A DNA stretch of 64,000 nt, taken from positions 32,001 to 96,000 of IMG/VR virus record IMGVR_UViG_3300011832_000001, one strand, 5' to 3'. The notes beneath the pieces were generated by a model. That model saw only the letters and a list, made by a program, of their open reading frames with translations. It did no database searches and was not told where the DNA came from. The position numbers and the translations under genes were made by a program. Shown here piece after piece: positions 1 through 64,000 of the stretch (position 1 is the first letter of the stretch; each line of letters starts with the position of its first letter). The stretch comes from a virus (taxonomy: Duplodnaviria > Caudoviricetes).

Positions 1-49
1 TCTTTGTTCAGAAATGGGTAAATAAAAATAACATGGAGGTGGTCAATTT

Positions 50-508
50 ATGATTGTTGTAGTTCCTCAGCGTGTTGTTCTTATCTATCGAAAATCACAC
101 GTTGGTTACTTTCAACGGGATAAGGGAAGGAATAAGTATAAGCCTTCTCTTATTTCTATATCTTATAAAAATGCATCTGAGATTGTCAAAGAGGGTCGGG
201 GTATTTGGGTTAATCAAAATACAATTTATCTGAAATACACTAAAAAAGAAATACGTCTATCTGTTTATTATCGAGATAATGGAATATGTCAATACTGTAA
301 CCGAGAATTACAAATTGATGATTTCACAGTTGAACACATCAAAGCTAGAAATTATGGTGGAGATTATAATCTTAGAAATCTAGTGTGTTCTTGCTTTAAC
401 TGCAACAACTCTCGACAGCACAAAGGTATTCCTAAAGAAACTTTCAGAAAACTCAAAAGACAAGCAAGGAAGCATTTTAATATAGATAAAATGATAGAAA
501 ACTATTGA
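50..508 (+). CDS. HNH endonuclease
   Basis: RDNGICQYC...TVEHIKARNYGG...NLVCSCFNCNNSR motif; GGAGG RBS. Confidence 0.85.
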   Translation: MIVVVPQRVVLIYRKSHVGYFQRDKGRNKYKPSLISISYKNASEIVKEGRGIWVNQNTIYLKYTKKEIRLSVYYRDNGICQYCNRELQIDDFTVEHIKARNYGGDYNLRNLVCSCFNCNNSRQHKGIPKETFRKLKRQARKHFNIDKMIENY

Positions 509-533
509 CATTATACCTGATAAATGGTATAAT
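505..533 (+). promoter_or_regulatory. sigmaA-type promoter
   Basis: TTGACA-17nt-TATAAT with extended -10 TG. Confidence 0.85.
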
Positions 534-562
534 TAAATTACATCAAAGCAAAGGAGAAAATT

Positions 563-1195
563 ATGAAACAAAAACGATACTACAAAAAAGGTGAAGTGGT
601 ATTCCTTCATGAATTAAAAACCACAGGAAAGGTATTAGAGGTATTACCTCAAGAGCTTTCTGTAATTGTTTCCATTAAACATCGAGAAGGTGGAGCTAAG
701 GAAGTTAAAAAAGTCCTTCTAGAAAATATTGATAAGTATCGTCCTGCAAAGTTTGCAGTAAACGTAAAATATTTCGAAGGTCAAGATAAAGAATTAAAAA
801 TTGAAAAACAAGGCGATTGGATTGACGTTTACACAAATGAAGACGTTGAATTAAAAGCTTTGGAACACACACTAATTAATCTAGGATTCGCCTTAGAGAT
901 TCCAAAAGGTCACGAAGCATTCCTAGCACCACGCTCCTCAACTTTTCCTGAGCATGGTGTAATTGTAGCCAACAGCTTTGGAATTATTGACAATACTTAT
1001 TGCGGAGATGACGATGAGTGGAAACTTTCAGTTGTTGCATTGCGTGATACCTTTATTCCAAAAGGAACTAAGATTGCACAATTCCGATTTATTAAATCAA
1101 TGACAGAACATGATGGAACACCTTCAATTAAATTCCGCAAAGTCGAAACACTAGAGAATGATTCTCGTGGCGGATTTGGAACAACAGGACAATAA
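563..1195 (+). CDS. dut: Trimeric dUTPase with ~60-aa N-terminal extension
   Basis: Motifs PRSS, GIIDNTYCG, IAQF, RGGFGTTG. Confidence 0.92.
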   Translation: MKQKRYYKKGEVVFLHELKTTGKVLEVLPQELSVIVSIKHREGGAKEVKKVLLENIDKYRPAKFAVNVKYFEGQDKELKIEKQGDWIDVYTNEDVELKALEHTLINLGFALEIPKGHEAFLAPRSSTFPEHGVIVANSFGIIDNTYCGDDDEWKLSVVALRDTFIPKGTKIAQFRFIKSMTEHDGTPSIKFRKVETLENDSRGGFGTTGQ

Positions 1196-1209
1196 AGGAG
1201 ACTATTAAT

Positions 1210-2013
1210 ATGAGTAAATTTGATGAATTGACACTAAACACAGTACGAGATATTGTATTTATCGAGGAAGTATCAAACGAAAGCGCAAAAGAGTTAGTTC
1301 GACAAATTTCAATCATTAACCACGTTGACGATGAAATGGAACGAATTACGGAGGGTCTAGTTAATCCATATGTGCGAGACAACTATCCCATTGTTATTCG
1401 TCTGATGACGGGTGGAGGAAGTGTTCATGCAGGTTTTGCAATCGCCAATGCAATCAAAACTTCAACGACACCTATCCTTGTAATTGCAAGCGGAGTCGTA
1501 GCATCTATGGGTTTATATATTATGGCATCTGCTCACGCACGAGTTGCTGATGATAGTGTAGAGTTTATGTATCACCAAGTATCGTCAGGGAATCATGGTA
1601 AACGTGATGACCATCGCCAACACCTAAATATGCTTGACCGACTTCAAGATAAGTATGACTCATTCTTGGTGAGTCGTTCAAATGGTAAATTGACAAAAGA
1701 ATTCCTTCAAGAGAAGCGAGATTCTTATCATGACTTTTGGTTTACAGCACAGGAAGCTAAAGAGATGGGTCTTATTGATGCAATCTTAACTGATGAGGAA
1801 CTATACAACCCTCAGATGAGTGATGCAGAAAAAGAACAGGCTATTGAAGATGTGTCCACTCAACTAGAAGGAAACCTTGCTCAACTATATGAATTGACAG
1901 GTCAACGATTTAAGTTAGATGTTCAAATTGATGAAGAGACTAAAGATAAAGCTCCAATTAAAAAACGTGTAGTTAAAAAGAAAGAGGTAAAAGAAGATGA
2001 ACAGCAAAGTTAA
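1210..2013 (+). CDS. clpP: ClpP-family protease
   Basis: GGGSV, VASMG (catalytic Ser), MYHQ (His), DFWFTAQEAKEMGLID. Confidence 0.88.
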   Translation: MSKFDELTLNTVRDIVFIEEVSNESAKELVRQISIINHVDDEMERITEGLVNPYVRDNYPIVIRLMTGGGSVHAGFAIANAIKTSTTPILVIASGVVASMGLYIMASAHARVADDSVEFMYHQVSSGNHGKRDDHRQHLNMLDRLQDKYDSFLVSRSNGKLTKEFLQEKRDSYHDFWFTAQEAKEMGLIDAILTDEELYNPQMSDAEKEQAIEDVSTQLEGNLAQLYELTGQRFKLDVQIDEETKDKAPIKKRVVKKKEVKEDEQQS

Positions 2014-2560
2014 ATACTTTGTTGTTCCCATTCTCTTAATAGTTATTGCATTTCTATTAATTGATAGAGGGGATGACAAGGTTGAAGTAACTCAAGAAGA
2101 AGTTATGGAGTCAATGGACTTGCCTAATTATGATAATCCACAGGAGCAACCTGACAGTAAGAGTGAAGCACCTTCAACACAAGATGATAACTACTACTAT
2201 AATTTAAATCAGATTTTCTTATTGATTGCAGATGGAATCAATAAAGTGAGTCATGGTATTGAATATTATGATTCAGCAAGCCTTCAAGAAGGTGTAGATA
2301 CACTTCTATTTACCTCAAATGAAATTTATTCCATGAGTCCACCTGCTGATGCTAAAGAAGTACATGAAAAAGCAATTGCATTAGCCAAAGTCAATGAACG
2401 AATTGCATATGGTGTTCAATCGGATATTGACAAGGGTGAGATGGATTATCTCAATAGTCCACAATTCATTGAGGATTTAGAGGAAGCGATTAAAATCAAT
2501 GATGAAATCACATCAATGTCAGGAGAACAAACCACAGAACAAGGAGTGTTTAGTTTATGA
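1997..2560 (+). CDS. Membrane-anchored hypothetical protein
   Basis: N-terminal hydrophobic helix followed by an acidic helical domain. Confidence 0.7.
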   Translation: MNSKVKYFVVPILLIVIAFLLIDRGDDKVEVTQEEVMESMDLPNYDNPQEQPDSKSEAPSTQDDNYYYNLNQIFLLIADGINKVSHGIEYYDSASLQEGVDTLLFTSNEIYSMSPPADAKEVHEKAIALAKVNERIAYGVQSDIDKGEMDYLNSPQFIEDLEEAIKINDEITSMSGEQTTEQGVFSL

Positions 2561-2682
2561 AGCTATTTTTAAAGAATCCAATCATCTTCATTGCTGTTTG
2601 GTATCGACTGAAAGTAATGGAAGGAAATGAATATATTTCAAGCTTCAAAAAGAAAGGAAAGAAATTATTTGCAAGAAAATAA
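2557..2682 (+). CDS. Small ORF, 41 aa (MKLFLKNPIIFIAVWYRLKVME...)
   Basis: AAGGAG RBS; ATGA overlap with the upstream stop; below the ORF-track cut-off. Confidence 0.4.
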   Translation: MKLFLKNPIIFIAVWYRLKVMEGNEYISSFKKKGKKLFARK

Positions 2683-3574
2683 TATAACTAAAGCGAATCA
2701 TAATCATATTAAAACAATTGATAACATTAGTAATTATGGCGTTTGGGATAAAGATGATAGTTTTAAACCTAGAGGTCGATATGCAGACGGAGAAATTGCT
2801 TATTCAAAACAGATTTTTCACACTCATGAAACATATTCTATTTTGCATGGTGAATTTCCAATTACAAATATTCGCTCAGTAGCACCTAAATCATCTATTG
2901 GTGAAATTCTTTGGATTTATCAAGACCAATCAAATTCTTTAGAACTATTAGAAGAAAAATATGGAGTCTCTTGGTGGAAGTCGTGGGATATTGGAGACGG
3001 AACAATTGGCTCGACATATGGGGAAATCATCAGAAAGTATGACATGATGAACCGACTATTAAAAGGAATGGAAACAGACCCGTATAGTAAAAGACACATT
3101 ATGAATATGTGGCAAGAAGATTCTCTTAGACAAAAAATTGGATTACCACCATGTGCATTTATGACAGAGTGGAATATCATTCCTATGACAACAGAAGAAG
3201 GCGAGAATGTAAGATATGTGACAATGAAACTTACTCAGAGAAGCTCTGATTATCTCACAGCTAACTCTATCAATAAGTTGCAATACTATGCTTTGATGTT
3301 AATGGTTTGTGGTCATCTAACTCATGAAACAGGAGTCAAACATTTCCCATATCTTTTCACGCACTCTGTAACTAATGTTCATATCTATGATAGACATTTT
3401 GATAAGATTATGGATATTAATAAAGACATTCGTGAAAATAAACACTTGCTTTCTGTACAGCCATTTCTTTCAGTTAATGGAAACAAGAATTTTTACGACT
3501 ACACTATTGATGACTTCAAACTTCACAACATGGAAATTATTTCAAAAGTAGGTAACTTTGAAATTGCTATTTAA
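2627..3574 (+). CDS. thyA: Thymidylate synthase (Bacillus ThyA-like); true start may be TTG at 2669
   Basis: LPPCAF catalytic Cys, QRSSD, dUMP-specifying Asn, HIYDRH. Confidence 0.92.
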   Translation: MNIFQASKRKERNYLQENNITKANHNHIKTIDNISNYGVWDKDDSFKPRGRYADGEIAYSKQIFHTHETYSILHGEFPITNIRSVAPKSSIGEILWIYQDQSNSLELLEEKYGVSWWKSWDIGDGTIGSTYGEIIRKYDMMNRLLKGMETDPYSKRHIMNMWQEDSLRQKIGLPPCAFMTEWNIIPMTTEEGENVRYVTMKLTQRSSDYLTANSINKLQYYALMLMVCGHLTHETGVKHFPYLFTHSVTNVHIYDRHFDKIMDINKDIRENKHLLSVQPFLSVNGNKNFYDYTIDDFKLHNMEIISKVGNFEIAI

Positions 3575-3606
3575 ACCTTGACTTTTCAAGGTTTTTTTGG
3601 TATAAT
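3572..3606 (+). promoter_or_regulatory. Terminator hairpin overlapping a sigmaA promoter
   Basis: AAACCTTGA-CTTT-TCAAGGTTT plus T tract; contains TTGACT(3578)-17-TATAAT(3601). Confidence 0.75.
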
Positions 3607-3632
3607 TATAGTATGGTGAAAGGAGATATTTT

Positions 3633-4244
3633 ATGAAAAAAATTAAATTTATTGGTGGGTCTATGAATGCAAGTAAGTCTGCAACATTAATTATGCGAAA
3701 CTATGCATACTTAAAACAAGGTTTGAAAACAGCTATTATTAAACCCAACTTAGATACTAGAGATAATGATATGGTCATGAGTCGTGCTTTTGAGAAAGGT
3801 GAGAAAGCATTCGTTGTGTCTAATGCAGATGAATTGATTCAACTTTTTGACCGACTTGAACGTGAATCTTCTTATCCCGATGTCGTTTTAGTTGATGAAG
3901 TTCAATTTATGGATGTCGAATCAATTAAAGTTTTGGAATCTTTGTGTTACTATCAAGGAACAACTGTAGAAGTTTATGGGCTAGTCTCAGATTATCTAGG
4001 AGAAGTTTTCCCATCATCTCAGCGACTATTGACTTGTGCGGATATTCACATTTTAAATGGTCTTTGCGATTGTGGAAATGAAGCGTATTACAATATGCGC
4101 CTAGTAAATGGAGTTCCTTTCTTTGGTGAAGCTCCTCAGATTGCAGTAGGAGATGTTTCGTCTAATGATACTGTATCATACGAGCCTAAATGTGGACGTT
4201 GTTATTTAGATGCTGAAAGAAAGTATGGAGGTCATGATGAATAA
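3633..4244 (+). CDS. tdk: Thymidine kinase
   Basis: GSMNASKS P-loop, VDEVQF, Zn ligands CDCG and C-terminal CGRC. Confidence 0.92.
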   Translation: MKKIKFIGGSMNASKSATLIMRNYAYLKQGLKTAIIKPNLDTRDNDMVMSRAFEKGEKAFVVSNADELIQLFDRLERESSYPDVVLVDEVQFMDVESIKVLESLCYYQGTTVEVYGLVSDYLGEVFPSSQRLLTCADIHILNGLCDCGNEAYYNMRLVNGVPFFGEAPQIAVGDVSSNDTVSYEPKCGRCYLDAERKYGGHDE

Positions 4245-4371
4245 GAAACGAAAAACGATGGGTAAAATGACAAGGAAGCGTGTTCTTTGGAATATGAATC
4301 CTGTAACACGAGTAACAAAAAACAAAAAGAAATACACAAGAAAAGATAAGCATAAGAAAGGATTTGAATAA
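4237..4371 (+). CDS. 44-aa basic peptide, ArfA/BrfA-like ribosome-rescue factor candidate
   Basis: GGAGG RBS; MNKKRKTMGKMTRKRVLWNMNPVTRVTKNKKKYTRKDKHKKGFE; fills the gap after tdk. Confidence 0.6.
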   Translation: MNKKRKTMGKMTRKRVLWNMNPVTRVTKNKKKYTRKDKHKKGFE

Positions 4372-4663
4372 TTTGAAATTCTTTTTTAGAGATGATATTG
4401 TTTTATATCGTGGTGAATCCTATAGAGTTGAGGTTTTTAATCTCTTCTCTAGATTCGCTGATATAACAAAAGATGAGCGTTCTTATCATACAATTCATGA
4501 GTCTGAGCTATCCTTGCTTTTCAGAGGAGCTAGATATTATGGCGAAAGAGTTGAGAACTTTTATGATGACTGTCTTGACAGATACAACATTTTAAGTTAT
4601 GATAAAGATAAGGAATCATTAATGGAGATAATGAAAGTTATTAAAATATTGGAGTGTGATTAA
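4364..4663 (+). CDS. Hypothetical protein
   Basis: TTG start with AAAGGA RBS; abuts dnaE. Confidence 0.65.
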   Translation: MNNLKFFFRDDIVLYRGESYRVEVFNLFSRFADITKDERSYHTIHESELSLLFRGARYYGERVENFYDDCLDRYNILSYDKDKESLMEIMKVIKILECD

Positions 4664-7600
4664 ATGAGACCAACACGTTACGAGAATTTTCACAAGCATG
4701 ACCACTTATCAAACTTAGTGGTTGCGGATTCGGTGGCAACGCCTGATGATTATATCGAACGTTATAAAGAGTTAGGAATGCAAGGATATTCTCTATGTAA
4801 TCATGGAATTTTGATGAACTACGGAGAAGCATACTATAAGGCTAAGAATAGCGGATTCAAACCAATCTTTGCAGTCGAAGCCTATATGCGAGTTAGCCGT
4901 GAATCAAAGTCAATGAATCACCAACTAATTATTGCTAAAAATAATGACGGACGTAAAGAATTAAATGCGCTCCTATCTAAAGCTTGGGTTGAACGACTTT
5001 ATAATAAACGTAATCCAATCTACTTGGATGAGCTTCTGAGCTTAAATCCTAATAACTTTATCCTTACGACAACTTGTATCGATAGTGTTATGTCGAAACA
5101 CGGTGATGAAGCTACAGAATGGTATTTAAAACCTCTTATTAATCACTTTGGTAAGGAGAACATCTATCTAGAAATGCAATACCATGTATGGCAACCACAG
5201 ATTGAATACAATCAGCGTTTATTGAAATATCGTGATAAATATGACTTGAAGCTTTTCTTTGCTACAGATAGTCACCATGTATCACCTCAGGATGTTGAGT
5301 TCCGTACAATCATGCAGGAATCAAAAGGTCTTTTTTATTCAGATGACCCTGAAAATAGCTTTTGGTTGGACGTTCCTGATATTGATACTATCTATGACCG
5401 TTTCGCTCAACAAGGCGTTCTAACAGAAGATGATGTCACGGAAGCAATTAATTCAACAATTGAAGTATTCGATAAAATTGACAACATTGAATTGAGTACA
5501 GAAATTAAAATGCCGTCATTGTATCCTAATAAGACCCATGAAGAGAAGGTTGAAATTCTCAAGAAGTTAATTGTAAAACTTTGGAAAGAGGAGTCTAAAA
5601 AAGTTCCTGTTGAGAATCATCCTATCTATAAGCGTGAGATTGCTCATGAATTTAAAATTATTAAGGATACAAAAATGGAGGATTACTTCTTATTCAACTA
5701 TGAGATTATTCGTAGAGGAAAAGAGAAACATGGTTTACAGTTAACGCAAACAGGACGTGGCTCAGCACCATCTATGTATCTTAATAAATTATTAGGATTT
5801 ACCGATGTAGATAGAATTGATGCCACTGTTAAGATGTTTCCTGAGCGTTTCATGTCTGTAGAACGTATCTTAGAGGTTGCGAGCTTACCTGATATTGACT
5901 TTAACATGGTTGCAGATGAACCTGCTGTTAAGGCAAGTGTTGAAATTCTAGGAGAAGGTCACGTATATCCTATGATTGCTCTAGGAACATATCAAGATTC
6001 GGGAGCATTCCACTTATATGGGAAAGCCAAAGGTGTTCCCCCTAAAGCCCGTGATGAAGTAGGAAAAAACTTAGACTCATATAAGAACAGTGATGAATAT
6101 GGAGATATGATTCATAAATCTAAAAAATATGTAGGTATCACTGAGTCTATTTCTATTCACCCTTGTGCATACCTTCTCTACGATGAGGATATTGCTTCTG
6201 AGGTTGGTTTAATTAAGACAACGAATACAGATGGTGAAGAGTTCACTATGGCTCTTATTGATAGTTATTATTCAGATGTTTTTAAGTTTCTTAAAAACGA
6301 TTATTTGAAGGTAACTGTCTATAAGATTCTTTATAACGTAGCTGAAATCACAGAACCACTTCCTAGCGTATCTGATTTAGTTAAGTATTCAGTGGAGAAC
6401 CCTGATATTTGGAAGATTTATGAAGACGGTATGACAGCAACTCTAAACCAAACCGCAACTGACTCAGCACGTCCTCAAGTCATGTGGTATAAACCTAAGA
6501 CAATCGCAGAGTTGTCTCACTTTGTCGCAGGTATTCGTCCGTCATTCCAATCTATGAAGAAACGATTATTCGACCGTGAAGATTTCAGTTACGGTATTCC
6601 TGAGTTTGATAAACTCTTACAGTCTAGTGATAACTTTATTCTATATCAAGAAAATATCATGGCAGTTTTGCAATATGCAGGTTTCCCATCAGGTGAGACT
6701 TATTCTCTTTTGAAGCAGATTGCAAAGAAACGTGGTAACTTTGAATTGATTAAAGAGCGATTCTTTAAAGGGTTTATGAAGAAAGCTAGAATTGAAAGAC
6801 AGGAAGTTGAATATGTATGGCGAATCATTGAAGATGCTGTAGGGTATGGATTTAACTCATCTCATAGTTACTCAGTAGCGGTAGATTCATTGTATGGAGC
6901 TTACTATAAGCATAAGTATCCTGTTGAATACTTCTCTGTAATCCTAGAGATTTACAAGAAAGATAAAACAATTGCACCTCAAATCTTCTCTGAGTTGGAA
7001 TACTTCGGTCTTCGAGTTAAGCCATTGGAGTTTGGTAAATCTCGTGCAGAGTTTTATGCAGATGGAAATGATATTTATCGTGGTACTTCTTCGGTCAAAG
7101 GTGTCAATAAGAATACAGGCGAACTTCTTTATCAAATCTCAAAATCAGTAAAAGAAGATGCAGATTTTGTAGATGTTCTATTGTTATGTGAGGAAAATAA
7201 AGTGAGTAAATCTGATATTCATAAACTGATTCATGTTGGGTATTTCCGAAAGTATGGCGGAAGTCGATACTTGCTAAATATTTGGGAAAGATACTATGGT
7301 CAAATCAAACCACCTTCTAAAGATAAAGCTTTTAAAGTGGATGGTGTTAAACGTTCTCGTGAGACTCGATTGAGTAATCTTTATGAATCAATTAAAGATA
7401 TGGATAAAGAAGAGAACATTACACCTCTTGAGTTAGTTCGATTCGAATATGGATTATTCAATCAGCTAGAGAGTCGTCATAAAGAGTTCTCAAACAGAGA
7501 TTATATTGTTCTTGATACTTTAACAAAGTACAAGAATGCAGTAGTTAAAGTTCAGGCTCTTAAATCAGGGAAGATTGTAAACGTAACTGTTAAGTCAGCC

Positions 7601-7771
7601 TATTTCTATGATGATAATGGGAAGCCAAAGCTTTTAAAAGGTGATGTAATTCGTATTCATCGTGCTCAAAAAGAAGAGATTAATAAACCTGTAACTATTG
7701 ATGGAGAGGAAGTTTGGAGACCAAGTGGAGAATTTAAACACTTCTTATACACTTGGAATAAATTTAATTAA
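4664..7771 (+). CDS. dnaE: DNA polymerase III alpha subunit (family C)
   Basis: PHP domain (HKHDHLS, TDSHH), GRGSA, LPDIDF, KNDYL, YGFNSSHS; no intein or intron seen. Confidence 0.95.
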   Translation: MRPTRYENFHKHDHLSNLVVADSVATPDDYIERYKELGMQGYSLCNHGILMNYGEAYYKAKNSGFKPIFAVEAYMRVSRESKSMNHQLIIAKNNDGRKELNALLSKAWVERLYNKRNPIYLDELLSLNPNNFILTTTCIDSVMSKHGDEATEWYLKPLINHFGKENIYLEMQYHVWQPQIEYNQRLLKYRDKYDLKLFFATDSHHVSPQDVEFRTIMQESKGLFYSDDPENSFWLDVPDIDTIYDRFAQQGVLTEDDVTEAINSTIEVFDKIDNIELSTEIKMPSLYPNKTHEEKVEILKKLIVKLWKEESKKVPVENHPIYKREIAHEFKIIKDTKMEDYFLFNYEIIRRGKEKHGLQLTQTGRGSAPSMYLNKLLGFTDVDRIDATVKMFPERFMSVERILEVASLPDIDFNMVADEPAVKASVEILGEGHVYPMIALGTYQDSGAFHLYGKAKGVPPKARDEVGKNLDSYKNSDEYGDMIHKSKKYVGITESISIHPCAYLLYDEDIASEVGLIKTTNTDGEEFTMALIDSYYSDVFKFLKNDYLKVTVYKILYNVAEITEPLPSVSDLVKYSVENPDIWKIYEDGMTATLNQTATDSARPQVMWYKPKTIAELSHFVAGIRPSFQSMKKRLFDREDFSYGIPEFDKLLQSSDNFILYQENIMAVLQYAGFPSGETYSLLKQIAKKRGNFELIKERFFKGFMKKARIERQEVEYVWRIIEDAVGYGFNSSHSYSVAVDSLYGAYYKHKYPVEYFSVILEIYKKDKTIAPQIFSELEYFGLRVKPLEFGKSRAEFYADGNDIYRGTSSVKGVNKNTGELLYQISKSVKEDADFVDVLLLCEENKVSKSDIHKLIHVGYFRKYGGSRYLLNIWERYYGQIKPPSKDKAFKVDGVKRSRETRLSNLYESIKDMDKEENITPLELVRFEYGLFNQLESRHKEFSNRDYIVLDTLTKYKNAVVKVQALKSGKIVNVTVKSAYFYDDNGKPKLLKGDVIRIHRAQKEEINKPVTIDGEEVWRPSGEFKHFLYTWNKFN

Positions 7772-7805
7772 GAGGGTTGACAGCCCTCTTTTATTATGCT
7801 ATAAT
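7770..7805 (+). promoter_or_regulatory. dnaE terminator hairpin overlapping a sigmaA promoter
   Basis: AAGAGGGTT-GAC-AGCCCTCTT-TT containing TTGACA(7777)-17-TATAAT(7800). Confidence 0.8.
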
Positions 7806-7840
7806 TAAGACAAGATAAAAACAAAAGGAGTCGATTATAA

Positions 7841-8269
7841 ATGAAAAAGGTACAACTAACTCGTGAATTTGTAGATACGGTCAACGGAACTTTGGAAGAA
7901 TTATATGAGACATTTAAACATAAGAATATCCAAACAGGTTTCCATAATCGTGAAGGCGGTTCTGTAGCTGTTGTTAAGGAACGTAAGATTTTAATCTCAT
8001 TGCTAGAGGTGTGGAATTACCATCAAGAAGGGTTAAAAGCAGATGATGTTCTAAAGACAATTTTTCTTCATGAACTTGGTCATATCCTATCTGACGATGA
8101 TGGTTTATATAAAGAAAGTGATGACTTTTCAGCAGTATTGATGAATGAACACTACGCTTGGGATTTTGCAGATGAACTTCGCTTAACTCATAAAATCCGT
8201 GTATCACATGATACTTGGAATGAATTAAAAAAACAAGCTTTGAATAGCTATAGTATTGGAGGAGAATAA
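7841..8269 (+). CDS. Zincin-type metallopeptidase-like protein (ImmA/IrrE-like)
   Basis: FLHELGH (HExxH) and downstream NEHYAWDFA. Confidence 0.6.
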   Translation: MKKVQLTREFVDTVNGTLEELYETFKHKNIQTGFHNREGGSVAVVKERKILISLLEVWNYHQEGLKADDVLKTIFLHELGHILSDDDGLYKESDDFSAVLMNEHYAWDFADELRLTHKIRVSHDTWNELKKQALNSYSIGGE

Positions 8270-8272
8270 ATA

Positions 8273-8548
8273 ATGAAAAAATTCACTTATAATATTGATT
8301 ATAGTCATTTAAAACAAGAGTTGGGGATTGAGAATTTACCTTATTCATTTGAAAATAATAATAAGGAATATTCTTTTAATAAGATTAAGGAATTGGCGGA
8401 TAATCTTGAAATGGAATTATCAGATGAAGAATTTATGTTGCTGTATAAAATCCAATTGGATGACAAAGATGCAGGTTGGATTATGCGAATTATGAAGAAC
8501 TATAACAAAAGTTTAGCATCAGCTCTAGTTAGCTATATTTGTTACTGA
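8273..8548 (+). CDS. Hypothetical protein
   Basis: GGAG RBS, operon position. Confidence 0.65.
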   Translation: MKKFTYNIDYSHLKQELGIENLPYSFENNNKEYSFNKIKELADNLEMELSDEEFMLLYKIQLDDKDAGWIMRIMKNYNKSLASALVSYICY

Positions 8549-8557
8549 GGTGGATAT

Positions 8558-8833
8558 ATGAAATTAACAAAAGAAGAAATTTTAAAAAAATATTTAACGG
8601 AAAGAGAAAAGGGAACTTGGAATGAAATTATCGAGGAAGCTAAATTTATTGAAAGATTACTTTTTTTAATTGGACAAATAAACAGCCCTGTTGTTCGAAG
8701 TCATATGTATAATCAGGTTCAGCCTGAATTGGAAAGAATGAAAGATGAGAAAAATAGACTTAAAATAACAGCTCAGGTGAGGTATGAGGAAGACTTAAGA
8801 GGGAAAGGGATGCACAACTATTTAAGAAAATAA
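8558..8833 (+). CDS. Hypothetical protein
   Basis: GAGGTG RBS, operon position. Confidence 0.65.
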   Translation: MKLTKEEILKKYLTEREKGTWNEIIEEAKFIERLLFLIGQINSPVVRSHMYNQVQPELERMKDEKNRLKITAQVRYEEDLRGKGMHNYLRK

Positions 8834-8838
8834 TATGT

Positions 8839-8865
8839 AAAGGGGTCATAAGACCCCCTTTTTTT
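8839..8865. terminator. Terminator at the convergence of early (+) and late (-) units
   Basis: GGGGTC-ATAA-GACCCC with T tract on +, short A run upstream. Confidence 0.8.
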
Positions 8866-8869
8866 ATTT

Positions 8870-9544
8870 TTATACTCTACGTCCTTTGTAGAGTTTTCCT
8901 TTAACGTCAAATGTTGTTGCATCTGAACTAGGAATAACCCATGAGCCACTTGAGCTTTCATAAGTTAGTGACTGACCTTCTCCAACTTTGAAGCAATCCA
9001 TTGGATTAAATGTTGAGTCTCCGACTCCACGTTTCCAAATATTTGAATTGCCTGATAGTGTTGGTGAATAAGTTGGATATTTAACATCAACATCAAGCTC
9101 AACGTGAAGGTGAGGTGAACCACCATATCTACCTGTTGAGCCATATCTTCCGATATATTCACCTTGTTTGATGATAGCTCCTTTTCTCACTGAACGACCA
9201 ATAGATGATAGATGAGCCATACGAATTGTAAGCTGTCTGTCTCCTTTATATTTTCCATAATGGACATTAACCTTATGAACGCTAACAGCAATAATAGTAT
9301 TACCCATTAAGGTATCATTTCCATAAGCGACAATCTTCATGTCAAATGGAGCAACAAGATTAATATTCGTTCTTCTAAGGTCTGCCATATCCATTCCAAA
9401 ATGTTTGAATCCCATTCTTCTTAAATATGGAATGCTGTGCCAACCTGCCGTCACTCTAGCATCTTTTAAAGGTAAAATTGCCTTTTGCACATTAAAACTT
9501 CCTTTCTTGTAAATATTTCGAGTCATAGGAGGCGTTTTAAGCAC
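8870..9544 (-). CDS. M23-family peptidase (second lytic enzyme)
   Basis: HFGMD (HxxxD), AHL, GSTG...PHLHVE (HxH). Confidence 0.85.
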   Translation of the reverse strand: MLKTPPMTRNIYKKGSFNVQKAILPLKDARVTAGWHSIPYLRRMGFKHFGMDMADLRRTNINLVAPFDMKIVAYGNDTLMGNTIIAVSVHKVNVHYGKYKGDRQLTIRMAHLSSIGRSVRKGAIIKQGEYIGRYGSTGRYGGSPHLHVELDVDVKYPTYSPTLSGNSNIWKRGVGDSTFNPMDCFKVGEGQSLTYESSSGSWVIPSSDATTFDVKGKLYKGRRV

Positions 9545-9582
9545 CTTCGAATTTCCTCCGTTGGTGTCTGTACCTCTATTAA

Positions 9583-10599
9583 TTACTTTAAATATGATTT
9601 ATTCACATATCCTCTTGGTTCTACGATTTCAACCCAACCATTACCCATATCTTTTTTGACTTCTACTTTGTCACCTTTTGAGACTTGACCTACAATTGGA
9701 TGACCTGCACCTGAACCTTTTCTAACATTAAGTTTAGTTGCAGTCACTTCTCTAATGTCTTTCGAAAGGTCTTTTGTTGCATTAAGTTTTCCGTTGATAT
9801 AATGTCTCATAATACCATTAATCTTCTCAGCATGAGCTAAAGCATAATCATATTTAGAGTAAGCTCCAACTTGATTATTATCTTTATCAAACACTCTGAA
9901 AAGGTCAACTCTAGTAGGTTGTGGTTTTACGATATTCGAAACAACTTCTTTACCATCAACAAAATGTTTAATTGTAGAACCTTTATATTCTGATTGTAGT
10001 CTCTTAGCATAATCTTCATTAGTGAATGCACCAATTTGTTGTCCTTGAGAATTATAGACTCTCCAAAGCTCATCATAGCTTGGCTTAACCTGAGGTTTAG
10101 GCGCAATCAATTCGGCATATCTTTTAGAGATTGCTTTCTTGAATTCATAATCACGACCTTCATCTAAAATGCGATGTGGGCAATTTTTGCCTGACCATTC
10201 TTTATGATATTTTACTTTATCAGGAGTTAGGTTCAACTCAATTAAAAGTCTAGCTGTATATTCAATTGCATTTTCTTCTGCTTTTCTATATCTGTCTCCA
10301 CCCGATTTTGAATAACAAATCTCAATGGAAACTGATTGTCTATTACCTGTTCCATTATTCCCATCACCACAAGCCCATGCATTCCTATTAAAAGGAATAG
10401 CTTGGATTGCTTCAATATCATCAATAGCAACATGATAACTAGTATAGTTTGTGTTTCTGACCATATATGCGATTTCATTTCTAGCAGATGCATCATTAGC
10501 CGTATTATGAATTGTCACATATTTAGGTGTCATCGCATAAGTTGCTTTGATTGGATATTTGCTAGTTGGAATTAAATCTTTAATTAATTTATATGCCAT
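9583..10599 (-). CDS. Endolysin: N-acetylmuramoyl-L-alanine amidase (Amidase_2, XlyA/CwlA-like) with C-terminal SH3b
   Basis: TIHNTANDASA, SIEICYS, HKEWSGKNCP; LNVRKGSG SH3b. Confidence 0.92.
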   Translation of the reverse strand: MAYKLIKDLIPTSKYPIKATYAMTPKYVTIHNTANDASARNEIAYMVRNTNYTSYHVAIDDIEAIQAIPFNRNAWACGDGNNGTGNRQSVSIEICYSKSGGDRYRKAEENAIEYTARLLIELNLTPDKVKYHKEWSGKNCPHRILDEGRDYEFKKAISKRYAELIAPKPQVKPSYDELWRVYNSQGQQIGAFTNEDYAKRLQSEYKGSTIKHFVDGKEVVSNIVKPQPTRVDLFRVFDKDNNQVGAYSKYDYALAHAEKINGIMRHYINGKLNATKDLSKDIREVTATKLNVRKGSGAGHPIVGQVSKGDKVEVKKDMGNGWVEIVEPRGYVNKSYLK

Positions 10600-10954
10600 T
10601 GTTATCTTTCTCTCTTTCTTCTAAATACTCTTGGTATGTTTCATCCGTAAATACTTCATCAACATAACCTTCTTCTCTGTCATCGATACCGTTATTGTTA
10701 GCATCTCTAAATTCAATCTTCGCCTGTTCGACTTTACCTTGAGTTACTTCGTGAGCTACATCTTTTGCTATGTTAATACCTGCGATTGCACCAACCAACG
10801 ATAAGAATATAGTCACCATCCCTTCTGCTATAACACCGACAACGATATATTGCCAACATATAACGGCTGTGAATATCAATAGAACAAGAACGAGAATTGA
10901 AAATCTCTTCTCGTCTATTGACATTAAATCTATATCTTTAATCTTCTTCTTCAT
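10589..10954 (-). CDS. Holin-like protein (2 TM)
   Basis: Two hydrophobic helices, charged C-tail, overlaps endolysin start. Confidence 0.65.
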   Translation of the reverse strand: MKKKIKDIDLMSIDEKRFSILVLVLLIFTAVICWQYIVVGVIAEGMVTIFLSLVGAIAGINIAKDVAHEVTQGKVEQAKIEFRDANNNGIDDREEGYVDEVFTDETYQEYLEEREKDNNGI

Positions 10955-11891
10955 TCTTCCTTACCCCCTGAATCATTATATAATAACTTGCAACAACAAT
11001 CAGACTAGCCATAAGGAATAAGAATCCGAAAAGTACAGTTCGATTCCATGACGTACTAAAATCAATTTGTACCTCAACCTGTATCAATTCTCCTGTATAG
11101 TCTTCGACTATAGAGGTTGTATAAGTTTGACTTCTCTTATTTTCTATTTTTACTATTTGAGAACCACTTGAAACAGGAAGGTCTCTGTACTCCTCATCAA
11201 CAGGCACGAATTTTATTTCTTTTACATATCTAGTCAAATTTAAATTCTCTAAGCTCTCAGGAGATGTAAAAAGACTATTAAAATCATCTGTTGACTCTAT
11301 ATTTATTTTAATTATAAGAATGACATCATCAGTACCGTTTAGCTTTCCAATATTGAGGAAAGCTTTTTTATAAACGGTTTTGTCATCTTTTCTAATAAGT
11401 TCAGTAATGAAGTATTCACCCTTGCCTTTTTGGGCTAATTCCTTCACTATATTCTTATGCTTATCGTTATCATAGGTGTCTCTTGTCATTCTCAAATTCG
11501 GTGGAGCAAAATTTATAATTCCACCTTTTGAATTAACAATTACCACCTCTGATATTTCATGTCTTTGTCTTATGGATTCTATATCTTGAACCCTTAAATT
11601 ATTTCTATCTTCACTTAAATCCTCATTAACTTCTTCTAATTTCTGTTTCATACCACTGTTTATAAAACTGTTATATGAAGTTATCCTATCTACCGAATTT
11701 GCAAAAGTCAAATTTACCGATTGACTAGCTATTTCTGCTATATTTGTTCTGTAATTTTGTTGTTGAGTGTAAAGGTAGACAAAGACAGACAGAAGTGTTA
11801 CAATTACTAAAGTAGCATTTAGTAAGCTGAATCTTGACACGATACCTCTTCGTGTATTGATTCTTTTGAACTTCAATATCCCTTTTTTCAT
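10938..11891 (-). CDS. Two-TM membrane protein with a large extracytoplasmic (Cache/PDC-like?) domain
   Basis: TM near each end, ~240-aa loop; likely ATG 11891. Confidence 0.6.
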   Translation of the reverse strand: MKKGILKFKRINTRRGIVSRFSLLNATLVIVTLLSVFVYLYTQQQNYRTNIAEIASQSVNLTFANSVDRITSYNSFINSGMKQKLEEVNEDLSEDRNNLRVQDIESIRQRHEISEVVIVNSKGGIINFAPPNLRMTRDTYDNDKHKNIVKELAQKGKGEYFITELIRKDDKTVYKKAFLNIGKLNGTDDVILIIKINIESTDDFNSLFTSPESLENLNLTRYVKEIKFVPVDEEYRDLPVSSGSQIVKIENKRSQTYTTSIVEDYTGELIQVEVQIDFSTSWNRTVLFGFLFLMASLIVVASYYIMIQGVRKNEEED

Positions 11892-11910
11892 TACACCATC
11901 CTCTTTCTTA

Positions 11911-12351
11911 TTACTTGGATGAAACGAAATATTGAATAACAGCACCTATGATTGAAGAAACGATAGATAGAGCAACGGCAACTATTATACCGTAGGCTTT
12001 ATTATATTTTTCTTTCTCAGATGCGGTAAGACTATTTTCGATATAGGAATCTTTAGTTTTCAATTCTGAAATCTCATTTTCTAAATCTTCCATCTTATCG
12101 TTAACAAAGTCTATCTCTCGCATCAAGGAAGCATTTGAATTTGACATTTTACTATCGAACTCTCTAGAAAGTCTCTTCAACTCATCTCTTAGTAGAGAAA
12201 TCTCAGCGATAAGCTTATCATTCTGAGACTTCTCAATCCTAAGCTGATTCTCATCATTTCTTTTCAAATCTTTTATAATAGTGTCAATCTTATATTCGGT
12301 CATGGATATTTTAGTAATAAGTTCGTGCATTTCCTTATCTCTTCCATCCAT
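11911..12351 (-). CDS. Coiled-coil protein with C-terminal TM (XhlA/holin accessory-like)
   Basis: Heptad-rich body, C-terminal hydrophobic helix, lysis-cassette position. Confidence 0.6.
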   Translation of the reverse strand: MDGRDKEMHELITKISMTEYKIDTIIKDLKRNDENQLRIEKSQNDKLIAEISLLRDELKRLSREFDSKMSNSNASLMREIDFVNDKMEDLENEISELKTKDSYIENSLTASEKEKYNKAYGIIVAVALSIVSSIIGAVIQYFVSSK

Positions 12352-12379
12352 TTAAAATATTCTTCCCTTCTATATAAGA

Positions 12380-14590
12380 TTAAAGCAATTGACCACCGTA
12401 ACTTCTAGTAGATTCATACAGGCTAGGCGTTGCTATCTTGTAACCTGCTCCTCTATAAACTCTAGCGGAACGGATAATTGCAAAGTAGTTATAGAATCCA
12501 CCTGTTTGCTCACCTTTTACAAATACATCAGCGCCATCTGTTGCATAGATTGCACTCTTCAATCCATAGAAACGGCAATCATGAACAGAAACGTTTGACA
12601 TTCCGTGAACATACATTCCACTATGAATTCTTCCTTCTGATGTTGAACGTGCGAAAGCGACACGCTTAAATACAACTCTACCTGCATGGTCTAGATGAAC
12701 AACAGCTACACCTTGACCTGAATCAATATCATCTCCATCTAAGTTGTATGAAGCCATCTCAGAGACACCATTGAATCTCATATCCTCAAAGTATAGAGAG
12801 CCAATCATATTACTATCAATTCGCATACTACTGATTTTAATATCATCACGACTTGCAAAGTTAATACCTTTAAATACGATTGAGTGTGGTGAGATTATTC
12901 CTTTAATTTCCAAATGCTCATTATAAGTTCCGGGTCTTATATAGATATAAGACACACCTTGTTCAATAATGTTTGGAATCATAGAAATTGCTTTACCGAT
13001 AGTTTTAAATGGATAACCTGAATTACCTGAGTTTGTATCTTTACCATTTACACCATCTACCCAATATCTTACAGGTTCATTTGAACGTAAAGCTCTTGTA
13101 TCTAACCCTAAGCCATGTCTTGTCGCCAATTGAGTAGCAACTGTATTAGAAGGAACATTAGCAAATACTGTATCAGTATAGGCTTTAGCTTGAGCTAGTT
13201 TATTTTGAGCATCTGCCTTAGATTCTTTCGTATTTAAACTTGAGTTGAGTGTGGCAACCTGATTGTCAACATATGTGATTGTAGCTCTTGCATTAATCAT
13301 ACCCATAATACTAGTAGCAAAGTTAGGGTCATTAGCCAAAGCATCAGATAGCTCTTGTAGAGCCTGTGACATACCCTGAATGGTTGCCATCAAGTCATCA
13401 AGGGAATTATCAGTATAAAGATTAGCAGATGCTAGAGCACTATCAGCTTTCGCCTGAGAGCCTTCTGTTGTTTCTAGTGTCTTAATTCCATTTGATTCTG
13501 TCACAAAGTCAATCTGATTTGCTTTTAGGATTATACCTTGTTTCTGAACGGAATCTAAATTCTTAAAGATTCTGATGTCTTTTGTTGTAGCATCTATTGA
13601 TATTAATAAATCATTATTTGTCTCAATAGGAACTCCTTCTACTGTAGTTGTTACTCTATCACGAACAATGATTTTAGCATTATCCATAATCAAGTCTCCA
13701 ACCATAGTATCTCCATTTACCGATACATTCTCAGCATTAAGCTCATCTCTTAGATTATTGATGTCAGTAATTGTTGCAACTTGTACACCATTCCAAAGGA
13801 AAGTATCGTTTACAAGCTCTAAGGTATTCTCCCCATTCTGAGCATTTACTTTGAATTCCTCAGCCATATTTATATAAACTTGACCTGCTTCATATGAATT
13901 TTCAATCAGCAGTTGCTGTGACTGATGTTCCATGAAACCGATTCTAGCTTTTCTGTTTGAAGGGTCTGACCCTACAGGATACCATGAAATCCAACCCATG
14001 TCAAATTCTCTTGCCATGATTTGAATAGCTTCATCTCCTGTGATAAATTTAAATGCTGTTTCAACTCTAGGGAGATTTAAATCAATTGCCCCAACGTCAT
14101 TTGCATTAATTACTGTTGCACCCGTCTTACCATTTACAGATGTTACAGCAGAGCCATTATTAACAATGTCTTGAATTAAGTCAACCTTTGATACTAAATC
14201 ATTGATTGTATCCTCGAAGAACTCAATATCTCCTCCATCACGCATACGATAGAATCTTTCAATAGGGTAAAGTATTAAACCTCTACCCATATATGTGATT
14301 CTTTTAATTAGATTATCTTGTGTGCCATTAAAATAAACGACTCCCAATCTATAATCAACATAAAACTCATCTTCATTGAGAGTCATTAAAAGACCATCAT
14401 TTTCAAGTTGTTTTTCATACATACCTTCGATTTTGACACCCGATGATAGAACAGGTAGTTCATCAAGAACAACCGTGTTATTATAAACTTTTAAGTTTTC
14501 AATCTTTTGAATATAAGGGTCATCGCTAGTGCCTGCTCTATTCAATACCATAATCGGGTCAACGAAGTTATCTAAGCTATAATTAGCCAT
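12380..14590 (-). CDS. Tail fibre / receptor-binding protein with C-terminal beta-helix
   Basis: VTSVNGKTG, QAKAD..YTD repeats, LANDPNFAT fibre motif, YWVDGVNGKD...PFKTI...PGTY pectin-lyase-like start. Confidence 0.75.
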   Translation of the reverse strand: MANYSLDNFVDPIMVLNRAGTSDDPYIQKIENLKVYNNTVVLDELPVLSSGVKIEGMYEKQLENDGLLMTLNEDEFYVDYRLGVVYFNGTQDNLIKRITYMGRGLILYPIERFYRMRDGGDIEFFEDTINDLVSKVDLIQDIVNNGSAVTSVNGKTGATVINANDVGAIDLNLPRVETAFKFITGDEAIQIMAREFDMGWISWYPVGSDPSNRKARIGFMEHQSQQLLIENSYEAGQVYINMAEEFKVNAQNGENTLELVNDTFLWNGVQVATITDINNLRDELNAENVSVNGDTMVGDLIMDNAKIIVRDRVTTTVEGVPIETNNDLLISIDATTKDIRIFKNLDSVQKQGIILKANQIDFVTESNGIKTLETTEGSQAKADSALASANLYTDNSLDDLMATIQGMSQALQELSDALANDPNFATSIMGMINARATITYVDNQVATLNSSLNTKESKADAQNKLAQAKAYTDTVFANVPSNTVATQLATRHGLGLDTRALRSNEPVRYWVDGVNGKDTNSGNSGYPFKTIGKAISMIPNIIEQGVSYIYIRPGTYNEHLEIKGIISPHSIVFKGINFASRDDIKISSMRIDSNMIGSLYFEDMRFNGVSEMASYNLDGDDIDSGQGVAVVHLDHAGRVVFKRVAFARSTSEGRIHSGMYVHGMSNVSVHDCRFYGLKSAIYATDGADVFVKGEQTGGFYNYFAIIRSARVYRGAGYKIATPSLYESTRSYGGQLL

Positions 14591-14739
14591 TAATTAACAC
14601 TTCCTTTCTTTTCTATTTTCATTTTAATCTCATTTAGAATCTCTTTCGATTCATTGAGATTTTCAATTGCAATTCTATTTGATTCTTTGTAATAGATAAC
14701 ACTCACTATATCCTTTATTTTTTCAATAAAATTCTTCAT
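14590..14739 (-). CDS. Small hypothetical protein, 49 aa (MKNFIEKIKDIVSVIYYKE...)
   Basis: Fills the intergenic gap exactly; TAATG coupling with the next gene. Confidence 0.6.
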   Translation of the reverse strand: MKNFIEKIKDIVSVIYYKESNRIAIENLNESKEILNEIKMKIEKKGSVN

Positions 14740-14740
14740 G

Positions 14741-17407
14741 TCACTCAGTCACCCCCAAAGCTAATTTTAAATCATCTAATTCCTTTTCTTGCTCTTTTAC
14801 TTTCTCACTTAATTGTTGAATAGCTCTCCAAGCAACAGCAACCATAGAATATGGGTCTACCCCTTGTTCATCTCTGATAAGAGGATTGACCATTTCTGAA
14901 ATTACTCCAACTTTTGGCTTATCAAACACAAAATTATCTATATTTGATTGTAGGTGATAAGTCCAAACATCTGTCTCATCAATAAGTGCTAGAGAATCTA
15001 TCTTGTTGTCCACTGATTCTACATTTGTCTTGTATGTTACAGATGAGCTTGTTGGGAAAGAACTTGCCCTAACAGGAATATAGCTACCTGATGAAGAAGG
15101 TGTTACAGCACGAACTTCACCATCACTTCTCAATAGTAAATTTGTAGCAGTACCAACTAAGGCATACCCTGTAAATCCTGCTGTCGTTCCTGTTAATGTT
15201 ACATTTCCACCACCTGTGTAACTTGTAACTACACTTAATGTAGATATTGTACTATTTGGAAGATTCAATGTGCTTACTCCCGATGGCAATGCAACATTAC
15301 TAATCTCTAAATCATTGACAGAAAGTTTAGTATTTCTAATAGTTCCATTAGAGTCACTTCTAGAACCTATTCTAATTCTATTATCATTATCTGAATACCA
15401 AATTTCAGCCTGACCTGCTCCATAAGATGAATCAAAAGACCTAATATTAAAATAATTTCCTGAATGTGTCAAGTTACCTGCTATTCTACCTGTATTGTGA
15501 GCATTTATGTTTGCAGAATTATAACCTATACTTGTAGTTCCTGTGAGATTCACTGAGCCTGAGACATTCAAAGAATTCAATGTAGCCAATCCTGACGTTG
15601 ATAAAGTTGAAAGTGTTGAAGCTCCCGTAACTGTAAGTGCTGTTGTTTTAATACCACTCCCACCAACTTCCAAAGTATTGGACAAAGTTGGGAAGGTATT
15701 TATACCAATTGATAGTAAATCGGTCTCTAGGAATAAGAGTGGTTTACCCGAAGATAGATTTAAATTTCTTGTTTCTGATGTTGTTGTAATTCCATCAAAA
15801 GCGTCTTTTATTTCTACTTCAATCTCATGACTTGTTGTTTCAGAGAATGTCAAAGGATATGCTCTTGAGAATCCATTATTATTGTCATATGTGAATCCCG
15901 TTATTGCTAATGGAATCCAATCACCAAAAGTCGTGCTAGGAGCAGTTTTAACTCTGTATCGCACACTATTGATTTGGTTTCTTCTCGTGCCACCAACCTT
16001 AACATCTGACATTATTCCCTTAACCGTTAGAGTAGATGCTTGGCTGAACCCATCATCACGCTTAATACTATGACTCTGTACGGGTTTTTGCCAACCTATA
16101 ATCGAGATAGGGATTGAAGATGTAGCTGTGTTTCCTCTAGAGTCAATAGCTTGAACTTGTATTGTACCACTACCACTCGCATTTAAAGTTCCCAATATAA
16201 AAGAACCATGAGAAGGTTGTTCCATATCAGACCTACCTGTAGCTTTAATTACATATCTATCTAAAGAAGCTCCACGACCTGCGCTAGAAGCTCCGAACGA
16301 GACTGTTATGATACTTTTTGACTGAACTATTGCACTTGAATTATTTATTGTTGTTCCATAAGAGCCTTGATTTATACTTATAGCCAAACTAGAAGGTGGT
16401 GTTGGGTTTTCATTTACAATTCTCATTGTTACGGCATAATTGACAGGTGTTCTTATTTGTGTACTTGAATTTTGCGTATTTGAGTAATAAGTCGTTATTC
16501 TGATTGTAACTGAACCTGTATTTGAAGTAGTAATTCTATCATAAAGTTCATCTGTACTTCCCAAGCTAACAGAAGTAGTTCCCGTACCCGGAGTTGCAGT
16601 TGTTAATACTGTGGAAGCTCCCCAAAAAACCTCTACCTTATGAGAGAGTGAACTATTATCTCTATTGATTGTCATTGTTGGGTAATTAGTTCCTACATTG
16701 ATAGATGACGGAACTCCTGAGAGAGTGCTTGCGGAAGGAGCTGTTACCGTTCCCGTTTTTGAGAATGTGTCTCCTATCTTAGTAGAGCCTGAATATGTGT
16801 CTATCTCTATTCTAGATGTTCGACTAGACCAAGTTCCCAATTGCTCTACTACATTGCTGTGGAATGTTGAATTATTAAAAGTCCAAGCCGTGTTAATATC
16901 ACTAGCACTAGCTACTAATACATTATTTACATAGACTCTAATATTGTGAGTGAATGAACTATCTGCTCTTTGAATTCCAATTGCTAAATCCTCAGTAGCT
17001 GTCCAAGAAGCAGAACTGTTTGTTGAACTAGCTCTAGCTATTGAATCCAATACTGCTGAGAATCCATCGTGGTTAATTCCTCCAAAATAAAATCCTGAGA
17101 CCGAACCATCTAACCAAACAGAAAGACTTCCGTCTGAGTTGTGGTCTAAGAAGACCTGTTCATCTGCGATTAATTTTTCACTACCGTTAATACTTACAGC
17201 AACGTTACTTCCCGAAAAATTAAAATCTCCAATTCTAAGCGCCCAAGAGTTTGAACTGTCACTTACACTCCAACCTGAGTTTGCTCCCAAGTACATTCTA
17301 ACTCTCAAACCACTTCGGTTAGTAGATGTATTTTGAGATGTTATATCCCATCTAATCTTTAAATAGAAGTTACCACTATATGTGGTTTTAGTTCCTGAGC
17401 TTGCCAT
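14741..17407 (-). CDS. Minor tail protein (DUF859-like) with C-terminal intramolecular chaperone (peptidase S74-like)
   Basis: QNTSTNRS/LDSIARAS N-terminus; SSVTYKTN...GVISE...WRAIQQL chaperone tail. Confidence 0.8.
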   Translation of the reverse strand: MASSGTKTTYSGNFYLKIRWDITSQNTSTNRSGLRVRMYLGANSGWSVSDSSNSWALRIGDFNFSGSNVAVSINGSEKLIADEQVFLDHNSDGSLSVWLDGSVSGFYFGGINHDGFSAVLDSIARASSTNSSASWTATEDLAIGIQRADSSFTHNIRVYVNNVLVASASDINTAWTFNNSTFHSNVVEQLGTWSSRTSRIEIDTYSGSTKIGDTFSKTGTVTAPSASTLSGVPSSINVGTNYPTMTINRDNSSLSHKVEVFWGASTVLTTATPGTGTTSVSLGSTDELYDRITTSNTGSVTIRITTYYSNTQNSSTQIRTPVNYAVTMRIVNENPTPPSSLAISINQGSYGTTINNSSAIVQSKSIITVSFGASSAGRGASLDRYVIKATGRSDMEQPSHGSFILGTLNASGSGTIQVQAIDSRGNTATSSIPISIIGWQKPVQSHSIKRDDGFSQASTLTVKGIMSDVKVGGTRRNQINSVRYRVKTAPSTTFGDWIPLAITGFTYDNNNGFSRAYPLTFSETTSHEIEVEIKDAFDGITTTSETRNLNLSSGKPLLFLETDLLSIGINTFPTLSNTLEVGGSGIKTTALTVTGASTLSTLSTSGLATLNSLNVSGSVNLTGTTSIGYNSANINAHNTGRIAGNLTHSGNYFNIRSFDSSYGAGQAEIWYSDNDNRIRIGSRSDSNGTIRNTKLSVNDLEISNVALPSGVSTLNLPNSTISTLSVVTSYTGGGNVTLTGTTAGFTGYALVGTATNLLLRSDGEVRAVTPSSSGSYIPVRASSFPTSSSVTYKTNVESVDNKIDSLALIDETDVWTYHLQSNIDNFVFDKPKVGVISEMVNPLIRDEQGVDPYSMVAVAWRAIQQLSEKVKEQEKELDDLKLALGVTE

Positions 17408-17469
17408 ATATTCTTCATCCTTTCTATCCTTTTAAATATATGTAAAAGGGGATTTCTCCCCTCTTACTT

Positions 17470-20400
17470 TTAAGCATCATCATCTTCAATTGGAAGGAAA
17501 GCGACCCCTTTTCTTCCTCCTGAATTAATTCTTTGCATCTTAATAGTACCTACACTTAAAAATTCAACAGCATCTAAGCTATTGACTTCTGTTGTCGTTC
17601 CATTCAATGTGAAGATTTTTGTCATTACACCATTTACGGGAGCGTAACCTGCGAACTCCTCTGTTGTTATTTTTGTATAGTTTTGAGTTGTATTATTACT
17701 AATCACCATACCAAATCTATCAAATCTAGCATTTGTTGAGTATAATTCTGATGGATGGTTAGACCATTGTAAAGGTGTTTCTCCATCATTCAACATGACG
17801 TTTGTAAGTTCAGATTGACCTGTAGAACCTGTGCTAACTAATCTTACTCTTGTGTATTCACTAAGAGCAGTAAAAGTACCTGAAATCATTCTCCAAGAAT
17901 AATCATCTGAATCACTTGTAGCTAAGTCAACATATGTTGAGCCATCGTCATGAGATACTTGAATCTTAAATGGACTAGAAGCGCTAGATTTTTTAAGCAA
18001 TAGTGAAACTGTGTAGCTTGCAGATTCGTTAACCAAAGTATCTGTTATTGGGTCTTTTACTTGTTTTACAACAGGAGTTTTTACCCTTTGAGTAATGCTA
18101 GAATTAACTAAAATCCAAGAAGAACCTGAGCCAATCATTTCTAGCTCTCCCATTTCAGAAGGACTTGATGTTTCATCTTGACGAGTGTTTACAGAACCAC
18201 CTGTTAAAATATCTTGAGTCCAACCTGCTGATACACCTGCCCAACCAACTGAGTTAATCAGTCTATTGCGACCACCACCACTAGAGACACTCAATGTAAT
18301 ATCTCTAGCAGTCTGATTCACACTAGAATACTCAGTCTTGACAGCAGATATTTCATCTGATATAATTTGTTTTAGAGTTGCATCTAAACCATTTAGACCT
18401 GATTCTAAATCATCAGAAGTCGAGAAACCATAACCCGAAAGTGCATCGTTCGAAACATAAGAATCAAAATCAGACTTGTACAAATCAGAACTTCGAACAG
18501 TTGATAGGATTGCATCATCTGTTATTTTCTCTTCTGCTTCTTTTATTCTGAAAATTAATCCCATATTATCACTAGGTGATGGATTCCAAGTAGAAGCTTG
18601 CGTGGCTTCCTCAAACATAAGATTTCTATATTTTATGTCTCCGTTTCTAGTGATAAATGGAATGACTCTTAAAAACTTGTTCGATGTTAAATCATTTATT
18701 TTATAGACATATCTAAACCAATTACCATCGGTGATGCCTTTATCTATAAGATTTTGTTTTGTTATTTGATAGGTATCAATAGGAGTTGTCGAGTCATTTT
18801 CATCTGCAAACGTTTGAATTTTCATAACAACATCAGTTGATGATAAACTTGCAAGACTAGAAATTTTAATGTCAAATGAAAGAACGTAGGTTTTTCCACT
18901 CGGCTCAATTATTGGAATTGCCTTTGATAAAATACCAACATTTGCATCACTTGCCAATCCCGTTTTAACTATATTCAAAATATGAGAATATGGATTATTT
19001 GATTCAGGGTCTAATATTACAAAGTCTGAATCTCCACCTTCCCAATCTCTTAATACTCTAGTTCCTGTAAGAGAAGCTGTTGTATAAGAGTTGAATGAAG
19101 AGTTTGTAAGTTGGTTTACTCCACTTATGAAATTACCTAAACTCAATTTAGTTAAACTAGAAATAGAAGCTAACGAAGTAGCAGTTGTTAAAGTCCAACC
19201 ATCCTTGAATGATGATAATGGAATACCATTTGTTACTTGCATTCTAGGAACTAGTAAGTTTGTTGAATTCCAAGTTTTGGTGTTAGCACCTAAAATTATA
19301 ACAACCTTAGATGAGACTATTCCCAATCTTACCTCAATAGGGTCTAATGAACCTTTGTTCACATAGCTGTAATTTGCAAAACTATTATCTGATTTTGCAT
19401 AAAATGAAACATCAATATCGACAATATTATTATCTGCTGTTGAGTTGTTATAACCTGTGATATTTAAGTTTGTCATTTGGTTTGTCATAGTTATTCCTGT
19501 TTGAATAATTAAATAACCTGTATGAGCGCCTGTTATTGATTGATTCATCAAATCTAAGAATCTACCACGATTATTAACCGTATCGATAACTACCGAACTA
19601 ACCTTATCTGTGATTGAACCACTCAAAGTATCAACTTCTGTCTCTACGTCTGTAATTCTATCTCCAAATCCCGATGACTGAGTTATTGCATCATTTGCTA
19701 ATGTTTCAGCATTACCTGCAATTGTTAAAGCATTTTCTGCGTTCGCAAAAGCATCTGTTGCCGTAGCTTCTACTGTCGTAACTCTAGAGTCTAAACCATT
19801 AGCTGTTGTTAAAGCATCAGATGCATCTTGACTCGCTGAATTAGCAGTATCTAGAGCCGTAGTTGCTTTTAAGTCAACAGGTTCTACAACTTTATTTGTT
19901 ATAGCTTTTTTAGCGACCTCTAACTTAGAACTAATATCAGATAGAGCTGTTCTATATTCATTAAACTTATTATCTACATTTGTTTTTTCAGCAGGTGTTA
20001 CAGAACCATCTGCGATTGCATTTTCTATAGCAGTTACCAACGCACTATGCTTTGAATCATACTCTGTTTTAGAAGCAAATAAATCCGTTTTTGGAGTTCC
20101 TTCTAAATTGGTATCTGAGTATATAGTTGTATAATGAGCATCAATATCTGCTTTCTCATTATTTAAAGTTTCAATGTGATTTGCAATTATCTTAGCTTCC
20201 GATTCACTGATAACAGAATCTTTAAAAGCTCCATCTATATATGTCTCAACATCTATTAGTGCGACTTCCAAATCATCAATTGATTGACCTATTGTTTCAA
20301 CATCTCTTCCTGCTAAAGCACCTGAGATAATATTAATTCCACGAACATTTAAGTTACCATTTGAATCTAAGAAGAAAACTCTATCACCAACAATGTTGAG

Positions 20401-22740
20401 CATTTCAATACCCACATCAGCGTTAAGTGTAATCTGTCTCATTCCTGCACCATCGATTCTAACACCGTCAGCAGAATCCAAATAAACACCTTGACCTGAG
20501 ATTTCAGCATTAACAATTCTCATGTTGACCATAGAGAAATCTTTAGCTGTAAAGTTACCTTCAATATCAGCAGAGAAGACATTCTCCCAACCATTGCTAG
20601 TTGATTTTTGAATTACTAATCCATCTTCTTGTGTAAGATAGACCTTATTAGTAGAACCTCTGAATAAAAGAATACCATATCTATCTGCTTCACCGACTTC
20701 ATTAGCTTCTTCTACAAGACCTAACTTCATAACCATGTTTCCGTCAGAATCAGATACGATTCCTTTATTGCCTACAAATTGCAAAATTCCATCGGCATCT
20801 CCGATTGTTAGGTTTTGACCTGTAATAATTTGACCGTAGAGCCTTTCAGCAATGACACCTTCACTTGTAATCGCACTCTTCCAACTCTTACCACCATCTT
20901 TTGTGATGGCTAATAGTCCATTTAATAATACCAAATATGTGTTGTCGGGGTCATCAGGGTCACGAGATAAAATACCTCTATCTGAGATTTCAATACTAGA
21001 GAATACACCACTTGTGATTTTATTTTTAGTAGCATCCCAAACATTATTTAAGATTGCATTGACTTTATCATTGGCATCTTTACCCTTAGACCAAGCATCT
21101 TTATTTACCTGAATTGAATTCGAAGCTGTGTTAGCTTTATACATCAATTCTAAGAAAGCATCCTTTTTAGAGTTCGCTCTTGAAATATTTGTAATATTTA
21201 CTTTAATATTACCTTCTTCAAACTCATATGTCACCTCATTAATGTGAGCATAAACATCCAAATCAATTTCAGGAGAAACAATTCTAATTTTATCTCCAAG
21301 TTTTAATCTATCCCAATCTCTCTGAGCTTCAATTAATTCTAAGATATTTAACATATCAATAGATACGTCAATTTTAGGCTCTTTCAATCTTTCGAATTCT
21401 TTAATACCTTCTTCTAATAAATCTCTATCATCAATGATAGCATCATTAGAGTAATCTTTTTTAATGATGAAGTTCGCACGTTCATCTAATAGCTCTTGTG
21501 AGAAGTTATTTGTAATTAACATTTCTTCCTTTAGAAGACCCATTAATCCACCCTCAGAACCATATTGGATAAATTTATCTGTAAGATAACTCTCTCCTGC
21601 AATTTCTGCAATTCTTTCTTTTCTAGATTCTATATATGACTCTAAATTAGAAATAGCTAGTTCTAATTCATCTCTTTTTTCATTAAGTTCATAATTCGGC
21701 TCTCCATTATTTGCCGTTAGCCAAATATCAATAGAGTTCTTAGTAACATTCAATTCTGTTTTTAAGTCATTTAGCTCAATTATTTTCGGAATAAGCTCTA
21801 GTTCAATCGCTTCAATTTCATCTAAGTATTCTCTGAATAATTCTCCTTTTGAATGAACTAATTGAGAATATTTTAAAAGAGCTAACGCTAATTCATCAGA
21901 CATAAATTTAGAGCTAGAAATAACTCTATTGGCTTGAAAATCATATTCAAAACCTTGAAGGAAATAAGAAAAGTCTTCAATATAATTAGCACCCGTAGGA
22001 CTGATTCTATTAATTGTTAAACCATCAGACCCATAAAGAGCTAATTGAGTAACCATAGCAAGAGCATCTTCTGTCTTAGTTGCTTGCACTAGATAATTAT
22101 CATGACTTAAAACTAATTTATCTTCACGACCATAATTCTCTTTTGCATACATATTGACTTTAGATTGTTGAGTGTCAAATTCAATTATGGCTTCAAATTT
22201 ATTCGCTAATTCATAAATAGCTTGCAAAAGATTTCCTGCATCGAATTCAAAACTTCTGAACTTAGCATCTAAGTCTCCATCTACATATCCTTTAGTCCAA
22301 TATGTTTCAGATGAGCTACTAATTAATATGTCTAAATAATCAGAAAGTATTCTAGGCTGTTCACTAGAGTAACCTCTAATAGCAACTCCTGACATTTGAT
22401 TTGCTGTAGAATAAGCTTTGAATGAATGGTCATCCCCACCTGCATCTGTCTTAGTGCTAGGAGTTGATAAAATAAACCATTCTACTCTTTCACCCAATTC
22501 CATTTTAATTAGCATCATAACACCTATTTTATCTATGTTAGGATTTTTAATCATGTCGCCATTTTTTTCAATATAGTATGGAAGTGAAAAATCCAATTCA
22601 AAAACCTTCTCAGAAGCTTCATTAAAGATTATATTCTTAGCTTCCGACAATCTTGTGATGGTCTTTCTATCAGACCTTGCAAGATATAAGACAGGCTCTA
22701 TTGGTTTTAAATTCCAATTAATATCTCCCATTCTATTCAT
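17470..22740 (-). CDS. Large baseplate hub / tail spike (Tal-like)
   Basis: Follows Dit; T.L..YGSDGLTI motif, coiled coils, CBM-like C-terminal domains; likely ATG 22740. Confidence 0.8.
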   Translation of the reverse strand: MNRMGDINWNLKPIEPVLYLARSDRKTITRLSEAKNIIFNEASEKVFELDFSLPYYIEKNGDMIKNPNIDKIGVMMLIKMELGERVEWFILSTPSTKTDAGGDDHSFKAYSTANQMSGVAIRGYSSEQPRILSDYLDILISSSSETYWTKGYVDGDLDAKFRSFEFDAGNLLQAIYELANKFEAIIEFDTQQSKVNMYAKENYGREDKLVLSHDNYLVQATKTEDALAMVTQLALYGSDGLTINRISPTGANYIEDFSYFLQGFEYDFQANRVISSSKFMSDELALALLKYSQLVHSKGELFREYLDEIEAIELELIPKIIELNDLKTELNVTKNSIDIWLTANNGEPNYELNEKRDELELAISNLESYIESRKERIAEIAGESYLTDKFIQYGSEGGLMGLLKEEMLITNNFSQELLDERANFIIKKDYSNDAIIDDRDLLEEGIKEFERLKEPKIDVSIDMLNILELIEAQRDWDRLKLGDKIRIVSPEIDLDVYAHINEVTYEFEEGNIKVNITNISRANSKKDAFLELMYKANTASNSIQVNKDAWSKGKDANDKVNAILNNVWDATKNKITSGVFSSIEISDRGILSRDPDDPDNTYLVLLNGLLAITKDGGKSWKSAITSEGVIAERLYGQIITGQNLTIGDADGILQFVGNKGIVSDSDGNMVMKLGLVEEANEVGEADRYGILLFRGSTNKVYLTQEDGLVIQKSTSNGWENVFSADIEGNFTAKDFSMVNMRIVNAEISGQGVYLDSADGVRIDGAGMRQITLNADVGIEMLNIVGDRVFFLDSNGNLNVRGINIISGALAGRDVETIGQSIDDLEVALIDVETYIDGAFKDSVISESEAKIIANHIETLNNEKADIDAHYTTIYSDTNLEGTPKTDLFASKTEYDSKHSALVTAIENAIADGSVTPAEKTNVDNKFNEYRTALSDISSKLEVAKKAITNKVVEPVDLKATTALDTANSASQDASDALTTANGLDSRVTTVEATATDAFANAENALTIAGNAETLANDAITQSSGFGDRITDVETEVDTLSGSITDKVSSVVIDTVNNRGRFLDLMNQSITGAHTGYLIIQTGITMTNQMTNLNITGYNNSTADNNIVDIDVSFYAKSDNSFANYSYVNKGSLDPIEVRLGIVSSKVVIILGANTKTWNSTNLLVPRMQVTNGIPLSSFKDGWTLTTATSLASISSLTKLSLGNFISGVNQLTNSSFNSYTTASLTGTRVLRDWEGGDSDFVILDPESNNPYSHILNIVKTGLASDANVGILSKAIPIIEPSGKTYVLSFDIKISSLASLSSTDVVMKIQTFADENDSTTPIDTYQITKQNLIDKGITDGNWFRYVYKINDLTSNKFLRVIPFITRNGDIKYRNLMFEEATQASTWNPSPSDNMGLIFRIKEAEEKITDDAILSTVRSSDLYKSDFDSYVSNDALSGYGFSTSDDLESGLNGLDATLKQIISDEISAVKTEYSSVNQTARDITLSVSSGGGRNRLINSVGWAGVSAGWTQDILTGGSVNTRQDETSSPSEMGELEMIGSGSSWILVNSSITQRVKTPVVKQVKDPITDTLVNESASYTVSLLLKKSSASSPFKIQVSHDDGSTYVDLATSDSDDYSWRMISGTFTALSEYTRVRLVSTGSTGQSELTNVMLNDGETPLQWSNHPSELYSTNARFDRFGMVISNNTTQNYTKITTEEFAGYAPVNGVMTKIFTLNGTTTEVNSLDAVEFLSVGTIKMQRINSGGRKGVAFLPIEDDDA

Positions 22741-22759
22741 TCGTATACCCCTTTTCTCC

Positions 22760-22793
22760 AAAAAAATAAGCCTAGATTTTTACGTCTAGGCTA
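22760..22793 (-). terminator. Intrinsic terminator
   Basis: AGCCTAGA...TCTAGGCT followed by a U tract on -. Confidence 0.65.
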
Positions 22794-22801
22794 TTTTAAT
22801 T

Positions 22802-23572
22802 TTATAAGAATTTCTCTCGATACCTTATATTAATTTCACATTCACCTTCGACACTGAACTCATTGTCTCCCAAATCTAATGCGAACCAATGATTGTTGAA
22901 ATCATCATATCTAGACACAACAAACTGATTATCAGTATCGATATATTTGTTAATTCCGTCAATGTAGACCGTTTCATCTAAGTCAAGTTGTCGAATTTCC
23001 ATAACATCTCCATTTCTTAGATTTGTTATTTTTACTCCTCCACTTTGATTAGTTTTCTTAATCCACATCTCTATTGGGATTTTCTTATCCCCTCTATTAT
23101 TTATAACGAAACTAGGTGAATTTTCCAAATTATTATCATTTATTACTTTTAAAACTTTGTAATTTCCATACATATATGGGGAATTACTTACCATAGTTAC
23201 AGTCAAATATCCATACATTCCCGTATGTGTAATCTTAGTTTCACCCTCAGGCATACAGTAAATCACACGACCTTCTTTGTCGTCTACGAATTGTAATGGT
23301 TTATAATATTCAACATCTAACCATTGTTTTAGAATTCTTTCTCTATCAGATGTTATGATTCCATCGATAACAAAAGTCATCTGAAACTTCCTAACACCTC
23401 TATCCAATCTTTTAAAATAAACATCACTTCTATTTCTTACTTTTTCAGTGATTACTTCTCTAGATGGTAGGAACTCTTCTTCATACATAGATGAGTCCAT
23501 AGACGCATGGAGAACCCCCATACGTCTACTTTCAACCTCATCATATATGAAATTAATAAAATGTTTTATCAT
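22802..23572 (-). CDS. Distal tail protein (Dit)
   Basis: Directly after tape measure; WL..YKPL.F, SPY.Y, L.LG.N motifs. Confidence 0.8.
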   Translation of the reverse strand: MIKHFINFIYDEVESRRMGVLHASMDSSMYEEEFLPSREVITEKVRNRSDVYFKRLDRGVRKFQMTFVIDGIITSDRERILKQWLDVEYYKPLQFVDDKEGRVIYCMPEGETKITHTGMYGYLTVTMVSNSPYMYGNYKVLKVINDNNLENSPSFVINNRGDKKIPIEMWIKKTNQSGGVKITNLRNGDVMEIRQLDLDETVYIDGINKYIDTDNQFVVSRYDDFNNHWFALDLGDNEFSVEGECEINIRYREKFL

Positions 23573-23592
23573 ATTATCCCTTTCACTCCTTA

Positions 23593-26500
23593 TTAAATTC
23601 CAATTCCATATTTCTTTTGCAACTCTATCATAATCTTCTCAATAATGTCAGGAACATTTGTTGAGTCTGTTACGTTAGGGAATGAAAGTGAAATATCACC
23701 GAATTGGTTTACAGAACCTGCATTTGCAACAACATTAGAAGCACCTGCTGTACTCAAACTAACCATAGATGTTGGGTTAATCATGTTAGGAACTACATCG
23801 ATAGGTGTACTACCTTTGTTTCCATCAGTTGACTTACTAATCTCTGCCAATAGTTTTTCCATATCAGCCAAGTTTCTAAGGATGTTGTTTTGTAGAATAT
23901 TTCCTAGATTTGCAAGAGTATCGCTAATTGATGTTCCTAGATTCTTAAAGTCATCAGGGAATCCTCCAAGTAGTTCTTTGAACGCATCAGAAGCTCCTGA
24001 GTTTAATTTCTCTAGATATTCATTTACAGTTGTGAAGTTTCCTTCCAACATTTCTTTTTGCATTTTGTTCCATTCGATTTGATGGTTTGCAATATCGTCA
24101 TAGTATTTATTGATTGCTTCACGTTTTTCATCTAGAGTTTCATTGAATTTCTCCATTTCATCATCTAGAGCTTCACGTTGAGCTTCTATGCTCTTACGAA
24201 GTTCTTCTAAATACTTGTTCTCTCTTTCAACTGCATCATCGAATTGTTCATTTGCAACATCTCTGCCATCCTCAATTCCTTCAATCTGTTTATCGAAGTC
24301 CCATTCACTTTGTGTTTCAGAAATTTGTTCTTGTAAATCTTTAAGTTCTTTCATCAGTTCTTCTCTACGTTTCTTAGCTTCGAATGAGTCATCTAAAGCC
24401 AAGATGGAGATTTTGTTTTTAAGTTCTGCTTCTTGTTCATACAGTTTAGTCATAGACTTCTGATGATTCTCTGCTTCACGTTCACGGTTCATGCCTTTGA
24501 TTCTATCATCAATCATTTTGTTGTAAGATTCACGTTGTTTTTCTATTGTTTCAATTCGTTTTTGACCTGCTTCTTCTTCTTTCTCAAGTAGTTCATCAAG
24601 TCTTTCAAGTTCTTTTCTATATTCTTTCTCTTTAGCTTTAGAAGCGTCATCAAGGGCTTTTAACTCAGCATCTCGCATAGATTCAAACATATCTTTCATA
24701 GATTCCACAATAGAAGCTGAAACTTCTTTCTGAGCATCTTTCAATGCCTGTTGGTTATCATAGATAGCATCTGTTAAATCTTTAACTGCTTCCTGTGAAT
24801 CAATCCATTTCTGTCTTAATTCCTCATAAGCTTCTGTTCCCCATTTAAGGTTTTTAAGTTGCTTGTAATATTCATCAGACATTTGTTGCTGTAGTTTTAA
24901 TTGAGCTTTAAGAGCCGTATCTTTGTTTCCAATTAAAGGTGTTAACTCGCTAAGGTATTTTAGGTTATCATCTTTATCTATTCTAGAAATAGAAGTATCA
25001 TATGAGCGAAGTCTGTTTGATTGTACTCTCATAGCATCAGCCATACTTCTGTCGAATTCAGCGATTCTTGATTGCACTAATTGTACAGCAACTTCTTTCA
25101 ATTGATTTTCATATTCCTGAACTTTAAGTCTAGATGCTTTAATCATTGCTTGGATTTGTGATTTCTGTTCATAGCTATATCTTCCTGATTTAGCATACTC
25201 TCTTTCAAGATATGCCAATCTGTTTTGTTCTTCTTTTAAAGATGCTCTTGTCATGTTGTTAGATTTGCCCATGTTATCTCTATATAGCTTAGTCCAATTA
25301 GCATAACCCTGAGTTTTTCCTTGATAGAATTGGGCATTTGAATCATTGATTCCTTGACGGTAATCATATAGAGCCATATTCCCATTCAACCAATTGAACC
25401 ACTCAGTATAGATTGCTCTACTTGTTTCTTCCATTTGAACTCTAAGCTCATCAATCTTATCATCTAAGAATGATTTCATAGCTCCTGATAAATCTTTTCT
25501 TCTTCTTTGTTTCATTAAAGCATTCATAGCTTTTTGTTGTTCGTTGAAAGTTGTTCTTGTGGCATTAATGATATTACTTTGAAGTCTATCCCATGCGTTA
25601 CCACCTGTTTGATAAATCTCTTGTAATCCACGTTTTCTCTCAACTACTGCTTGACTTTTAGAAATTCTTCTATCCAAGTCCTCAGCCAATGATTGTAACC
25701 AATCCATCATAAGTTGGTCTAGTTCTGCTTGTTTTTGGTAGATAGCTTGCTGTTGACCTTCAACATCCATTTTAGCATCGTGAAAAGCTTGAGCTGTATT
25801 AGCTTTTTCTTGAGCACCGTCACCTGTATAAGTTCCTGCGCCAACTTGCACTCCACCGCCACCTGTGGTATAATTGAATGTTTTCTGTTTTGTTCTAGCT
25901 TTATTTGCAAATCCTGTAGGGTCTACTAGGTTCTGACCCCAACGACCAAGTTTAGAGCGAACTTCATAGTGAAGGTGAGAACCGTCTCCTCCACCACTAG
26001 CGACTACATTACCTGTATTACCGATGACACCAATTTTTTGACCTACTCCTACTTTTTGTCCTTTCTTAACAGAAATTCCATCCAAGTGAGCATAGATATG
26101 ATAGTAGCTACCTGCTTTGATAACAATTGTCTTACCATACTGAGAAGGAATACCGATAGAATTATTAGCTCCACCTGCATGAACAACTGTTCCATTGACA
26201 TTAGAATCAAGTCTTTGACCTTTATATCCATCGATGTCAACAGCTTCATGTCTACCGTAAGAACGTCTTTGTCCAAACGAAGCTGTTCTTGCTCCACCCC
26301 AACCTTCGGGAACACGGAATCCTGTTCCTATAGTGTCTCCATTGGAGATTTTGACAGTACCGCTAGTAGTACCTTTCTTAATTTGAGAAAGCATAGAACT
26401 TACACCTTTAGTCCAATTGTTATTTAGACCTTTAGGGTCATTTGTAGCACCAACTGTTGGAGCATATTTTTTCTGAATTTGAGCAATTGTTTTTAATCCT

Positions 26501-29500
26501 TGTGAGATATAATTCTTTTGAAGGTTTCTAATCATAGACTCAATACCTTGTTCGATTGAATCAAATGTGAAGAATGTTCTATTTCTAGAATCATACATTC
26601 CACCGACATTGTTTTTAGTTCTTAGAAGATTTGATGTTCCTCGACCTGTTTCCCACTGAGCAATAGCCATAGCCAATGCAGGGTCAACACCATACTTTTT
26701 ACCATACTTAGAGAACATACTTTCAGTTCCTGCTAGTTTTCCACCTAAGACACCTTTGTAGCTAGTATATGAACTAGAAGATGATGAAGAACTCATACCT
26801 GCTGAACTTGTATATCCTGTATCTGAAACACCATAGTTAACAAGTTTTCCTGTTTTGATTTGCTTTTGCATTTCATTTCTTTGGTCAACCATAAGTTTTA
26901 ATTCTTGTTTCAATAACTTAATTCTTGTTTCGATAGTCTTTCTGTAGCCTAAACTATGACTAGCATATCTAGACATTTGTTTATTCATTTTCTCTTGTGT
27001 TGTGTTGATTCTTTCAAGAGCTAATTGATATTTATTAGCTACGAAAGTTGCTCTTTCCATTTCTTTTTCAGCTTTATCCATAGCTTCCTGACGAGCTTCC
27101 GATGCTTCTTGCATCTTCTTATCTGATAATGCTTGACCATCTCTTAATTGAATATTAAATTCAGAAGAAGCTCTAGATTGAAGTTGAGCGACCTTAGCAA
27201 TTTGAGCATCAATATTTCCTGAGACCTCTCTTGCTTGATTGAAAGCCTTTTGACCTCTTACTGCATACTCTTCCCAATTCTCATTATCTGCTTCAATCAT
27301 TTGCTGAGCTGTGTTTACATAAGTTTTAAGAGCTTGAAGCTTAGCATTCATTGCTTCTAGAACCGCACTCGCATTTTCAAGTTCTGTCTTTGTAAGTTTT
27401 TGGCTCGCTGACATAGAAGCATTTGTATATTGCTGTTCAATTTGCCATAGGACATCATGAGCATCTTTAACAGCCATTAGAGCATTTACACGCTTGTACT
27501 GTTCATCTCTTGTGAATCCTTCTGCAATACCCAATTGTTCTGTAACATCTGCCAATTGAAGTCTTTGACTAGCGCTAAGTTCTTCCGCATTGATTAATTC
27601 ATAATACTGTTCAGCCAATTCTTCAAGTTTTAATCTTTGTTCCTGAGTGCCATTAATCATAGTATTCATTAACGCATCATAAAGCTCTCCTTGTTTAACA
27701 GCTCTATCCATAACCTCAGAAGTTATTTCTACCGCATCTGCGTATTCTTGAACCGATTCAACTTGTTCAGGGTCAATTCCTGATGCCTGTAATTTATTAG
27801 CCCAATCCATAGGAATATCATTCATCTTCTCAATTGTGCTAGAAAGAACTTGATATTCAATTTTCTCTTCTTTTGTTGCTTTTTTACTAGATATTTTTTG
27901 TTGCAGTTCTTGTCTTCTCATTATAGCTTGTTTCTTAGCTAAGTCTAGATTTTCTTTCATTGCATTTCTTTCTGCATTTGAAGAAGATAGGAATTTCTCT
28001 GCTGAGAAATCTTCATTGCTAAGAGATGAAATTTGATTGATTATATTCTCAATTAAAGCAGAGTTATCAGCCAAAGCGTTTGTTTTTTCTTTCTCTAAAT
28101 CAAGAGAAGCAAAAGCATTTGCAACGACACTTTGCATATTAGAATCCATTTCTTGATACGCCTGTGAAGTCTGAACTGTATTTACCAATCTTGTTCTAGC
28201 TAGGTTTAATTGTTGGTCTTCAAGATTTTTTCTTCTGTTTTCCAACATAGTAATTTCTGCAATTTGTTGTTTTGTTTCTTTATAAGCTCCCGTAGCCTGT
28301 TTTACATTATCTGAGCTTACTCCCGTAATTCCTGTAGATACCTTTTTATCTCCACTACTACCGTTTTCTTTTCTTGTTTCGTTTCTAAGTTCAATTTCTT
28401 CTTTTTTGTTTCTTTCGATTTCTTTAGTTAAGGCTTTATAAGAATCAGCTAATTCTTCATTTTCTTCCATTTTTTTGTAAAGAGCCATATCTCTAGCTAA
28501 TTCTAATGATGCTTTCATAGCTTCATTATTAGCTAAGATTGCACGACCTTCTGAGTCATGTCCAATTACTAATGAAGGGAATAATTGAGCCAATCTTTCT
28601 TTAGCTTCTGCAAGCTTTTTAGTTTGTTCTGTGCTTAGGTTTTCTTGTTCGCTAAGTTCATAATAAACATCAGTTGCGACTTTTACCTCACCTGCGTTTT
28701 GATTCAATGTTTGAGCCATTGCACCCATAGTGTTGTTGAACTCTTCTACTTTTTGTTTTGCTTCTGAGCTTTTTCTCATTAACCATTCAAATCCGAAGCT
28801 AATAGCACCAAGAGCTATCCCAACACCCAATGCAGATGCTAGACCTGTGAATGCACTTCTAAGACCTGCTAGAGCTAGCGTTGCTCCTTGTGAAGCTTTT
28901 GTCAATTTACCCATAGTTGTTGTTGTTTGTCCTAAGTTATTAGTTGTTTCACGAGAAACGACTAAACCTCCACCCGAAACATTTCCGAATCTAGAAGGAA
29001 GTTCTCTTTGAACATTTGCTTTTTGACCTGTAGCTACAGTTTTAGTTCCACCAACAAGTGTACCTTGAGCTGTGGCTTCCATAGCTTTCATAGTGTTTAG
29101 ATTCTGAACTAAGACACCTTGTGCTCCTTTTAGTTTTGCAATCCACTGACTCGTAAGACCGACAAGACCTGAGAAACTTAAAACTGTCTTATTAGAAATC
29201 TGCCACCAAACAGCTAATAATGCACCAATTGGAGCGATAATTGTAGGAAGTAGCCCAACAGTATCAACTATTTTAGAGAACCCTTTAATTAAGTCTCCTA
29301 CGATTTCAACCGCATTAATAAAAGCAGGTGTCAAGAAAGCATCTCCTAAAACAAGAGACATTTCAGTAAATAGGTTTTTCAATCTATTTTGACGAGCTTC
29401 TAGAGATTTTTGATAGTTGATATTCTCGTTAATTGCAGAACCGTATGAATTCATAGATGCTTCTACAGCACTTACTGCTTCATCTTGTTGTTGCATTAGA

Positions 29501-31893
29501 ATATTGAAACGTGCAATATGGTCACGACCTGCAAGAGCCATAGCCGTATTGTTTTGTTGTTCAGTTGTAAGTGTTCCCCACTTACCTGCGACCTCATCTA
29601 GAATATCTCCAACTTTTAAGAACTCGCCATTCATATCACGAGTTGCTACACCAATAGCTTCAAGAGCGCTTTCGCCACCTGAACTTAAAGTACGAGTGTA
29701 GATTGTTTTCAATGAACGACCGATTGTAGAACCTGCTTCACGAGTAATTTGACCGATAGCTGTAATGTCACCGATTACTTCATTCATCGAAACACCAACA
29801 GATACAGCAGAACCTGCCACTCTTGAAAGACCTTCTGCAAGTTGCTTAGAGCTTATAGAGAATTGGTTATCGACTTCGTTAATCGAGTCAACTACACGAA
29901 TAGCTTGCTCTTCTACAATACCAAAGGCTTTAGTAATAGATGTGATATACTCTGATGATTCAGTTGCATCTAAATCAGAAATGTTATTGAAAATCTGAGA
30001 TGCTTCTGTCATAGCCATCAATCCATCTCCACTGAAACCTTGTTTAGCAAAGTTTGTCATGATGTCAGTAACCTCTTGAATAGTATTACCTAATTCTTGA
30101 GCTTTGTCAATAGCACCCTCTAACATTCCTTCAAAGTTAGTGTCTGCATCAAGTACACGTTTCCATTCTGTCAATGCCTTATCGACATTTAGAATTTCTG
30201 TATACATATTTCTGAATGCATTAATTGTACCATAGATTGCAGTAGTTGCGATACCCCAAGTTGCAGTACGACCAATAGCGATAAGCATTTGTTGCATTTG
30301 ACTTAAATCACGGTTTGATAGACGTTGCATGGCTTCTCCAAGTTTGTTAACATCACCTGTAGCACCATTCATTTGGTATCTTGTAATCTTCCAAGATTTA
30401 TTATGTTTATCCATAGTTTTCGTTGAAAACTCATATACAGTTTGATTTAAATCATTAACCGATTTCTTGAATGAATACAATTGACCTTGTGGAAGAGATT
30501 GAGCGTATTTTTGAGTTGCATTTTGAATAGATGCATCATTACCCAATTGATAACCAACTCTTTGAAGACCCAATGTAGCACTAGCATCTTTTTCACCTGA
30601 TGCAATAGTTGCTCTAGCTTTATCTCTTTCCTGTCTCATCAGACGAAGTTCAGCAGTAACACGCTCTACATCAACAGCAGAAACTTTAGCACCTCTAGAA
30701 AGTCTATCGAAAACATCAACAGAATTTCTCATGCTTACGTTTCCTTCTCGACCAAAAGCTCTAAGTTGCTCTCTTAGAGTTTCGAAGTCTAATTTCATAG
30801 CTCTAAGTTTATTTCCTGCTTTTTCGAAACCATTGTTAAGACCTAATTTTGTGATTTCTTCACTAACGTCTTGGATACTTTCACGAGCTTCATTTCTCTG
30901 TCCTCTACCCATAGCAAATAGGCTTGCATTGTATTTATTGATGTTTTCATCTGTAAGATTACCTACACCTGCAACGGATGCTTGAGACCCATACATTGCT
31001 TGAGCCTTTTTCAAATCATTATATATTTTTATTTTTTGATGAGCGATTTTTTTAAAGTCAGCATACTCTTGTTGTTGAATAGATATTTTCTTTTTGATTT
31101 GATTTATCTCATCAATTGTTCTAGTTTTAGATATTCCTTGATTGAATGAATTCATATCATCTTTGTTAAGTTTACCACTTGTGTAGCTTTGCTCGATAAC
31201 TGCTCTAAGTTGTCTTCTAGCAATTACCAATTCTTTTAATTTTGCTTTTTGATTGTCAAGCTCACGGATAGACCTTGCTGTTGCAACTCTACTATCATCA
31301 GCGCCTTTTTCAACTACAAAATTAAGAGCCTTAGCTTCACCTTTTGCATTCTTTAAGTTTACAGTAAATCTTTGAAGCTCTTTGTTCCCATCAATGAATA
31401 GAGATTGCATATCTAAAGATGCGTTAAATCCTTTGAATTCTTTTTTTACTTTATTCAAAGTATTGTAAGCAACTTCCATATCATCTTTACCCATACCGAT
31501 AAGGTTTTGTAATCCACCTTTATTGCCATTTTTAGATGTGATTGTATTTTGCATACCTGTTTGAAGTTTTGCAACCTCAGCTTTTGCTTTCTTAATATCA
31601 GAAGCAGATACTTTAATCCCAACATCTGCTAAGTTTAATCCTAAGTTTTTAGTCGCTACAGCCCAAGCACTTCTGATTTGGGTTTGATTAAATTTAGCTC
31701 CAACCTTTACCTCAATATTTGGGATAGCTAAAAATCTATCTCTAATTTTTTTAATTAGACCTTTGTCAAGTCTAAAGTTATCGATTGTAACAGTTGCTTT
31801 GATACCATCTTTTAAGAACTGTTTAGGCTTTGCACCCATTTTAATGCTCTCAACGGTAAGCATTACAAAAGTTTGTTCATTTCTTCCGTCCAT
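23593..31893 (-). CDS. Tape measure protein with glucosaminidase-like and M23 peptidase domains
   Basis: 2766 aa helical; TP901-type TMP core; QWETG...NNVGG...KYAP and HEAVD...HLHYE domains. Confidence 0.92.
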   Translation of the reverse strand: MDGRNEQTFVMLTVESIKMGAKPKQFLKDGIKATVTIDNFRLDKGLIKKIRDRFLAIPNIEVKVGAKFNQTQIRSAWAVATKNLGLNLADVGIKVSASDIKKAKAEVAKLQTGMQNTITSKNGNKGGLQNLIGMGKDDMEVAYNTLNKVKKEFKGFNASLDMQSLFIDGNKELQRFTVNLKNAKGEAKALNFVVEKGADDSRVATARSIRELDNQKAKLKELVIARRQLRAVIEQSYTSGKLNKDDMNSFNQGISKTRTIDEINQIKKKISIQQQEYADFKKIAHQKIKIYNDLKKAQAMYGSQASVAGVGNLTDENINKYNASLFAMGRGQRNEARESIQDVSEEITKLGLNNGFEKAGNKLRAMKLDFETLREQLRAFGREGNVSMRNSVDVFDRLSRGAKVSAVDVERVTAELRLMRQERDKARATIASGEKDASATLGLQRVGYQLGNDASIQNATQKYAQSLPQGQLYSFKKSVNDLNQTVYEFSTKTMDKHNKSWKITRYQMNGATGDVNKLGEAMQRLSNRDLSQMQQMLIAIGRTATWGIATTAIYGTINAFRNMYTEILNVDKALTEWKRVLDADTNFEGMLEGAIDKAQELGNTIQEVTDIMTNFAKQGFSGDGLMAMTEASQIFNNISDLDATESSEYITSITKAFGIVEEQAIRVVDSINEVDNQFSISSKQLAEGLSRVAGSAVSVGVSMNEVIGDITAIGQITREAGSTIGRSLKTIYTRTLSSGGESALEAIGVATRDMNGEFLKVGDILDEVAGKWGTLTTEQQNNTAMALAGRDHIARFNILMQQQDEAVSAVEASMNSYGSAINENINYQKSLEARQNRLKNLFTEMSLVLGDAFLTPAFINAVEIVGDLIKGFSKIVDTVGLLPTIIAPIGALLAVWWQISNKTVLSFSGLVGLTSQWIAKLKGAQGVLVQNLNTMKAMEATAQGTLVGGTKTVATGQKANVQRELPSRFGNVSGGGLVVSRETTNNLGQTTTTMGKLTKASQGATLALAGLRSAFTGLASALGVGIALGAISFGFEWLMRKSSEAKQKVEEFNNTMGAMAQTLNQNAGEVKVATDVYYELSEQENLSTEQTKKLAEAKERLAQLFPSLVIGHDSEGRAILANNEAMKASLELARDMALYKKMEENEELADSYKALTKEIERNKKEEIELRNETRKENGSSGDKKVSTGITGVSSDNVKQATGAYKETKQQIAEITMLENRRKNLEDQQLNLARTRLVNTVQTSQAYQEMDSNMQSVVANAFASLDLEKEKTNALADNSALIENIINQISSLSNEDFSAEKFLSSSNAERNAMKENLDLAKKQAIMRRQELQQKISSKKATKEEKIEYQVLSSTIEKMNDIPMDWANKLQASGIDPEQVESVQEYADAVEITSEVMDRAVKQGELYDALMNTMINGTQEQRLKLEELAEQYYELINAEELSASQRLQLADVTEQLGIAEGFTRDEQYKRVNALMAVKDAHDVLWQIEQQYTNASMSASQKLTKTELENASAVLEAMNAKLQALKTYVNTAQQMIEADNENWEEYAVRGQKAFNQAREVSGNIDAQIAKVAQLQSRASSEFNIQLRDGQALSDKKMQEASEARQEAMDKAEKEMERATFVANKYQLALERINTTQEKMNKQMSRYASHSLGYRKTIETRIKLLKQELKLMVDQRNEMQKQIKTGKLVNYGVSDTGYTSSAGMSSSSSSSSYTSYKGVLGGKLAGTESMFSKYGKKYGVDPALAMAIAQWETGRGTSNLLRTKNNVGGMYDSRNRTFFTFDSIEQGIESMIRNLQKNYISQGLKTIAQIQKKYAPTVGATNDPKGLNNNWTKGVSSMLSQIKKGTTSGTVKISNGDTIGTGFRVPEGWGGARTASFGQRRSYGRHEAVDIDGYKGQRLDSNVNGTVVHAGGANNSIGIPSQYGKTIVIKAGSYYHIYAHLDGISVKKGQKVGVGQKIGVIGNTGNVVASGGGDGSHLHYEVRSKLGRWGQNLVDPTGFANKARTKQKTFNYTTGGGGVQVGAGTYTGDGAQEKANTAQAFHDAKMDVEGQQQAIYQKQAELDQLMMDWLQSLAEDLDRRISKSQAVVERKRGLQEIYQTGGNAWDRLQSNIINATRTTFNEQQKAMNALMKQRRRKDLSGAMKSFLDDKIDELRVQMEETSRAIYTEWFNWLNGNMALYDYRQGINDSNAQFYQGKTQGYANWTKLYRDNMGKSNNMTRASLKEEQNRLAYLEREYAKSGRYSYEQKSQIQAMIKASRLKVQEYENQLKEVAVQLVQSRIAEFDRSMADAMRVQSNRLRSYDTSISRIDKDDNLKYLSELTPLIGNKDTALKAQLKLQQQMSDEYYKQLKNLKWGTEAYEELRQKWIDSQEAVKDLTDAIYDNQQALKDAQKEVSASIVESMKDMFESMRDAELKALDDASKAKEKEYRKELERLDELLEKEEEAGQKRIETIEKQRESYNKMIDDRIKGMNREREAENHQKSMTKLYEQEAELKNKISILALDDSFEAKKRREELMKELKDLQEQISETQSEWDFDKQIEGIEDGRDVANEQFDDAVERENKYLEELRKSIEAQREALDDEMEKFNETLDEKREAINKYYDDIANHQIEWNKMQKEMLEGNFTTVNEYLEKLNSGASDAFKELLGGFPDDFKNLGTSISDTLANLGNILQNNILRNLADMEKLLAEISKSTDGNKGSTPIDVVPNMINPTSMVSLSTAGASNVVANAGSVNQFGDISLSFPNVTDSTNVPDIIEKIMIELQKKYGIGI

Positions 31894-31921
31894 TTATTTC
31901 CCTTCCTTTCCTTTTTTATAC

Positions 31922-31958
31922 AAAAAAAATGGGGTATAACTAGTTTTAGTTATACCCC
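31922..31958 (-). terminator. Intrinsic terminator
   Basis: GGGGTATAACTA stem plus U tract on -. Confidence 0.7.
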
Positions 31959-31973
31959 GTATGTGTTTATAAA

Positions 31974-32531
31974 TTACCAATATGGAACTCCCATAGAATA
32001 ATTATCATTTCCTGAATACCCTTTAGATGTTGAATATCTAATTATCTTCACGGGCAAACTTTTTGGCATCTTAACGTATTCATCAATTGCCCTTCCTATA
32101 AAATCATACCCACGAAAATACCCAAATCTAGGAACATCCCTAAATGAAGGTTTTCGAGTTTTCCAACCTTGAGAGATTAGAATTGCGCTATGACCTTTGT
32201 TTGTATTAGAGCTAAATAAACTATCTCTTATAACCTTTGAATCATCAAATTCTATATAGACATAGTAATAAGCTCTGCCATTAAAAATTGTTTTCCTCAC
32301 ACCTGTTTGAACCAAACTGTGTAATAACCTATATTGTCTTTCATAGACTGTAGGTTGATAAGAAGCATAATAAGCTTCAATGTGCTTTTGAATTAAACTT
32401 CTTAAAATTGTAGCTTCTCTATCTAACATACTGACTAGAACTGTTTCCTGTAAAGAACTTCCCTGTCTAGCCATTTCGGGAATTCGCATTATTAAATCAT
32501 TCGGACTTGGATTCATCTTCAACAACTTCAT
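31974..32531 (-). CDS. Tail-associated hypothetical protein
   Basis: Y..Y.P..Y.R motif; tail module position. Confidence 0.6.
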   Translation of the reverse strand: MKLLKMNPSPNDLIMRIPEMARQGSSLQETVLVSMLDREATILRSLIQKHIEAYYASYQPTVYERQYRLLHSLVQTGVRKTIFNGRAYYYVYIEFDDSKVIRDSLFSSNTNKGHSAILISQGWKTRKPSFRDVPRFGYFRGYDFIGRAIDEYVKMPKSLPVKIIRYSTSKGYSGNDNYSMGVPYW

Positions 32532-33054
32532 TTCTTAAGAAATCAAATTGAGCCAATACCTCATCATTTTGAATACTTTGTTCAGCTTGTTCTAAAGCAA
32601 TAGAAATATTTTCATTATTCTTTTCAATGAAATCAGAAATATATTTAAACACTGATGCAACTTGGTCTTCATCCATTGTTTTAACAACATCAGTCCAAAG
32701 TCCTGCATCTACAAAATCAAATACAGAAGACATTACTTCCGAATAAGTCTCTCCAATATCATCCAAGCTAGTGAAATGCTTCAAGCATAGAGCAATGATA
32801 TAAGCTCCAAAATTAGTTTCTTTTTCTTCTACTGTAAATTTGTATTCTTCATTTTCATCTTCATAAATTAAATTAGCAACCATCTCAGAAGCTAAATCAG
32901 CTTTCTTCGATTCAACAAATCTAGAGTCAACTTCAATCCAATAAGTGATTTCAGCACCCTCTTCATTTGTGACTGTAATGGTTTTCTTTTCACGCTTTGG
33001 TGTAAAGTCCTTATTAACTTTTGCTAATGTAAGTTTTTTACCTTTATTTGCCAT
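32497..33054 (-). CDS. Putative tail assembly chaperone
   Basis: Acidic protein between tail tube and TMP; likely ATG 33054. Confidence 0.6.
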   Translation of the reverse strand: MANKGKKLTLAKVNKDFTPKREKKTITVTNEEGAEITYWIEVDSRFVESKKADLASEMVANLIYEDENEEYKFTVEEKETNFGAYIIALCLKHFTSLDDIGETYSEVMSSVFDFVDAGLWTDVVKTMDEDQVASVFKYISDFIEKNNENISIALEQAEQSIQNDEVLAQFDFLRNEVVEDESKSE

Positions 33055-33146
33055 TTCTTTTCTCTCCCTTTTAATCATAAAATCTTGTCGCATTGGCGAC
33101 TTTATTATAGGGAGAAATAAATTCTCCCTACTAAAAATCGTCAATC

Positions 33147-35426
33147 TTAGTAACGAATCAATTCAACCATTTTCTTACCATTCGCATCTTGAAGTACATC
33201 AAGGTTGAATGTGAAAGTAGATGGGTTCTCAGGGTCTAACGTGATAGTCATACCCGGTAATAGCTTCGCTTTTGGAATGTTGATTTGGAATGCATGGTCT
33301 TTACCATCTTTTTCATTACGAACCAATGTGTTAGCAACAACACGGTAAGTTGATGGATAGTCGTTAGAGTTAAATGTAACTGTAACTGCTTCCGTAACTT
33401 CTTTTTCGTAGTAGATGATATACTGAGCACCAACTACAAGAGCTGTTCCTGCAAGAGTAACAGAACCTGTAACAAACTGATAACCATCAGTAGCACTATC
33501 AGCGATTTCCTCACCACTACCACCATCAGCCAACATTTGAACCTGAACAACTGTTTCTGCATCTGCAACAGGAATTACACCATCAGCAGGAGCTACAGCT
33601 TTCTTAGTAAGCATAACTGTTTTAGTTCCTGTCTCAGCTTGTGTACCTGCCATCATAGCCAATGATTGGTCAGAAAGTAAAGCATCCTCTACTTGTAATT
33701 GTCCTTCCTATTGTATTCGCTATAAGTCGCAACACTTATAACCGTTCTTGCCAAGTAGTATCAAGAACTGCTTATGGTTTCCCATAAGTATAGACTATAT
33801 CAAAAACTCAATCGAGTTCCTTCCCATTTCCAACACCATTAGCTTGTGTTGTACTCGCATTTCAGCGATAGTCGTTGAGGATTGAATCTATATTATTTTT
33901 TAAAATTTGTAAATTGTAATTTCTATATCTAGCATAGTTTCTTTGTCTTACTCTTATCAAAGGAATATTCATATTTTCACAATATTCATTTTTGGTATTA
34001 TCATTTGATTTTTGATTTTCAAAGCTACTTTCTCCGCCAAAGAATTCAATTGGCTTATAGTGTTGCTCTCCGTCAAATTCAATCAGACATATCAACTTAT
34101 TTTTATGATATACTCCAAAATCAAATCTAAGACTATAATTTTGATTTATGCCACTCTTTAAATCTTCGAATGTTACTTCTCTTTCTACTTCCAATTTAAA
34201 TTCATTGATAAGATTAAAGTATAGGTCATCTGCCCAAATGTTATTTGATTTTCTACAGAAATCACATTTTGAACCACCCATAACTTTATGATGATATTTT
34301 TCATTTAATTTATGACAATCAGAACATTTATATAGAGACTTCTCTCTGCTACCTCTGTACTCAATCATTATTAAATTCATATATCCTTGAAATTTATTAA
34401 TTATCTCAGCATTGCAAATTTCTAAATTTTTTAATTTGGAATTTGAGCAAGATGGACAATTATCATTTCCTGAAATTCGAAGTCTGACAAAAGAACAATC
34501 AAAATCATTTGAACATGAATTACATTTCAGAAAAACTCTCTCATCATCAAAATCAATTAAGCTATAATTTTTTTCCTTACAGCTCTCATCTATTAAAGAT
34601 TTTCTACTACATCTCTTACATGAATATCCACGATGAGAAAAGTTAGATGGAATAACATTAACTTCCTCTAAACATTTATTGCAGGATATAGTAACTGATG
34701 TTTTAGCGTTTTTATAATCCGAAATCAATTTAAAATCAAATTCTTTTAATTTATTATAGAATTTACTCATAATATAGACTCCTTTCCTGCGTATTATCCA
34801 TTTTAATTATATCATATATAATTAAATCTGTCAACTTTTTATAGCATTTACGTTTGTGTTTCCACTCCGCTTTAGCATGACAGCTTTAGGATTTTCACGC
34901 ATTTAAAGAAGTTTCGACATGGCATCACTACCATGAAGCGCAAATTATTTACGGTTGTAGTCCCCACTACAAATATATTCAATACAGTTCGTTAAGCTGT
35001 ATTCGTCATAAGACTGCTCATAGTTTCCCATGAGATTAGACTATATCTTCAATCAATTAAGATTGCCCTCCGTTTCCATTCACTTGAATGTACGTTAAAA
35101 ACTAGTCGTTGAAGTTTACCCATTTTAAAGGGTCTTACCTGCTTATTGTCCAATCCTAAATATTTTCAAGCATTCACACTTACCTTTTCAGATTATGTTG
35201 TAGCTATTTAGGCTCTAAGGATTTTCAAGCAATTAGAAGGGTTTTAATTGAGCAGGACTTTCGTTTACCCAATGATACGTGGATTACCTTGTCCACCTCG
35301 CGCATAAACAGTCTCTCCCGTTAACTCTAGGTTAGACATTTTAGCTGTGTCCATGAAAAGGACAGGTTTATTTGTTTCTAAGTCGATGAAAATTAAATCA
35401 GCAACCTCTTTAATACCATAACGCAT
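33147..35426 (-). CDS. Major tail tube protein, 3 exons: 35426-35267, 34964-34951, 33707-33147 (244 aa spliced)
   Basis: Joined exons read in frame ...GGQGNPRIIG-WDYNR-EGQLQVEDALLS...; GGAGG RBS; C-terminal FQINIPKAKL...PSTFTF. Confidence 0.88.
33862..34770 (-). CDS. Intron-encoded endonuclease: CxxC repeats plus Vsr/EDxHD-like nuclease domain
   Basis: Repeated CxxC; LRFDF...IEFDGEQHY...K.EYC...IPLIRV; stop overlaps the intron core. Confidence 0.82.
   Translation of the reverse strand: MSKFYNKLKEFDFKLISDYKNAKTSVTISCNKCLEEVNVIPSNFSHRGYSCKRCSRKSLIDESCKEKNYSLIDFDDERVFLKCNSCSNDFDCSFVRLRISGNDNCPSCSNSKLKNLEICNAEIINKFQGYMNLIMIEYRGSREKSLYKCSDCHKLNEKYHHKVMGGSKCDFCRKSNNIWADDLYFNLINEFKLEVEREVTFEDLKSGINQNYSLRFDFGVYHKNKLICLIEFDGEQHYKPIEFFGGESSFENQKSNDNTKNEYCENMNIPLIRVRQRNYARYRNYNLQILKNNIDSILNDYR
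34806..34834 (-). promoter_or_regulatory. Intron-internal sigmaA promoter for the endonuclease
   Basis: TTGACA-17-TATAAT with TG on -. Confidence 0.8.
34965..35266 (-). mobile_element. Group I intron 1 (302 nt, ORF-less)
   Basis: P1 AUUGGGU/GCUCAAU with U.G; P10 AGUCCU/GGGACU; CAACGACTAG and AAGATATAGTC; terminal G. Confidence 0.92.
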
Positions 35427-35497
35427 TAAATTTTTCCTCCTTATTAATAAAAAAACTTTCAGTAAATTTGCTTCTCGATATAGGACTCTCACCTATA

Positions 35498-36217
35498 TCA
35501 AGATTCAGGATTACTACTCCAATGTTTCATCTCAACGTCTTTTGCTCCTTGCAATAGAGCGCCAAAATTCATTTCAAACTCATCAATCATCTGTAGGCGC
35601 TTGTACTCATCATAAAGCTGATAAACTGTCAAGTCCCAAATTTTGAGCTTGTCTAAACTATTGCTCCTTGTGCTTACTGATGATATAATGTCAGAGAATC
35701 TAATAGGTGATTCACTACTCTTTGCTTTTCCGATTTTTTCTTTAGCTTGCTTAATTTTTGAAGCTATCTCTTCGGCTTTTGGGTCAGCAGGAACATATTT
35801 CTCTGATTCGGAATCGGCTAGACCATAAAGTATTTTAACAATATTGATGACTTCGTAGTATTTATCACGACTTAATATTTTTCCTTTATTGTCACCCGAC
35901 TCAAAAATAATCTCTAGATTATTATTTAGGTTCACTTTTGACTTAAAGACTAATTCGAAAGCTCTAAGCATATTCAAGAATTGTTCATTTTGCCCCACAA
36001 GTTTAAAATATTGATGTGGCATTAGATAACGAGCTTCCTTAGGTAATCCTTTGAAAAACTCCTCATCTAAATCGAAAGTTACATATGATAAAACCTTAGC
36101 ATAATCTTCATAGCCCATATCTTTAATCTCTCTCAAAGTAAGCGAGGGGATGCTTATTCCTTGATAGTCTATAGGTTCACCTGACAATAACTTAATTGCT
36201 AATGTTTCATTAATCAT
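35498..36217 (-). CDS. Virion morphogenesis hypothetical protein
   Basis: Position in neck/tail block. Confidence 0.6.
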   Translation of the reverse strand: MINETLAIKLLSGEPIDYQGISIPSLTLREIKDMGYEDYAKVLSYVTFDLDEEFFKGLPKEARYLMPHQYFKLVGQNEQFLNMLRAFELVFKSKVNLNNNLEIIFESGDNKGKILSRDKYYEVINIVKILYGLADSESEKYVPADPKAEEIASKIKQAKEKIGKAKSSESPIRFSDIISSVSTRSNSLDKLKIWDLTVYQLYDEYKRLQMIDEFEMNFGALLQGAKDVEMKHWSSNPES

Positions 36218-36220
36218 TAT

Positions 36221-36754
36221 TTATCGCTCGTTTTTCTCATGAATACCAAAGGCTTCGGCTACTAACCTAACCCCATGATAGTTTTCATTAACAGGTAATT
36301 GTACAAAGTCTGTGAATCTTAAAATTCCCAATGTACTTTTACTTTGTTCAGGTGTTTTCGATTCTGCTTCGAATGTATTCATAATCTCTCTAGCAATTGA
36401 AAAAGCTCTGACTTGTTTTGACATGACCCCATCAGTAGGTCTTGGAGCATTTATAGTCCACATAGATACAGGTACGATAATATCAAAAAGAATCGGAATA
36501 TCCGTCATAGTCATAGAGCCATCGAATTTCCCACTTTCAATGTACACACGGAGAATAATCTCATCATGTTCAGGTACACTTTCAGGGCTGAATGGATATG
36601 GCTGTAATTCTCTGTATATCATCTTCTCTGTTTTCAAAGGACGACCCAACGGGTCATCTTCTTTATTTTGTACTAACTTTTTTAAAATTTCATTTCTTTC
36701 CATCTCATAAAGTAAAATGGCAGTATCATTATTTAGAATGTCGAAAATATGCAT
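36221..36754 (-). CDS. Putative tail terminator / neck protein
   Basis: Position; likely ATG 36754 coupled by TAATG. Confidence 0.55.
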   Translation of the reverse strand: MHIFDILNNDTAILLYEMERNEILKKLVQNKEDDPLGRPLKTEKMIYRELQPYPFSPESVPEHDEIILRVYIESGKFDGSMTMTDIPILFDIIVPVSMWTINAPRPTDGVMSKQVRAFSIAREIMNTFEAESKTPEQSKSTLGILRFTDFVQLPVNENYHGVRLVAEAFGIHEKNER

Positions 36755-37449
36755 TAGAAAGGACTCCATTCTGTATCATCACCACTATGACTTCCTGAAT
36801 TAGCAACATCGTTATTAGCAATGTCATTAACCAAATCGTCTTTCGGGCTGATGTTGTCTGTTTTTGCTACAATTCTTAAAATATTTTCAATACTTACATT
36901 ATCGATACTTTCAATAACGTAAGCTTGTCCTTTGATTAAGAATCTCATGTTGACTCTTATTTTCCTAGAGTTTTCATTCTCTTGTACATAAAAGTCTGCT
37001 TTTGTACTAGGCGCATTAACGTCTAGCGAATCTTCACGAATGTTCGCTGTGCGATGCATACCGTGAGATAAAAATTCCAACACTTCGTTTCCAAAATCTA
37101 TCTTAACTAGTGAATTAATTTTTCTAGTTTTTGCTTTAGGGAAAATTTCATTATAGTAATCAATGAATGTCATCCACTTAGATGAATCTTCATCCATAAC
37201 AATAATATCTCCTTCTCGGATTTCTGAGCCTGATTCAAATAGAAACGTTCTAGCACTTAGTTCATTTTCATTGACATATCTAGCGCCATATGTTAATACT
37301 TGACCATCAGGTTTAATTACCTGAGCTTCTATATAGTTTGGATTGTTTGCAAATACATTTGAAACGTTGTTGGCTGTATTGAGCTTTTTACTTTCTCTTA
37401 TACTTCCACCTTCAACTTCCATTCTTTTTCTAAAGTTATCGAAAGCCAT
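36754..37449 (-). CDS. Putative head closure / neck protein
   Basis: Position; beta-rich. Confidence 0.55.
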   Translation of the reverse strand: MAFDNFRKRMEVEGGSIRESKKLNTANNVSNVFANNPNYIEAQVIKPDGQVLTYGARYVNENELSARTFLFESGSEIREGDIIVMDEDSSKWMTFIDYYNEIFPKAKTRKINSLVKIDFGNEVLEFLSHGMHRTANIREDSLDVNAPSTKADFYVQENENSRKIRVNMRFLIKGQAYVIESIDNVSIENILRIVAKTDNISPKDDLVNDIANNDVANSGSHSGDDTEWSPF

Positions 37450-37450
37450 A

Positions 37451-37762
37451 TTAACTCAACTCTTCTCTAACTTTTTTAATTAGACTTATGCATTTGAAAA
37501 CTTCACTCTTAATTGAAGAGTGTTTAATATCATTGTTTTTTATTAAAACTTGAATCGATGCTAATGTCATTACGATTGAGATGTATTTACTATTCTGAGA
37601 AATATCCTCAGAGATTGCATACATTCCTCCCAATTCAATTAGCAATGAATCCATATATTTGTTGATTCCCTCATTTGAATCTTCATACAAAACTAGAATT
37701 TTATAAACTCTATTAATTAATTCATCTAGGTATTTAGAAACAACTTTATCTGTCTCAGTCAT
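37451..37762 (-). CDS. Hypothetical protein
   Basis: Likely ATG 37762 overlapping the upstream stop. Confidence 0.6.
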   Translation of the reverse strand: MTETDKVVSKYLDELINRVYKILVLYEDSNEGINKYMDSLLIELGGMYAISEDISQNSKYISIVMTLASIQVLIKNNDIKHSSIKSEVFKCISLIKKVREELS

Positions 37763-38171
37763 TTTTAGACCCCCAATTTTTGAAGGCATATCTACTTTTC
37801 TTAGCTTCAACATCAGAGACCATAGTTTTATATAATGAAATCATTTCCTTAATATGATTAGCCTGTGAGTAGGCACGAAACTCTCTATCTGTTAATTCTC
37901 TTTCAAGCAAATTAACGTTTATAATTTTCGGTTTCAAATAAGAAACAATCATATAGTCAGAAAGAATGTCAAGTTCTGTATTTGTTAAATCAGCATTAAA
38001 AGCAGTATCTGTAACGTCTTCTAAATCTTTTTTACAGCTACTAAATTCACCAACCGCCAAAATTAAATAGTCATTAAGAGAATCTTTCAATTCTTCATCG
38101 GTGTATAAAACAAAAGTAAAATCTTTAACCTTAGAGAGAAACAGACGATAAACTTTATCAAATTCTGTCAT
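37755..38171 (-). CDS. Putative head-tail adaptor
   Basis: MT.F..VY..FL.K start, helical, after capsid genes. Confidence 0.6.
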   Translation of the reverse strand: MTEFDKVYRLFLSKVKDFTFVLYTDEELKDSLNDYLILAVGEFSSCKKDLEDVTDTAFNADLTNTELDILSDYMIVSYLKPKIINVNLLERELTDREFRAYSQANHIKEMISLYKTMVSDVEAKKSRYAFKNWGSKND

Positions 38172-38185
38172 TTAAAACCTCTCCT

Positions 38186-38809
38186 TTATTCAGTTAAATC
38201 TAGACCTGTAATTTTTTCAAGAACATTAACTTTTCTTAAATCGATAGATTCATTATTTTTGATTTTCTTAGAAACATGACTAACCAAAAGCTTCTTAGAA
38301 CTCTTAGATAATTTATCAAAAGTCTTTTCAATTCTTTCAGGAGATAAATCTAGATATGCATCTAACTCTTCTTCATCTTGGAATACATTTGTATAATCCA
38401 ATTTAAAGTGGTCTGCGATTTCCTCATCCAAAAGAATGATAAAAGGATATTTTAAATATCTTGGATGACGGTTGTTCATTTGAACTAACTCACCAAAAGG
38501 AATTTCATCATAATCTCCCATGTGTTGCAAGTCAAAACTGTATCCTGATTTCAATGAACTGTAAAACACATTGCTGTTTGTTGCTGAAATAATAGGAACT
38601 AATCTGTCATTGTCAAATTGTGTTCTACTCTTACGAGTATTTGCAGAACGTGTAGGAATAACTGATTCCTCTTCTTCTTCATCTTTAACTTCTTCTTCAT
38701 CTAGCTCTTTGGCCATAGCTTTTAATTTTGCATGATGCAAATCTTCAATGTCCTCAAGTTTATATTTTCCTGAGTCAACTAATTTTTTAATGTCGTCCTT
38801 TTTAGCCAT
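38186..38809 (-). CDS. Hypothetical protein (head module)
   Basis: RBS, position. Confidence 0.6.
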   Translation of the reverse strand: MAKKDDIKKLVDSGKYKLEDIEDLHHAKLKAMAKELDEEEVKDEEEEESVIPTRSANTRKSRTQFDNDRLVPIISATNSNVFYSSLKSGYSFDLQHMGDYDEIPFGELVQMNNRHPRYLKYPFIILLDEEIADHFKLDYTNVFQDEEELDAYLDLSPERIEKTFDKLSKSSKKLLVSHVSKKIKNNESIDLRKVNVLEKITGLDLTE

Positions 38810-38847
38810 AAAATAGCTCTCCCTTCAAATCTTAATAAAAAACAATG

Positions 38848-39228
38848 TTACGCATCATAAGATACGATTAAAAACCATACGTTGTGATATTCTCCACAAA
38901 TCTCTGCATAATCAGAAGCTTTGCTCAACCACTTTTGTTTTCCATCTTTATAAAAATAAATATGTGATGTTTTACCTCCACCTGATAAACCGACTGTTAC
39001 ACCGATTCTAGCAAGTGACTCATCAACATCTGTAGAAACACTTACAACAGGATTTGATGCTTCTCTGCGAATAACCAAAGTTCCTCTTGTATTATCTACA
39101 TAAATTTCTTCAATACCAACAGCAACGTGACTTGAATTCTCATGAAGGTATACACCATCAGGAGCTAATCTAATTACGCATCCATTGATTTGAACTTTAT
39201 CTTTTGCTTGTTCCCAAGTTTTACCCAT
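38848..39228 (-). CDS. Hypothetical protein
   Basis: AGGAG RBS. Confidence 0.6.
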   Translation of the reverse strand: MGKTWEQAKDKVQINGCVIRLAPDGVYLHENSSHVAVGIEEIYVDNTRGTLVIRREASNPVVSVSTDVDESLARIGVTVGLSGGGKTSHIYFYKDGKQKWLSKASDYAEICGEYHNVWFLIVSYDA

Positions 39229-39252
39229 TATAAAACTCCTTTATAAATATAC

Positions 39253-39284
39253 AAAAAAATAAGAGAGGAATTACCCTCTCTTAT
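39253..39284 (-). terminator. Terminator after major capsid gene
   Basis: TAAGAGAGG-loop-CCTCTCTTA plus U tract on -. Confidence 0.75.
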
Positions 39285-39291
39285 AGTTTTC

Positions 39292-40269
39292 TTACGCTAA
39301 TTCGTAGACTCCCCAAACACCATTGTGAAGAATTGCGATTCCATCTTCGAATTCAACTAGGAAGTCGATAGATTGGTCTCCTTCAATGTTGTTTGCTTCA
39401 TGAACAACGATTGTTCCTTTGTCAATCATTTTAACGAATCTTTCTTGACCACGAGGGATAACAAGTAAGAAGTCGTTAGAGATTGCGAACTCATCAGTTC
39501 CCGGAACTACAGTCTGAGGAATTTCACGAAGTTCCATTCCTGCAACCATACCGAAGTATCCGTTACGAACATACTCATCTTTCATTTGGTCTGAAACCAA
39601 TGTAGGAGTGATTTTGCTAAGAGCCATCTTAGTACCCATGACCATAACGCCATCGACACCTGCTTTAGCAGAAACAAGAGTTCCTAATTCAATAAGTTTA
39701 ACTTCATCGAAAGCACCTGCTTTTTTGTACTCAGCAGTTACATCATCGAATGACTTAACGATTGCATCGTAGATACGAACTTTCTTGTCAGCCATGATTG
39801 AATCGTAAAGACGTTGTACCATAGATGCCCAATTGATACGACCTGTCAAGAAGTGGATAAGCTCAGTGTAGATTTTAACCCCACGAGTATGAGTATCAAC
39901 AGTAAGTTGACCTTTATCCAATTTTTGTCTACGAAGGTCAGAATTACCATCGGCAATTCTTGCTACCTTGAATAGTTCACGGTCTTCAATGTGGAAAAGT
40001 TGTTGGTCTCCAAGAGCCAAGTTGCGTGATTCAACGAATCCGTCAAACTGAGTTGTGATTCCGTCTCCTACAACTACCTCAAGCACTTCTTCAATGATTT
40101 CGAAGATAGCCACTTTATTTCTACGATAAGTCTTGTAGTTAAAGTTTTCTCCAATTCCTAATTGTTCAAACAATTCTGCTCTCATAATTTCATCAGCAGA
40201 TTTTTCTAATTTACTTTCGTCTAGAGTTTTATTATAAGCATCTAGACCAAATTTTACTAAATGGTTCAT
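39292..40269 (-). CDS. Major capsid protein
   Basis: 325 aa, highly expressed codon bias, portal-protease-decoration-capsid order, FEIIEE and LTGRINW. Confidence 0.82.
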   Translation of the reverse strand: MNHLVKFGLDAYNKTLDESKLEKSADEIMRAELFEQLGIGENFNYKTYRRNKVAIFEIIEEVLEVVVGDGITTQFDGFVESRNLALGDQQLFHIEDRELFKVARIADGNSDLRRQKLDKGQLTVDTHTRGVKIYTELIHFLTGRINWASMVQRLYDSIMADKKVRIYDAIVKSFDDVTAEYKKAGAFDEVKLIELGTLVSAKAGVDGVMVMGTKMALSKITPTLVSDQMKDEYVRNGYFGMVAGMELREIPQTVVPGTDEFAISNDFLLVIPRGQERFVKMIDKGTIVVHEANNIEGDQSIDFLVEFEDGIAILHNGVWGVYELA

Positions 40270-40299
40270 TTATTTATTTTCTCCTTTCCTACCTAAAAA

Positions 40300-40794
40300 T
40301 TAAGCTTCTTTAACAGTTACCACGATTGCATCTTTGCGTGTACCATCAGCCATCAAGAATTTTTCAATTTCGATGATTTCAAGAACGATTACGCCATCAA
40401 CAGCAGGAGCATCGGCAACAGCCAATTGAGCTGAACCTGCTTGTGGAACTAGAAACTTACCAACGGCAGGAGCAACTGTAGTTTCGACTAACTCTTTAGC
40501 TAATGTGAAAATATCACCTTTAACTAAGTGATGAGCACGTCCTGCACGTCCTGCTTTCAATACGAAGTTATCTTCGTGGTCTTTACCTTCGTACACACGC
40601 TCAACAGTAGTGTGTAGTAAGAAACGGTCAGAAGTCAAGATATCTGCATCAGCTTTAACTGCGTAGATTTCACGTTCTCCTTCTGCCAAACCGTCAAGAA
40701 CAACAATGTTCCCAACTTTTTTATCAACAGCGAATACTACTGATTCGATGTGACCATGCTTTGTTGCATTCATTTTATCTAAACGTAAAAGCAT
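40300..40794 (-). CDS. Head decoration protein
   Basis: Small beta-rich gene between protease and capsid. Confidence 0.6.
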   Translation of the reverse strand: MLLRLDKMNATKHGHIESVVFAVDKKVGNIVVLDGLAEGEREIYAVKADADILTSDRFLLHTTVERVYEGKDHEDNFVLKAGRAGRAHHLVKGDIFTLAKELVETTVAPAVGKFLVPQAGSAQLAVADAPAVDGVIVLEIIEIEKFLMADGTRKDAIVVTVKEA

Positions 40795-42188
40795 TATTTA
40801 TTTCCTCCCTCAGATTTACTATACTTATTCATAATTTCATTATCAGTCTTAGATTGCTTGTTGTGTTTGTTGATGATATGTGCGAACCCTTTTTTCCCCT
40901 CAGGTTTGCTATCTTGATTAGACTTGACGTATGAGCGACCAATACGAACAAGCAACTCTTTTTCAACTTTTTCAACAGCATCTTCAACAGAAGAATCGCT
41001 AGTGAAGTCAACATCAGCAGAAAATTCTTCTACCATATTACTAGCGTCCTCATCTTTAATACCCAAAACGGCAGAATATTCCAAAATTTTGTCAAAAATC
41101 TTTTTCTCACCTTGTTCTTTCTTAACTGCTTCAAATTGTTCTTTGAATTCAGAATATTCAGAAACAGTATTTTGAGCTTCCTCAAGTTCTGCTTTAACAT
41201 CTGCATGAGCTGTTGTTAATTCGGTGAAGTCGTTTCTAATTGATTCCAATTCATCTTTAACTTCAACTAATTGATTTTTAACATTTTCATATTCAGCTAA
41301 ATCAGCATTAGCTGTCTCCAACTTGCTAAGAGTCTCATTATAAAGAGCTTCATAATCAACAGGGTCATTATCCGTAACTTTAATTTCCTCAAGTTCTAAT
41401 TCAGATACAAGAGCATCTAAGTCGTAATCCTCTGCAACTTCTTCTCCTACTTTTTCAGTAAGCATTTCAACAGTAAGCGATTCCAAATTATATTTTTCAG
41501 AATACTTCTCTTTTAGCATAGCTAATAGTTGTTCTACATTCATTTTATTATCTTCCTTTCTTGCATATTTCTCATATATGCTAATCATTTCATTGAATTC
41601 TTTTTCTTGCGACTCTAATTCAAAAATCTTGGCATGAGAACCTTCAAATGCAGGTTCTACACCCAATAAACACAACGCATGGAATGTGAAGTCTGTAATT
41701 TCAAAGAAACCATCTTCACGTTCATAACCATCATTTACAAAAATCTCCATTGATTGACCAACGGGAGATTCATTTAAAACATTAAGCTCAGAATATCTTT
41801 CATTCCAAAGAACAACAGGAGACACAACTAAATAGTCACGAGTCTTACCTGACGGCTCTTGAATTTCACGCCACTCTAATTTCGCATCATGAGGAACGAA
41901 CCCATATGCTTTTGTAGTATCGATATACTCAATACCATCATCTGTGATTCTTGTTTCTCCACCATGACCCTTAAATGATTTATTTTCTTTATCAAATTCA
42001 CCAATGACAGGGATATTGTGAATAGATGACAAAGCTTTCTCAATTGCACTCATTTGCATTGATGTATAATTTCTATTATCACCTGCATACATAATTGCAA
42101 TTTCTGCTTCCATAAATCTATGAGTACCTCTTGTAACTTGACTATAATTCAAAACTTTGGTATCATAAGAGAATAGTTTATTTTTCAT
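40794..42188 (-). CDS. Prohead protease / scaffold
   Basis: G.NRN, GHGG, QSMEI, ALCLLGVEPAF protease domain plus acidic coiled coil. Confidence 0.8.
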   Translation of the reverse strand: MKNKLFSYDTKVLNYSQVTRGTHRFMEAEIAIMYAGDNRNYTSMQMSAIEKALSSIHNIPVIGEFDKENKSFKGHGGETRITDDGIEYIDTTKAYGFVPHDAKLEWREIQEPSGKTRDYLVVSPVVLWNERYSELNVLNESPVGQSMEIFVNDGYEREDGFFEITDFTFHALCLLGVEPAFEGSHAKIFELESQEKEFNEMISIYEKYARKEDNKMNVEQLLAMLKEKYSEKYNLESLTVEMLTEKVGEEVAEDYDLDALVSELELEEIKVTDNDPVDYEALYNETLSKLETANADLAEYENVKNQLVEVKDELESIRNDFTELTTAHADVKAELEEAQNTVSEYSEFKEQFEAVKKEQGEKKIFDKILEYSAVLGIKDEDASNMVEEFSADVDFTSDSSVEDAVEKVEKELLVRIGRSYVKSNQDSKPEGKKGFAHIINKHNKQSKTDNEIMNKYSKSEGGNK

Positions 42189-42202
42189 TTTATCACCTTC
42201 CT

Positions 42203-43645
42203 TTACTCAGTATTTCCTTGTGCTCTATCAGCACCCTCTGTCGTTTCACCTGATTTATCTTCGGGTCTTCCTTGACCTTCTGCACCAACGTGAGATGACA
42301 TAAGTGGAATCATATTTTCATGCAGTTTCAAAGTATTATTTTCAAAGTTCATCATATCAATAGCTTCTCTAGGGTTGTATCCTAGTGCTGATGCCAATTC
42401 TAATTTGACAGGCAATCCAAATTGAGCTGTTTTTAAAAGCAACTCAATGTACTCATCTCTATTATAATAGGTAACATCTAGAATTTTAAATCTGACTTTG
42501 CTTTTCTTTCCTGCCATGTCTTTGATTCGGATATTCACCCAACGTTCCAATTGTCTTAGAATTGCAAAGACCATTGTCTCGTCTACTTTTAGAGAATACT
42601 TAATACCAACGTTGTTGTTAGCTTTACCGAATAGAACTTCTGATACACCATTTGAATTCCAAAAGTTCGCTTCTGCATTAGCCACATTATCTGTTTCTGA
42701 ATTTTGATTCTGTCTAACAGTAATATCTTCAACTTCCATCGGTGTTGTCACTAATTGAATTTCCTCAGGAAGAGAATCAGCAAACATTTCATGGAATGCT
42801 GTAGCGGTATCTGCTTCAATAGCAAAGTTATCTGCTCTATTAGAATTTTTATCATTATGCAAAGGAATCTTCTGAACCAAAATCTTATAAGTGTTTAGTT
42901 TATCACGAACTTTTCTTAACTTCTTATATTTCTCAAGTTCTAAGATTGCTCTGAAAGAACCTGCCATTGGAGGAACTGTAACCTCTGAATCTTCATCTGC
43001 TTTAATTGCGATTGAGTCTTTATAAGGAACGATTACATATGGCTCATTATTTTGTCTAGCATTGACAATAGCTATTCTAAGCTCCGATGAATACATTGAT
43101 ATATCTTCTAATTCAAAGAAGTGAGTAGAGACACCAATTGTAAATATTCCATCAACAACGCCATATAGGATAACATCTTTCGCATCAACCTTATGAAAAT
43201 GAATCGATTCTTTATTTTCAATTATGAGACCATAATATGCACCCTCTTTGAAAACAGATTTCATAATCTTAACAAACTCATGTTTGATATTAATTCTTTC
43301 CAAATCCGAAATTACTGCTCGATAGGTTTTTAGGTCAGTGTCATCAGATGGTACTGCTAACCAATCTAAAGTGGAAGCTTCTGCAAAGTAATTAACCATA
43401 CGTCTATATTGAGATGATTTAATATATAGAGCTTTCGAGACTTCTCTCAAATAAGAATCATTTACAACAGAACTATCTAATTCAGCATCTAATTTCTCTT
43501 CTGATAATATATTGATAGTAGCGCTTCTCCAACCTAATGAAGATAGCCTATTTCTTCTTCTAGTGATATTAACAGTTGTCAATTTTGCGAACTCTTCTCT
43601 CATGAGTTTTTTCTCTTGCTCACTTTTCTCAACTTTCTTATCCAT
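42203..43645 (-). CDS. Portal protein
   Basis: Between terminase and protease; GRP C-terminus; likely ATG 43645. Confidence 0.82.
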   Translation of the reverse strand: MDKKVEKSEQEKKLMREEFAKLTTVNITRRRNRLSSLGWRSATINILSEEKLDAELDSSVVNDSYLREVSKALYIKSSQYRRMVNYFAEASTLDWLAVPSDDTDLKTYRAVISDLERINIKHEFVKIMKSVFKEGAYYGLIIENKESIHFHKVDAKDVILYGVVDGIFTIGVSTHFFELEDISMYSSELRIAIVNARQNNEPYVIVPYKDSIAIKADEDSEVTVPPMAGSFRAILELEKYKKLRKVRDKLNTYKILVQKIPLHNDKNSNRADNFAIEADTATAFHEMFADSLPEEIQLVTTPMEVEDITVRQNQNSETDNVANAEANFWNSNGVSEVLFGKANNNVGIKYSLKVDETMVFAILRQLERWVNIRIKDMAGKKSKVRFKILDVTYYNRDEYIELLLKTAQFGLPVKLELASALGYNPREAIDMMNFENNTLKLHENMIPLMSSHVGAEGQGRPEDKSGETTEGADRAQGNTE

Positions 43646-43789
43646 ATAAAAACCTCCTTTCATTTTGTAATTCTTCTCTAAATGCTATAAATTCAACTTG
43701 TAAAAAATTAATAGTAGAGATTGCTCTCTACTATTAATAACTAAACTCGCTAAAAATTCCAATTTTTTTACAAAAAACGTAATTTTTCA

Positions 43790-45580
43790 TCAAAAACCTT
43801 TAGCTTTTCTGATTTTCATCATCATTTTTGCATTTGCGTTACTTCTGCCTTTATTTACTAAGTTATCAGATTCCTTTTGTTTTATATACCACATGCCGTA
43901 TGAAACGGCTGAATATTTATCTTTGTTGATTCTATTTGAGATTTGTTTTACTGTCATGTTCATACTTCCTGTATAATGATACTTCAAGTTCATAACCTCA
44001 TCTACAAAAAGGTCTGTAGCAATATGTGATGTGAAGTTATAATTCTCAACAGCTTTTTCTTTCTTGCTTTGTAAGAGAATCATTTTCTTATCTTGTTCAC
44101 CAATCAGGAATTCTACATCTCTGTTCTTAACTGAAATCATAAAGTGATTATGAATATCAGAAGCTTTGTTGTCTTTTGTTGTTGATTTTAAGACATATAA
44201 TATCTCTGCTGAATCGGCTTTTCTATATTTATCATAATCACTGTTATTCATAACTGAGTAAGAAGGGTATTCATCAATTTCATCTAAGAGATAATCAATG
44301 ATACCTGCTCCTAAACCGTTAGCATCGACAACTAGAGCTGATGCCTTATACATTTCTACATACATCTTCAATTCTCTAGCTTGAAGTTTGAAATGCATAC
44401 TTCCATCCATACCAATGAGTTTTACGACTTTTCTTTTATAAGTTCCATCTCCTCTATCTATAGCTTTAATTACAGCCATAGCGGAATCGGCAGTTTCTTT
44501 ACCTTCGCTTCGAGCAACGTCATATGCAATAGTATAGAAGAAGTCAACGCCTTTTTTCTCTTCTGTATAGCTGTCCTCAAAGTCCAATAGTTTTCTACAA
44601 GCGAAAATATCCTCAGATGATACCAAAGCATCTTGAGATGTTCCTGTCCAAACAGATTCATACTCACGTTGGAAACCACCAACAGTAAGTTTTGCTCTTT
44701 TATCTAGAATGTCTTCTAAATCTAGCTGAGTATCATACATAGTACCTAGTTGATAACCTGCTCCGAAGTAGAATGATTTCTTACCTGACAACATTTCATC
44801 AATCGTAGTTTGAGCTAGAGCAAAGGCATACGATTGTTTTCGACCTGCTGTTGTAATAAATATTTTTTGTTTATGAATTTCGTTCTCTCTATCAATCTTA
44901 CCTGTTACAGTCTGTCTATTTAAAGCCATCATAGGAAGTACAGACTCATTAAGAATATCAGGGTCAATTGACTCATCTGCAATTTCCTCTACAAGACCTG
45001 CCGTTCGTCTACCTCCCCTTGCAGAGTTTGCAATAGGAACGATGTCTAAGTAACTATTATTTTTAAATTCAAGTCTAAAGTAATCTTTGTTGTCAATTGG
45101 TCTTCTTGCCAACTCACCTTTTAGAGCAGGATACCATGTCATGATTTCTCCGATTTTCTCTTTGGCAATAGTTGCACCCTGAGCTTTACCCGGAGCTGAG
45201 ATGAATATCTTGCTATTTGGATACATGATACATTTCAAGAACATCGCTAAGATAGCAATATAAGATTTAGCTGTACCACGAGTAGCTACGAAGTATACTT
45301 CTTTATTTCTAAAAATCAATCTAAGGAACATTCTCTGATAGGCATAAAGCTTGACAGGCGTTCTCTCATCTGATATAAAGTCAATAAATAGGTCAGGCTT
45401 ACTTCTCCAAAGAGATAGATATTTTCTCCAATGAACTTTGGATTTCTCTAAAGCATTGAGAGTATCATCTATTTGAGCACTTTTCCCTAAGTTATTTTCA
45501 TATCTTCCATTTTCAGGAGCAGAAGAATATTGACCACTCAATACTCTTTCTCTTTCCTGCTTCTTACTATAATTACTCAT
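43790..45580 (-). CDS. terL: Terminase large subunit
   Basis: ATRGTAKS Walker A, ARGGR, LVEE, ITTAG, YDVAR, VDANGLG, KDKYSA. Confidence 0.92.
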   Translation of the reverse strand: MSNYSKKQERERVLSGQYSSAPENGRYENNLGKSAQIDDTLNALEKSKVHWRKYLSLWRSKPDLFIDFISDERTPVKLYAYQRMFLRLIFRNKEVYFVATRGTAKSYIAILAMFLKCIMYPNSKIFISAPGKAQGATIAKEKIGEIMTWYPALKGELARRPIDNKDYFRLEFKNNSYLDIVPIANSARGGRRTAGLVEEIADESIDPDILNESVLPMMALNRQTVTGKIDRENEIHKQKIFITTAGRKQSYAFALAQTTIDEMLSGKKSFYFGAGYQLGTMYDTQLDLEDILDKRAKLTVGGFQREYESVWTGTSQDALVSSEDIFACRKLLDFEDSYTEEKKGVDFFYTIAYDVARSEGKETADSAMAVIKAIDRGDGTYKRKVVKLIGMDGSMHFKLQARELKMYVEMYKASALVVDANGLGAGIIDYLLDEIDEYPSYSVMNNSDYDKYRKADSAEILYVLKSTTKDNKASDIHNHFMISVKNRDVEFLIGEQDKKMILLQSKKEKAVENYNFTSHIATDLFVDEVMNLKYHYTGSMNMTVKQISNRINKDKYSAVSYGMWYIKQKESDNLVNKGRSNANAKMMMKIRKAKGF

Positions 45581-46535
45581 CGTTATCATCCCACTCATCA
45601 GGCATATCTTCCGATGAATCATAGCTCTTCAACTCTGTAAAGTCATTTAGTTTTCTATAATGATTTAGAATAGTCTCAATTGTTTTGTCGATGATGTCTT
45701 TATTTTCTTCAAGCGGATATGGCTCTACGAAACCATCTCTTTCAACCTCAGCGAAAATCTCACTAAATGAACGAATACCTGCCTGTTCAGAAATTGAAAT
45801 TTTATCAATAGGTCTGAATCCACCATCCGCATTCAACTTATTAAAAGTATCCTGTAAATGTTTTACAGCCTGTGTGTCTCCATCTTGCATAGCTCTATCA
45901 ATCATGATGTCTAATTTCGCTAATTTTTCTAACATCTTGAAGTGAGTCGGTGTTTCAATAACAAAGCTCGTACACATGTTATCATAGAACTCATTCATTT
46001 TATCCATTTCTTCTATAGAGAATCCTGTACCCCATCTTTGATATTTCTTTCTTTCGTCTTGGTCTATCTTCGCAATAGCCTTATCATTAAACGTGTCTGT
46101 TCCGATTCTATAGTAGTAACTATGGTCATTATCTGATATGTCAATATCTCCACCATTATAAGCTTCCTTTATAGCATCTAGGGCTTGCATATCTCTTAGT
46201 GCAAATTCACGTCCTGACGTTCCCTGACGTGCCGTAGCCTTCTTGTTAACTGCTTTCATATACATACCTAGTACGGGAGATTTGCGACCCACATTTGAGT
46301 CAACTAGAGCTTTGATAAAGTTTTCAGGGAAGAACGGAAGTTCCATCTGATTGACAATATTTTTAAAAGTCTCATGGTCAAAAGGGTCTGACGTTTTCTC
46401 ATGTAAGCATTTCTTACAAATAGGATAACGACCATCTTTCGCAATAGAGCATTTAGATGTATAATAGCTAGATGGTGAATATGGCTTAGAGCAATTCAAA
46501 CATAGAATCTTATCATCTTTTTGTACTTTTCTCAT
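45573..46535 (-). CDS. Putative terminase small subunit with N-terminal Zn finger
   Basis: CLNC...CKKC; overlaps terL start. Confidence 0.6.
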   Translation of the reverse strand: MRKVQKDDKILCLNCSKPYSPSSYYTSKCSIAKDGRYPICKKCLHEKTSDPFDHETFKNIVNQMELPFFPENFIKALVDSNVGRKSPVLGMYMKAVNKKATARQGTSGREFALRDMQALDAIKEAYNGGDIDISDNDHSYYYRIGTDTFNDKAIAKIDQDERKKYQRWGTGFSIEEMDKMNEFYDNMCTSFVIETPTHFKMLEKLAKLDIMIDRAMQDGDTQAVKHLQDTFNKLNADGGFRPIDKISISEQAGIRSFSEIFAEVERDGFVEPYPLEENKDIIDKTIETILNHYRKLNDFTELKSYDSSEDMPDEWDDNDE

Positions 46536-46582
46536 ATTTTACTTCTCCTTTCATAACGCAAAAAAGAGCCTAGAAAACAGGC

Positions 46583-47734
46583 TCAAAAAACAATGTTGTG
46601 AGTAGAATATCTACCTTTTTTATCAAACACTAATAATTTCTGTCCTGCTTTCCCGACCTTACCGATTGAGATAGCATATTCATCTACGCCTTTCATTGAC
46701 GCATTTTGAATTACTTCTATTCCACTGTCTTCTCTTTCTGATAAGTGGTGTCTATGACCCATCAAAATATAGTCAGGATTGTAACCTAACATAGTAGCCA
46801 TAACTTTATCTACAGTTTGAGGATTATGTTTATGACCATGAACACCTACAATCTTATGACCCAAAACATCCATAAGGATAATTTCATCATGAATTGTATT
46901 ATCATGATAGAAGACATTAGCCATTCCTTTAATATTTGTTTCTGCGAACCAAGCAATGATGTCCTCAAATGACTCTTTATCAACACTATCTTTTTTATTA
47001 GGTGAGACTCGTGAGTGATTACCTCTAGTCATGTGAACATGAACCTCTTCAAAATGTTCAGATAGAATTTCAATTGCCTTAGTAAATGCTTCCGCATAAA
47101 TCTTCGTTTGAGTTACGACATCGACTACATTATCAATTCGAGTAGTCACATGAATAAGACCCTCAATAGCATCTCCCAAATCAACAACGTGAAGCTTTTT
47201 GACACCATATAATTTTGCTCTTTCAATTGTTTCAGAAATCAAAGTATTCAATCTCATATGGAAAGTTGCAAGGTCATAATGATTCCAAGTATTATCACAT
47301 TGTGCTCCAACATGGGCATCAGAAATCATAAGTAAAGCTTCTTTATCATATTCTTTAACGGCTACTTTTTCAACCGTATGGATATTCGTTGCTTCCATCA
47401 AAGCTTCTTTGAATTTTTCCTCATAAACCTCTGCTCTAGATAGCTCACGAATTAATAAATTTAAACCTCGTCTCTCATCTGAAATCTTAACTCTTTCCTT
47501 TTTCAATTCTAGAGTCTGTTTCTTGATTGCTTCTGCTTCATCTGATGAAAGTGAATTCTTAAATTCTTCACGAGCAATTTCATAACCCTTCATCATCTCT
47601 GTGAATTTCTTACGATAGGTATCAGGTGATAAATTTAAATCTAGAGTCTTATTTAACTCTTCTGAAATTTCATCCCAAGATAATCCCATAGAACGAAGTC
47701 TCTTAGATTCGTTAAAAATAGAACTCTCAATCAT
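46583..47734 (-). CDS. Calcineurin-like metallophosphoesterase with N-terminal HTH
   Basis: SDAHVG, LGD, GNH, HGH, GHRH. Confidence 0.85.
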   Translation of the reverse strand: MIESSIFNESKRLRSMGLSWDEISEELNKTLDLNLSPDTYRKKFTEMMKGYEIAREEFKNSLSSDEAEAIKKQTLELKKERVKISDERRGLNLLIRELSRAEVYEEKFKEALMEATNIHTVEKVAVKEYDKEALLMISDAHVGAQCDNTWNHYDLATFHMRLNTLISETIERAKLYGVKKLHVVDLGDAIEGLIHVTTRIDNVVDVVTQTKIYAEAFTKAIEILSEHFEEVHVHMTRGNHSRVSPNKKDSVDKESFEDIIAWFAETNIKGMANVFYHDNTIHDEIILMDVLGHKIVGVHGHKHNPQTVDKVMATMLGYNPDYILMGHRHHLSEREDSGIEVIQNASMKGVDEYAISIGKVGKAGQKLLVFDKKGRYSTHNIVF

Positions 47735-48129
47735 TCATTATCTTCCTTTTCTTTTTTCTTAGCTTCCATTGCTTCTTTTCTCTTTTGTTTATCACGCTCA
47801 ATAGCTTCTTTAGTTGCCTTTTCAGCTTGCTCACGTTCTTCTTTTTTCTTCTCACGTAAAGACTTGGCATCATAGCTATCTTGTTTTTTCCATTTCTCAT
47901 CCATAACAACACGTTCAAGTTCCATATGTTTTTCACTTAATCGTGAGTTCGCATTAGCTCCTAATTTTTGAGTTAATACAATAGTCTGTGGAACGTCTGC
48001 TTCGAATTTATGAGTAAGACCTTCAATTTCTACTTCTGTATCGAAATTATAAACAACTTCAACAGGCAGTTCAATTTTATCATTTTTCATAATTCGCTTA
48101 CCTGTTTTAATTTTAACATTAGCTTTCAT
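47731..48129 (-). CDS. Hypothetical protein
   Basis: RBS; ATGA overlap with the next gene. Confidence 0.65.
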   Translation of the reverse strand: MKANVKIKTGKRIMKNDKIELPVEVVYNFDTEVEIEGLTHKFEADVPQTIVLTQKLGANANSRLSEKHMELERVVMDEKWKKQDSYDAKSLREKKKEEREQAEKATKEAIERDKQKRKEAMEAKKKEKEDNE

Positions 48130-48170
48130 AAAAACTTCCTTTCTTAAAATAAGAGGGGATAACCCCTCTT

Positions 48171-49406
48171 TTAAATCATTGCACCTAGAGTTGAAATCTC
48201 TCCACGTTGGTTTCCTTCTAGCATTACATGGGAGAAGAATTCATAACCTTTAAAGACTTCCAAAACTCTTGAGATACCATTGTTGTAACCTTTTGCTGAC
48301 TCCAAATCAATTTGACGAAGGTCATAATCTAGAATCAATTGCGAGTTATCACTGATACGCTCTACGATTGTTCTCATAAGGTCACGGTTCAAGTTTTGAG
48401 CTTCTGTAAAGAATGCAGTAGCATTTTCAATACTTACTCCACGAATATATTCTACAGGGAGAACTTCAATTTTATTGCTCTCTAATAGAAGTCGAACCGC
48501 AAGCTCTCCACCTAGTTTAGTAGATAGGATTGCACCGATATTTGATTGCAATAGTTTTTCTTTCAAGTCACCTTTTACAAGACCAAATGTTTGTGAGCCT
48601 TTAACAGTTTGGTTATTTACAAAGATATAAACCTTTTTATCATTTTCAATATCTTGCATAATCTTAGACATTGCCAAGTAAGTTTTACCCGAACCTGCTT
48701 TACCACCCATAACAACCAACTTGTCCTCTAAGAGACCATCGATAGCACAAGCTTGACGTAGGTTTAATGCTTGTGTTCTACCCATATGACCTGAGTCAAT
48801 AAGGCGAGTGCACATAATCTCTTTATGCTTAAACCATCCACCTGTATCAGTATATTTGAATGCTCGTACTTCTTTTCCTTTTACTCGGAAAATCAAGTAT
48901 TGGTTCATAAGAAGGTCATAAACATTATCATCATCTTCTGTTTTGTTTGTCATCTTAACAAATTCATCAATCTGTTCCTGTGTAACATCTACTACTTTAA
49001 CTCCACAATAATCTGTATTATCAATTGCATTTGCTTCTAGTACATCGATTCCATGAGCACTAGCAATATTTTGTAATGAAATATCTTCTGAAATAAGACC
49101 CAAGCCATGCTTCAAAGCAAGCTCTACTAGTTTATTATCTGTATAGTCTACTTCATCTACATCTTTCATAAAGACAAACTCTGTTACAGTGTCATTTAAA
49201 AATTGTCCATTTTCTTGAAGCTCATCACGATTCTCTTTAATCCAACGAAGAGCTTCACGAGCCATTGCCTGAGTTGCAGGACGGTCTGAATTCGACTTAT
49301 GTTTTTCAAGTTCTCGAAGAACGTAGATTGATAGCACAATCTCATCCTTCTTGATTGCTGATAGGTTGTGCATTAAAGTTGAAGTATCTACCAAAAACTT
49401 AGTCAT
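48171..49406 (-). CDS. phoH: PIN-PhoH protein
   Basis: VDTS PIN domain; GKAGSGKT, YIRGVS, EAQN. Confidence 0.9.
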   Translation of the reverse strand: MTKFLVDTSTLMHNLSAIKKDEIVLSIYVLRELEKHKSNSDRPATQAMAREALRWIKENRDELQENGQFLNDTVTEFVFMKDVDEVDYTDNKLVELALKHGLGLISEDISLQNIASAHGIDVLEANAIDNTDYCGVKVVDVTQEQIDEFVKMTNKTEDDDNVYDLLMNQYLIFRVKGKEVRAFKYTDTGGWFKHKEIMCTRLIDSGHMGRTQALNLRQACAIDGLLEDKLVVMGGKAGSGKTYLAMSKIMQDIENDKKVYIFVNNQTVKGSQTFGLVKGDLKEKLLQSNIGAILSTKLGGELAVRLLLESNKIEVLPVEYIRGVSIENATAFFTEAQNLNRDLMRTIVERISDNSQLILDYDLRQIDLESAKGYNNGISRVLEVFKGYEFFSHVMLEGNQRGEISTLGAMI

Positions 49407-49439
49407 TAAAAATTTCTCCTTTAGCTATCTCGTAGCTTT

Positions 49440-49799
49440 TTATTGTAATTTCTTTAGCTTTTCATTATGCTCTTTTACACGTTTTTCCATCTGATTATGA
49501 TTTCTCAAAACCAAATTAATACGGTAAGGTAATTCTTTTAATTCACCATTGGGCATTCTTTTCACCTTAGGTGGAAGTAATCGCATTAAGAAAGTTCCTA
49601 CAGGAGTGTGTATCTTGCTGTTAGGTTCTGCAATTTCTACAGCTTCTGCGAAAGTAAGTTTCATTGCTTTCATAATATCTCTACAAGTTTCTAAACTAAG
49701 ATTGTAACCTAGTTTTCGCATTTCTTGTTGAAAGATTGCTGTAATATCATCTAAATAGACGGGCTTACCTTTTTCATTAAAATCTTTCTCTTCCATCAA
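49440..49799 (-). CDS. HU/IHF-like DNA-binding protein
   Basis: Helical N-terminus, GTF, R.PNGE arm. Confidence 0.55.
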   Translation of the reverse strand: MMEEKDFNEKGKPVYLDDITAIFQQEMRKLGYNLSLETCRDIMKAMKLTFAEAVEIAEPNSKIHTPVGTFLMRLLPPKVKRMPNGELKELPYRINLVLRNHNQMEKRVKEHNEKLKKLQ

Positions 49800-49812
49800 A
49801 TTTCCCTCTCTA

Positions 49813-50865
49813 TCATTTTTTATCCTTAGCTAAACATTTAATACATTTGCTGTTGTATACATATCCCGAATCTTTTCTGTATCTAGAATAAAAGAAGATT
49901 TCATTTTCGGGTAACTCCTGCAAGCAAGACTTACAGGTTTTTTTATTTCTTCCCTCTAGGACATTATCATGATACCAAATGCTATGCTTCTCATTTGCCA
50001 TTCTAGCGATTCTGCTAGGAATATATTTATTGATTCGATAGTGAGCAATGTGCTGACTAGACAATCCTAGTTCTTCTTTGATATTATCATATGTGTATTC
50101 ATAAAAGAATAAGTTGAGAGCTTCTTTATCTTCTTCCGACAACTCTGAAACTAAATCCTCAAACTCCCAAATTAAAAATTTCAATTGAGAATCTGTGTCA
50201 TTTTCGCTTTGTTTTTTTAGTGCTCTGTAATTCTTTATAAAGTTAACCACATGAATAGGGTCTCTAAAATTGATTACATCATATAAGATGTCAGCCTGAC
50301 TTTCACTAATCGCTTTAAATTGAATCGGCTTATCAAAAATTGTTTTAGCCAATTTCATTTCATACTTAATATCTTTTTTAATTCTTTTAACTTGAGCCAA
50401 ATATATAAGCTCATCTTTACTTAAATCTCCATCTTCTTCTTGTTCTGTATATTCTTTGATGATGGTATCTAAGTTTAAAATAGATAATTGATAAGAACCT
50501 AGAAATTCGTTTTCTAAAATTTCTTTTTGGGTGATTTCTGATTTCTTTCTAAAATTAACCTGCTTAACATCTCTGAATCTCATAACGTATGTGTAAGCAT
50601 CAATTGCATTACTTTCACCGCTACCATCTTCATCATATGCATGAGGAATATTTGTAATCTCACGCTTATTATTATTTATTGAAGCCTTTGATTTTAACTT
50701 AACTTCATCCTTAAACATTTCTTTCATGTCTTTGCTTGAAAGTAAATAATCAGAAATATATTCTAAATACCTTTTATTAATATCATCCAAATTGAAATTT
50801 TCTTCGACATAACTAAGTCTATCATGATAATTTCTTATCGAATAGTCAAGATAAAACTTATCCAA
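49813..50865 (-). CDS. Putative transcription regulator (sigma4-like HTH plus C-terminal Zn ribbon)
   Basis: LSEEDKEAL...YTYDNIKEELGLS HTH; CKSC...CIKC; own promoter. Confidence 0.45.
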   Translation of the reverse strand: MDKFYLDYSIRNYHDRLSYVEENFNLDDINKRYLEYISDYLLSSKDMKEMFKDEVKLKSKASINNNKREITNIPHAYDEDGSGESNAIDAYTYVMRFRDVKQVNFRKKSEITQKEILENEFLGSYQLSILNLDTIIKEYTEQEEDGDLSKDELIYLAQVKRIKKDIKYEMKLAKTIFDKPIQFKAISESQADILYDVINFRDPIHVVNFIKNYRALKKQSENDTDSQLKFLIWEFEDLVSELSEEDKEALNLFFYEYTYDNIKEELGLSSQHIAHYRINKYIPSRIARMANEKHSIWYHDNVLEGRNKKTCKSCLQELPENEIFFYSRYRKDSGYVYNSKCIKCLAKDKK

Positions 50866-50898
50866 AAATTCTTTCTCCTTCCCTAACCTGCTAATTAT

Positions 50899-50927
50899 AT
50901 TATACCATATACACAGCTATTTGTCAA
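50899..50927 (-). promoter_or_regulatory. sigmaA promoter
   Basis: TTGACA-17-TATAAT with TG. Confidence 0.8.
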
Positions 50928-51220
50928 GGGTTCGGGAAAAGTTTTTTCAATTCTTCGAAGTCTTTTATGTCCAAGAGAAAGTCGATATAATCTGACTTTG
51001 CTTGTGCATGAATATCAGCTTTCTTTATCACATTCTGATATGTCGTAGCTAGTGTCTGCCACGAACCACTACTAGTTCGAACTTTGAATGTAGCCATAGC
51101 CAATTCCTTCTTTGATGAATAGCCACAAAAGATTTTATCTCCGAATTTGAAGATATACCACTCTCCCAAAATAATATTCCTAGATTCCAATATAAGCTCT
51201 CCTCTCTTATTTATTCCCAA
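50924..51220 (-). CDS. IDEAL-domain-like hypothetical protein
   Basis: C-terminal YIDFLLDIKDFEELKKL. Confidence 0.5.
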   Translation of the reverse strand: MGINKRGELILESRNIILGEWYIFKFGDKIFCGYSSKKELAMATFKVRTSSGSWQTLATTYQNVIKKADIHAQAKSDYIDFLLDIKDFEELKKLFPNP

Positions 51221-51252
51221 AAGGGTACAATATTCTAAAATTTTTTCAAATA

Positions 51253-52227
51253 TCAGCTATTTTGTTTAAGGAGAGCTAGAATTTTATGTTTTTCACTTTC
51301 GTTAAGACTCATAATTGTATTCACAATGTCATCTTTTTCAAACTGATTGAAGTCAGAAGCTTCGACCTTGCCACTAGAGATTAATGTCATCCCTACTGTT
51401 TTTGAGTCATCTTTCCCTTTGAGATAATGATTCAAAGTAGTGGATGCAGAAGCATGGTTTGCGAACATTTGAGCAGTTTTTAAATCTGATTTATTCATGA
51501 CCTCATTGATTGCCAACTTTCGAATTGAGTGTAAGCTATACTTAACCCCAACTTTCTTTTCGAATTTCTTAAACAAATCGGTAATATCATTTGGTCTAAC
51601 TGCTAAAGGCTTATCTCGCTTAGATGACTTGATAAACTTGTATGAGTTTTCTGTAATTTGACGAATGACTTTAACAGAACCTTTTTCTGTAGACTCAGCA
51701 AAGTAGTTACCATCCTCTTCATAAACATCTTCTGATGTTAAGCTATATAAAGCACTCTTACGAAAACCTGTGAACAATGCTGTTTCAAACAACATTTTAA
51801 TCTCAATCTTATTTGCAAAATCAAAAGCTTGATGATAATGCTCTAAGCTCATAACTTCATGCTGTTCTTCATCAGAGTTCTTTTGAGTTCTGACACCACC
51901 AACAATATCATTAATAGCATAACCGTTGGCTCGTAAGAAGCTAAAGTAAGAGTTTAAAGATTGCATTTTACGATTAACTGTGTTAGACTTTAGACCACTC
52001 TTAATCATGTCGCTTTGAAGTCGAACAATATCAGAAAGCTTTAAGCTCTGTAATTCTTTTACTTCTACAAAGAGCATATCTTTTCCGAACAAGTGATTTG
52101 CGATTTGATTACAATCTGTCTTATAAGCCTTTTGTGTAGATGGTGAGTTTACGCCTGAGTTCATGCAGAATTCAGTAAAAAAGTTATTGTCCTTCTTTTT
52201 CATTGTGAAGATTTTTTGTTCAGCCAT
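51253..52227 (-). CDS. Tyrosine recombinase (XerC/D-like)
   Basis: TGFRKS (R), HSIR (HxxR), ANH, TTLNHY (Y). Confidence 0.9.
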   Translation of the reverse strand: MAEQKIFTMKKKDNNFFTEFCMNSGVNSPSTQKAYKTDCNQIANHLFGKDMLFVEVKELQSLKLSDIVRLQSDMIKSGLKSNTVNRKMQSLNSYFSFLRANGYAINDIVGGVRTQKNSDEEQHEVMSLEHYHQAFDFANKIEIKMLFETALFTGFRKSALYSLTSEDVYEEDGNYFAESTEKGSVKVIRQITENSYKFIKSSKRDKPLAVRPNDITDLFKKFEKKVGVKYSLHSIRKLAINEVMNKSDLKTAQMFANHASASTTLNHYLKGKDDSKTVGMTLISSGKVEASDFNQFEKDDIVNTIMSLNESEKHKILALLKQNS

Positions 52228-52268
52228 TGAGAAACATCTCCTTAGTAATTATTTTATATGTTACTTAT

Positions 52269-52297
52269 ATTATAGCATATGGTTAGTAAAATGTCAA
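52269..52297 (-). promoter_or_regulatory. sigmaA promoter for the recombinase
   Basis: TTGACA-17-TATAAT with TG. Confidence 0.8.
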
Positions 52298-52319
52298 TAG
52301 ATATACTGAAAATTTATTC

Positions 52320-52348
52320 TTGACATATTGTTATTATCATGTTATAAT
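52320..52348 (+). promoter_or_regulatory. sigmaA promoter firing into a non-coding hairpin array
   Basis: TTGACA-17-TATAAT with TG. Confidence 0.8.
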
Positions 52349-52518
52349 TAAAGCGAGGAACGAGCTTTATATATATAAATACTTATTAAATAATAATTAT
52401 TATTTTATAACTAAGTAATAATAAATTATGAGTTTACGAATAATTTATTATTACGTTAAGTATTAATTACGAATGTAATGAGTAATTAATACTTAGTAAA
52501 TTAACGAAGTTAATTTAC
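52349..52518. repeat. Array of four AT-rich inverted repeats (putative origin / ssDNA structure)
   Basis: Hairpins at 52349-52369, 52415-52454, 52457-52495, 52496-52518. Confidence 0.8.
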
Positions 52519-52565
52519 CTTACTACTATATACAATATTATATAATGGAGATTGAATTTTAACTG

Positions 52566-52594
52566 TTGACTTTAGATATAATCCATGATATACT
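52566..52594 (+). promoter_or_regulatory. sigmaA promoter for the helicase operon
   Basis: TTGACT-17-TATACT with TG. Confidence 0.7.
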
Positions 52595-52626
52595 TATTAT
52601 AGAAATTGAGAAATGGAGATGATTAA

Positions 52627-54630
52627 ATGTTAAACAAAGAACAGAAAGCTTTTGTAGAACACAAAGAAGAACACTTGATGGTTATTGGTTCAGCAGGTTC
52701 AGGAAAGACACATTCAACTATTCAACGTGTACGTTATTTGGTTGAAGAAAAGGGAGTTGACCCTGAAAAGATTTTGCTTTCTAGCTTTACGAATACAGGC
52801 GTTAATGAAATGAAGGAGCGAATCGTTGATGCAATCGGTCTTGATGGTGAGTTGGTAGAAATGTCTACTTTACACTCATGGGGCTATCGAATGATTAAGA
52901 AATACTATTCAACTAACTCAGTTGGTGGAGAAAAGTACATTAACGGACGAATCCTATTCGACTTTGCATTGTTTATGCATTATAACACAATCTTTAAGCA
53001 ACTACCAAAAGAAAAGCAGGAAGATTATAATGTTCAGTTGTTTATGAATCGAATCGCTAGCTTAAAGAAATTGGGAGTAACCCCTGAGATGTACGAGAAT
53101 CAATTACGTGTTCGTAATAATGATGACTCTGAAACATCTGTGTTGGCTTCTGCTTTCTTAGATGAAGATGAATTAGCTGAAATTGAATACTATAATGAAT
53201 TGGCTAACGACTTTGAACAAGATGTTCTTTGGTTTTATCAGCAATCAGAAGAAAAACATAAAGAAGATGCCACTTGTGATGCTAATGATTTGATTATGGA
53301 AGCTTACTATATCATCAATAAATCTAAGAACTTCCGTGATTGGGTCTGCAATCGATATGACCATATCATGATTGATGAAGCTCAAGATACAAGTAAACTA
53401 GTTCACGATATTCTAGCTCTTTTAAAAGACCGTGTAACTATCACTTTGATTGGTGATGCAAAGCAATCTATCTATGGATTCTCGATGGCTGTAGCTAAAC
53501 TATTCTTATCATTCGAGAAAGAGTTTAACGCTAGTGTTGTTGCATTGAAGCGCAACTATCGCTCTAATCCTGAGATTGTAGAAAACGCAAACAAAATCTC
53601 AGATATGATGACATTTACATCATTAGACCGAGATTCGATGATTCCTGAGAAAAAAGGAGATTCTAAGATTACTGTCAATGTATTTAATGACCTGTTCCAA
53701 GAATCAAATAGTATTGCAGAAGAGCTACTACAACGGCATCTAGCAGGAGAAGACTTGTCTGATACATTTATTCTTCATCGAACAAATGCTCAAGTTCTTA
53801 TGATTGAACAAGCTTTATTTAATCGCAATGTTCCTTATGTTAACCTTTCTAAAATGACTGTACTAGATAATAAAATCATTGCAGGAATTGTCGGTTGGTT
53901 GCGAGTTCTTGAAGATAAGACTGATAATAAAGCTATGGAGATGTGCTACAACTTCCCTAACCGTTTCTTAGGTAAGGATTTCCTAAAACGTGCTAAAGAA
54001 GCTAAGAAAACAACATTGTTGGAATCTCTCTTCGAGCATAAATTCTACACTAAACCATATGAGTATCGTGCTTGTCAGGACATCAAAGTTGTCTATTCTA
54101 AACTTCGTGATATGTATCAAGAAGGTAAGATTATGGACATCATCGACTACCTTTATGATGAAGGTTTGAAAAAGGAAAAAGCAGTTGTCAAAATTGATGG
54201 AAATGAAACTTTAGTTAACGACTCTCCTGAATCTTTCGGAGAAGAGAACGTAGCAATGTTGAAACAGACAATTGAAAAGAATGGTTTGAAGAACTTTATT
54301 GAGTTCACAAAAAATGTTCGTAAGAAAGATGGAGAAGGTGTTGTTCTTCGTACCGTTCACTCTTCTAAGGGATTGGAAGCGGATAATGTATACATCGTAG
54401 GACTTAACGATAACAAATTCCCTCATCGTGGCATGATGGATGCTCGTGAGACTCCTATGGAATATGCTCACTTGTTCGGTGCTCCGATTGAAGAAGAGTT
54501 AAACTTATTCTATGTTGCTGTAACACGAGCCAAAAAGAACCTCTATATGAGTGTTCCTATTATTGACGAAAAGGGACATGAACATCCGCCATCTGTGTTC
54601 ATCCGTAAATTATTTGGAGAGGATAAATAA
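52627..54630 (+). CDS. UvrD/PcrA-family SF1 helicase
   Basis: GSAGSGKT, IDEAQD, GDAKQSIYGF, NYRS, TVHSSKGLE, YVAVTRAK. Confidence 0.95.
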   Translation: MLNKEQKAFVEHKEEHLMVIGSAGSGKTHSTIQRVRYLVEEKGVDPEKILLSSFTNTGVNEMKERIVDAIGLDGELVEMSTLHSWGYRMIKKYYSTNSVGGEKYINGRILFDFALFMHYNTIFKQLPKEKQEDYNVQLFMNRIASLKKLGVTPEMYENQLRVRNNDDSETSVLASAFLDEDELAEIEYYNELANDFEQDVLWFYQQSEEKHKEDATCDANDLIMEAYYIINKSKNFRDWVCNRYDHIMIDEAQDTSKLVHDILALLKDRVTITLIGDAKQSIYGFSMAVAKLFLSFEKEFNASVVALKRNYRSNPEIVENANKISDMMTFTSLDRDSMIPEKKGDSKITVNVFNDLFQESNSIAEELLQRHLAGEDLSDTFILHRTNAQVLMIEQALFNRNVPYVNLSKMTVLDNKIIAGIVGWLRVLEDKTDNKAMEMCYNFPNRFLGKDFLKRAKEAKKTTLLESLFEHKFYTKPYEYRACQDIKVVYSKLRDMYQEGKIMDIIDYLYDEGLKKEKAVVKIDGNETLVNDSPESFGEENVAMLKQTIEKNGLKNFIEFTKNVRKKDGEGVVLRTVHSSKGLEADNVYIVGLNDNKFPHRGMMDARETPMEYAHLFGAPIEEELNLFYVAVTRAKKNLYMSVPIIDEKGHEHPPSVFIRKLFGEDK

Positions 54631-54631
54631 T

Positions 54632-55081
54632 ATGAATTTAAAGAATGTTGAGGAAGAGTCTATTCTCTTCCTTTTTACCAATAGTAGAAAAGATATGAAT
54701 TTTGATAGTTACTCTAGTCTTATTATGAAGTATAATTATCGTGATGTTTATAATTCTATAAATTTTAAGATTGAAATTGATAATGCATATATTGTCAATG
54801 AACCATTAGAAGGTAAGAAAATTATACTAGGTGTCGATTCGGGTTATGCTATGTTTGCATTTGATTTATATGACCAATTAAAATCACATGGAATACAAAG
54901 TATTTTAATTCCTGTTTTAAGTGAAGATTATTTTGAAGATGATGAATCTAAAAAGGGCATCAAGGAAATTAGATTGGTTCTAGAACATATAAAAAAAATC
55001 TTGACAATCCTATCAGAGCATGATAAAATTAACTTAGAAATAAAAATAAAAGAAGTTGAAAAGGAGAATGAAAATGAATGA
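54632..55081 (+). CDS. Hypothetical protein
   Basis: GAGG RBS; likely ATG 54632. Confidence 0.6.
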   Translation: MNLKNVEEESILFLFTNSRKDMNFDSYSSLIMKYNYRDVYNSINFKIEIDNAYIVNEPLEGKKIILGVDSGYAMFAFDLYDQLKSHGIQSILIPVLSEDYFEDDESKKGIKEIRLVLEHIKKILTILSEHDKINLEIKIKEVEKENENE

Positions 55082-55388
55082 TTTTGCTAAAAAGATTTTA
55101 ATTCGACAGATTAATCGCTATCACAAAAAACAAGCTATCCTAGAAAGACAGACAGAACGTAGCTACAAGGCATTAGGAACTGTTGAAAAATTTGATAAGT
55201 CACAAATGCTAGGCTACATTATTTCAATAATTCTCACATCTTTGTTTATGTTCGGATTTATGGCTCTAGGATTATATGTTCTAATTGCCGTATACAATGC
55301 TCTAGGAATTTGGTTTGTTTTAGGAGCTATGTTCGCATTTGGATGGATTAAAGAAGCAGTATACTTCTTTGGGCATATGATGAATTGA
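55074..55388 (+). CDS. Membrane protein (2 TM)
   Basis: AAGGAG RBS; hydrophobic C-half. Confidence 0.65.
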   Translation: MNDFAKKILIRQINRYHKKQAILERQTERSYKALGTVEKFDKSQMLGYIISIILTSLFMFGFMALGLYVLIAVYNALGIWFVLGAMFAFGWIKEAVYFFGHMMN

Positions 55389-55443
55389 TAAAATTTTAAT
55401 ATTTTTACCTATTTTGGGAATAAAATAAGAGGAGATAATAATT

Positions 55444-55644
55444 ATGAAAAAGAAAATGATTTTAGGTTCTGTAATGGGATTGGCAATTTTTGCACTTGCA
55501 GGTTGTGGTCAAGATTTAGATTTGAATTTCGAAGGTGAAAACATGGATGTAGAACGTGTTAATGAAATCATTGAAGACCGTCTTGAACTTGAGAATGAAG
55601 GTATTGATTTGGAAGTTCACATTGTAGAGGAATTTGAAGAATGA
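55444..55644 (+). CDS. Small lipoprotein
   Basis: Signal peptide with LAGC lipobox. Confidence 0.75.
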   Translation: MKKKMILGSVMGLAIFALAGCGQDLDLNFEGENMDVERVNEIIEDRLELENEGIDLEVHIVEEFEE

Positions 55645-55850
55645 TTCAACCTCTATTTGATAAAAATCAGATTTTCATGAATATTTATAAAAGAGAAAAA
55701 TTGCTATATGGTTTAGAGGGTGAGAAGAATTTTGAACAAAATAAAAACCATATAAGCATTGAATTCTCATATCTATGTAGTGCTCTTGGAGTTAATTATC
55801 AAGAATTTATGGATGAATACAATAATTTTAAAAAAAGTGTTGACATTTGA
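55641..55850 (+). CDS. Hypothetical protein
   Basis: ATGA overlap. Confidence 0.55.
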   Translation: MIQPLFDKNQIFMNIYKREKLLYGLEGEKNFEQNKNHISIEFSYLCSALGVNYQEFMDEYNNFKKSVDI

Positions 55851-55868
55851 TTGATTATATGATATAAT
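55840..55868 (+). promoter_or_regulatory. sigmaA promoter for ACAGCAA RNA 1 and the Ro60-like gene
   Basis: TTGACA-17-TATAAT with TG. Confidence 0.85.
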
Positions 55869-55886
55869 ATTATTATAAGGTCGAAA

Positions 55887-55946
55887 AAGGCACAAACAGC
55901 AAATTTATAGACTCAACTTTTAATTGAATATCTAGAAATGTGCCTT
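55887..55946 (+). ncRNA. ACAGCAA-motif RNA, copy 1 (Lys anticodon-loop cargo)
   Basis: AAGGCACA/TGTGCCTT stem, ACAGCAA, inner TCAA-CTTTTAA-TTGA. Confidence 0.7.
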
Positions 55947-56000
55947 GTTTCTATCTTTTGATTCTGAGGAAAATAAGGATTTAAAAGGAGAAGATTAATT

Positions 56001-57494
56001 ATGTTAAATGAAATGAAAAATGAATTCAACAAAGCTCGTACTACAAACGGAGACCATCAATTCACATCGTCACTAGATGGTGTACTTGACCTATTCGCTA
56101 AAGGTGGAGCTATGCGTAAACGTCCTGAGAATGAACTTACTCAATTGTTCTCAAAAGCACTTTCAGAAGATGCTGAATTAACATTGAAAGTTCTATTTTA
56201 TTTGAGGGATTGTCGTGGAGGAATGGGAGAGAAGCGTATCTTCCGTGAGTCAATGAAACACTTGGCTGTCCATGATACCGATGCATTTGTTAAAGTTTTA
56301 AAACACGTTCCTGAATTTGGTTCATGGAAAGATGTTGTCGAGCTTTTGGATGTCAATTCTAAGAAAGCAAAAACAGCAATCCTTGATTTGATTCACGAAC
56401 AGATTTCTAAAGATGTTGTTGCATTTAAAGATGGTAAGAAAGATATTTCTCTAATTGCGAAATGGCTACCTTCTGAAAATGCATCTTCAAAAAACACTAA
56501 GTTCAAAGCTGTTGCAATTCGTAAACACTTAGGCGTAACTTCTAAACGCTACCGTAAGATTCTTTCTGCTTTACGCAAAGAGATTGGTATCGTTGAGTCT
56601 AAGATGTCTGCGAAACAGTTTGGAGGAATCGATTACTCAAAAGTACCTACTCAGGCTAACTTGAAGTATCGTGAAGCTTTCAAACGTAATGACGGAGAAC
56701 GTTACTCTGATTTCTTAGATTCTGTTGTAAAAGGCGATTCTAAGATTAATGCAGGTACTCTTGCTCCTCATCAGATTGTAGAAAAAGTAATGGGTAATGG
56801 ATATTACTTCCGCAGTAACCTTTCAGATGTTGATGTTAAGTTCCTTGATGAGATGTGGAAAGCTCAAACAGACCACATTGGAGACAATGTTTCTAATGCT
56901 TTGGTAATGGCTGATGTTTCAGGTTCTATGTCAGGAACACCAATGCACGTTTCTATTGGTTTAGGAATGTACATTGCTGAACGCAACAAAGGTAAATTCC
57001 ATAATCACTTCATGACTTTCTCATCTGACCCTTCACTAGTTGAAGTTAAAGGTAAGAATGTTGTTGATAAGATTAAGAATATGTCTCAAGCTGATTGGGG
57101 AATGTCAACCAACCTTGATAAAGCAATGAAGAAAATTCTTTCAATTGCAGTTAAGGGGAATCTTCCACAAGAAGAACTTCCAACTCAATTGATTGTAATC
57201 TCTGATATGCAATTCGATGAAGCTGTCTCTAGCGGTTGGCACTCAGAAGGTAAGTCTGTAACTCAAGAAACAATTGATAGCTTCCGTGAAGCAGGATATA
57301 AAGCTCCTGACATCGTATTTTGGAATGTAAATGCAACTACGTTGCCTGTTACAAAGAACGATAAAGGTGTAGCTCTAGTATCAGGTTTCCAACCTGCCGT
57401 AATGAAACAGATTATGAATGCAGGTGAGTTAGACCCAATCGGTCTGATGATGGATGTTATCGGTCAAGAACGTTACTCAGTGATTAAACTTTAA
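56001..57494 (+). CDS. Ro60/TROVE-related vWA protein (DUF2828-type)
   Basis: TTNG...LDLF, FYLRDCRGGMGE, KWLPSE, MIDAS DVSGSM, ISDMQFD, FWNV, LVSGF. Confidence 0.82.
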   Translation: MLNEMKNEFNKARTTNGDHQFTSSLDGVLDLFAKGGAMRKRPENELTQLFSKALSEDAELTLKVLFYLRDCRGGMGEKRIFRESMKHLAVHDTDAFVKVLKHVPEFGSWKDVVELLDVNSKKAKTAILDLIHEQISKDVVAFKDGKKDISLIAKWLPSENASSKNTKFKAVAIRKHLGVTSKRYRKILSALRKEIGIVESKMSAKQFGGIDYSKVPTQANLKYREAFKRNDGERYSDFLDSVVKGDSKINAGTLAPHQIVEKVMGNGYYFRSNLSDVDVKFLDEMWKAQTDHIGDNVSNALVMADVSGSMSGTPMHVSIGLGMYIAERNKGKFHNHFMTFSSDPSLVEVKGKNVVDKIKNMSQADWGMSTNLDKAMKKILSIAVKGNLPQEELPTQLIVISDMQFDEAVSSGWHSEGKSVTQETIDSFREAGYKAPDIVFWNVNATTLPVTKNDKGVALVSGFQPAVMKQIMNAGELDPIGLMMDVIGQERYSVIKL

Positions 57495-57495
57495 T

Positions 57496-57525
57496 GGTTG
57501 GAGGGGATTGCCCCTCTACCATTTT
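57496..57525 (+). terminator. Terminator after the Ro60-like gene
   Basis: GAGGGG-ATTG-CCCCTC plus T tract. Confidence 0.7.
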
Positions 57526-57542
57526 TAAAGGAGATGTTGACT

Positions 57543-57956
57543 ATGAAAGACGAAGTATTAATTGAAATTCTAGAAGAAAAAAGAGAAGAAATTTTTCAAG
57601 TTTTAAGTTCTTTGAAAGATGACATGAAAGAAATAGAAAACAACATTGAATTAAACAAACTTAATTTAAGTCAAAAAGAAACTTCAATGAAAGAAGCATA
57701 TAAAAAAATTTTTGAATTGGATGAAGAAATCAAAAATTTAAAAATTAAAACAGGAGATAAGCGATATACAAAGATTTTCTCAGAAAGTGGAACGTATAAA
57801 GCCACTTTGAATAAAGGTGAAGTGGTTAGTCCACTAGAGGATGTATCGACTATTAATGTCAATAGTATTAAAAAGAAAGATAAAATTGAAGACAATCTTG
57901 AGGAATTTTTAAATTTGTTATCAGAAGAGATAAAAAAATTCTTGACAAATAAATAA
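57543..57956 (+). CDS. Coiled-coil hypothetical protein
   Basis: AAGGAG RBS before ATG 57543. Confidence 0.6.
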   Translation: MKDEVLIEILEEKREEIFQVLSSLKDDMKEIENNIELNKLNLSQKETSMKEAYKKIFELDEEIKNLKIKTGDKRYTKIFSESGTYKATLNKGEVVSPLEDVSTINVNSIKKKDKIEDNLEEFLNLLSEEIKKFLTNK

Positions 57957-57970
57957 ATATATGGTATAAT
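57942..57970 (+). promoter_or_regulatory. sigmaA promoter of the first tRNA block
   Basis: TTGACA-17-TATAAT with TG. Confidence 0.85.
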
Positions 57971-58028
57971 ATATATACAGTACCCAATCCGCCTCTTAAC
58001 AATGTGCTCTAGATTGGGTCTTAATTAA

Positions 58029-58103
58029 CTGAACGTAGGCTAATGGTAAGTCGCTTGATTTGGGTTCAAGAGAGTGAGAGTTCGATTCTCTCCGTTCAGA
58101 CCA
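58029..58103 (+). tRNA. tRNA-Pro(UGG)
   Basis: Cloverleaf, loop TT-TGG-GT, CCA. Confidence 0.92.
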
Positions 58104-58104
58104 T

Positions 58105-58181
58105 AGGGATGTGGGCAAATTGGTATAGCCGTCTGCCTTTGAAGCAGAAGTTTTTTGAAGGTTCGAACCCTTCCATCCCTG
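58105..58181 (+). tRNA. tRNA-Gln(UUG)
   Basis: Cloverleaf, CT-TTG-AA, no encoded CCA. Confidence 0.85.
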
Positions 58182-58189
58182 CTTATCGT

Positions 58190-58264
58190 GGTGGCTATGA
58201 CGTAATGGTAACGTGACGTTCTGTGAAAGCGTATATTCGGGGTCAGTACCCGATAGCCACACCA
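58190..58264 (+). tRNA. tRNA-His(GUG)
   Basis: CT-GTG-AA, encoded G-1, atypical T-loop GTCAGTA, CCA. Confidence 0.85.
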
Positions 58265-58265
58265 A

Positions 58266-58337
58266 GCCTTATTAGTTTAATTGGTAAAACAGGAAACTTG
58301 TAATTTTCAGAAGGCGGTTCGAAACCGTCATAAGGCA
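58266..58337 (+). tRNA. tRNA-Thr(UGU)
   Basis: CT-TGT-AA; no CCA. Confidence 0.9.
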
Positions 58338-58383
58338 TTTTATAGAAAAAATAAGAAAGGTTAGGTGATGACTTATTTCTAAA

Positions 58384-58959
58384 ATGACTAGAAGTGAAGC
58401 AGGCAAATTAGGTTCTTTGAAATCGACTCAAAACTTCCTTAATAGGTATAATCAAAATCCTTCTTATTGTGAAGAATGTAATGAGAAGCTTGATTATAAA
58501 AAAAGAAATAATCAATTTTGTAGCAGAAAATGTTTTCATAAAAATCGTTCAAACAAAGAAAATTTAAAACATTTAGAATGCCTAAATTGTAAATCAAATA
58601 TTCTAGGGAAAAATAGACATAGAAGACTTTATTGTTCTCAATCATGTTTTTTTGAACATGACTTAAAAAAAGATGTTGAAAAATTTCTTAATGATGAAGT
58701 TGATTTTGGGATAAAAAGAATAAAAAGTGTTTTAATTAGCATACATGGTAACACCTGTTCTTCTTGTGGTAATACTGAGTGGATGGATAATCCAATACCT
58801 TTGGAATTACATCATATAGATGGAGATGCGAATAATAACAGCAGAGATAATGTTGTTCATTTATGCCCTAACTGTCATGCATTGACAGATAACTACAAAA
58901 ATAAAAACAAAGAATCAACTAGGAAGTATAGAAAAAAATATTATCAACCCGCAACATGA
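58384..58959 (+). CDS. Free-standing HNH endonuclease with Zn-ribbon repeats
   Basis: LELHHIDGD..NN...LCPNCH; FCS..C repeats. Confidence 0.88.
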   Translation: MTRSEAGKLGSLKSTQNFLNRYNQNPSYCEECNEKLDYKKRNNQFCSRKCFHKNRSNKENLKHLECLNCKSNILGKNRHRRLYCSQSCFFEHDLKKDVEKFLNDEVDFGIKRIKSVLISIHGNTCSSCGNTEWMDNPIPLELHHIDGDANNNSRDNVVHLCPNCHALTDNYKNKNKESTRKYRKKYYQPAT

Positions 58960-58967
58960 TTTATTAT

Positions 58968-59041
58968 GGCTATGTAGTTCAGTGGTAAGACGAGTGGTTG
59001 CAACCCACTAGACCTCAGTTCGATTCTGAGCATAGCTTCCA
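58968..59041 (+). tRNA. tRNA-Cys(GCA)
   Basis: TT-GCA-AC, U73, CCA. Confidence 0.92.
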
Positions 59042-59065
59042 TTTTATTTTAAGGAGGATATTCAC

Positions 59066-59311
59066 ATGAAAGACCCTTTAGTATTTGATAAAAGATTCAA
59101 AGGATTTTATATTAAGTTTCAAAACTTTAATAGAACTAGAATGTTCCATGATTGGAGCTTTGCTTTCGGTGGATGTAAAGAATCCTCTAGCAGATTTAAA
59201 AATGGATATGATAAACCAAAAACGCATGATGGTAGAGATATTTACTTTTTCGCTACTTTCTTTAATTATCAAATTTCATTTGGTCATGAAAAATTGGAGA
59301 CTGTTCAATGA
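59066..59311 (+). CDS. Hypothetical protein
   Basis: AAGGAGG RBS. Confidence 0.65.
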   Translation: MKDPLVFDKRFKGFYIKFQNFNRTRMFHDWSFAFGGCKESSSRFKNGYDKPKTHDGRDIYFFATFFNYQISFGHEKLETVQ

Positions 59312-59517
59312 AAACAGAAAAAGAGATTCAAGAAAGAATTGATGAACATTATAAGAAAATTAAAATTTTTGAAAGAATCATCAAAAAGAATGGAGAAAGT
59401 TTAGGACTTACTCTAGCGATAGAAATTCAAGAGACATATATTCTAGGTTTGGAATGGGTCTTAAATGAATCAAAGCTAGAAGACAAACTTATAAAAAAAG
59501 CTATTGACAAGAAGTAA
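59308..59517 (+). CDS. Hypothetical protein
   Basis: GGAG RBS, ATGA overlap. Confidence 0.6.
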   Translation: MKTEKEIQERIDEHYKKIKIFERIIKKNGESLGLTLAIEIQETYILGLEWVLNESKLEDKLIKKAIDKK

Positions 59518-59532
59518 GTAATATGATATAAT
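59504..59532 (+). promoter_or_regulatory. sigmaA promoter
   Basis: TTGACA-17-TATAAT with TG; predicted start coincides with ACAGCAA RNA 2. Confidence 0.85.
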
Positions 59533-59539
59533 AAGATAA

Positions 59540-59661
59540 AGACACAAACAGCAAATTTTCCAAATTATATTTCTGCAAAAATAAGGTGGGAGTTCGAATC
59601 TTCCCTTTCCGATACTAGGTCTTGGAATGTGGTGTAATGGTAGCACAAAAATGGTGTGTCT
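59540..59661 (+). ncRNA. ACAGCAA-motif RNA, copy 2: YrlA-like circularly permuted tRNA mimic
   Basis: AGACACA/TGTGTCT stem; T arm, closed acceptor stem and D arm in permuted order. Confidence 0.8.
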
Positions 59662-59704
59662 AGTAAATGACCTTCCTAGTGGGTCTAAATTATTTTAAAT
59701 TTAA

Positions 59705-59850
59705 ATTTATTCTAGTACGGTCGCCCGTATCCCAATTGGTTAAGACGACTCAAAAAGCTGATGGCTACCTGCCTAGTAATAGGAAATATCTACCTCAGAT
59801 TAGTAGAGGGCAAACTCAGCATAAAAGGTTGGAATACCTCTAGAATAAAT
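59705..59850 (+). ncRNA. Unknown ~146-nt structured RNA
   Basis: 11-bp terminal stem ATTTATTCTAG/CTAGAATAAAT with nested stems. Confidence 0.6.
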
Positions 59851-59855
59851 ATTTT

Positions 59856-59930
59856 GGACTCTTAGCTCAGAGGAAGAGCCGTCAGCTCATAACTGACAGG
59901 TCGAGATTTCGAAATTCTCAGAGTCCACCA
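59856..59930 (+). tRNA. tRNA-Ile2(CAU) (or elongator Met)
   Basis: CT-CAT-AA; GGAC acceptor start as in Bacillus Ile2; CCA. Confidence 0.8.
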
Positions 59931-59934
59931 ATAT

Positions 59935-60005
59935 TGCTCATCTAAGGGTTTAGACTTACGTCTCATAAGCGTGATGAAGTGGTTCAACTCCACTATGAGC
60001 AACCA
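59935..60005 (+). tRNA. Atypical tRNA(CAU) with reduced D arm
   Basis: TGCTCAT/ATGAGCA acceptor, CT-CAT-AA loop, T arm, CCA; 71 nt. Confidence 0.6.
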
Positions 60006-60015
60006 AATTTAATAC

Positions 60016-60044
60016 TTGACAAATGGTTTCAAGTATGGTATAAT
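60016..60044 (+). promoter_or_regulatory. sigmaA promoter
   Basis: TTGACA-17-TATAAT with TG. Confidence 0.8.
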
Positions 60045-60057
60045 AAGTATATAACAT

Positions 60058-60132
60058 GGGGGATTAGCTCAATTTGGTTAGAGCGTTGCACTGTCTATGC
60101 AAAGGTTGCGAGTTCAAGTCTCGTATCTCTCG
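60058..60132 (+). tRNA. tRNA-Asp(GUC)
   Basis: CT-GTC-TA, G73; no CCA. Confidence 0.88.
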
Positions 60133-60202
60133 TTAGAATCTCAAGCGAAACACAAGCGAAGTTCCGTTTCTTCTATTAACGCCACTGAGGTTCTTCTAAT
60201 AT

Positions 60203-60279
60203 GGCTGTCGGGAGGTTGGCATCTCAAGTAGTCTCATAAGCTACAGTAATTTGGTTCGATTCCAAAGGTTCAGCAACCA
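60203..60279 (+). tRNA. Atypical tRNA(CAU) with irregular acceptor stem
   Basis: GTAGT-CTCATAA-GCTAC, TTTGG-TTCGATT-CCAAA, CCA. Confidence 0.6.
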
Positions 60280-60286
60280 ATTTAAG

Positions 60287-60898
60287 TTTCAATGCTTAAA
60301 TAAATAAATCTACTAAACCTAGTGCAAGAATGGCGTAAGACACCATGCTAGGACGGTATCGTGTAAAATCCAATGTGGTCAAAGAGTGGGATACTGCTCA
60401 TTGATGAATACACAGCACATCTTATGGCGACATAAGAATAGCCAATAGTAAAAGCTATTGTTGGTGAGGTAACGTGTGGAGCTTAATGATTCATAAAGTA
60501 CAGTGAACTAGTGGCGATGACAATAGACAGTCAAAGTTTGACGTTGAAGCCTATAGCGCTTCCAAAGGGATTTGGAAGTATAGATGCGTAGGTAATCCAA
60601 AAACAAATCGCTATCCGTTGAAGCAACAGAAATGTTTTGTATAACACTAGAAACTGATGCAAGTAGCCTTATCGGATTAGTTTAATATAGAGTATATTTG
60701 AAGACTTTATGTAAAATAACTATCTGAATGTCTTCGGTGAAAGCTGTAACCCGTTGCGGTTGACAACGCCTTGAAATGCAATAAGATGTTTCGAAGTAGC
60801 TAGCGAAGCACAGACTTATTGAGCGTTTGACTGAATAATGAAGCAGTTAAGTGAAGCAGGAGTAAAAGCCTAGTGATTTATTTATTTAAGTATTGAAA
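60287..60898 (+). ncRNA. Large structured RNA (~610 nt), ROOL-like (GOLLD alternative)
   Basis: 24-bp terminal pairing, no long ORF, many internal hairpins, inside a phage tRNA array; family assignment from size and context only. Confidence 0.65.
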
Positions 60899-60905
60899 AT
60901 ACTTT

Positions 60906-60980
60906 GGGGAGATAGCTGAGATAGATTAGCGAAGGTTTGAAACGCCTTAGAGGTTGGAGCGTTACCAACTCTTCCCACCA
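60906..60980 (+). tRNA. tRNA-Phe(GAA)
   Basis: TT-GAA-AC; non-canonical T-loop AGCGTTA; CCA. Confidence 0.82.
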
Positions 60981-60985
60981 AATAT

Positions 60986-61076
60986 GGAGCGTTACCCAAG
61001 TCAGGTTGAAGGGGACAGGTTGCTACCTTGTTAGGCGTTAATTCGTGCGTGGGTTCAAATCCCACACGCTCCTCCA
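60986..61076 (+). tRNA. tRNA-Ser(GCU)
   Basis: TT-GCT-AC, long variable arm, CCA. Confidence 0.9.
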
Positions 61077-61091
61077 TTTTAAAAATAACTG

Positions 61092-61120
61092 TTGACAAAC
61101 AGTTGATTAAATGCTATAAT
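61092..61120 (+). promoter_or_regulatory. sigmaA promoter
   Basis: TTGACA-17-TATAAT with TG. Confidence 0.8.
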
Positions 61121-61138
61121 ATAAATATAGCAAAACAT

Positions 61139-61212
61139 AGTGGTATAGCTTAATGGTAAAGCCTTTCGCTGATAACGGAAAGATGGTAGTTCAATTCTAC
61201 CTACCACTACCA
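61139..61212 (+). tRNA. tRNA-Ile(GAU)
   Basis: CT-GAT-AA, CCA. Confidence 0.92.
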
Positions 61213-61217
61213 AATAC

Positions 61218-61293
61218 GTGTCCTTAGCTCAGTGGTTAGAGCGCTCGCCTGTTAAGCGAGATGTCCTCGGTTCAAATCCTGTAGGATACGCCA
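61218..61293 (+). tRNA. tRNA-Asn(GUU)
   Basis: CT-GTT-AA, G73, CCA; T-stem mismatched (CTCGG/CCTGT). Confidence 0.82.
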
Positions 61294-61297
61294 ATAT

Positions 61298-61384
61298 GGG
61301 GATTCGCTAGAGTTGGAGAGCTAGGACGGGCTGTAACCCCGTTGCGTTTACGCTGATAGTGTTCGAATCACTAAGTCCTCACCA
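61298..61384 (+). tRNA. tRNA-Tyr(GUA)
   Basis: CT-GTA-AC, long variable arm, CCA. Confidence 0.9.
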
Positions 61385-61385
61385 T

Positions 61386-61459
61386 GCTTGATTAGTTTAA
61401 TGGGAAAACATCTGTTTTACATGCAGAAGTCAGTGGTTCGATTCCACTATCGAGTACCA
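61386..61459 (+). tRNA. tRNA-Val(UAC)
   Basis: TT-TAC-AT, CCA. Confidence 0.9.
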
Positions 61460-61463
61460 ATAT

Positions 61464-61539
61464 GGGGAATTAGTTTACATGGATAAAACACTTGGTTTGC
61501 AACCAAGAAAAATCAGTTCAATTCTGATATTCTCCACCA
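61464..61539 (+). tRNA. tRNA-Ala(UGC)
   Basis: TT-TGC-AA, G3.U70, CCA. Confidence 0.92.
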
Positions 61540-61545
61540 AATTAT

Positions 61546-61623
61546 GGGACGGTAGCTCAGGGGAATTAGAGCAGTTGGCTTTTAACCAACGGGTCGAAGG
61601 TTCGAATCCTTCTCGTCTCACCA
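61546..61623 (+). tRNA. tRNA-Lys(UUU)
   Basis: CT-TTT-AA, CCA. Confidence 0.92.
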
Positions 61624-61630
61624 TTATTAT

Positions 61631-61738
61631 TGGGAAGACAACATGGTTGGCTCTATGACGGTAGAGAGAAATATAGGTGCAACTCCTATACACTTCGGTG
61701 AGTAGTAAAATGTGAGTTCAAGTCTCACCTTCCCAACC
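61631..61738 (+). ncRNA. tRNA-like RNA: acceptor stem and T arm with three non-tRNA hairpins
   Basis: TGGGAAG/CTTCCCA; GTGAG-TTCAAGT-CTCAC. Confidence 0.65.
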
Positions 61739-61749
61739 CTTTTAAATAT

Positions 61750-61823
61750 GGCTTCGTATTCCAATTGGCAGAGAAAACGGTCTTAGAAACCGTACAGTGT
61801 GAGTTCGAGTCTCACCGAAGCTA
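61750..61823 (+). tRNA. tRNA-Leu(UAG), short variable arm
   Basis: CT-TAG-AA; no CCA. Confidence 0.85.
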
Positions 61824-61902
61824 CTTAAAGACCCCTTCGAAACTGCGGTTGACGATTAAATGGTGTTATCTCTACGGAGAGCATCATCGAGGGAAATATT
61901 AT

Positions 61903-61979
61903 GTGCAATTAGCTTAATTGGAAAAAGCCCCTGACTACGAATCAGGTAGCTGTAAGTTCGAGTCTTACATTGCACACCA
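61903..61979 (+). tRNA. tRNA-Arg(ACG)
   Basis: CT-ACG-AA, CCA. Confidence 0.92.
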
Positions 61980-61983
61980 TCAT

Positions 61984-62055
61984 GTCCCGTTAGTCAAGTG
62001 GTTAAGACGTTAGATTTTCAATCTAAAGGCAGGAGTTCGATTCTCCTACGGGGTA
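61984..62055 (+). tRNA. tRNA-Glu(UUC)
   Basis: TT-TTC-AA; no CCA. Confidence 0.88.
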
Positions 62056-62063
62056 TTTATTAT

Positions 62064-62151
62064 GGAGACGTAGACATAATTGGTATTGTGGTGCTCTTGA
62101 AAAGCATTGAGCCTAACGGCTTTGTCGGTTCGAGTCCGACCGTCTCCTCCA
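62064..62151 (+). tRNA. tRNA-Ser(UGA)
   Basis: CT-TGA-AA, long variable arm, CCA. Confidence 0.9.
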
Positions 62152-62289
62152 TTTTGATTTTTGTGACACGTATTAGAATTTGGGAAACAGGTTAGTTAGA
62201 GACCATCCTAATGATAAGCAAGAAAGTGTTGTAGCTTATTGCTTGATTCTAACATCATTTTTCTAGTACGTGGTCAGAGAAATCAAAAT
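62151..62289 (+). ncRNA. Rod-shaped ~139-nt RNA with internal bubbles
   Basis: ATTTTGATTT/AAATCAAAAT, ACGTATTAGAA/TTCTAGTACGT, GTTAG/CTAAC, ATAAGC/GCTTAT. Confidence 0.6.
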
Positions 62290-62295
62290 TAATAG

Positions 62296-62324
62296 TTGAC
62301 ATTTTGGTTAATCTATGTTATAAT
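62296..62324 (+). promoter_or_regulatory. sigmaA promoter for ACAGCAA RNAs 3-5
   Basis: TTGACA-17-TATAAT with TG. Confidence 0.85.
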
Positions 62325-62342
62325 TATATTATAAGGTTAAGA

Positions 62343-62398
62343 AAGACTCGTAAACAGCAATTTATAAAAATTAGGATGAATTTTATTAATTGAGTCTT
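62343..62398 (+). ncRNA. ACAGCAA-motif RNA, copy 3
   Basis: AAGACTCG/TGAGTCTT stem, ACAGCAA, AU-rich inner hairpin. Confidence 0.7.
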
Positions 62399-62424
62399 GT
62401 TACATACCTACAATGGGTAGGTCA

Positions 62425-62541
62425 AAAGCACATACAGCAATAAATTCTTACGAATTTACAAATCTGAACAAATATCAGGTATATCATCGAAAGGTGACGT
62501 GTTTGGAATCTGCTTGACGAGACGACAGATTCTTGTGCTTT
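62425..62541 (+). ncRNA. ACAGCAA-motif RNA, copy 4 (four-hairpin cargo)
   Basis: AAAGCACA/TGTGCTTT stem, ACAGCAA. Confidence 0.7.
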
Positions 62542-62550
62542 GTTTATTAT

Positions 62551-62632
62551 CCTTGAGTGGCGGAATGGCAGACGCTGAGGACTTAAAATCCTTTGTCTTT
62601 ATGACGTGAGAGTTCGAGTCTCTCCTTGAGGA
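62551..62632 (+). tRNA. tRNA-Leu(UAA)
   Basis: CT-TAA-AA, long variable arm; no CCA. Confidence 0.88.
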
Positions 62633-62642
62633 CTTATATTAT

Positions 62643-62714
62643 GCGCCTATAGTTAAACGGATATAACACATCCCTTCTAAGGATATATTCGAGGTTCGAT
62701 TCCTCGTGGGCGTA
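62643..62714 (+). tRNA. tRNA-Arg(UCU)
   Basis: CT-TCT-AA; no CCA. Confidence 0.88.
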
Positions 62715-62749
62715 TTAGCAAGACATAGCTTACCATTGTAAGCAAGTTT

Positions 62750-62817
62750 TAGGCACTAACAGCAAACTTTACACTATTAAAATTATTCGGAAAATTTAAT
62801 TGAAGTAAAAGTGCCTA
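62750..62817 (+). ncRNA. ACAGCAA-motif RNA, copy 5
   Basis: TAGGCACT/AGTGCCTA stem, ACAGCAA, inner TTTAC/GTAAA and AU hairpin. Confidence 0.7.
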
Positions 62818-62820
62818 GTT

Positions 62821-62925
62821 ACATACCACTATGTCGGAATAGTGGATATGTCGGTATTGACGGATACCGTCTAGAATGGCTTCTAATTGTCATAATGAAA
62901 GACTTGCAGACTTTAAATAGTCTGC
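62821..62925 (+). ncRNA. Unknown multi-hairpin RNA
   Basis: CCACTAT/ATAGTGG, GACGG/CCGTC, TAGAA/TTCTA, GCAGACT/AGTCTGC. Confidence 0.5.
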
Positions 62926-62932
62926 CCTCTAT

Positions 62933-63006
62933 AGGTCTTTGGTGTAGTGGTAACACGCTGAGTTCCAACCTCAGAATCGTGGGTTCGATTCCTACAAGAT
63001 TTGCCA
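62933..63006 (+). tRNA. tRNA-Trp(CCA)
   Basis: TT-CCA-AC, G73, CCA. Confidence 0.9.
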
Positions 63007-63011
63007 ATTAT

Positions 63012-63084
63012 GTGGGATTAGTTTAACGGTAGAATATCGGTCTTCCAAACCGAAGGTGCTAGGGTTCGACCCCCTCATCCCATA
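63012..63084 (+). tRNA. tRNA-Gly(UCC)
   Basis: CT-TCC-AA; irregular T-stem; no CCA. Confidence 0.8.
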
Positions 63085-63167
63085 TCAAAAAAAGAGCGAA
63101 GAAACGCATTGTTGGATAAGTCCCAACACTTCGCTCTCCATTTTTTTATAGAAAGGAGAGCTTAAGA

Positions 63168-63740
63168 GTGTGGAAAGATGTTATTGGATTTGAAGATTTA
63201 TATCAAATCAATGAACATGGAGAAATCAAAAACAAAGAAGACGGTTCATTGCTAAAGTATTACATTAGTGGTTCAGGGTATAAATTCTATAAGTTTTTAG
63301 GAGATAGAACTAAGAGTCACTATGCTCATGTTTTAGTCGCTACTCATTTTATTCCAAATATTCATTCTAAGCCTGAGGTAAATCATATTGACCATGATAA
63401 ATTAAATTGTCATGTAGATAACCTAGAGTGGGTTACGAGAAAAGAGAATATGGAAAAAAGTGCAGTATTTTATGGTGGTAGAATTGAAGGTACTTGTGAG
63501 TATTGTAATAATAAGTTTATGTTTAAAAAATCAGAAGAACTTAGATTTTGTTCCATGAAGTGCTATAACCTGAGCACAAGATTGATTGAAAGACCAAGTA
63601 AAGAAGAACTTTTAGAATTGGTAAAATCGAAACCATTTACAAAAATAGGTGAAATGTTTGGCGTATCGGATAATGCTATTCGTAAATGGTGCGAAGATTA
63701 TGGATTACCAAGAACAAAGAAAGAATTAAGAAAATTATAA
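63168..63740 (+). CDS. NUMOD4-HNH homing endonuclease with C-terminal HTH
   Basis: WKDVIGFEDLYQIN, VNHIDHDKLNC..NLEWVT..EN, IGEMFGVSDNAIRKW. Confidence 0.9.
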   Translation: MWKDVIGFEDLYQINEHGEIKNKEDGSLLKYYISGSGYKFYKFLGDRTKSHYAHVLVATHFIPNIHSKPEVNHIDHDKLNCHVDNLEWVTRKENMEKSAVFYGGRIEGTCEYCNNKFMFKKSEELRFCSMKCYNLSTRLIERPSKEELLELVKSKPFTKIGEMFGVSDNAIRKWCEDYGLPRTKKELRKL

Positions 63741-63790
63741 ATAGGGAGTGGTTTTTATGCCAACTCAAAATGATTATATTCAGTGGCTAG

Positions 63791-63826
63791 TGAGCAATCT
63801 CCGTAAGTGAGTTTGCTCTTTTTTTA
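63791..63826 (+). terminator. Intrinsic terminator
   Basis: GAGCAA...TTGCTC plus T7. Confidence 0.7.
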
Positions 63827-63845
63827 TGCAGAAAGGAGTTTTTAA

Positions 63846-64000
63846 ATGTCAATTAATATTGAATATCTTCAAGTTGGAGATTTATTAAAAGTAAAAAGAA
63901 CAGAAGAGATAAAAGAAATTTCAGAAATGGAAGACGGATATATTGTAATGTCCGATAATACAACTTATACCGTAGAAGAACTTGAAGATGTAACCTTAGA
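63846..64000 (+). CDS. Hypothetical protein, truncated by the window end
   Basis: AAAGGAG RBS; open frame MSINIEYLQVGDLLKVK... Confidence 0.6.
   Translation, partial: MSINIEYLQVGDLLKVKRTEEIKEISEMEDGYIVMSDNTTYTVEELEDVTL

Follow-up and report, generated by a model that had tools for sequence, protein, structure and literature searches.

The closest described precedent for the locus analysed here is orf142 of Staphylococcus phage Twort, a tail tube gene with three introns and a 23-nt exon that is subject to skipping (Landthaler & Shub 1999, as relayed in PMC10136302 and PMC11878797). Twin group I introns also flank a 34-nt exon in the 23S rRNA gene of Coxiella burnetii, where skipping was likewise observed (Hicks et al. 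2011, as relayed in PMC10136302), and a group I intron in a tail tube gene is known from prophages of B. weihenstephanensis KBAB4 (BwK1) and B. cereus B4264 (PMC2504315). Among intron-encoded nucleases, the EDxHD homing endonuclease I-Bth0305I is specified by a group I intron that Bacillus phage 0305phi8-36 carries in recA (PMC3239194; PDB 3R3P). An earlier note on the DNA studied here regarded group I introns as less common in phage structural genes; introns in structural genes, and above all multi-intron tail-tube genes with very short exons, do have a precedent in orf142 (PMC10136302, PMC11878797).

The present locus lies in a 64,000-nt stretch (the window) of an uncultivated phage, whose protein relatives, at <60% identity, belong to the Lactococcus 949-like and Bacillus Tsamsa-like/PJN02 groups; megablast of the region against phage GenBank records returned no match. 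With splice positions, ribozyme cores, guide pairings, endonuclease family and allele series all established at the level of sequence, we consider it very probable that a single tail-tube gene is split here by two independent, related and mobile group I introns, inserted 14 bp apart in the W-D-Y-N-R strand (Table 1).

Table 1 Features of the interrupted tail-tube gene in the window (^, splice site)
Feature	Position	Strand	Description	Basis
Ribosome-binding site of tail-tube gene	35436..35442	-	AAGGAGG, 9 nt 5' of ATG	Read from sequence
Exon 1	35267..35426	-	160 nt; 53 codons + 1 nt; 3' end ATT GGG T	
Intron 1	34965..35266	-	302 nt; group I, without ORF; begins AAACGAAAGTCCTGCTCAAT, ends GTAGTG	
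Intron 1 internal guide	35247..35259	-	AGUCCU (P10), then GCUCAAU (P1)	
Micro-exon (exon 2)	34951..34964	-	14 nt; GGGACTACAACCGT; (T)GG GAC TAC AAC CGT = W D Y N R	
Intron 2	33708..34950	-	1243 nt; group I; ORF within P6 loop; ends AAUAG (DNA AATAG)	
Intron 2 guide	34936..34944	-	UUUGCGCUU; pairs with AACCGU^AAA (P1)	Rfam alignment
Intron 2 endonuclease ORF	33862..34770	-	302 aa; own ribosome-binding site AAAGGAG	Domain and profile matches, structure comparison
Exon 3	33147..33707	-	561 nt; 186 codons + stop; begins GAAGGACAA (GAA GGA CAA)	

Joined reading frame and identity of the gene

On re-reading the minus strand of the 64,000-nt window, the coordinates and sequences of all parts matched those first proposed. 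Together the exons comprise 735 nt (160 + 14 + 561) and encode 244 aa plus a stop. Relatives obtained through protein searches contain the joined sequence as uninterrupted DNA: intron-less relatives with 97%, 85% and 70% amino acid identity carry ...IIGWDYNREGQLQVEDALL exactly as predicted, and at the DNA level three intron-less contigs (L006, L007 and L009) read ...ATTGGTTGGGACTACAACCGTGAAGGACAA..., with the micro-exon contiguous with both flanks and no gap or extra base. The four splice-site coordinates and the continuous 244-aa frame put forward in the earlier note are thereby borne out. Aligned with intron-less homologues, the spliced product needs no gap, and they carry the predicted W-D-Y-N-R segment exactly; rather than lacking a W-D-x-x-R segment, 71 family members conserve it in the ungapped form W-D-[YF]-x-[RK] (W in 59, F in 12; D in 55; Y/F in 45; R/K in all 71). 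The profile phrog_2729 gives the same picture: exon 1 matches positions 3-54 and exon 3 positions 61-246, so that positions 55-60 correspond exactly to the gap between the two matches. Exon 1 encodes a product with 96% identity to residues 1-54 of P0002, and exon 3 one with 97% identity to P0001. The contiguous joined DNA in relatives and the Rfam E-values given below place the intron pattern far beyond a chance origin.

Two further searches were negative: that of viral contigs with exon 3 yielded no relative among related loci, and the exact pattern of micro-exon plus intron 2 start was not found in viral and metagenome contigs. A 1056-nt metatranscriptome contig (X17) joins 33707 to 35269 with the micro-exon retained. 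We do not accept it as proof of splicing; it represents a relative of ~96.6% identity with the GGT-T variant of the intron-less contig L006, and its joined form may come from an intron-less strain, or from DNA in the library, instead of from spliced RNA.

Both introns open with an in-frame stop, a TAA immediately past the 5' splice site in intron 1 (T^AA) and AAA TAA in intron 2. Omission of the 14 nt disrupts the frame, as had been claimed: exon 1 joined straight to exon 3 reads ...GGG TGA, an immediate stop that leaves a 53-aa stub. Gene callers find merely a 53-aa and a 171-aa piece, which leads to mis-annotation of a major tail component in this phage lineage; the 14-nt exon is detectable solely by comparison with relatives.

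The assignment of the interrupted gene as the tail tube (that is, major tail protein) of an SPbeta/SPR-type siphophage is supported by family, fold and gene order, in agreement with the earlier note. PF27173 (SPbeta YomU/SPR-type tube) is assigned to all relatives of the protein and provides the family name. The fold of a full-length relative with 85% identity matches solved tubes (Foldseek E = 2e-17; TM 0.82 to 8xkn and 0.80 to the SPR tube 8ygm), and the gene has its place in the tail module, in the order YomX-YomW-YomV-[tube]-YomO-tape measure. A second tube gene was not found in the 124-kb record, which is ~76% complete.

Two ribozymes around a micro-exon

Intron 1 matches the Rfam group I model RF00028 with 84.1 bits (E = 5.9e-20), above the curated cut-off of 50 bits, and its helices P1, P3-P9 and P7.1 all pair. 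Intron 2 as present in the window reaches no more than 19.9 bits, under the cut-off, because it carries a 909-nt ORF inside; an ORF-less intron 2 allele of 361 nt (L008), identical to the window copy at 164 of 168 positions across the 5' part, reaches 63.5 bits (E = 1.4e-15). The presence of two group I introns, as originally proposed, thus stands at 84.1 bits for intron 1 and, for intron 2 without its ORF, 63.5 bits. They align with each other in both halves, with ~59% identity overall. In intron 2 the core helices P3-P8, including P7, all pair, and its P3 differs from that of intron 1 in a compensated manner. Both introns have a terminal G at the 3' end. Subgroup IA2, as in T4 td and the Twort introns, would call for P7.1/P7.2 hairpins between P7 and P3'. 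Intron 1 has a candidate at that place, CAUUCA/UGAAUG, and intron 2 has two, one of them UCGC/GCGA.

The pairings of intron 1 were verified base by base. P1 is formed by AUUGGGU of exon 1 with GCUCAAU (7 bp, with U.G at the splice site), and P10 by AGUCCU with GGGACU, nt 1-6 of the micro-exon (6 bp). Comparison with the type B allele shows covariation in both P3 and P10. In P3 it consists of two double compensatory changes (CCCUUC/GGAGGG in one allele type, CUCUCU/AGAGAG in the other). In P10 a G-C pair becomes A-U together with base 5 of the micro-exon (AGUCCU/GGGACU versus AAUCCU/GGGAUU): the guide is AAUCCU in three alleles (L020, L018 and L017), and the micro-exon reads GGGAUU in the two of them in which it lies on the contig (L020 and L017). 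The 5' site is GGG-T, with the G at -2 giving a G-C pair in P1, in all five alleles that bear intron 1, as against GGT-T or GGA-T in all three intron-less ones. The 3'-terminal bases of intron 1 can also pair with the micro-exon in a hairpin (UGUAGU-G^GGG-ACUACA, -6.9 kcal/mol); this competes with P10 and likewise covaries, so that folding may proceed through either.

Intron 2 makes weaker use of its exons. Its P1, AACCGU/GCGCUU, involves nt 9-14 of the micro-exon and has U.G at the splice site, but only 3 bp beside that site before a single C.C mismatch (U.C in L017), the exon part amounting to about -1 kcal/mol. Its P10 is also weak, with 3 bp possible between guide UUU and exon 3 GAA. As an alternative P1, ACUAC of the micro-exon could pair with GGUAGU, which lies in the P2 loop (-3.2 kcal/mol); this was rejected, since it would disrupt P2, and the near-identical alleles are uninformative. 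The earlier proposal that the micro-exon serves both introns agrees with the pairings as read off, in which nt 1-6 enter P10 of the first and nt 9-14 enter P1 of the second.

These features suggest how the gene could be expressed. Both introns would self-splice from late mRNA. The 5' site of intron 1 would be chosen through its P1, and the 3' site through the terminal G and the 6-bp P10, whose partner would be the first half of the micro-exon; the second half would then define the 5' site of intron 2 through the weak P1. The stops that open each intron would exclude ribosomes from the ribozymes, and the 244-aa tube would arise solely from the exon 1-2-3 product, loss of the micro-exon leading to the stub.

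Endonuclease genes and the allele series

From its modelled fold and its catalytic motif (E, D, H, D), we take the ORF in intron 2 to encode a Vsr-like (EDxHD) homing endonuclease. The protein comprises three treble-clef zinc ribbons followed by the nuclease domain, and matches Pfam DUF2726 and DUF4379 as well as phrog_559 and phrog_9084; its last codons (..LNDYR*) lie in the ribozyme core (J6/7-P7). The model has a mean pLDDT of 86, and VIA-align superimposes it on I-Bth0305I (3r3p; Z 11.2, rmsd 2.7, 98/98 residues) and on Vsr (1cw0; Z 10.3). VIA-align alone gave this placement: Foldseek with the whole model returned weak PD-(D/E)XK matches only, and neither phmmer against the PDB nor NCBIfam gave a match. 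Invariant residues are D217, E231, G234, H237, D257 and K260, the last five across 30 homologues; the catalytic motif reads IEFDGEQH ... D257. Since fold and motif are Vsr-like, we do not follow PHROG in labelling the protein 'HNH endonuclease'. The target consensus of I-Bth0305I, TTxG-N6-CxAA, is absent at both insertion sites.

Related contigs display the two introns in several states. One allele (L020) has intron 1 alone, with an intact 284-aa endonuclease; in another (L017), which has both, the endonuclease ORF of intron 1 is broken and intron 2 lacks an ORF. Intron 2 is also ORF-less in L008 and in run X2, and in the window, L019 and X1 intron 1 is ORF-less and the endonuclease lies in intron 2. 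The endonucleases of the two introns are homologous, with 28% identity. Each intron would be expected, from these sequences, to spread in DNA through its own Vsr-like (EDxHD) homing endonuclease, the window phage having probably retained that of intron 2 and lost that of intron 1, and relatives displaying the reverse or intermediate states. Once both are present, the two introns are probably co-inherited, because their sites are only 14 bp apart. The natural allele series lays out the homing cycle of two adjacent mobile introns within one gene, and the variants offer ready material on two ribozymes that share a 14-nt exon without skipping.

Alternative readings and known systems

The weakness of intron 2 raises the question of whether the gene is decaying, with one or both introns, chiefly intron 2, splicing poorly and leaving a tube pseudogene or a crippled allele. 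Its mismatched P1 of little stability, its score of 19.9 bits, its large ORF and the incomplete record (~76%) would be in keeping with this, yet we consider it very improbable: the split gene is the sole tube gene found in the record, its exons are intact, with the exon 3 protein 97% identical to that of an intron-less relative and the exon 1 product 100% identical to that on three other contigs, the intron 2 core is nearly identical to ORF-less alleles scoring 63.5 bits, the endonuclease ORF is intact with every catalytic residue present, and the twin-intron layout recurs across several samples. Some transcripts might be joined from exon 1 to exon 3, the resulting 53-aa peptide lowering or timing tube output by analogy with Twort orf142. 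PMC10136302 describes skipping of the 23-nt orf142 exon, and likewise skipping with engineered tandem Tetrahymena introns; the two introns here have core sequences in common, and AGGAC, nt 3-7 of exon 3, is a second possible partner for the P10 guide GUCCU of intron 1. That pairing is, however, two bases off register from the terminal G of intron 2, the introns are ~59% identical, unlike the 'highly similar' Twort introns, and their guides differ, which favours inclusion according to Ueda et al. (PMC10136302). A regulatory use of skipping is therefore improbable in our judgement.

The earlier note had argued that splicing order matters, and a 14-nt exon almost wholly engaged in pairings might indeed impose a fixed order on the two ribozymes that it must serve; the covarying hairpin that nt 4-9 of the micro-exon form with the 3' end of intron 1 could retain the exon until intron 1 reacts. 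The sequence lends this claim no support: P10 and P1 occupy opposite ends of the micro-exon without overlap, each survives removal of the other intron, and the allele with intron 1 alone works. Because the two pairings use non-overlapping halves, either intron could splice first, and we regard a fixed order as unlikely. By analogy, exon skipping would be the actual hazard rather than order. Similarly doubtful is an extended reading, in which the micro-exon is a shared control element. As an RNA switch it would compel its own inclusion or determine how fast the tail tube is made, and the two introns would together make up a single composite homing unit. One and the same exon base covaries with two intron 1 partners that exclude each other, the P10 guide and the 3'-terminal hairpin with the splice site in its loop; the micro-exon would also feed a deliberately weak intron 2 P1, and the composite unit would be built around the inverted repeat GGTTG-N6-CAACC, within which the intron 1 site lies and beyond whose end the intron 2 site follows after 2 bp.

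Read as a tube gene with two separate mobile introns, the locus is most like Twort orf142, in which related group I introns also surround a very short exon of a tail-tube gene, and in which both splices and exon inclusion are required, with skipping as the obvious failure mode. The likeness is in layout, not in compared tube sequences, Twort being a myovirus and the tube here of siphophage type. There are three introns and a 23-nt exon in Twort and two introns and a 14-nt exon here; Twort introns 2 and 3 are more alike than the pair described here; splicing and skipping are experimental findings in Twort, whereas splicing here is inferred; and the EDxHD-type endonuclease in one intron is a further difference. 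Coxiella burnetii shares two group I introns around a short exon, but in a bacterial, non-protein-coding rRNA gene and with introns of different subgroups. The Bacillus prophages have a group I intron in a tail-tube gene, in frame and with early intron stops; a single intron is described there, and the likeness is by gene type, not by compared insertion site. The endonuclease resembles I-Bth0305I in being intron-encoded in a Firmicutes-type phage, with a C-terminal Vsr-like nuclease and conserved E..D..H..D, and differs in its N-terminal DNA-binding part (zinc ribbons, DUF4379/DUF723, versus NUMOD/HTH), with no phmmer sequence match between them. What appears to be new is that the two introns are independent mobile units, with alleles carrying none, intron 1 only or both, that the endonuclease gene can be intact, broken or absent in either intron, and that P10 of intron 1 covaries with the micro-exon. 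Twort orf142 already established the principle, and the present case adds breadth to it rather than a new mechanism.

Gene layout and splice junctions

The tail-tube gene is laid out as three exons whose union, at 735 nt, comprises 244 codons plus a stop. The border of exon 1 and intron 1 (T^AA, with ^ marking the splice site) is an immediate in-frame stop, and omission of the micro-exon gives GGG TGA, again a stop at once. Re-reading of the sequence found all coordinates, lengths and other numbers of the earlier note correct.

Features of the split tail-tube gene (window coordinates)
Feature	Coordinates	Strand	Details
Start of tail-tube frame	35426	minus	RBS AAGGAGG, ATG
Exon 1	35426-35267	minus	53 codons; ends ...CGT ATC ATT GGG T
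Intron 1	35266-34965	minus	302 nt; first letters AA, last GTAGTG
Micro-exon	34964-34951	minus	14 nt; GGGACTACAACCGT
Intron 2	34950-33708	minus	1243 nt; first letters AAA TAA, last AATAG
Exon 3	33707-33147	minus	starts GAA GGA CAA; TAA stop at 33147

The reading ...GWDYNREGQLQVEDALL is shared by the tube proteins of the relatives P0001 (97% identity over exon 3), P0002 (85%), P0004 and P0005 (both about 70%), and the DNA of intron-less relatives reads ...ATTGGTTGGGACTACAACCGTGAAGGACAA..., with zero bases gained or lost at either junction. Because these relatives carry the exact joined sequence, the splice sites are settled, and the exon junctions proposed earlier are reproduced in contiguous DNA. 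P0004 is encoded on a 34.6-kb contig that spans the entire tail module and is, for that reason, most simply genomic. Between exons 1 and 3, precisely positions 55-60 of the PHROG profile stay unmatched; homologues from the cultured phages Bacillus Thrax1, Bacillus PJN02 and Lactococcus 949 align gap-free. The W-D-x-x-R segment, whose presence in homologues had been set as a check, is retained without a gap both in intron-less DNA and in 71 family members, where the five micro-exon residues are W (59; F in 12), D (55), Y/F (45), any residue, and R/K (71). In the model of P0002 they lie within a long strand (50-66). The joined exon 1-2-3 form also occurs in metatranscriptome X17, as a 1056-nt contig joining 33707 to 35269 with TTGGGACTACAACCGT between; since its variants are identical to those of the intron-less allele L006, this contig may come from an intron-less strain and is not proof of splicing.

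The assignment of the host gene as a major tail protein is backed by annotation of relatives (major tail or tail tube protein), precomputed Pfam matches on them (PF27173, YomU_Tube), their gene order (YomX, YomW, YomV, [tube], YomO, tape measure) and fold: the full-length relative with 85% identity, as modelled by AlphaFold (pLDDT 92.9), matches the solved siphophage tubes 8xkn (TM 0.82) and 8ygm of SPR (TM 0.80). No second tube gene was found in the virus record, which is only ~76% complete. By family it is an SPR/SPbeta tube; structures in which one such tube protein is complexed with the defence protein DSR2 have been solved (fold matches 8ygm, 8ygc and 8ygo).

Two group I introns and their alleles

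Within the whole 123,866-base virus record, Rfam group I matches are confined to 35292-35017 in intron 1 (84.1 bits, E = 5.9e-20) and a weak one at 33968-33771. The window copy of intron 2 scores only 19.9 bits because a 909-nt ORF occupies its P6 loop; both its halves can be aligned to intron 1, and the 361-nt ORF-less intron 2 of allele L008, identical to the window at 164 of 168 positions over the 5' part and with a 7-bp hairpin replacing the ORF, scores 63.5 bits. Contigs from run X2 likewise lack the ORF (joint 33883-34782, with 17 identical letters in between). In both introns all helices of the core (P3-P9) pair, as do hairpins at the place of P7.1/P7.2. The scores and paired cores thus bear out the claim of two group I introns; at 59% identity between intron 1 and ORF-less intron 2, they are related rather than near-copies. 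Across 33893-34882, runs X2 and X12 show a third intron 2 form, in which 87 other letters stand instead of 34881-33894, giving a different P5/P6 region with the ORF absent.

Alleles were taken from a protein search and from contigs reached through its matches. Both introns are absent from L006, L007 and L009. L020 lacks intron 2 and has an intron 1 of 1106 nt, whose 284-aa endonuclease is intact and belongs to the family of the intron 2 enzyme (28% identical); L017 has intron 1 with a broken endonuclease ORF (196 + 73 aa) and an ORF-less intron 2 of 363 nt; the window, L019 and run X1 have an ORF-less intron 1 and an endonuclease-bearing intron 2. As these states differ intron by intron, the two are separate mobile elements, each captured at several points along the path from endonuclease gain through decay to loss.

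Further elements were met alongside. In another viral contig (L012:2100-2950, minus strand; IMGVR_UViG_3300035522_000076), a terminase-like gene is interrupted by three group I introns in the space of 3.4 kb (117, 80 and 73 bits); only about 90 nt of exon separate two of these, with an endonuclease-like ORF in between, and related intron cores lie inside terminase large-subunit genes of L010 and L011. In the window (58000-63100, plus strand), Rfam places a ROOL RNA at 60294-60890 (207.7 bits) within an array of 22 tRNA genes.

Guide pairings across the micro-exon

The 5' splice-site pairing of intron 1 (P1) is AUUGGGU/GCUCAAU, with U.G at the site. All five alleles with intron 1 read GGG-T here, whereas the three intron-less alleles read GGT-T or GGA-T; the P1-pairing G therefore goes with the intron. 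Its pairing with the 3' exon (P10) is AGUCCU/GGGACU, using micro-exon nt 1-6. In the second type of intron 1 (type B; L020, L018, L017) the guide is AAUCCU and the micro-exon GGGAUU, a G-C to A-U double change relative to the window type; the partner was read in L020 and L017, the L018 contig stopping before the micro-exon. Two more double changes set the types apart in P3. A hairpin of the intron 1 3' end and micro-exon nt 4-9 (UGUAGU-G^GGG-ACUACA, 34956-34972, minus strand, -6.9 kcal/mol) is mutually exclusive with P10 and covaries alike (UGUAAU/AUUACA in type B).

In intron 2, P1 is formed by AACCGU^AAA and UUUGCGCUU; the splice-site pair is U.G, and one position is mismatched, as C.C or, in L017, as U.C. 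This helix is weak, its exon part being worth about -1 kcal/mol, and P10 of the intron has only 3 bp. The micro-exon thus has the double duty that the earlier note ascribed to it, nt 1-6 serving intron 1 P10 and nt 9-14 intron 2 P1. The remark made there that splicing order matters finds no support as far as an obligatory order goes: the two uses do not overlap and so give no basis for one.

The intron 2 endonuclease and known systems

In the intron 2 ORF (302 aa, own RBS), three zinc-ribbon repeats (DUF4379) precede a C-terminal DUF2726 domain. For its model (pLDDT 86) the best alignment is with the I-Bth0305I catalytic domain (3r3p, Z 11.2, 98/98 residues), Vsr coming second (Z 10.3), and D217, E231, G234, H237, D257 and K260 are invariant in 30 homologues; the product is accordingly a predicted EDxHD/Vsr-like homing endonuclease, a family described in PMC3239194. 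Given the Vsr-like alignment, the PHROG name, an HNH enzyme, was rejected. The final codons (LNDYR, stop) coincide with the ribozyme J6/7-P7 core. Both intron endonuclease ORFs run into the core (window 33862-33885; L020:3620-3715), the conserved AACGACUAUCG (J6/7-P7) encoding N-D-Y-R in each; that of type B intron 1 extends further, across P3' and P8, and its end lies immediately ahead of GAUAUAGUC. Intron-less L006:128-143 (window 34953-34964 plus 35267-35270) contains the inverted repeat GGTTG-N6-CAACC, whose start lies 4 bp ahead of the intron 1 site and whose end falls 2 bp short of the intron 2 site; it could provide candidate half-sites for a dimeric Vsr-like endonuclease, and a 5+5 repeat could also be chance.

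The twin-intron observation is confirmed and its interpretation supported, except for the fixed splicing order. The layout is already known in kind, and the present case, which is well supported, contributes a series of alleles and the covariation of P10. An intron in the tail-tube gene is known from Bacillus prophages (PMC2504315), and PMC10136302 describes two introns around a 34-nt exon in Coxiella 23S rRNA. Closest in layout, according to PMC10136302 and PMC11878797, is Twort orf142, now known as the tail tube gene: of its three group I introns, two highly similar ones of subgroup IA2 flank a 23-nt exon, and exon skipping has been observed there. Both are tail-tube genes with a very short exon between group I introns; however, that exon is 14 nt here and 23 nt in Twort, and the flanking introns, highly similar in Twort, are 59% identical here.
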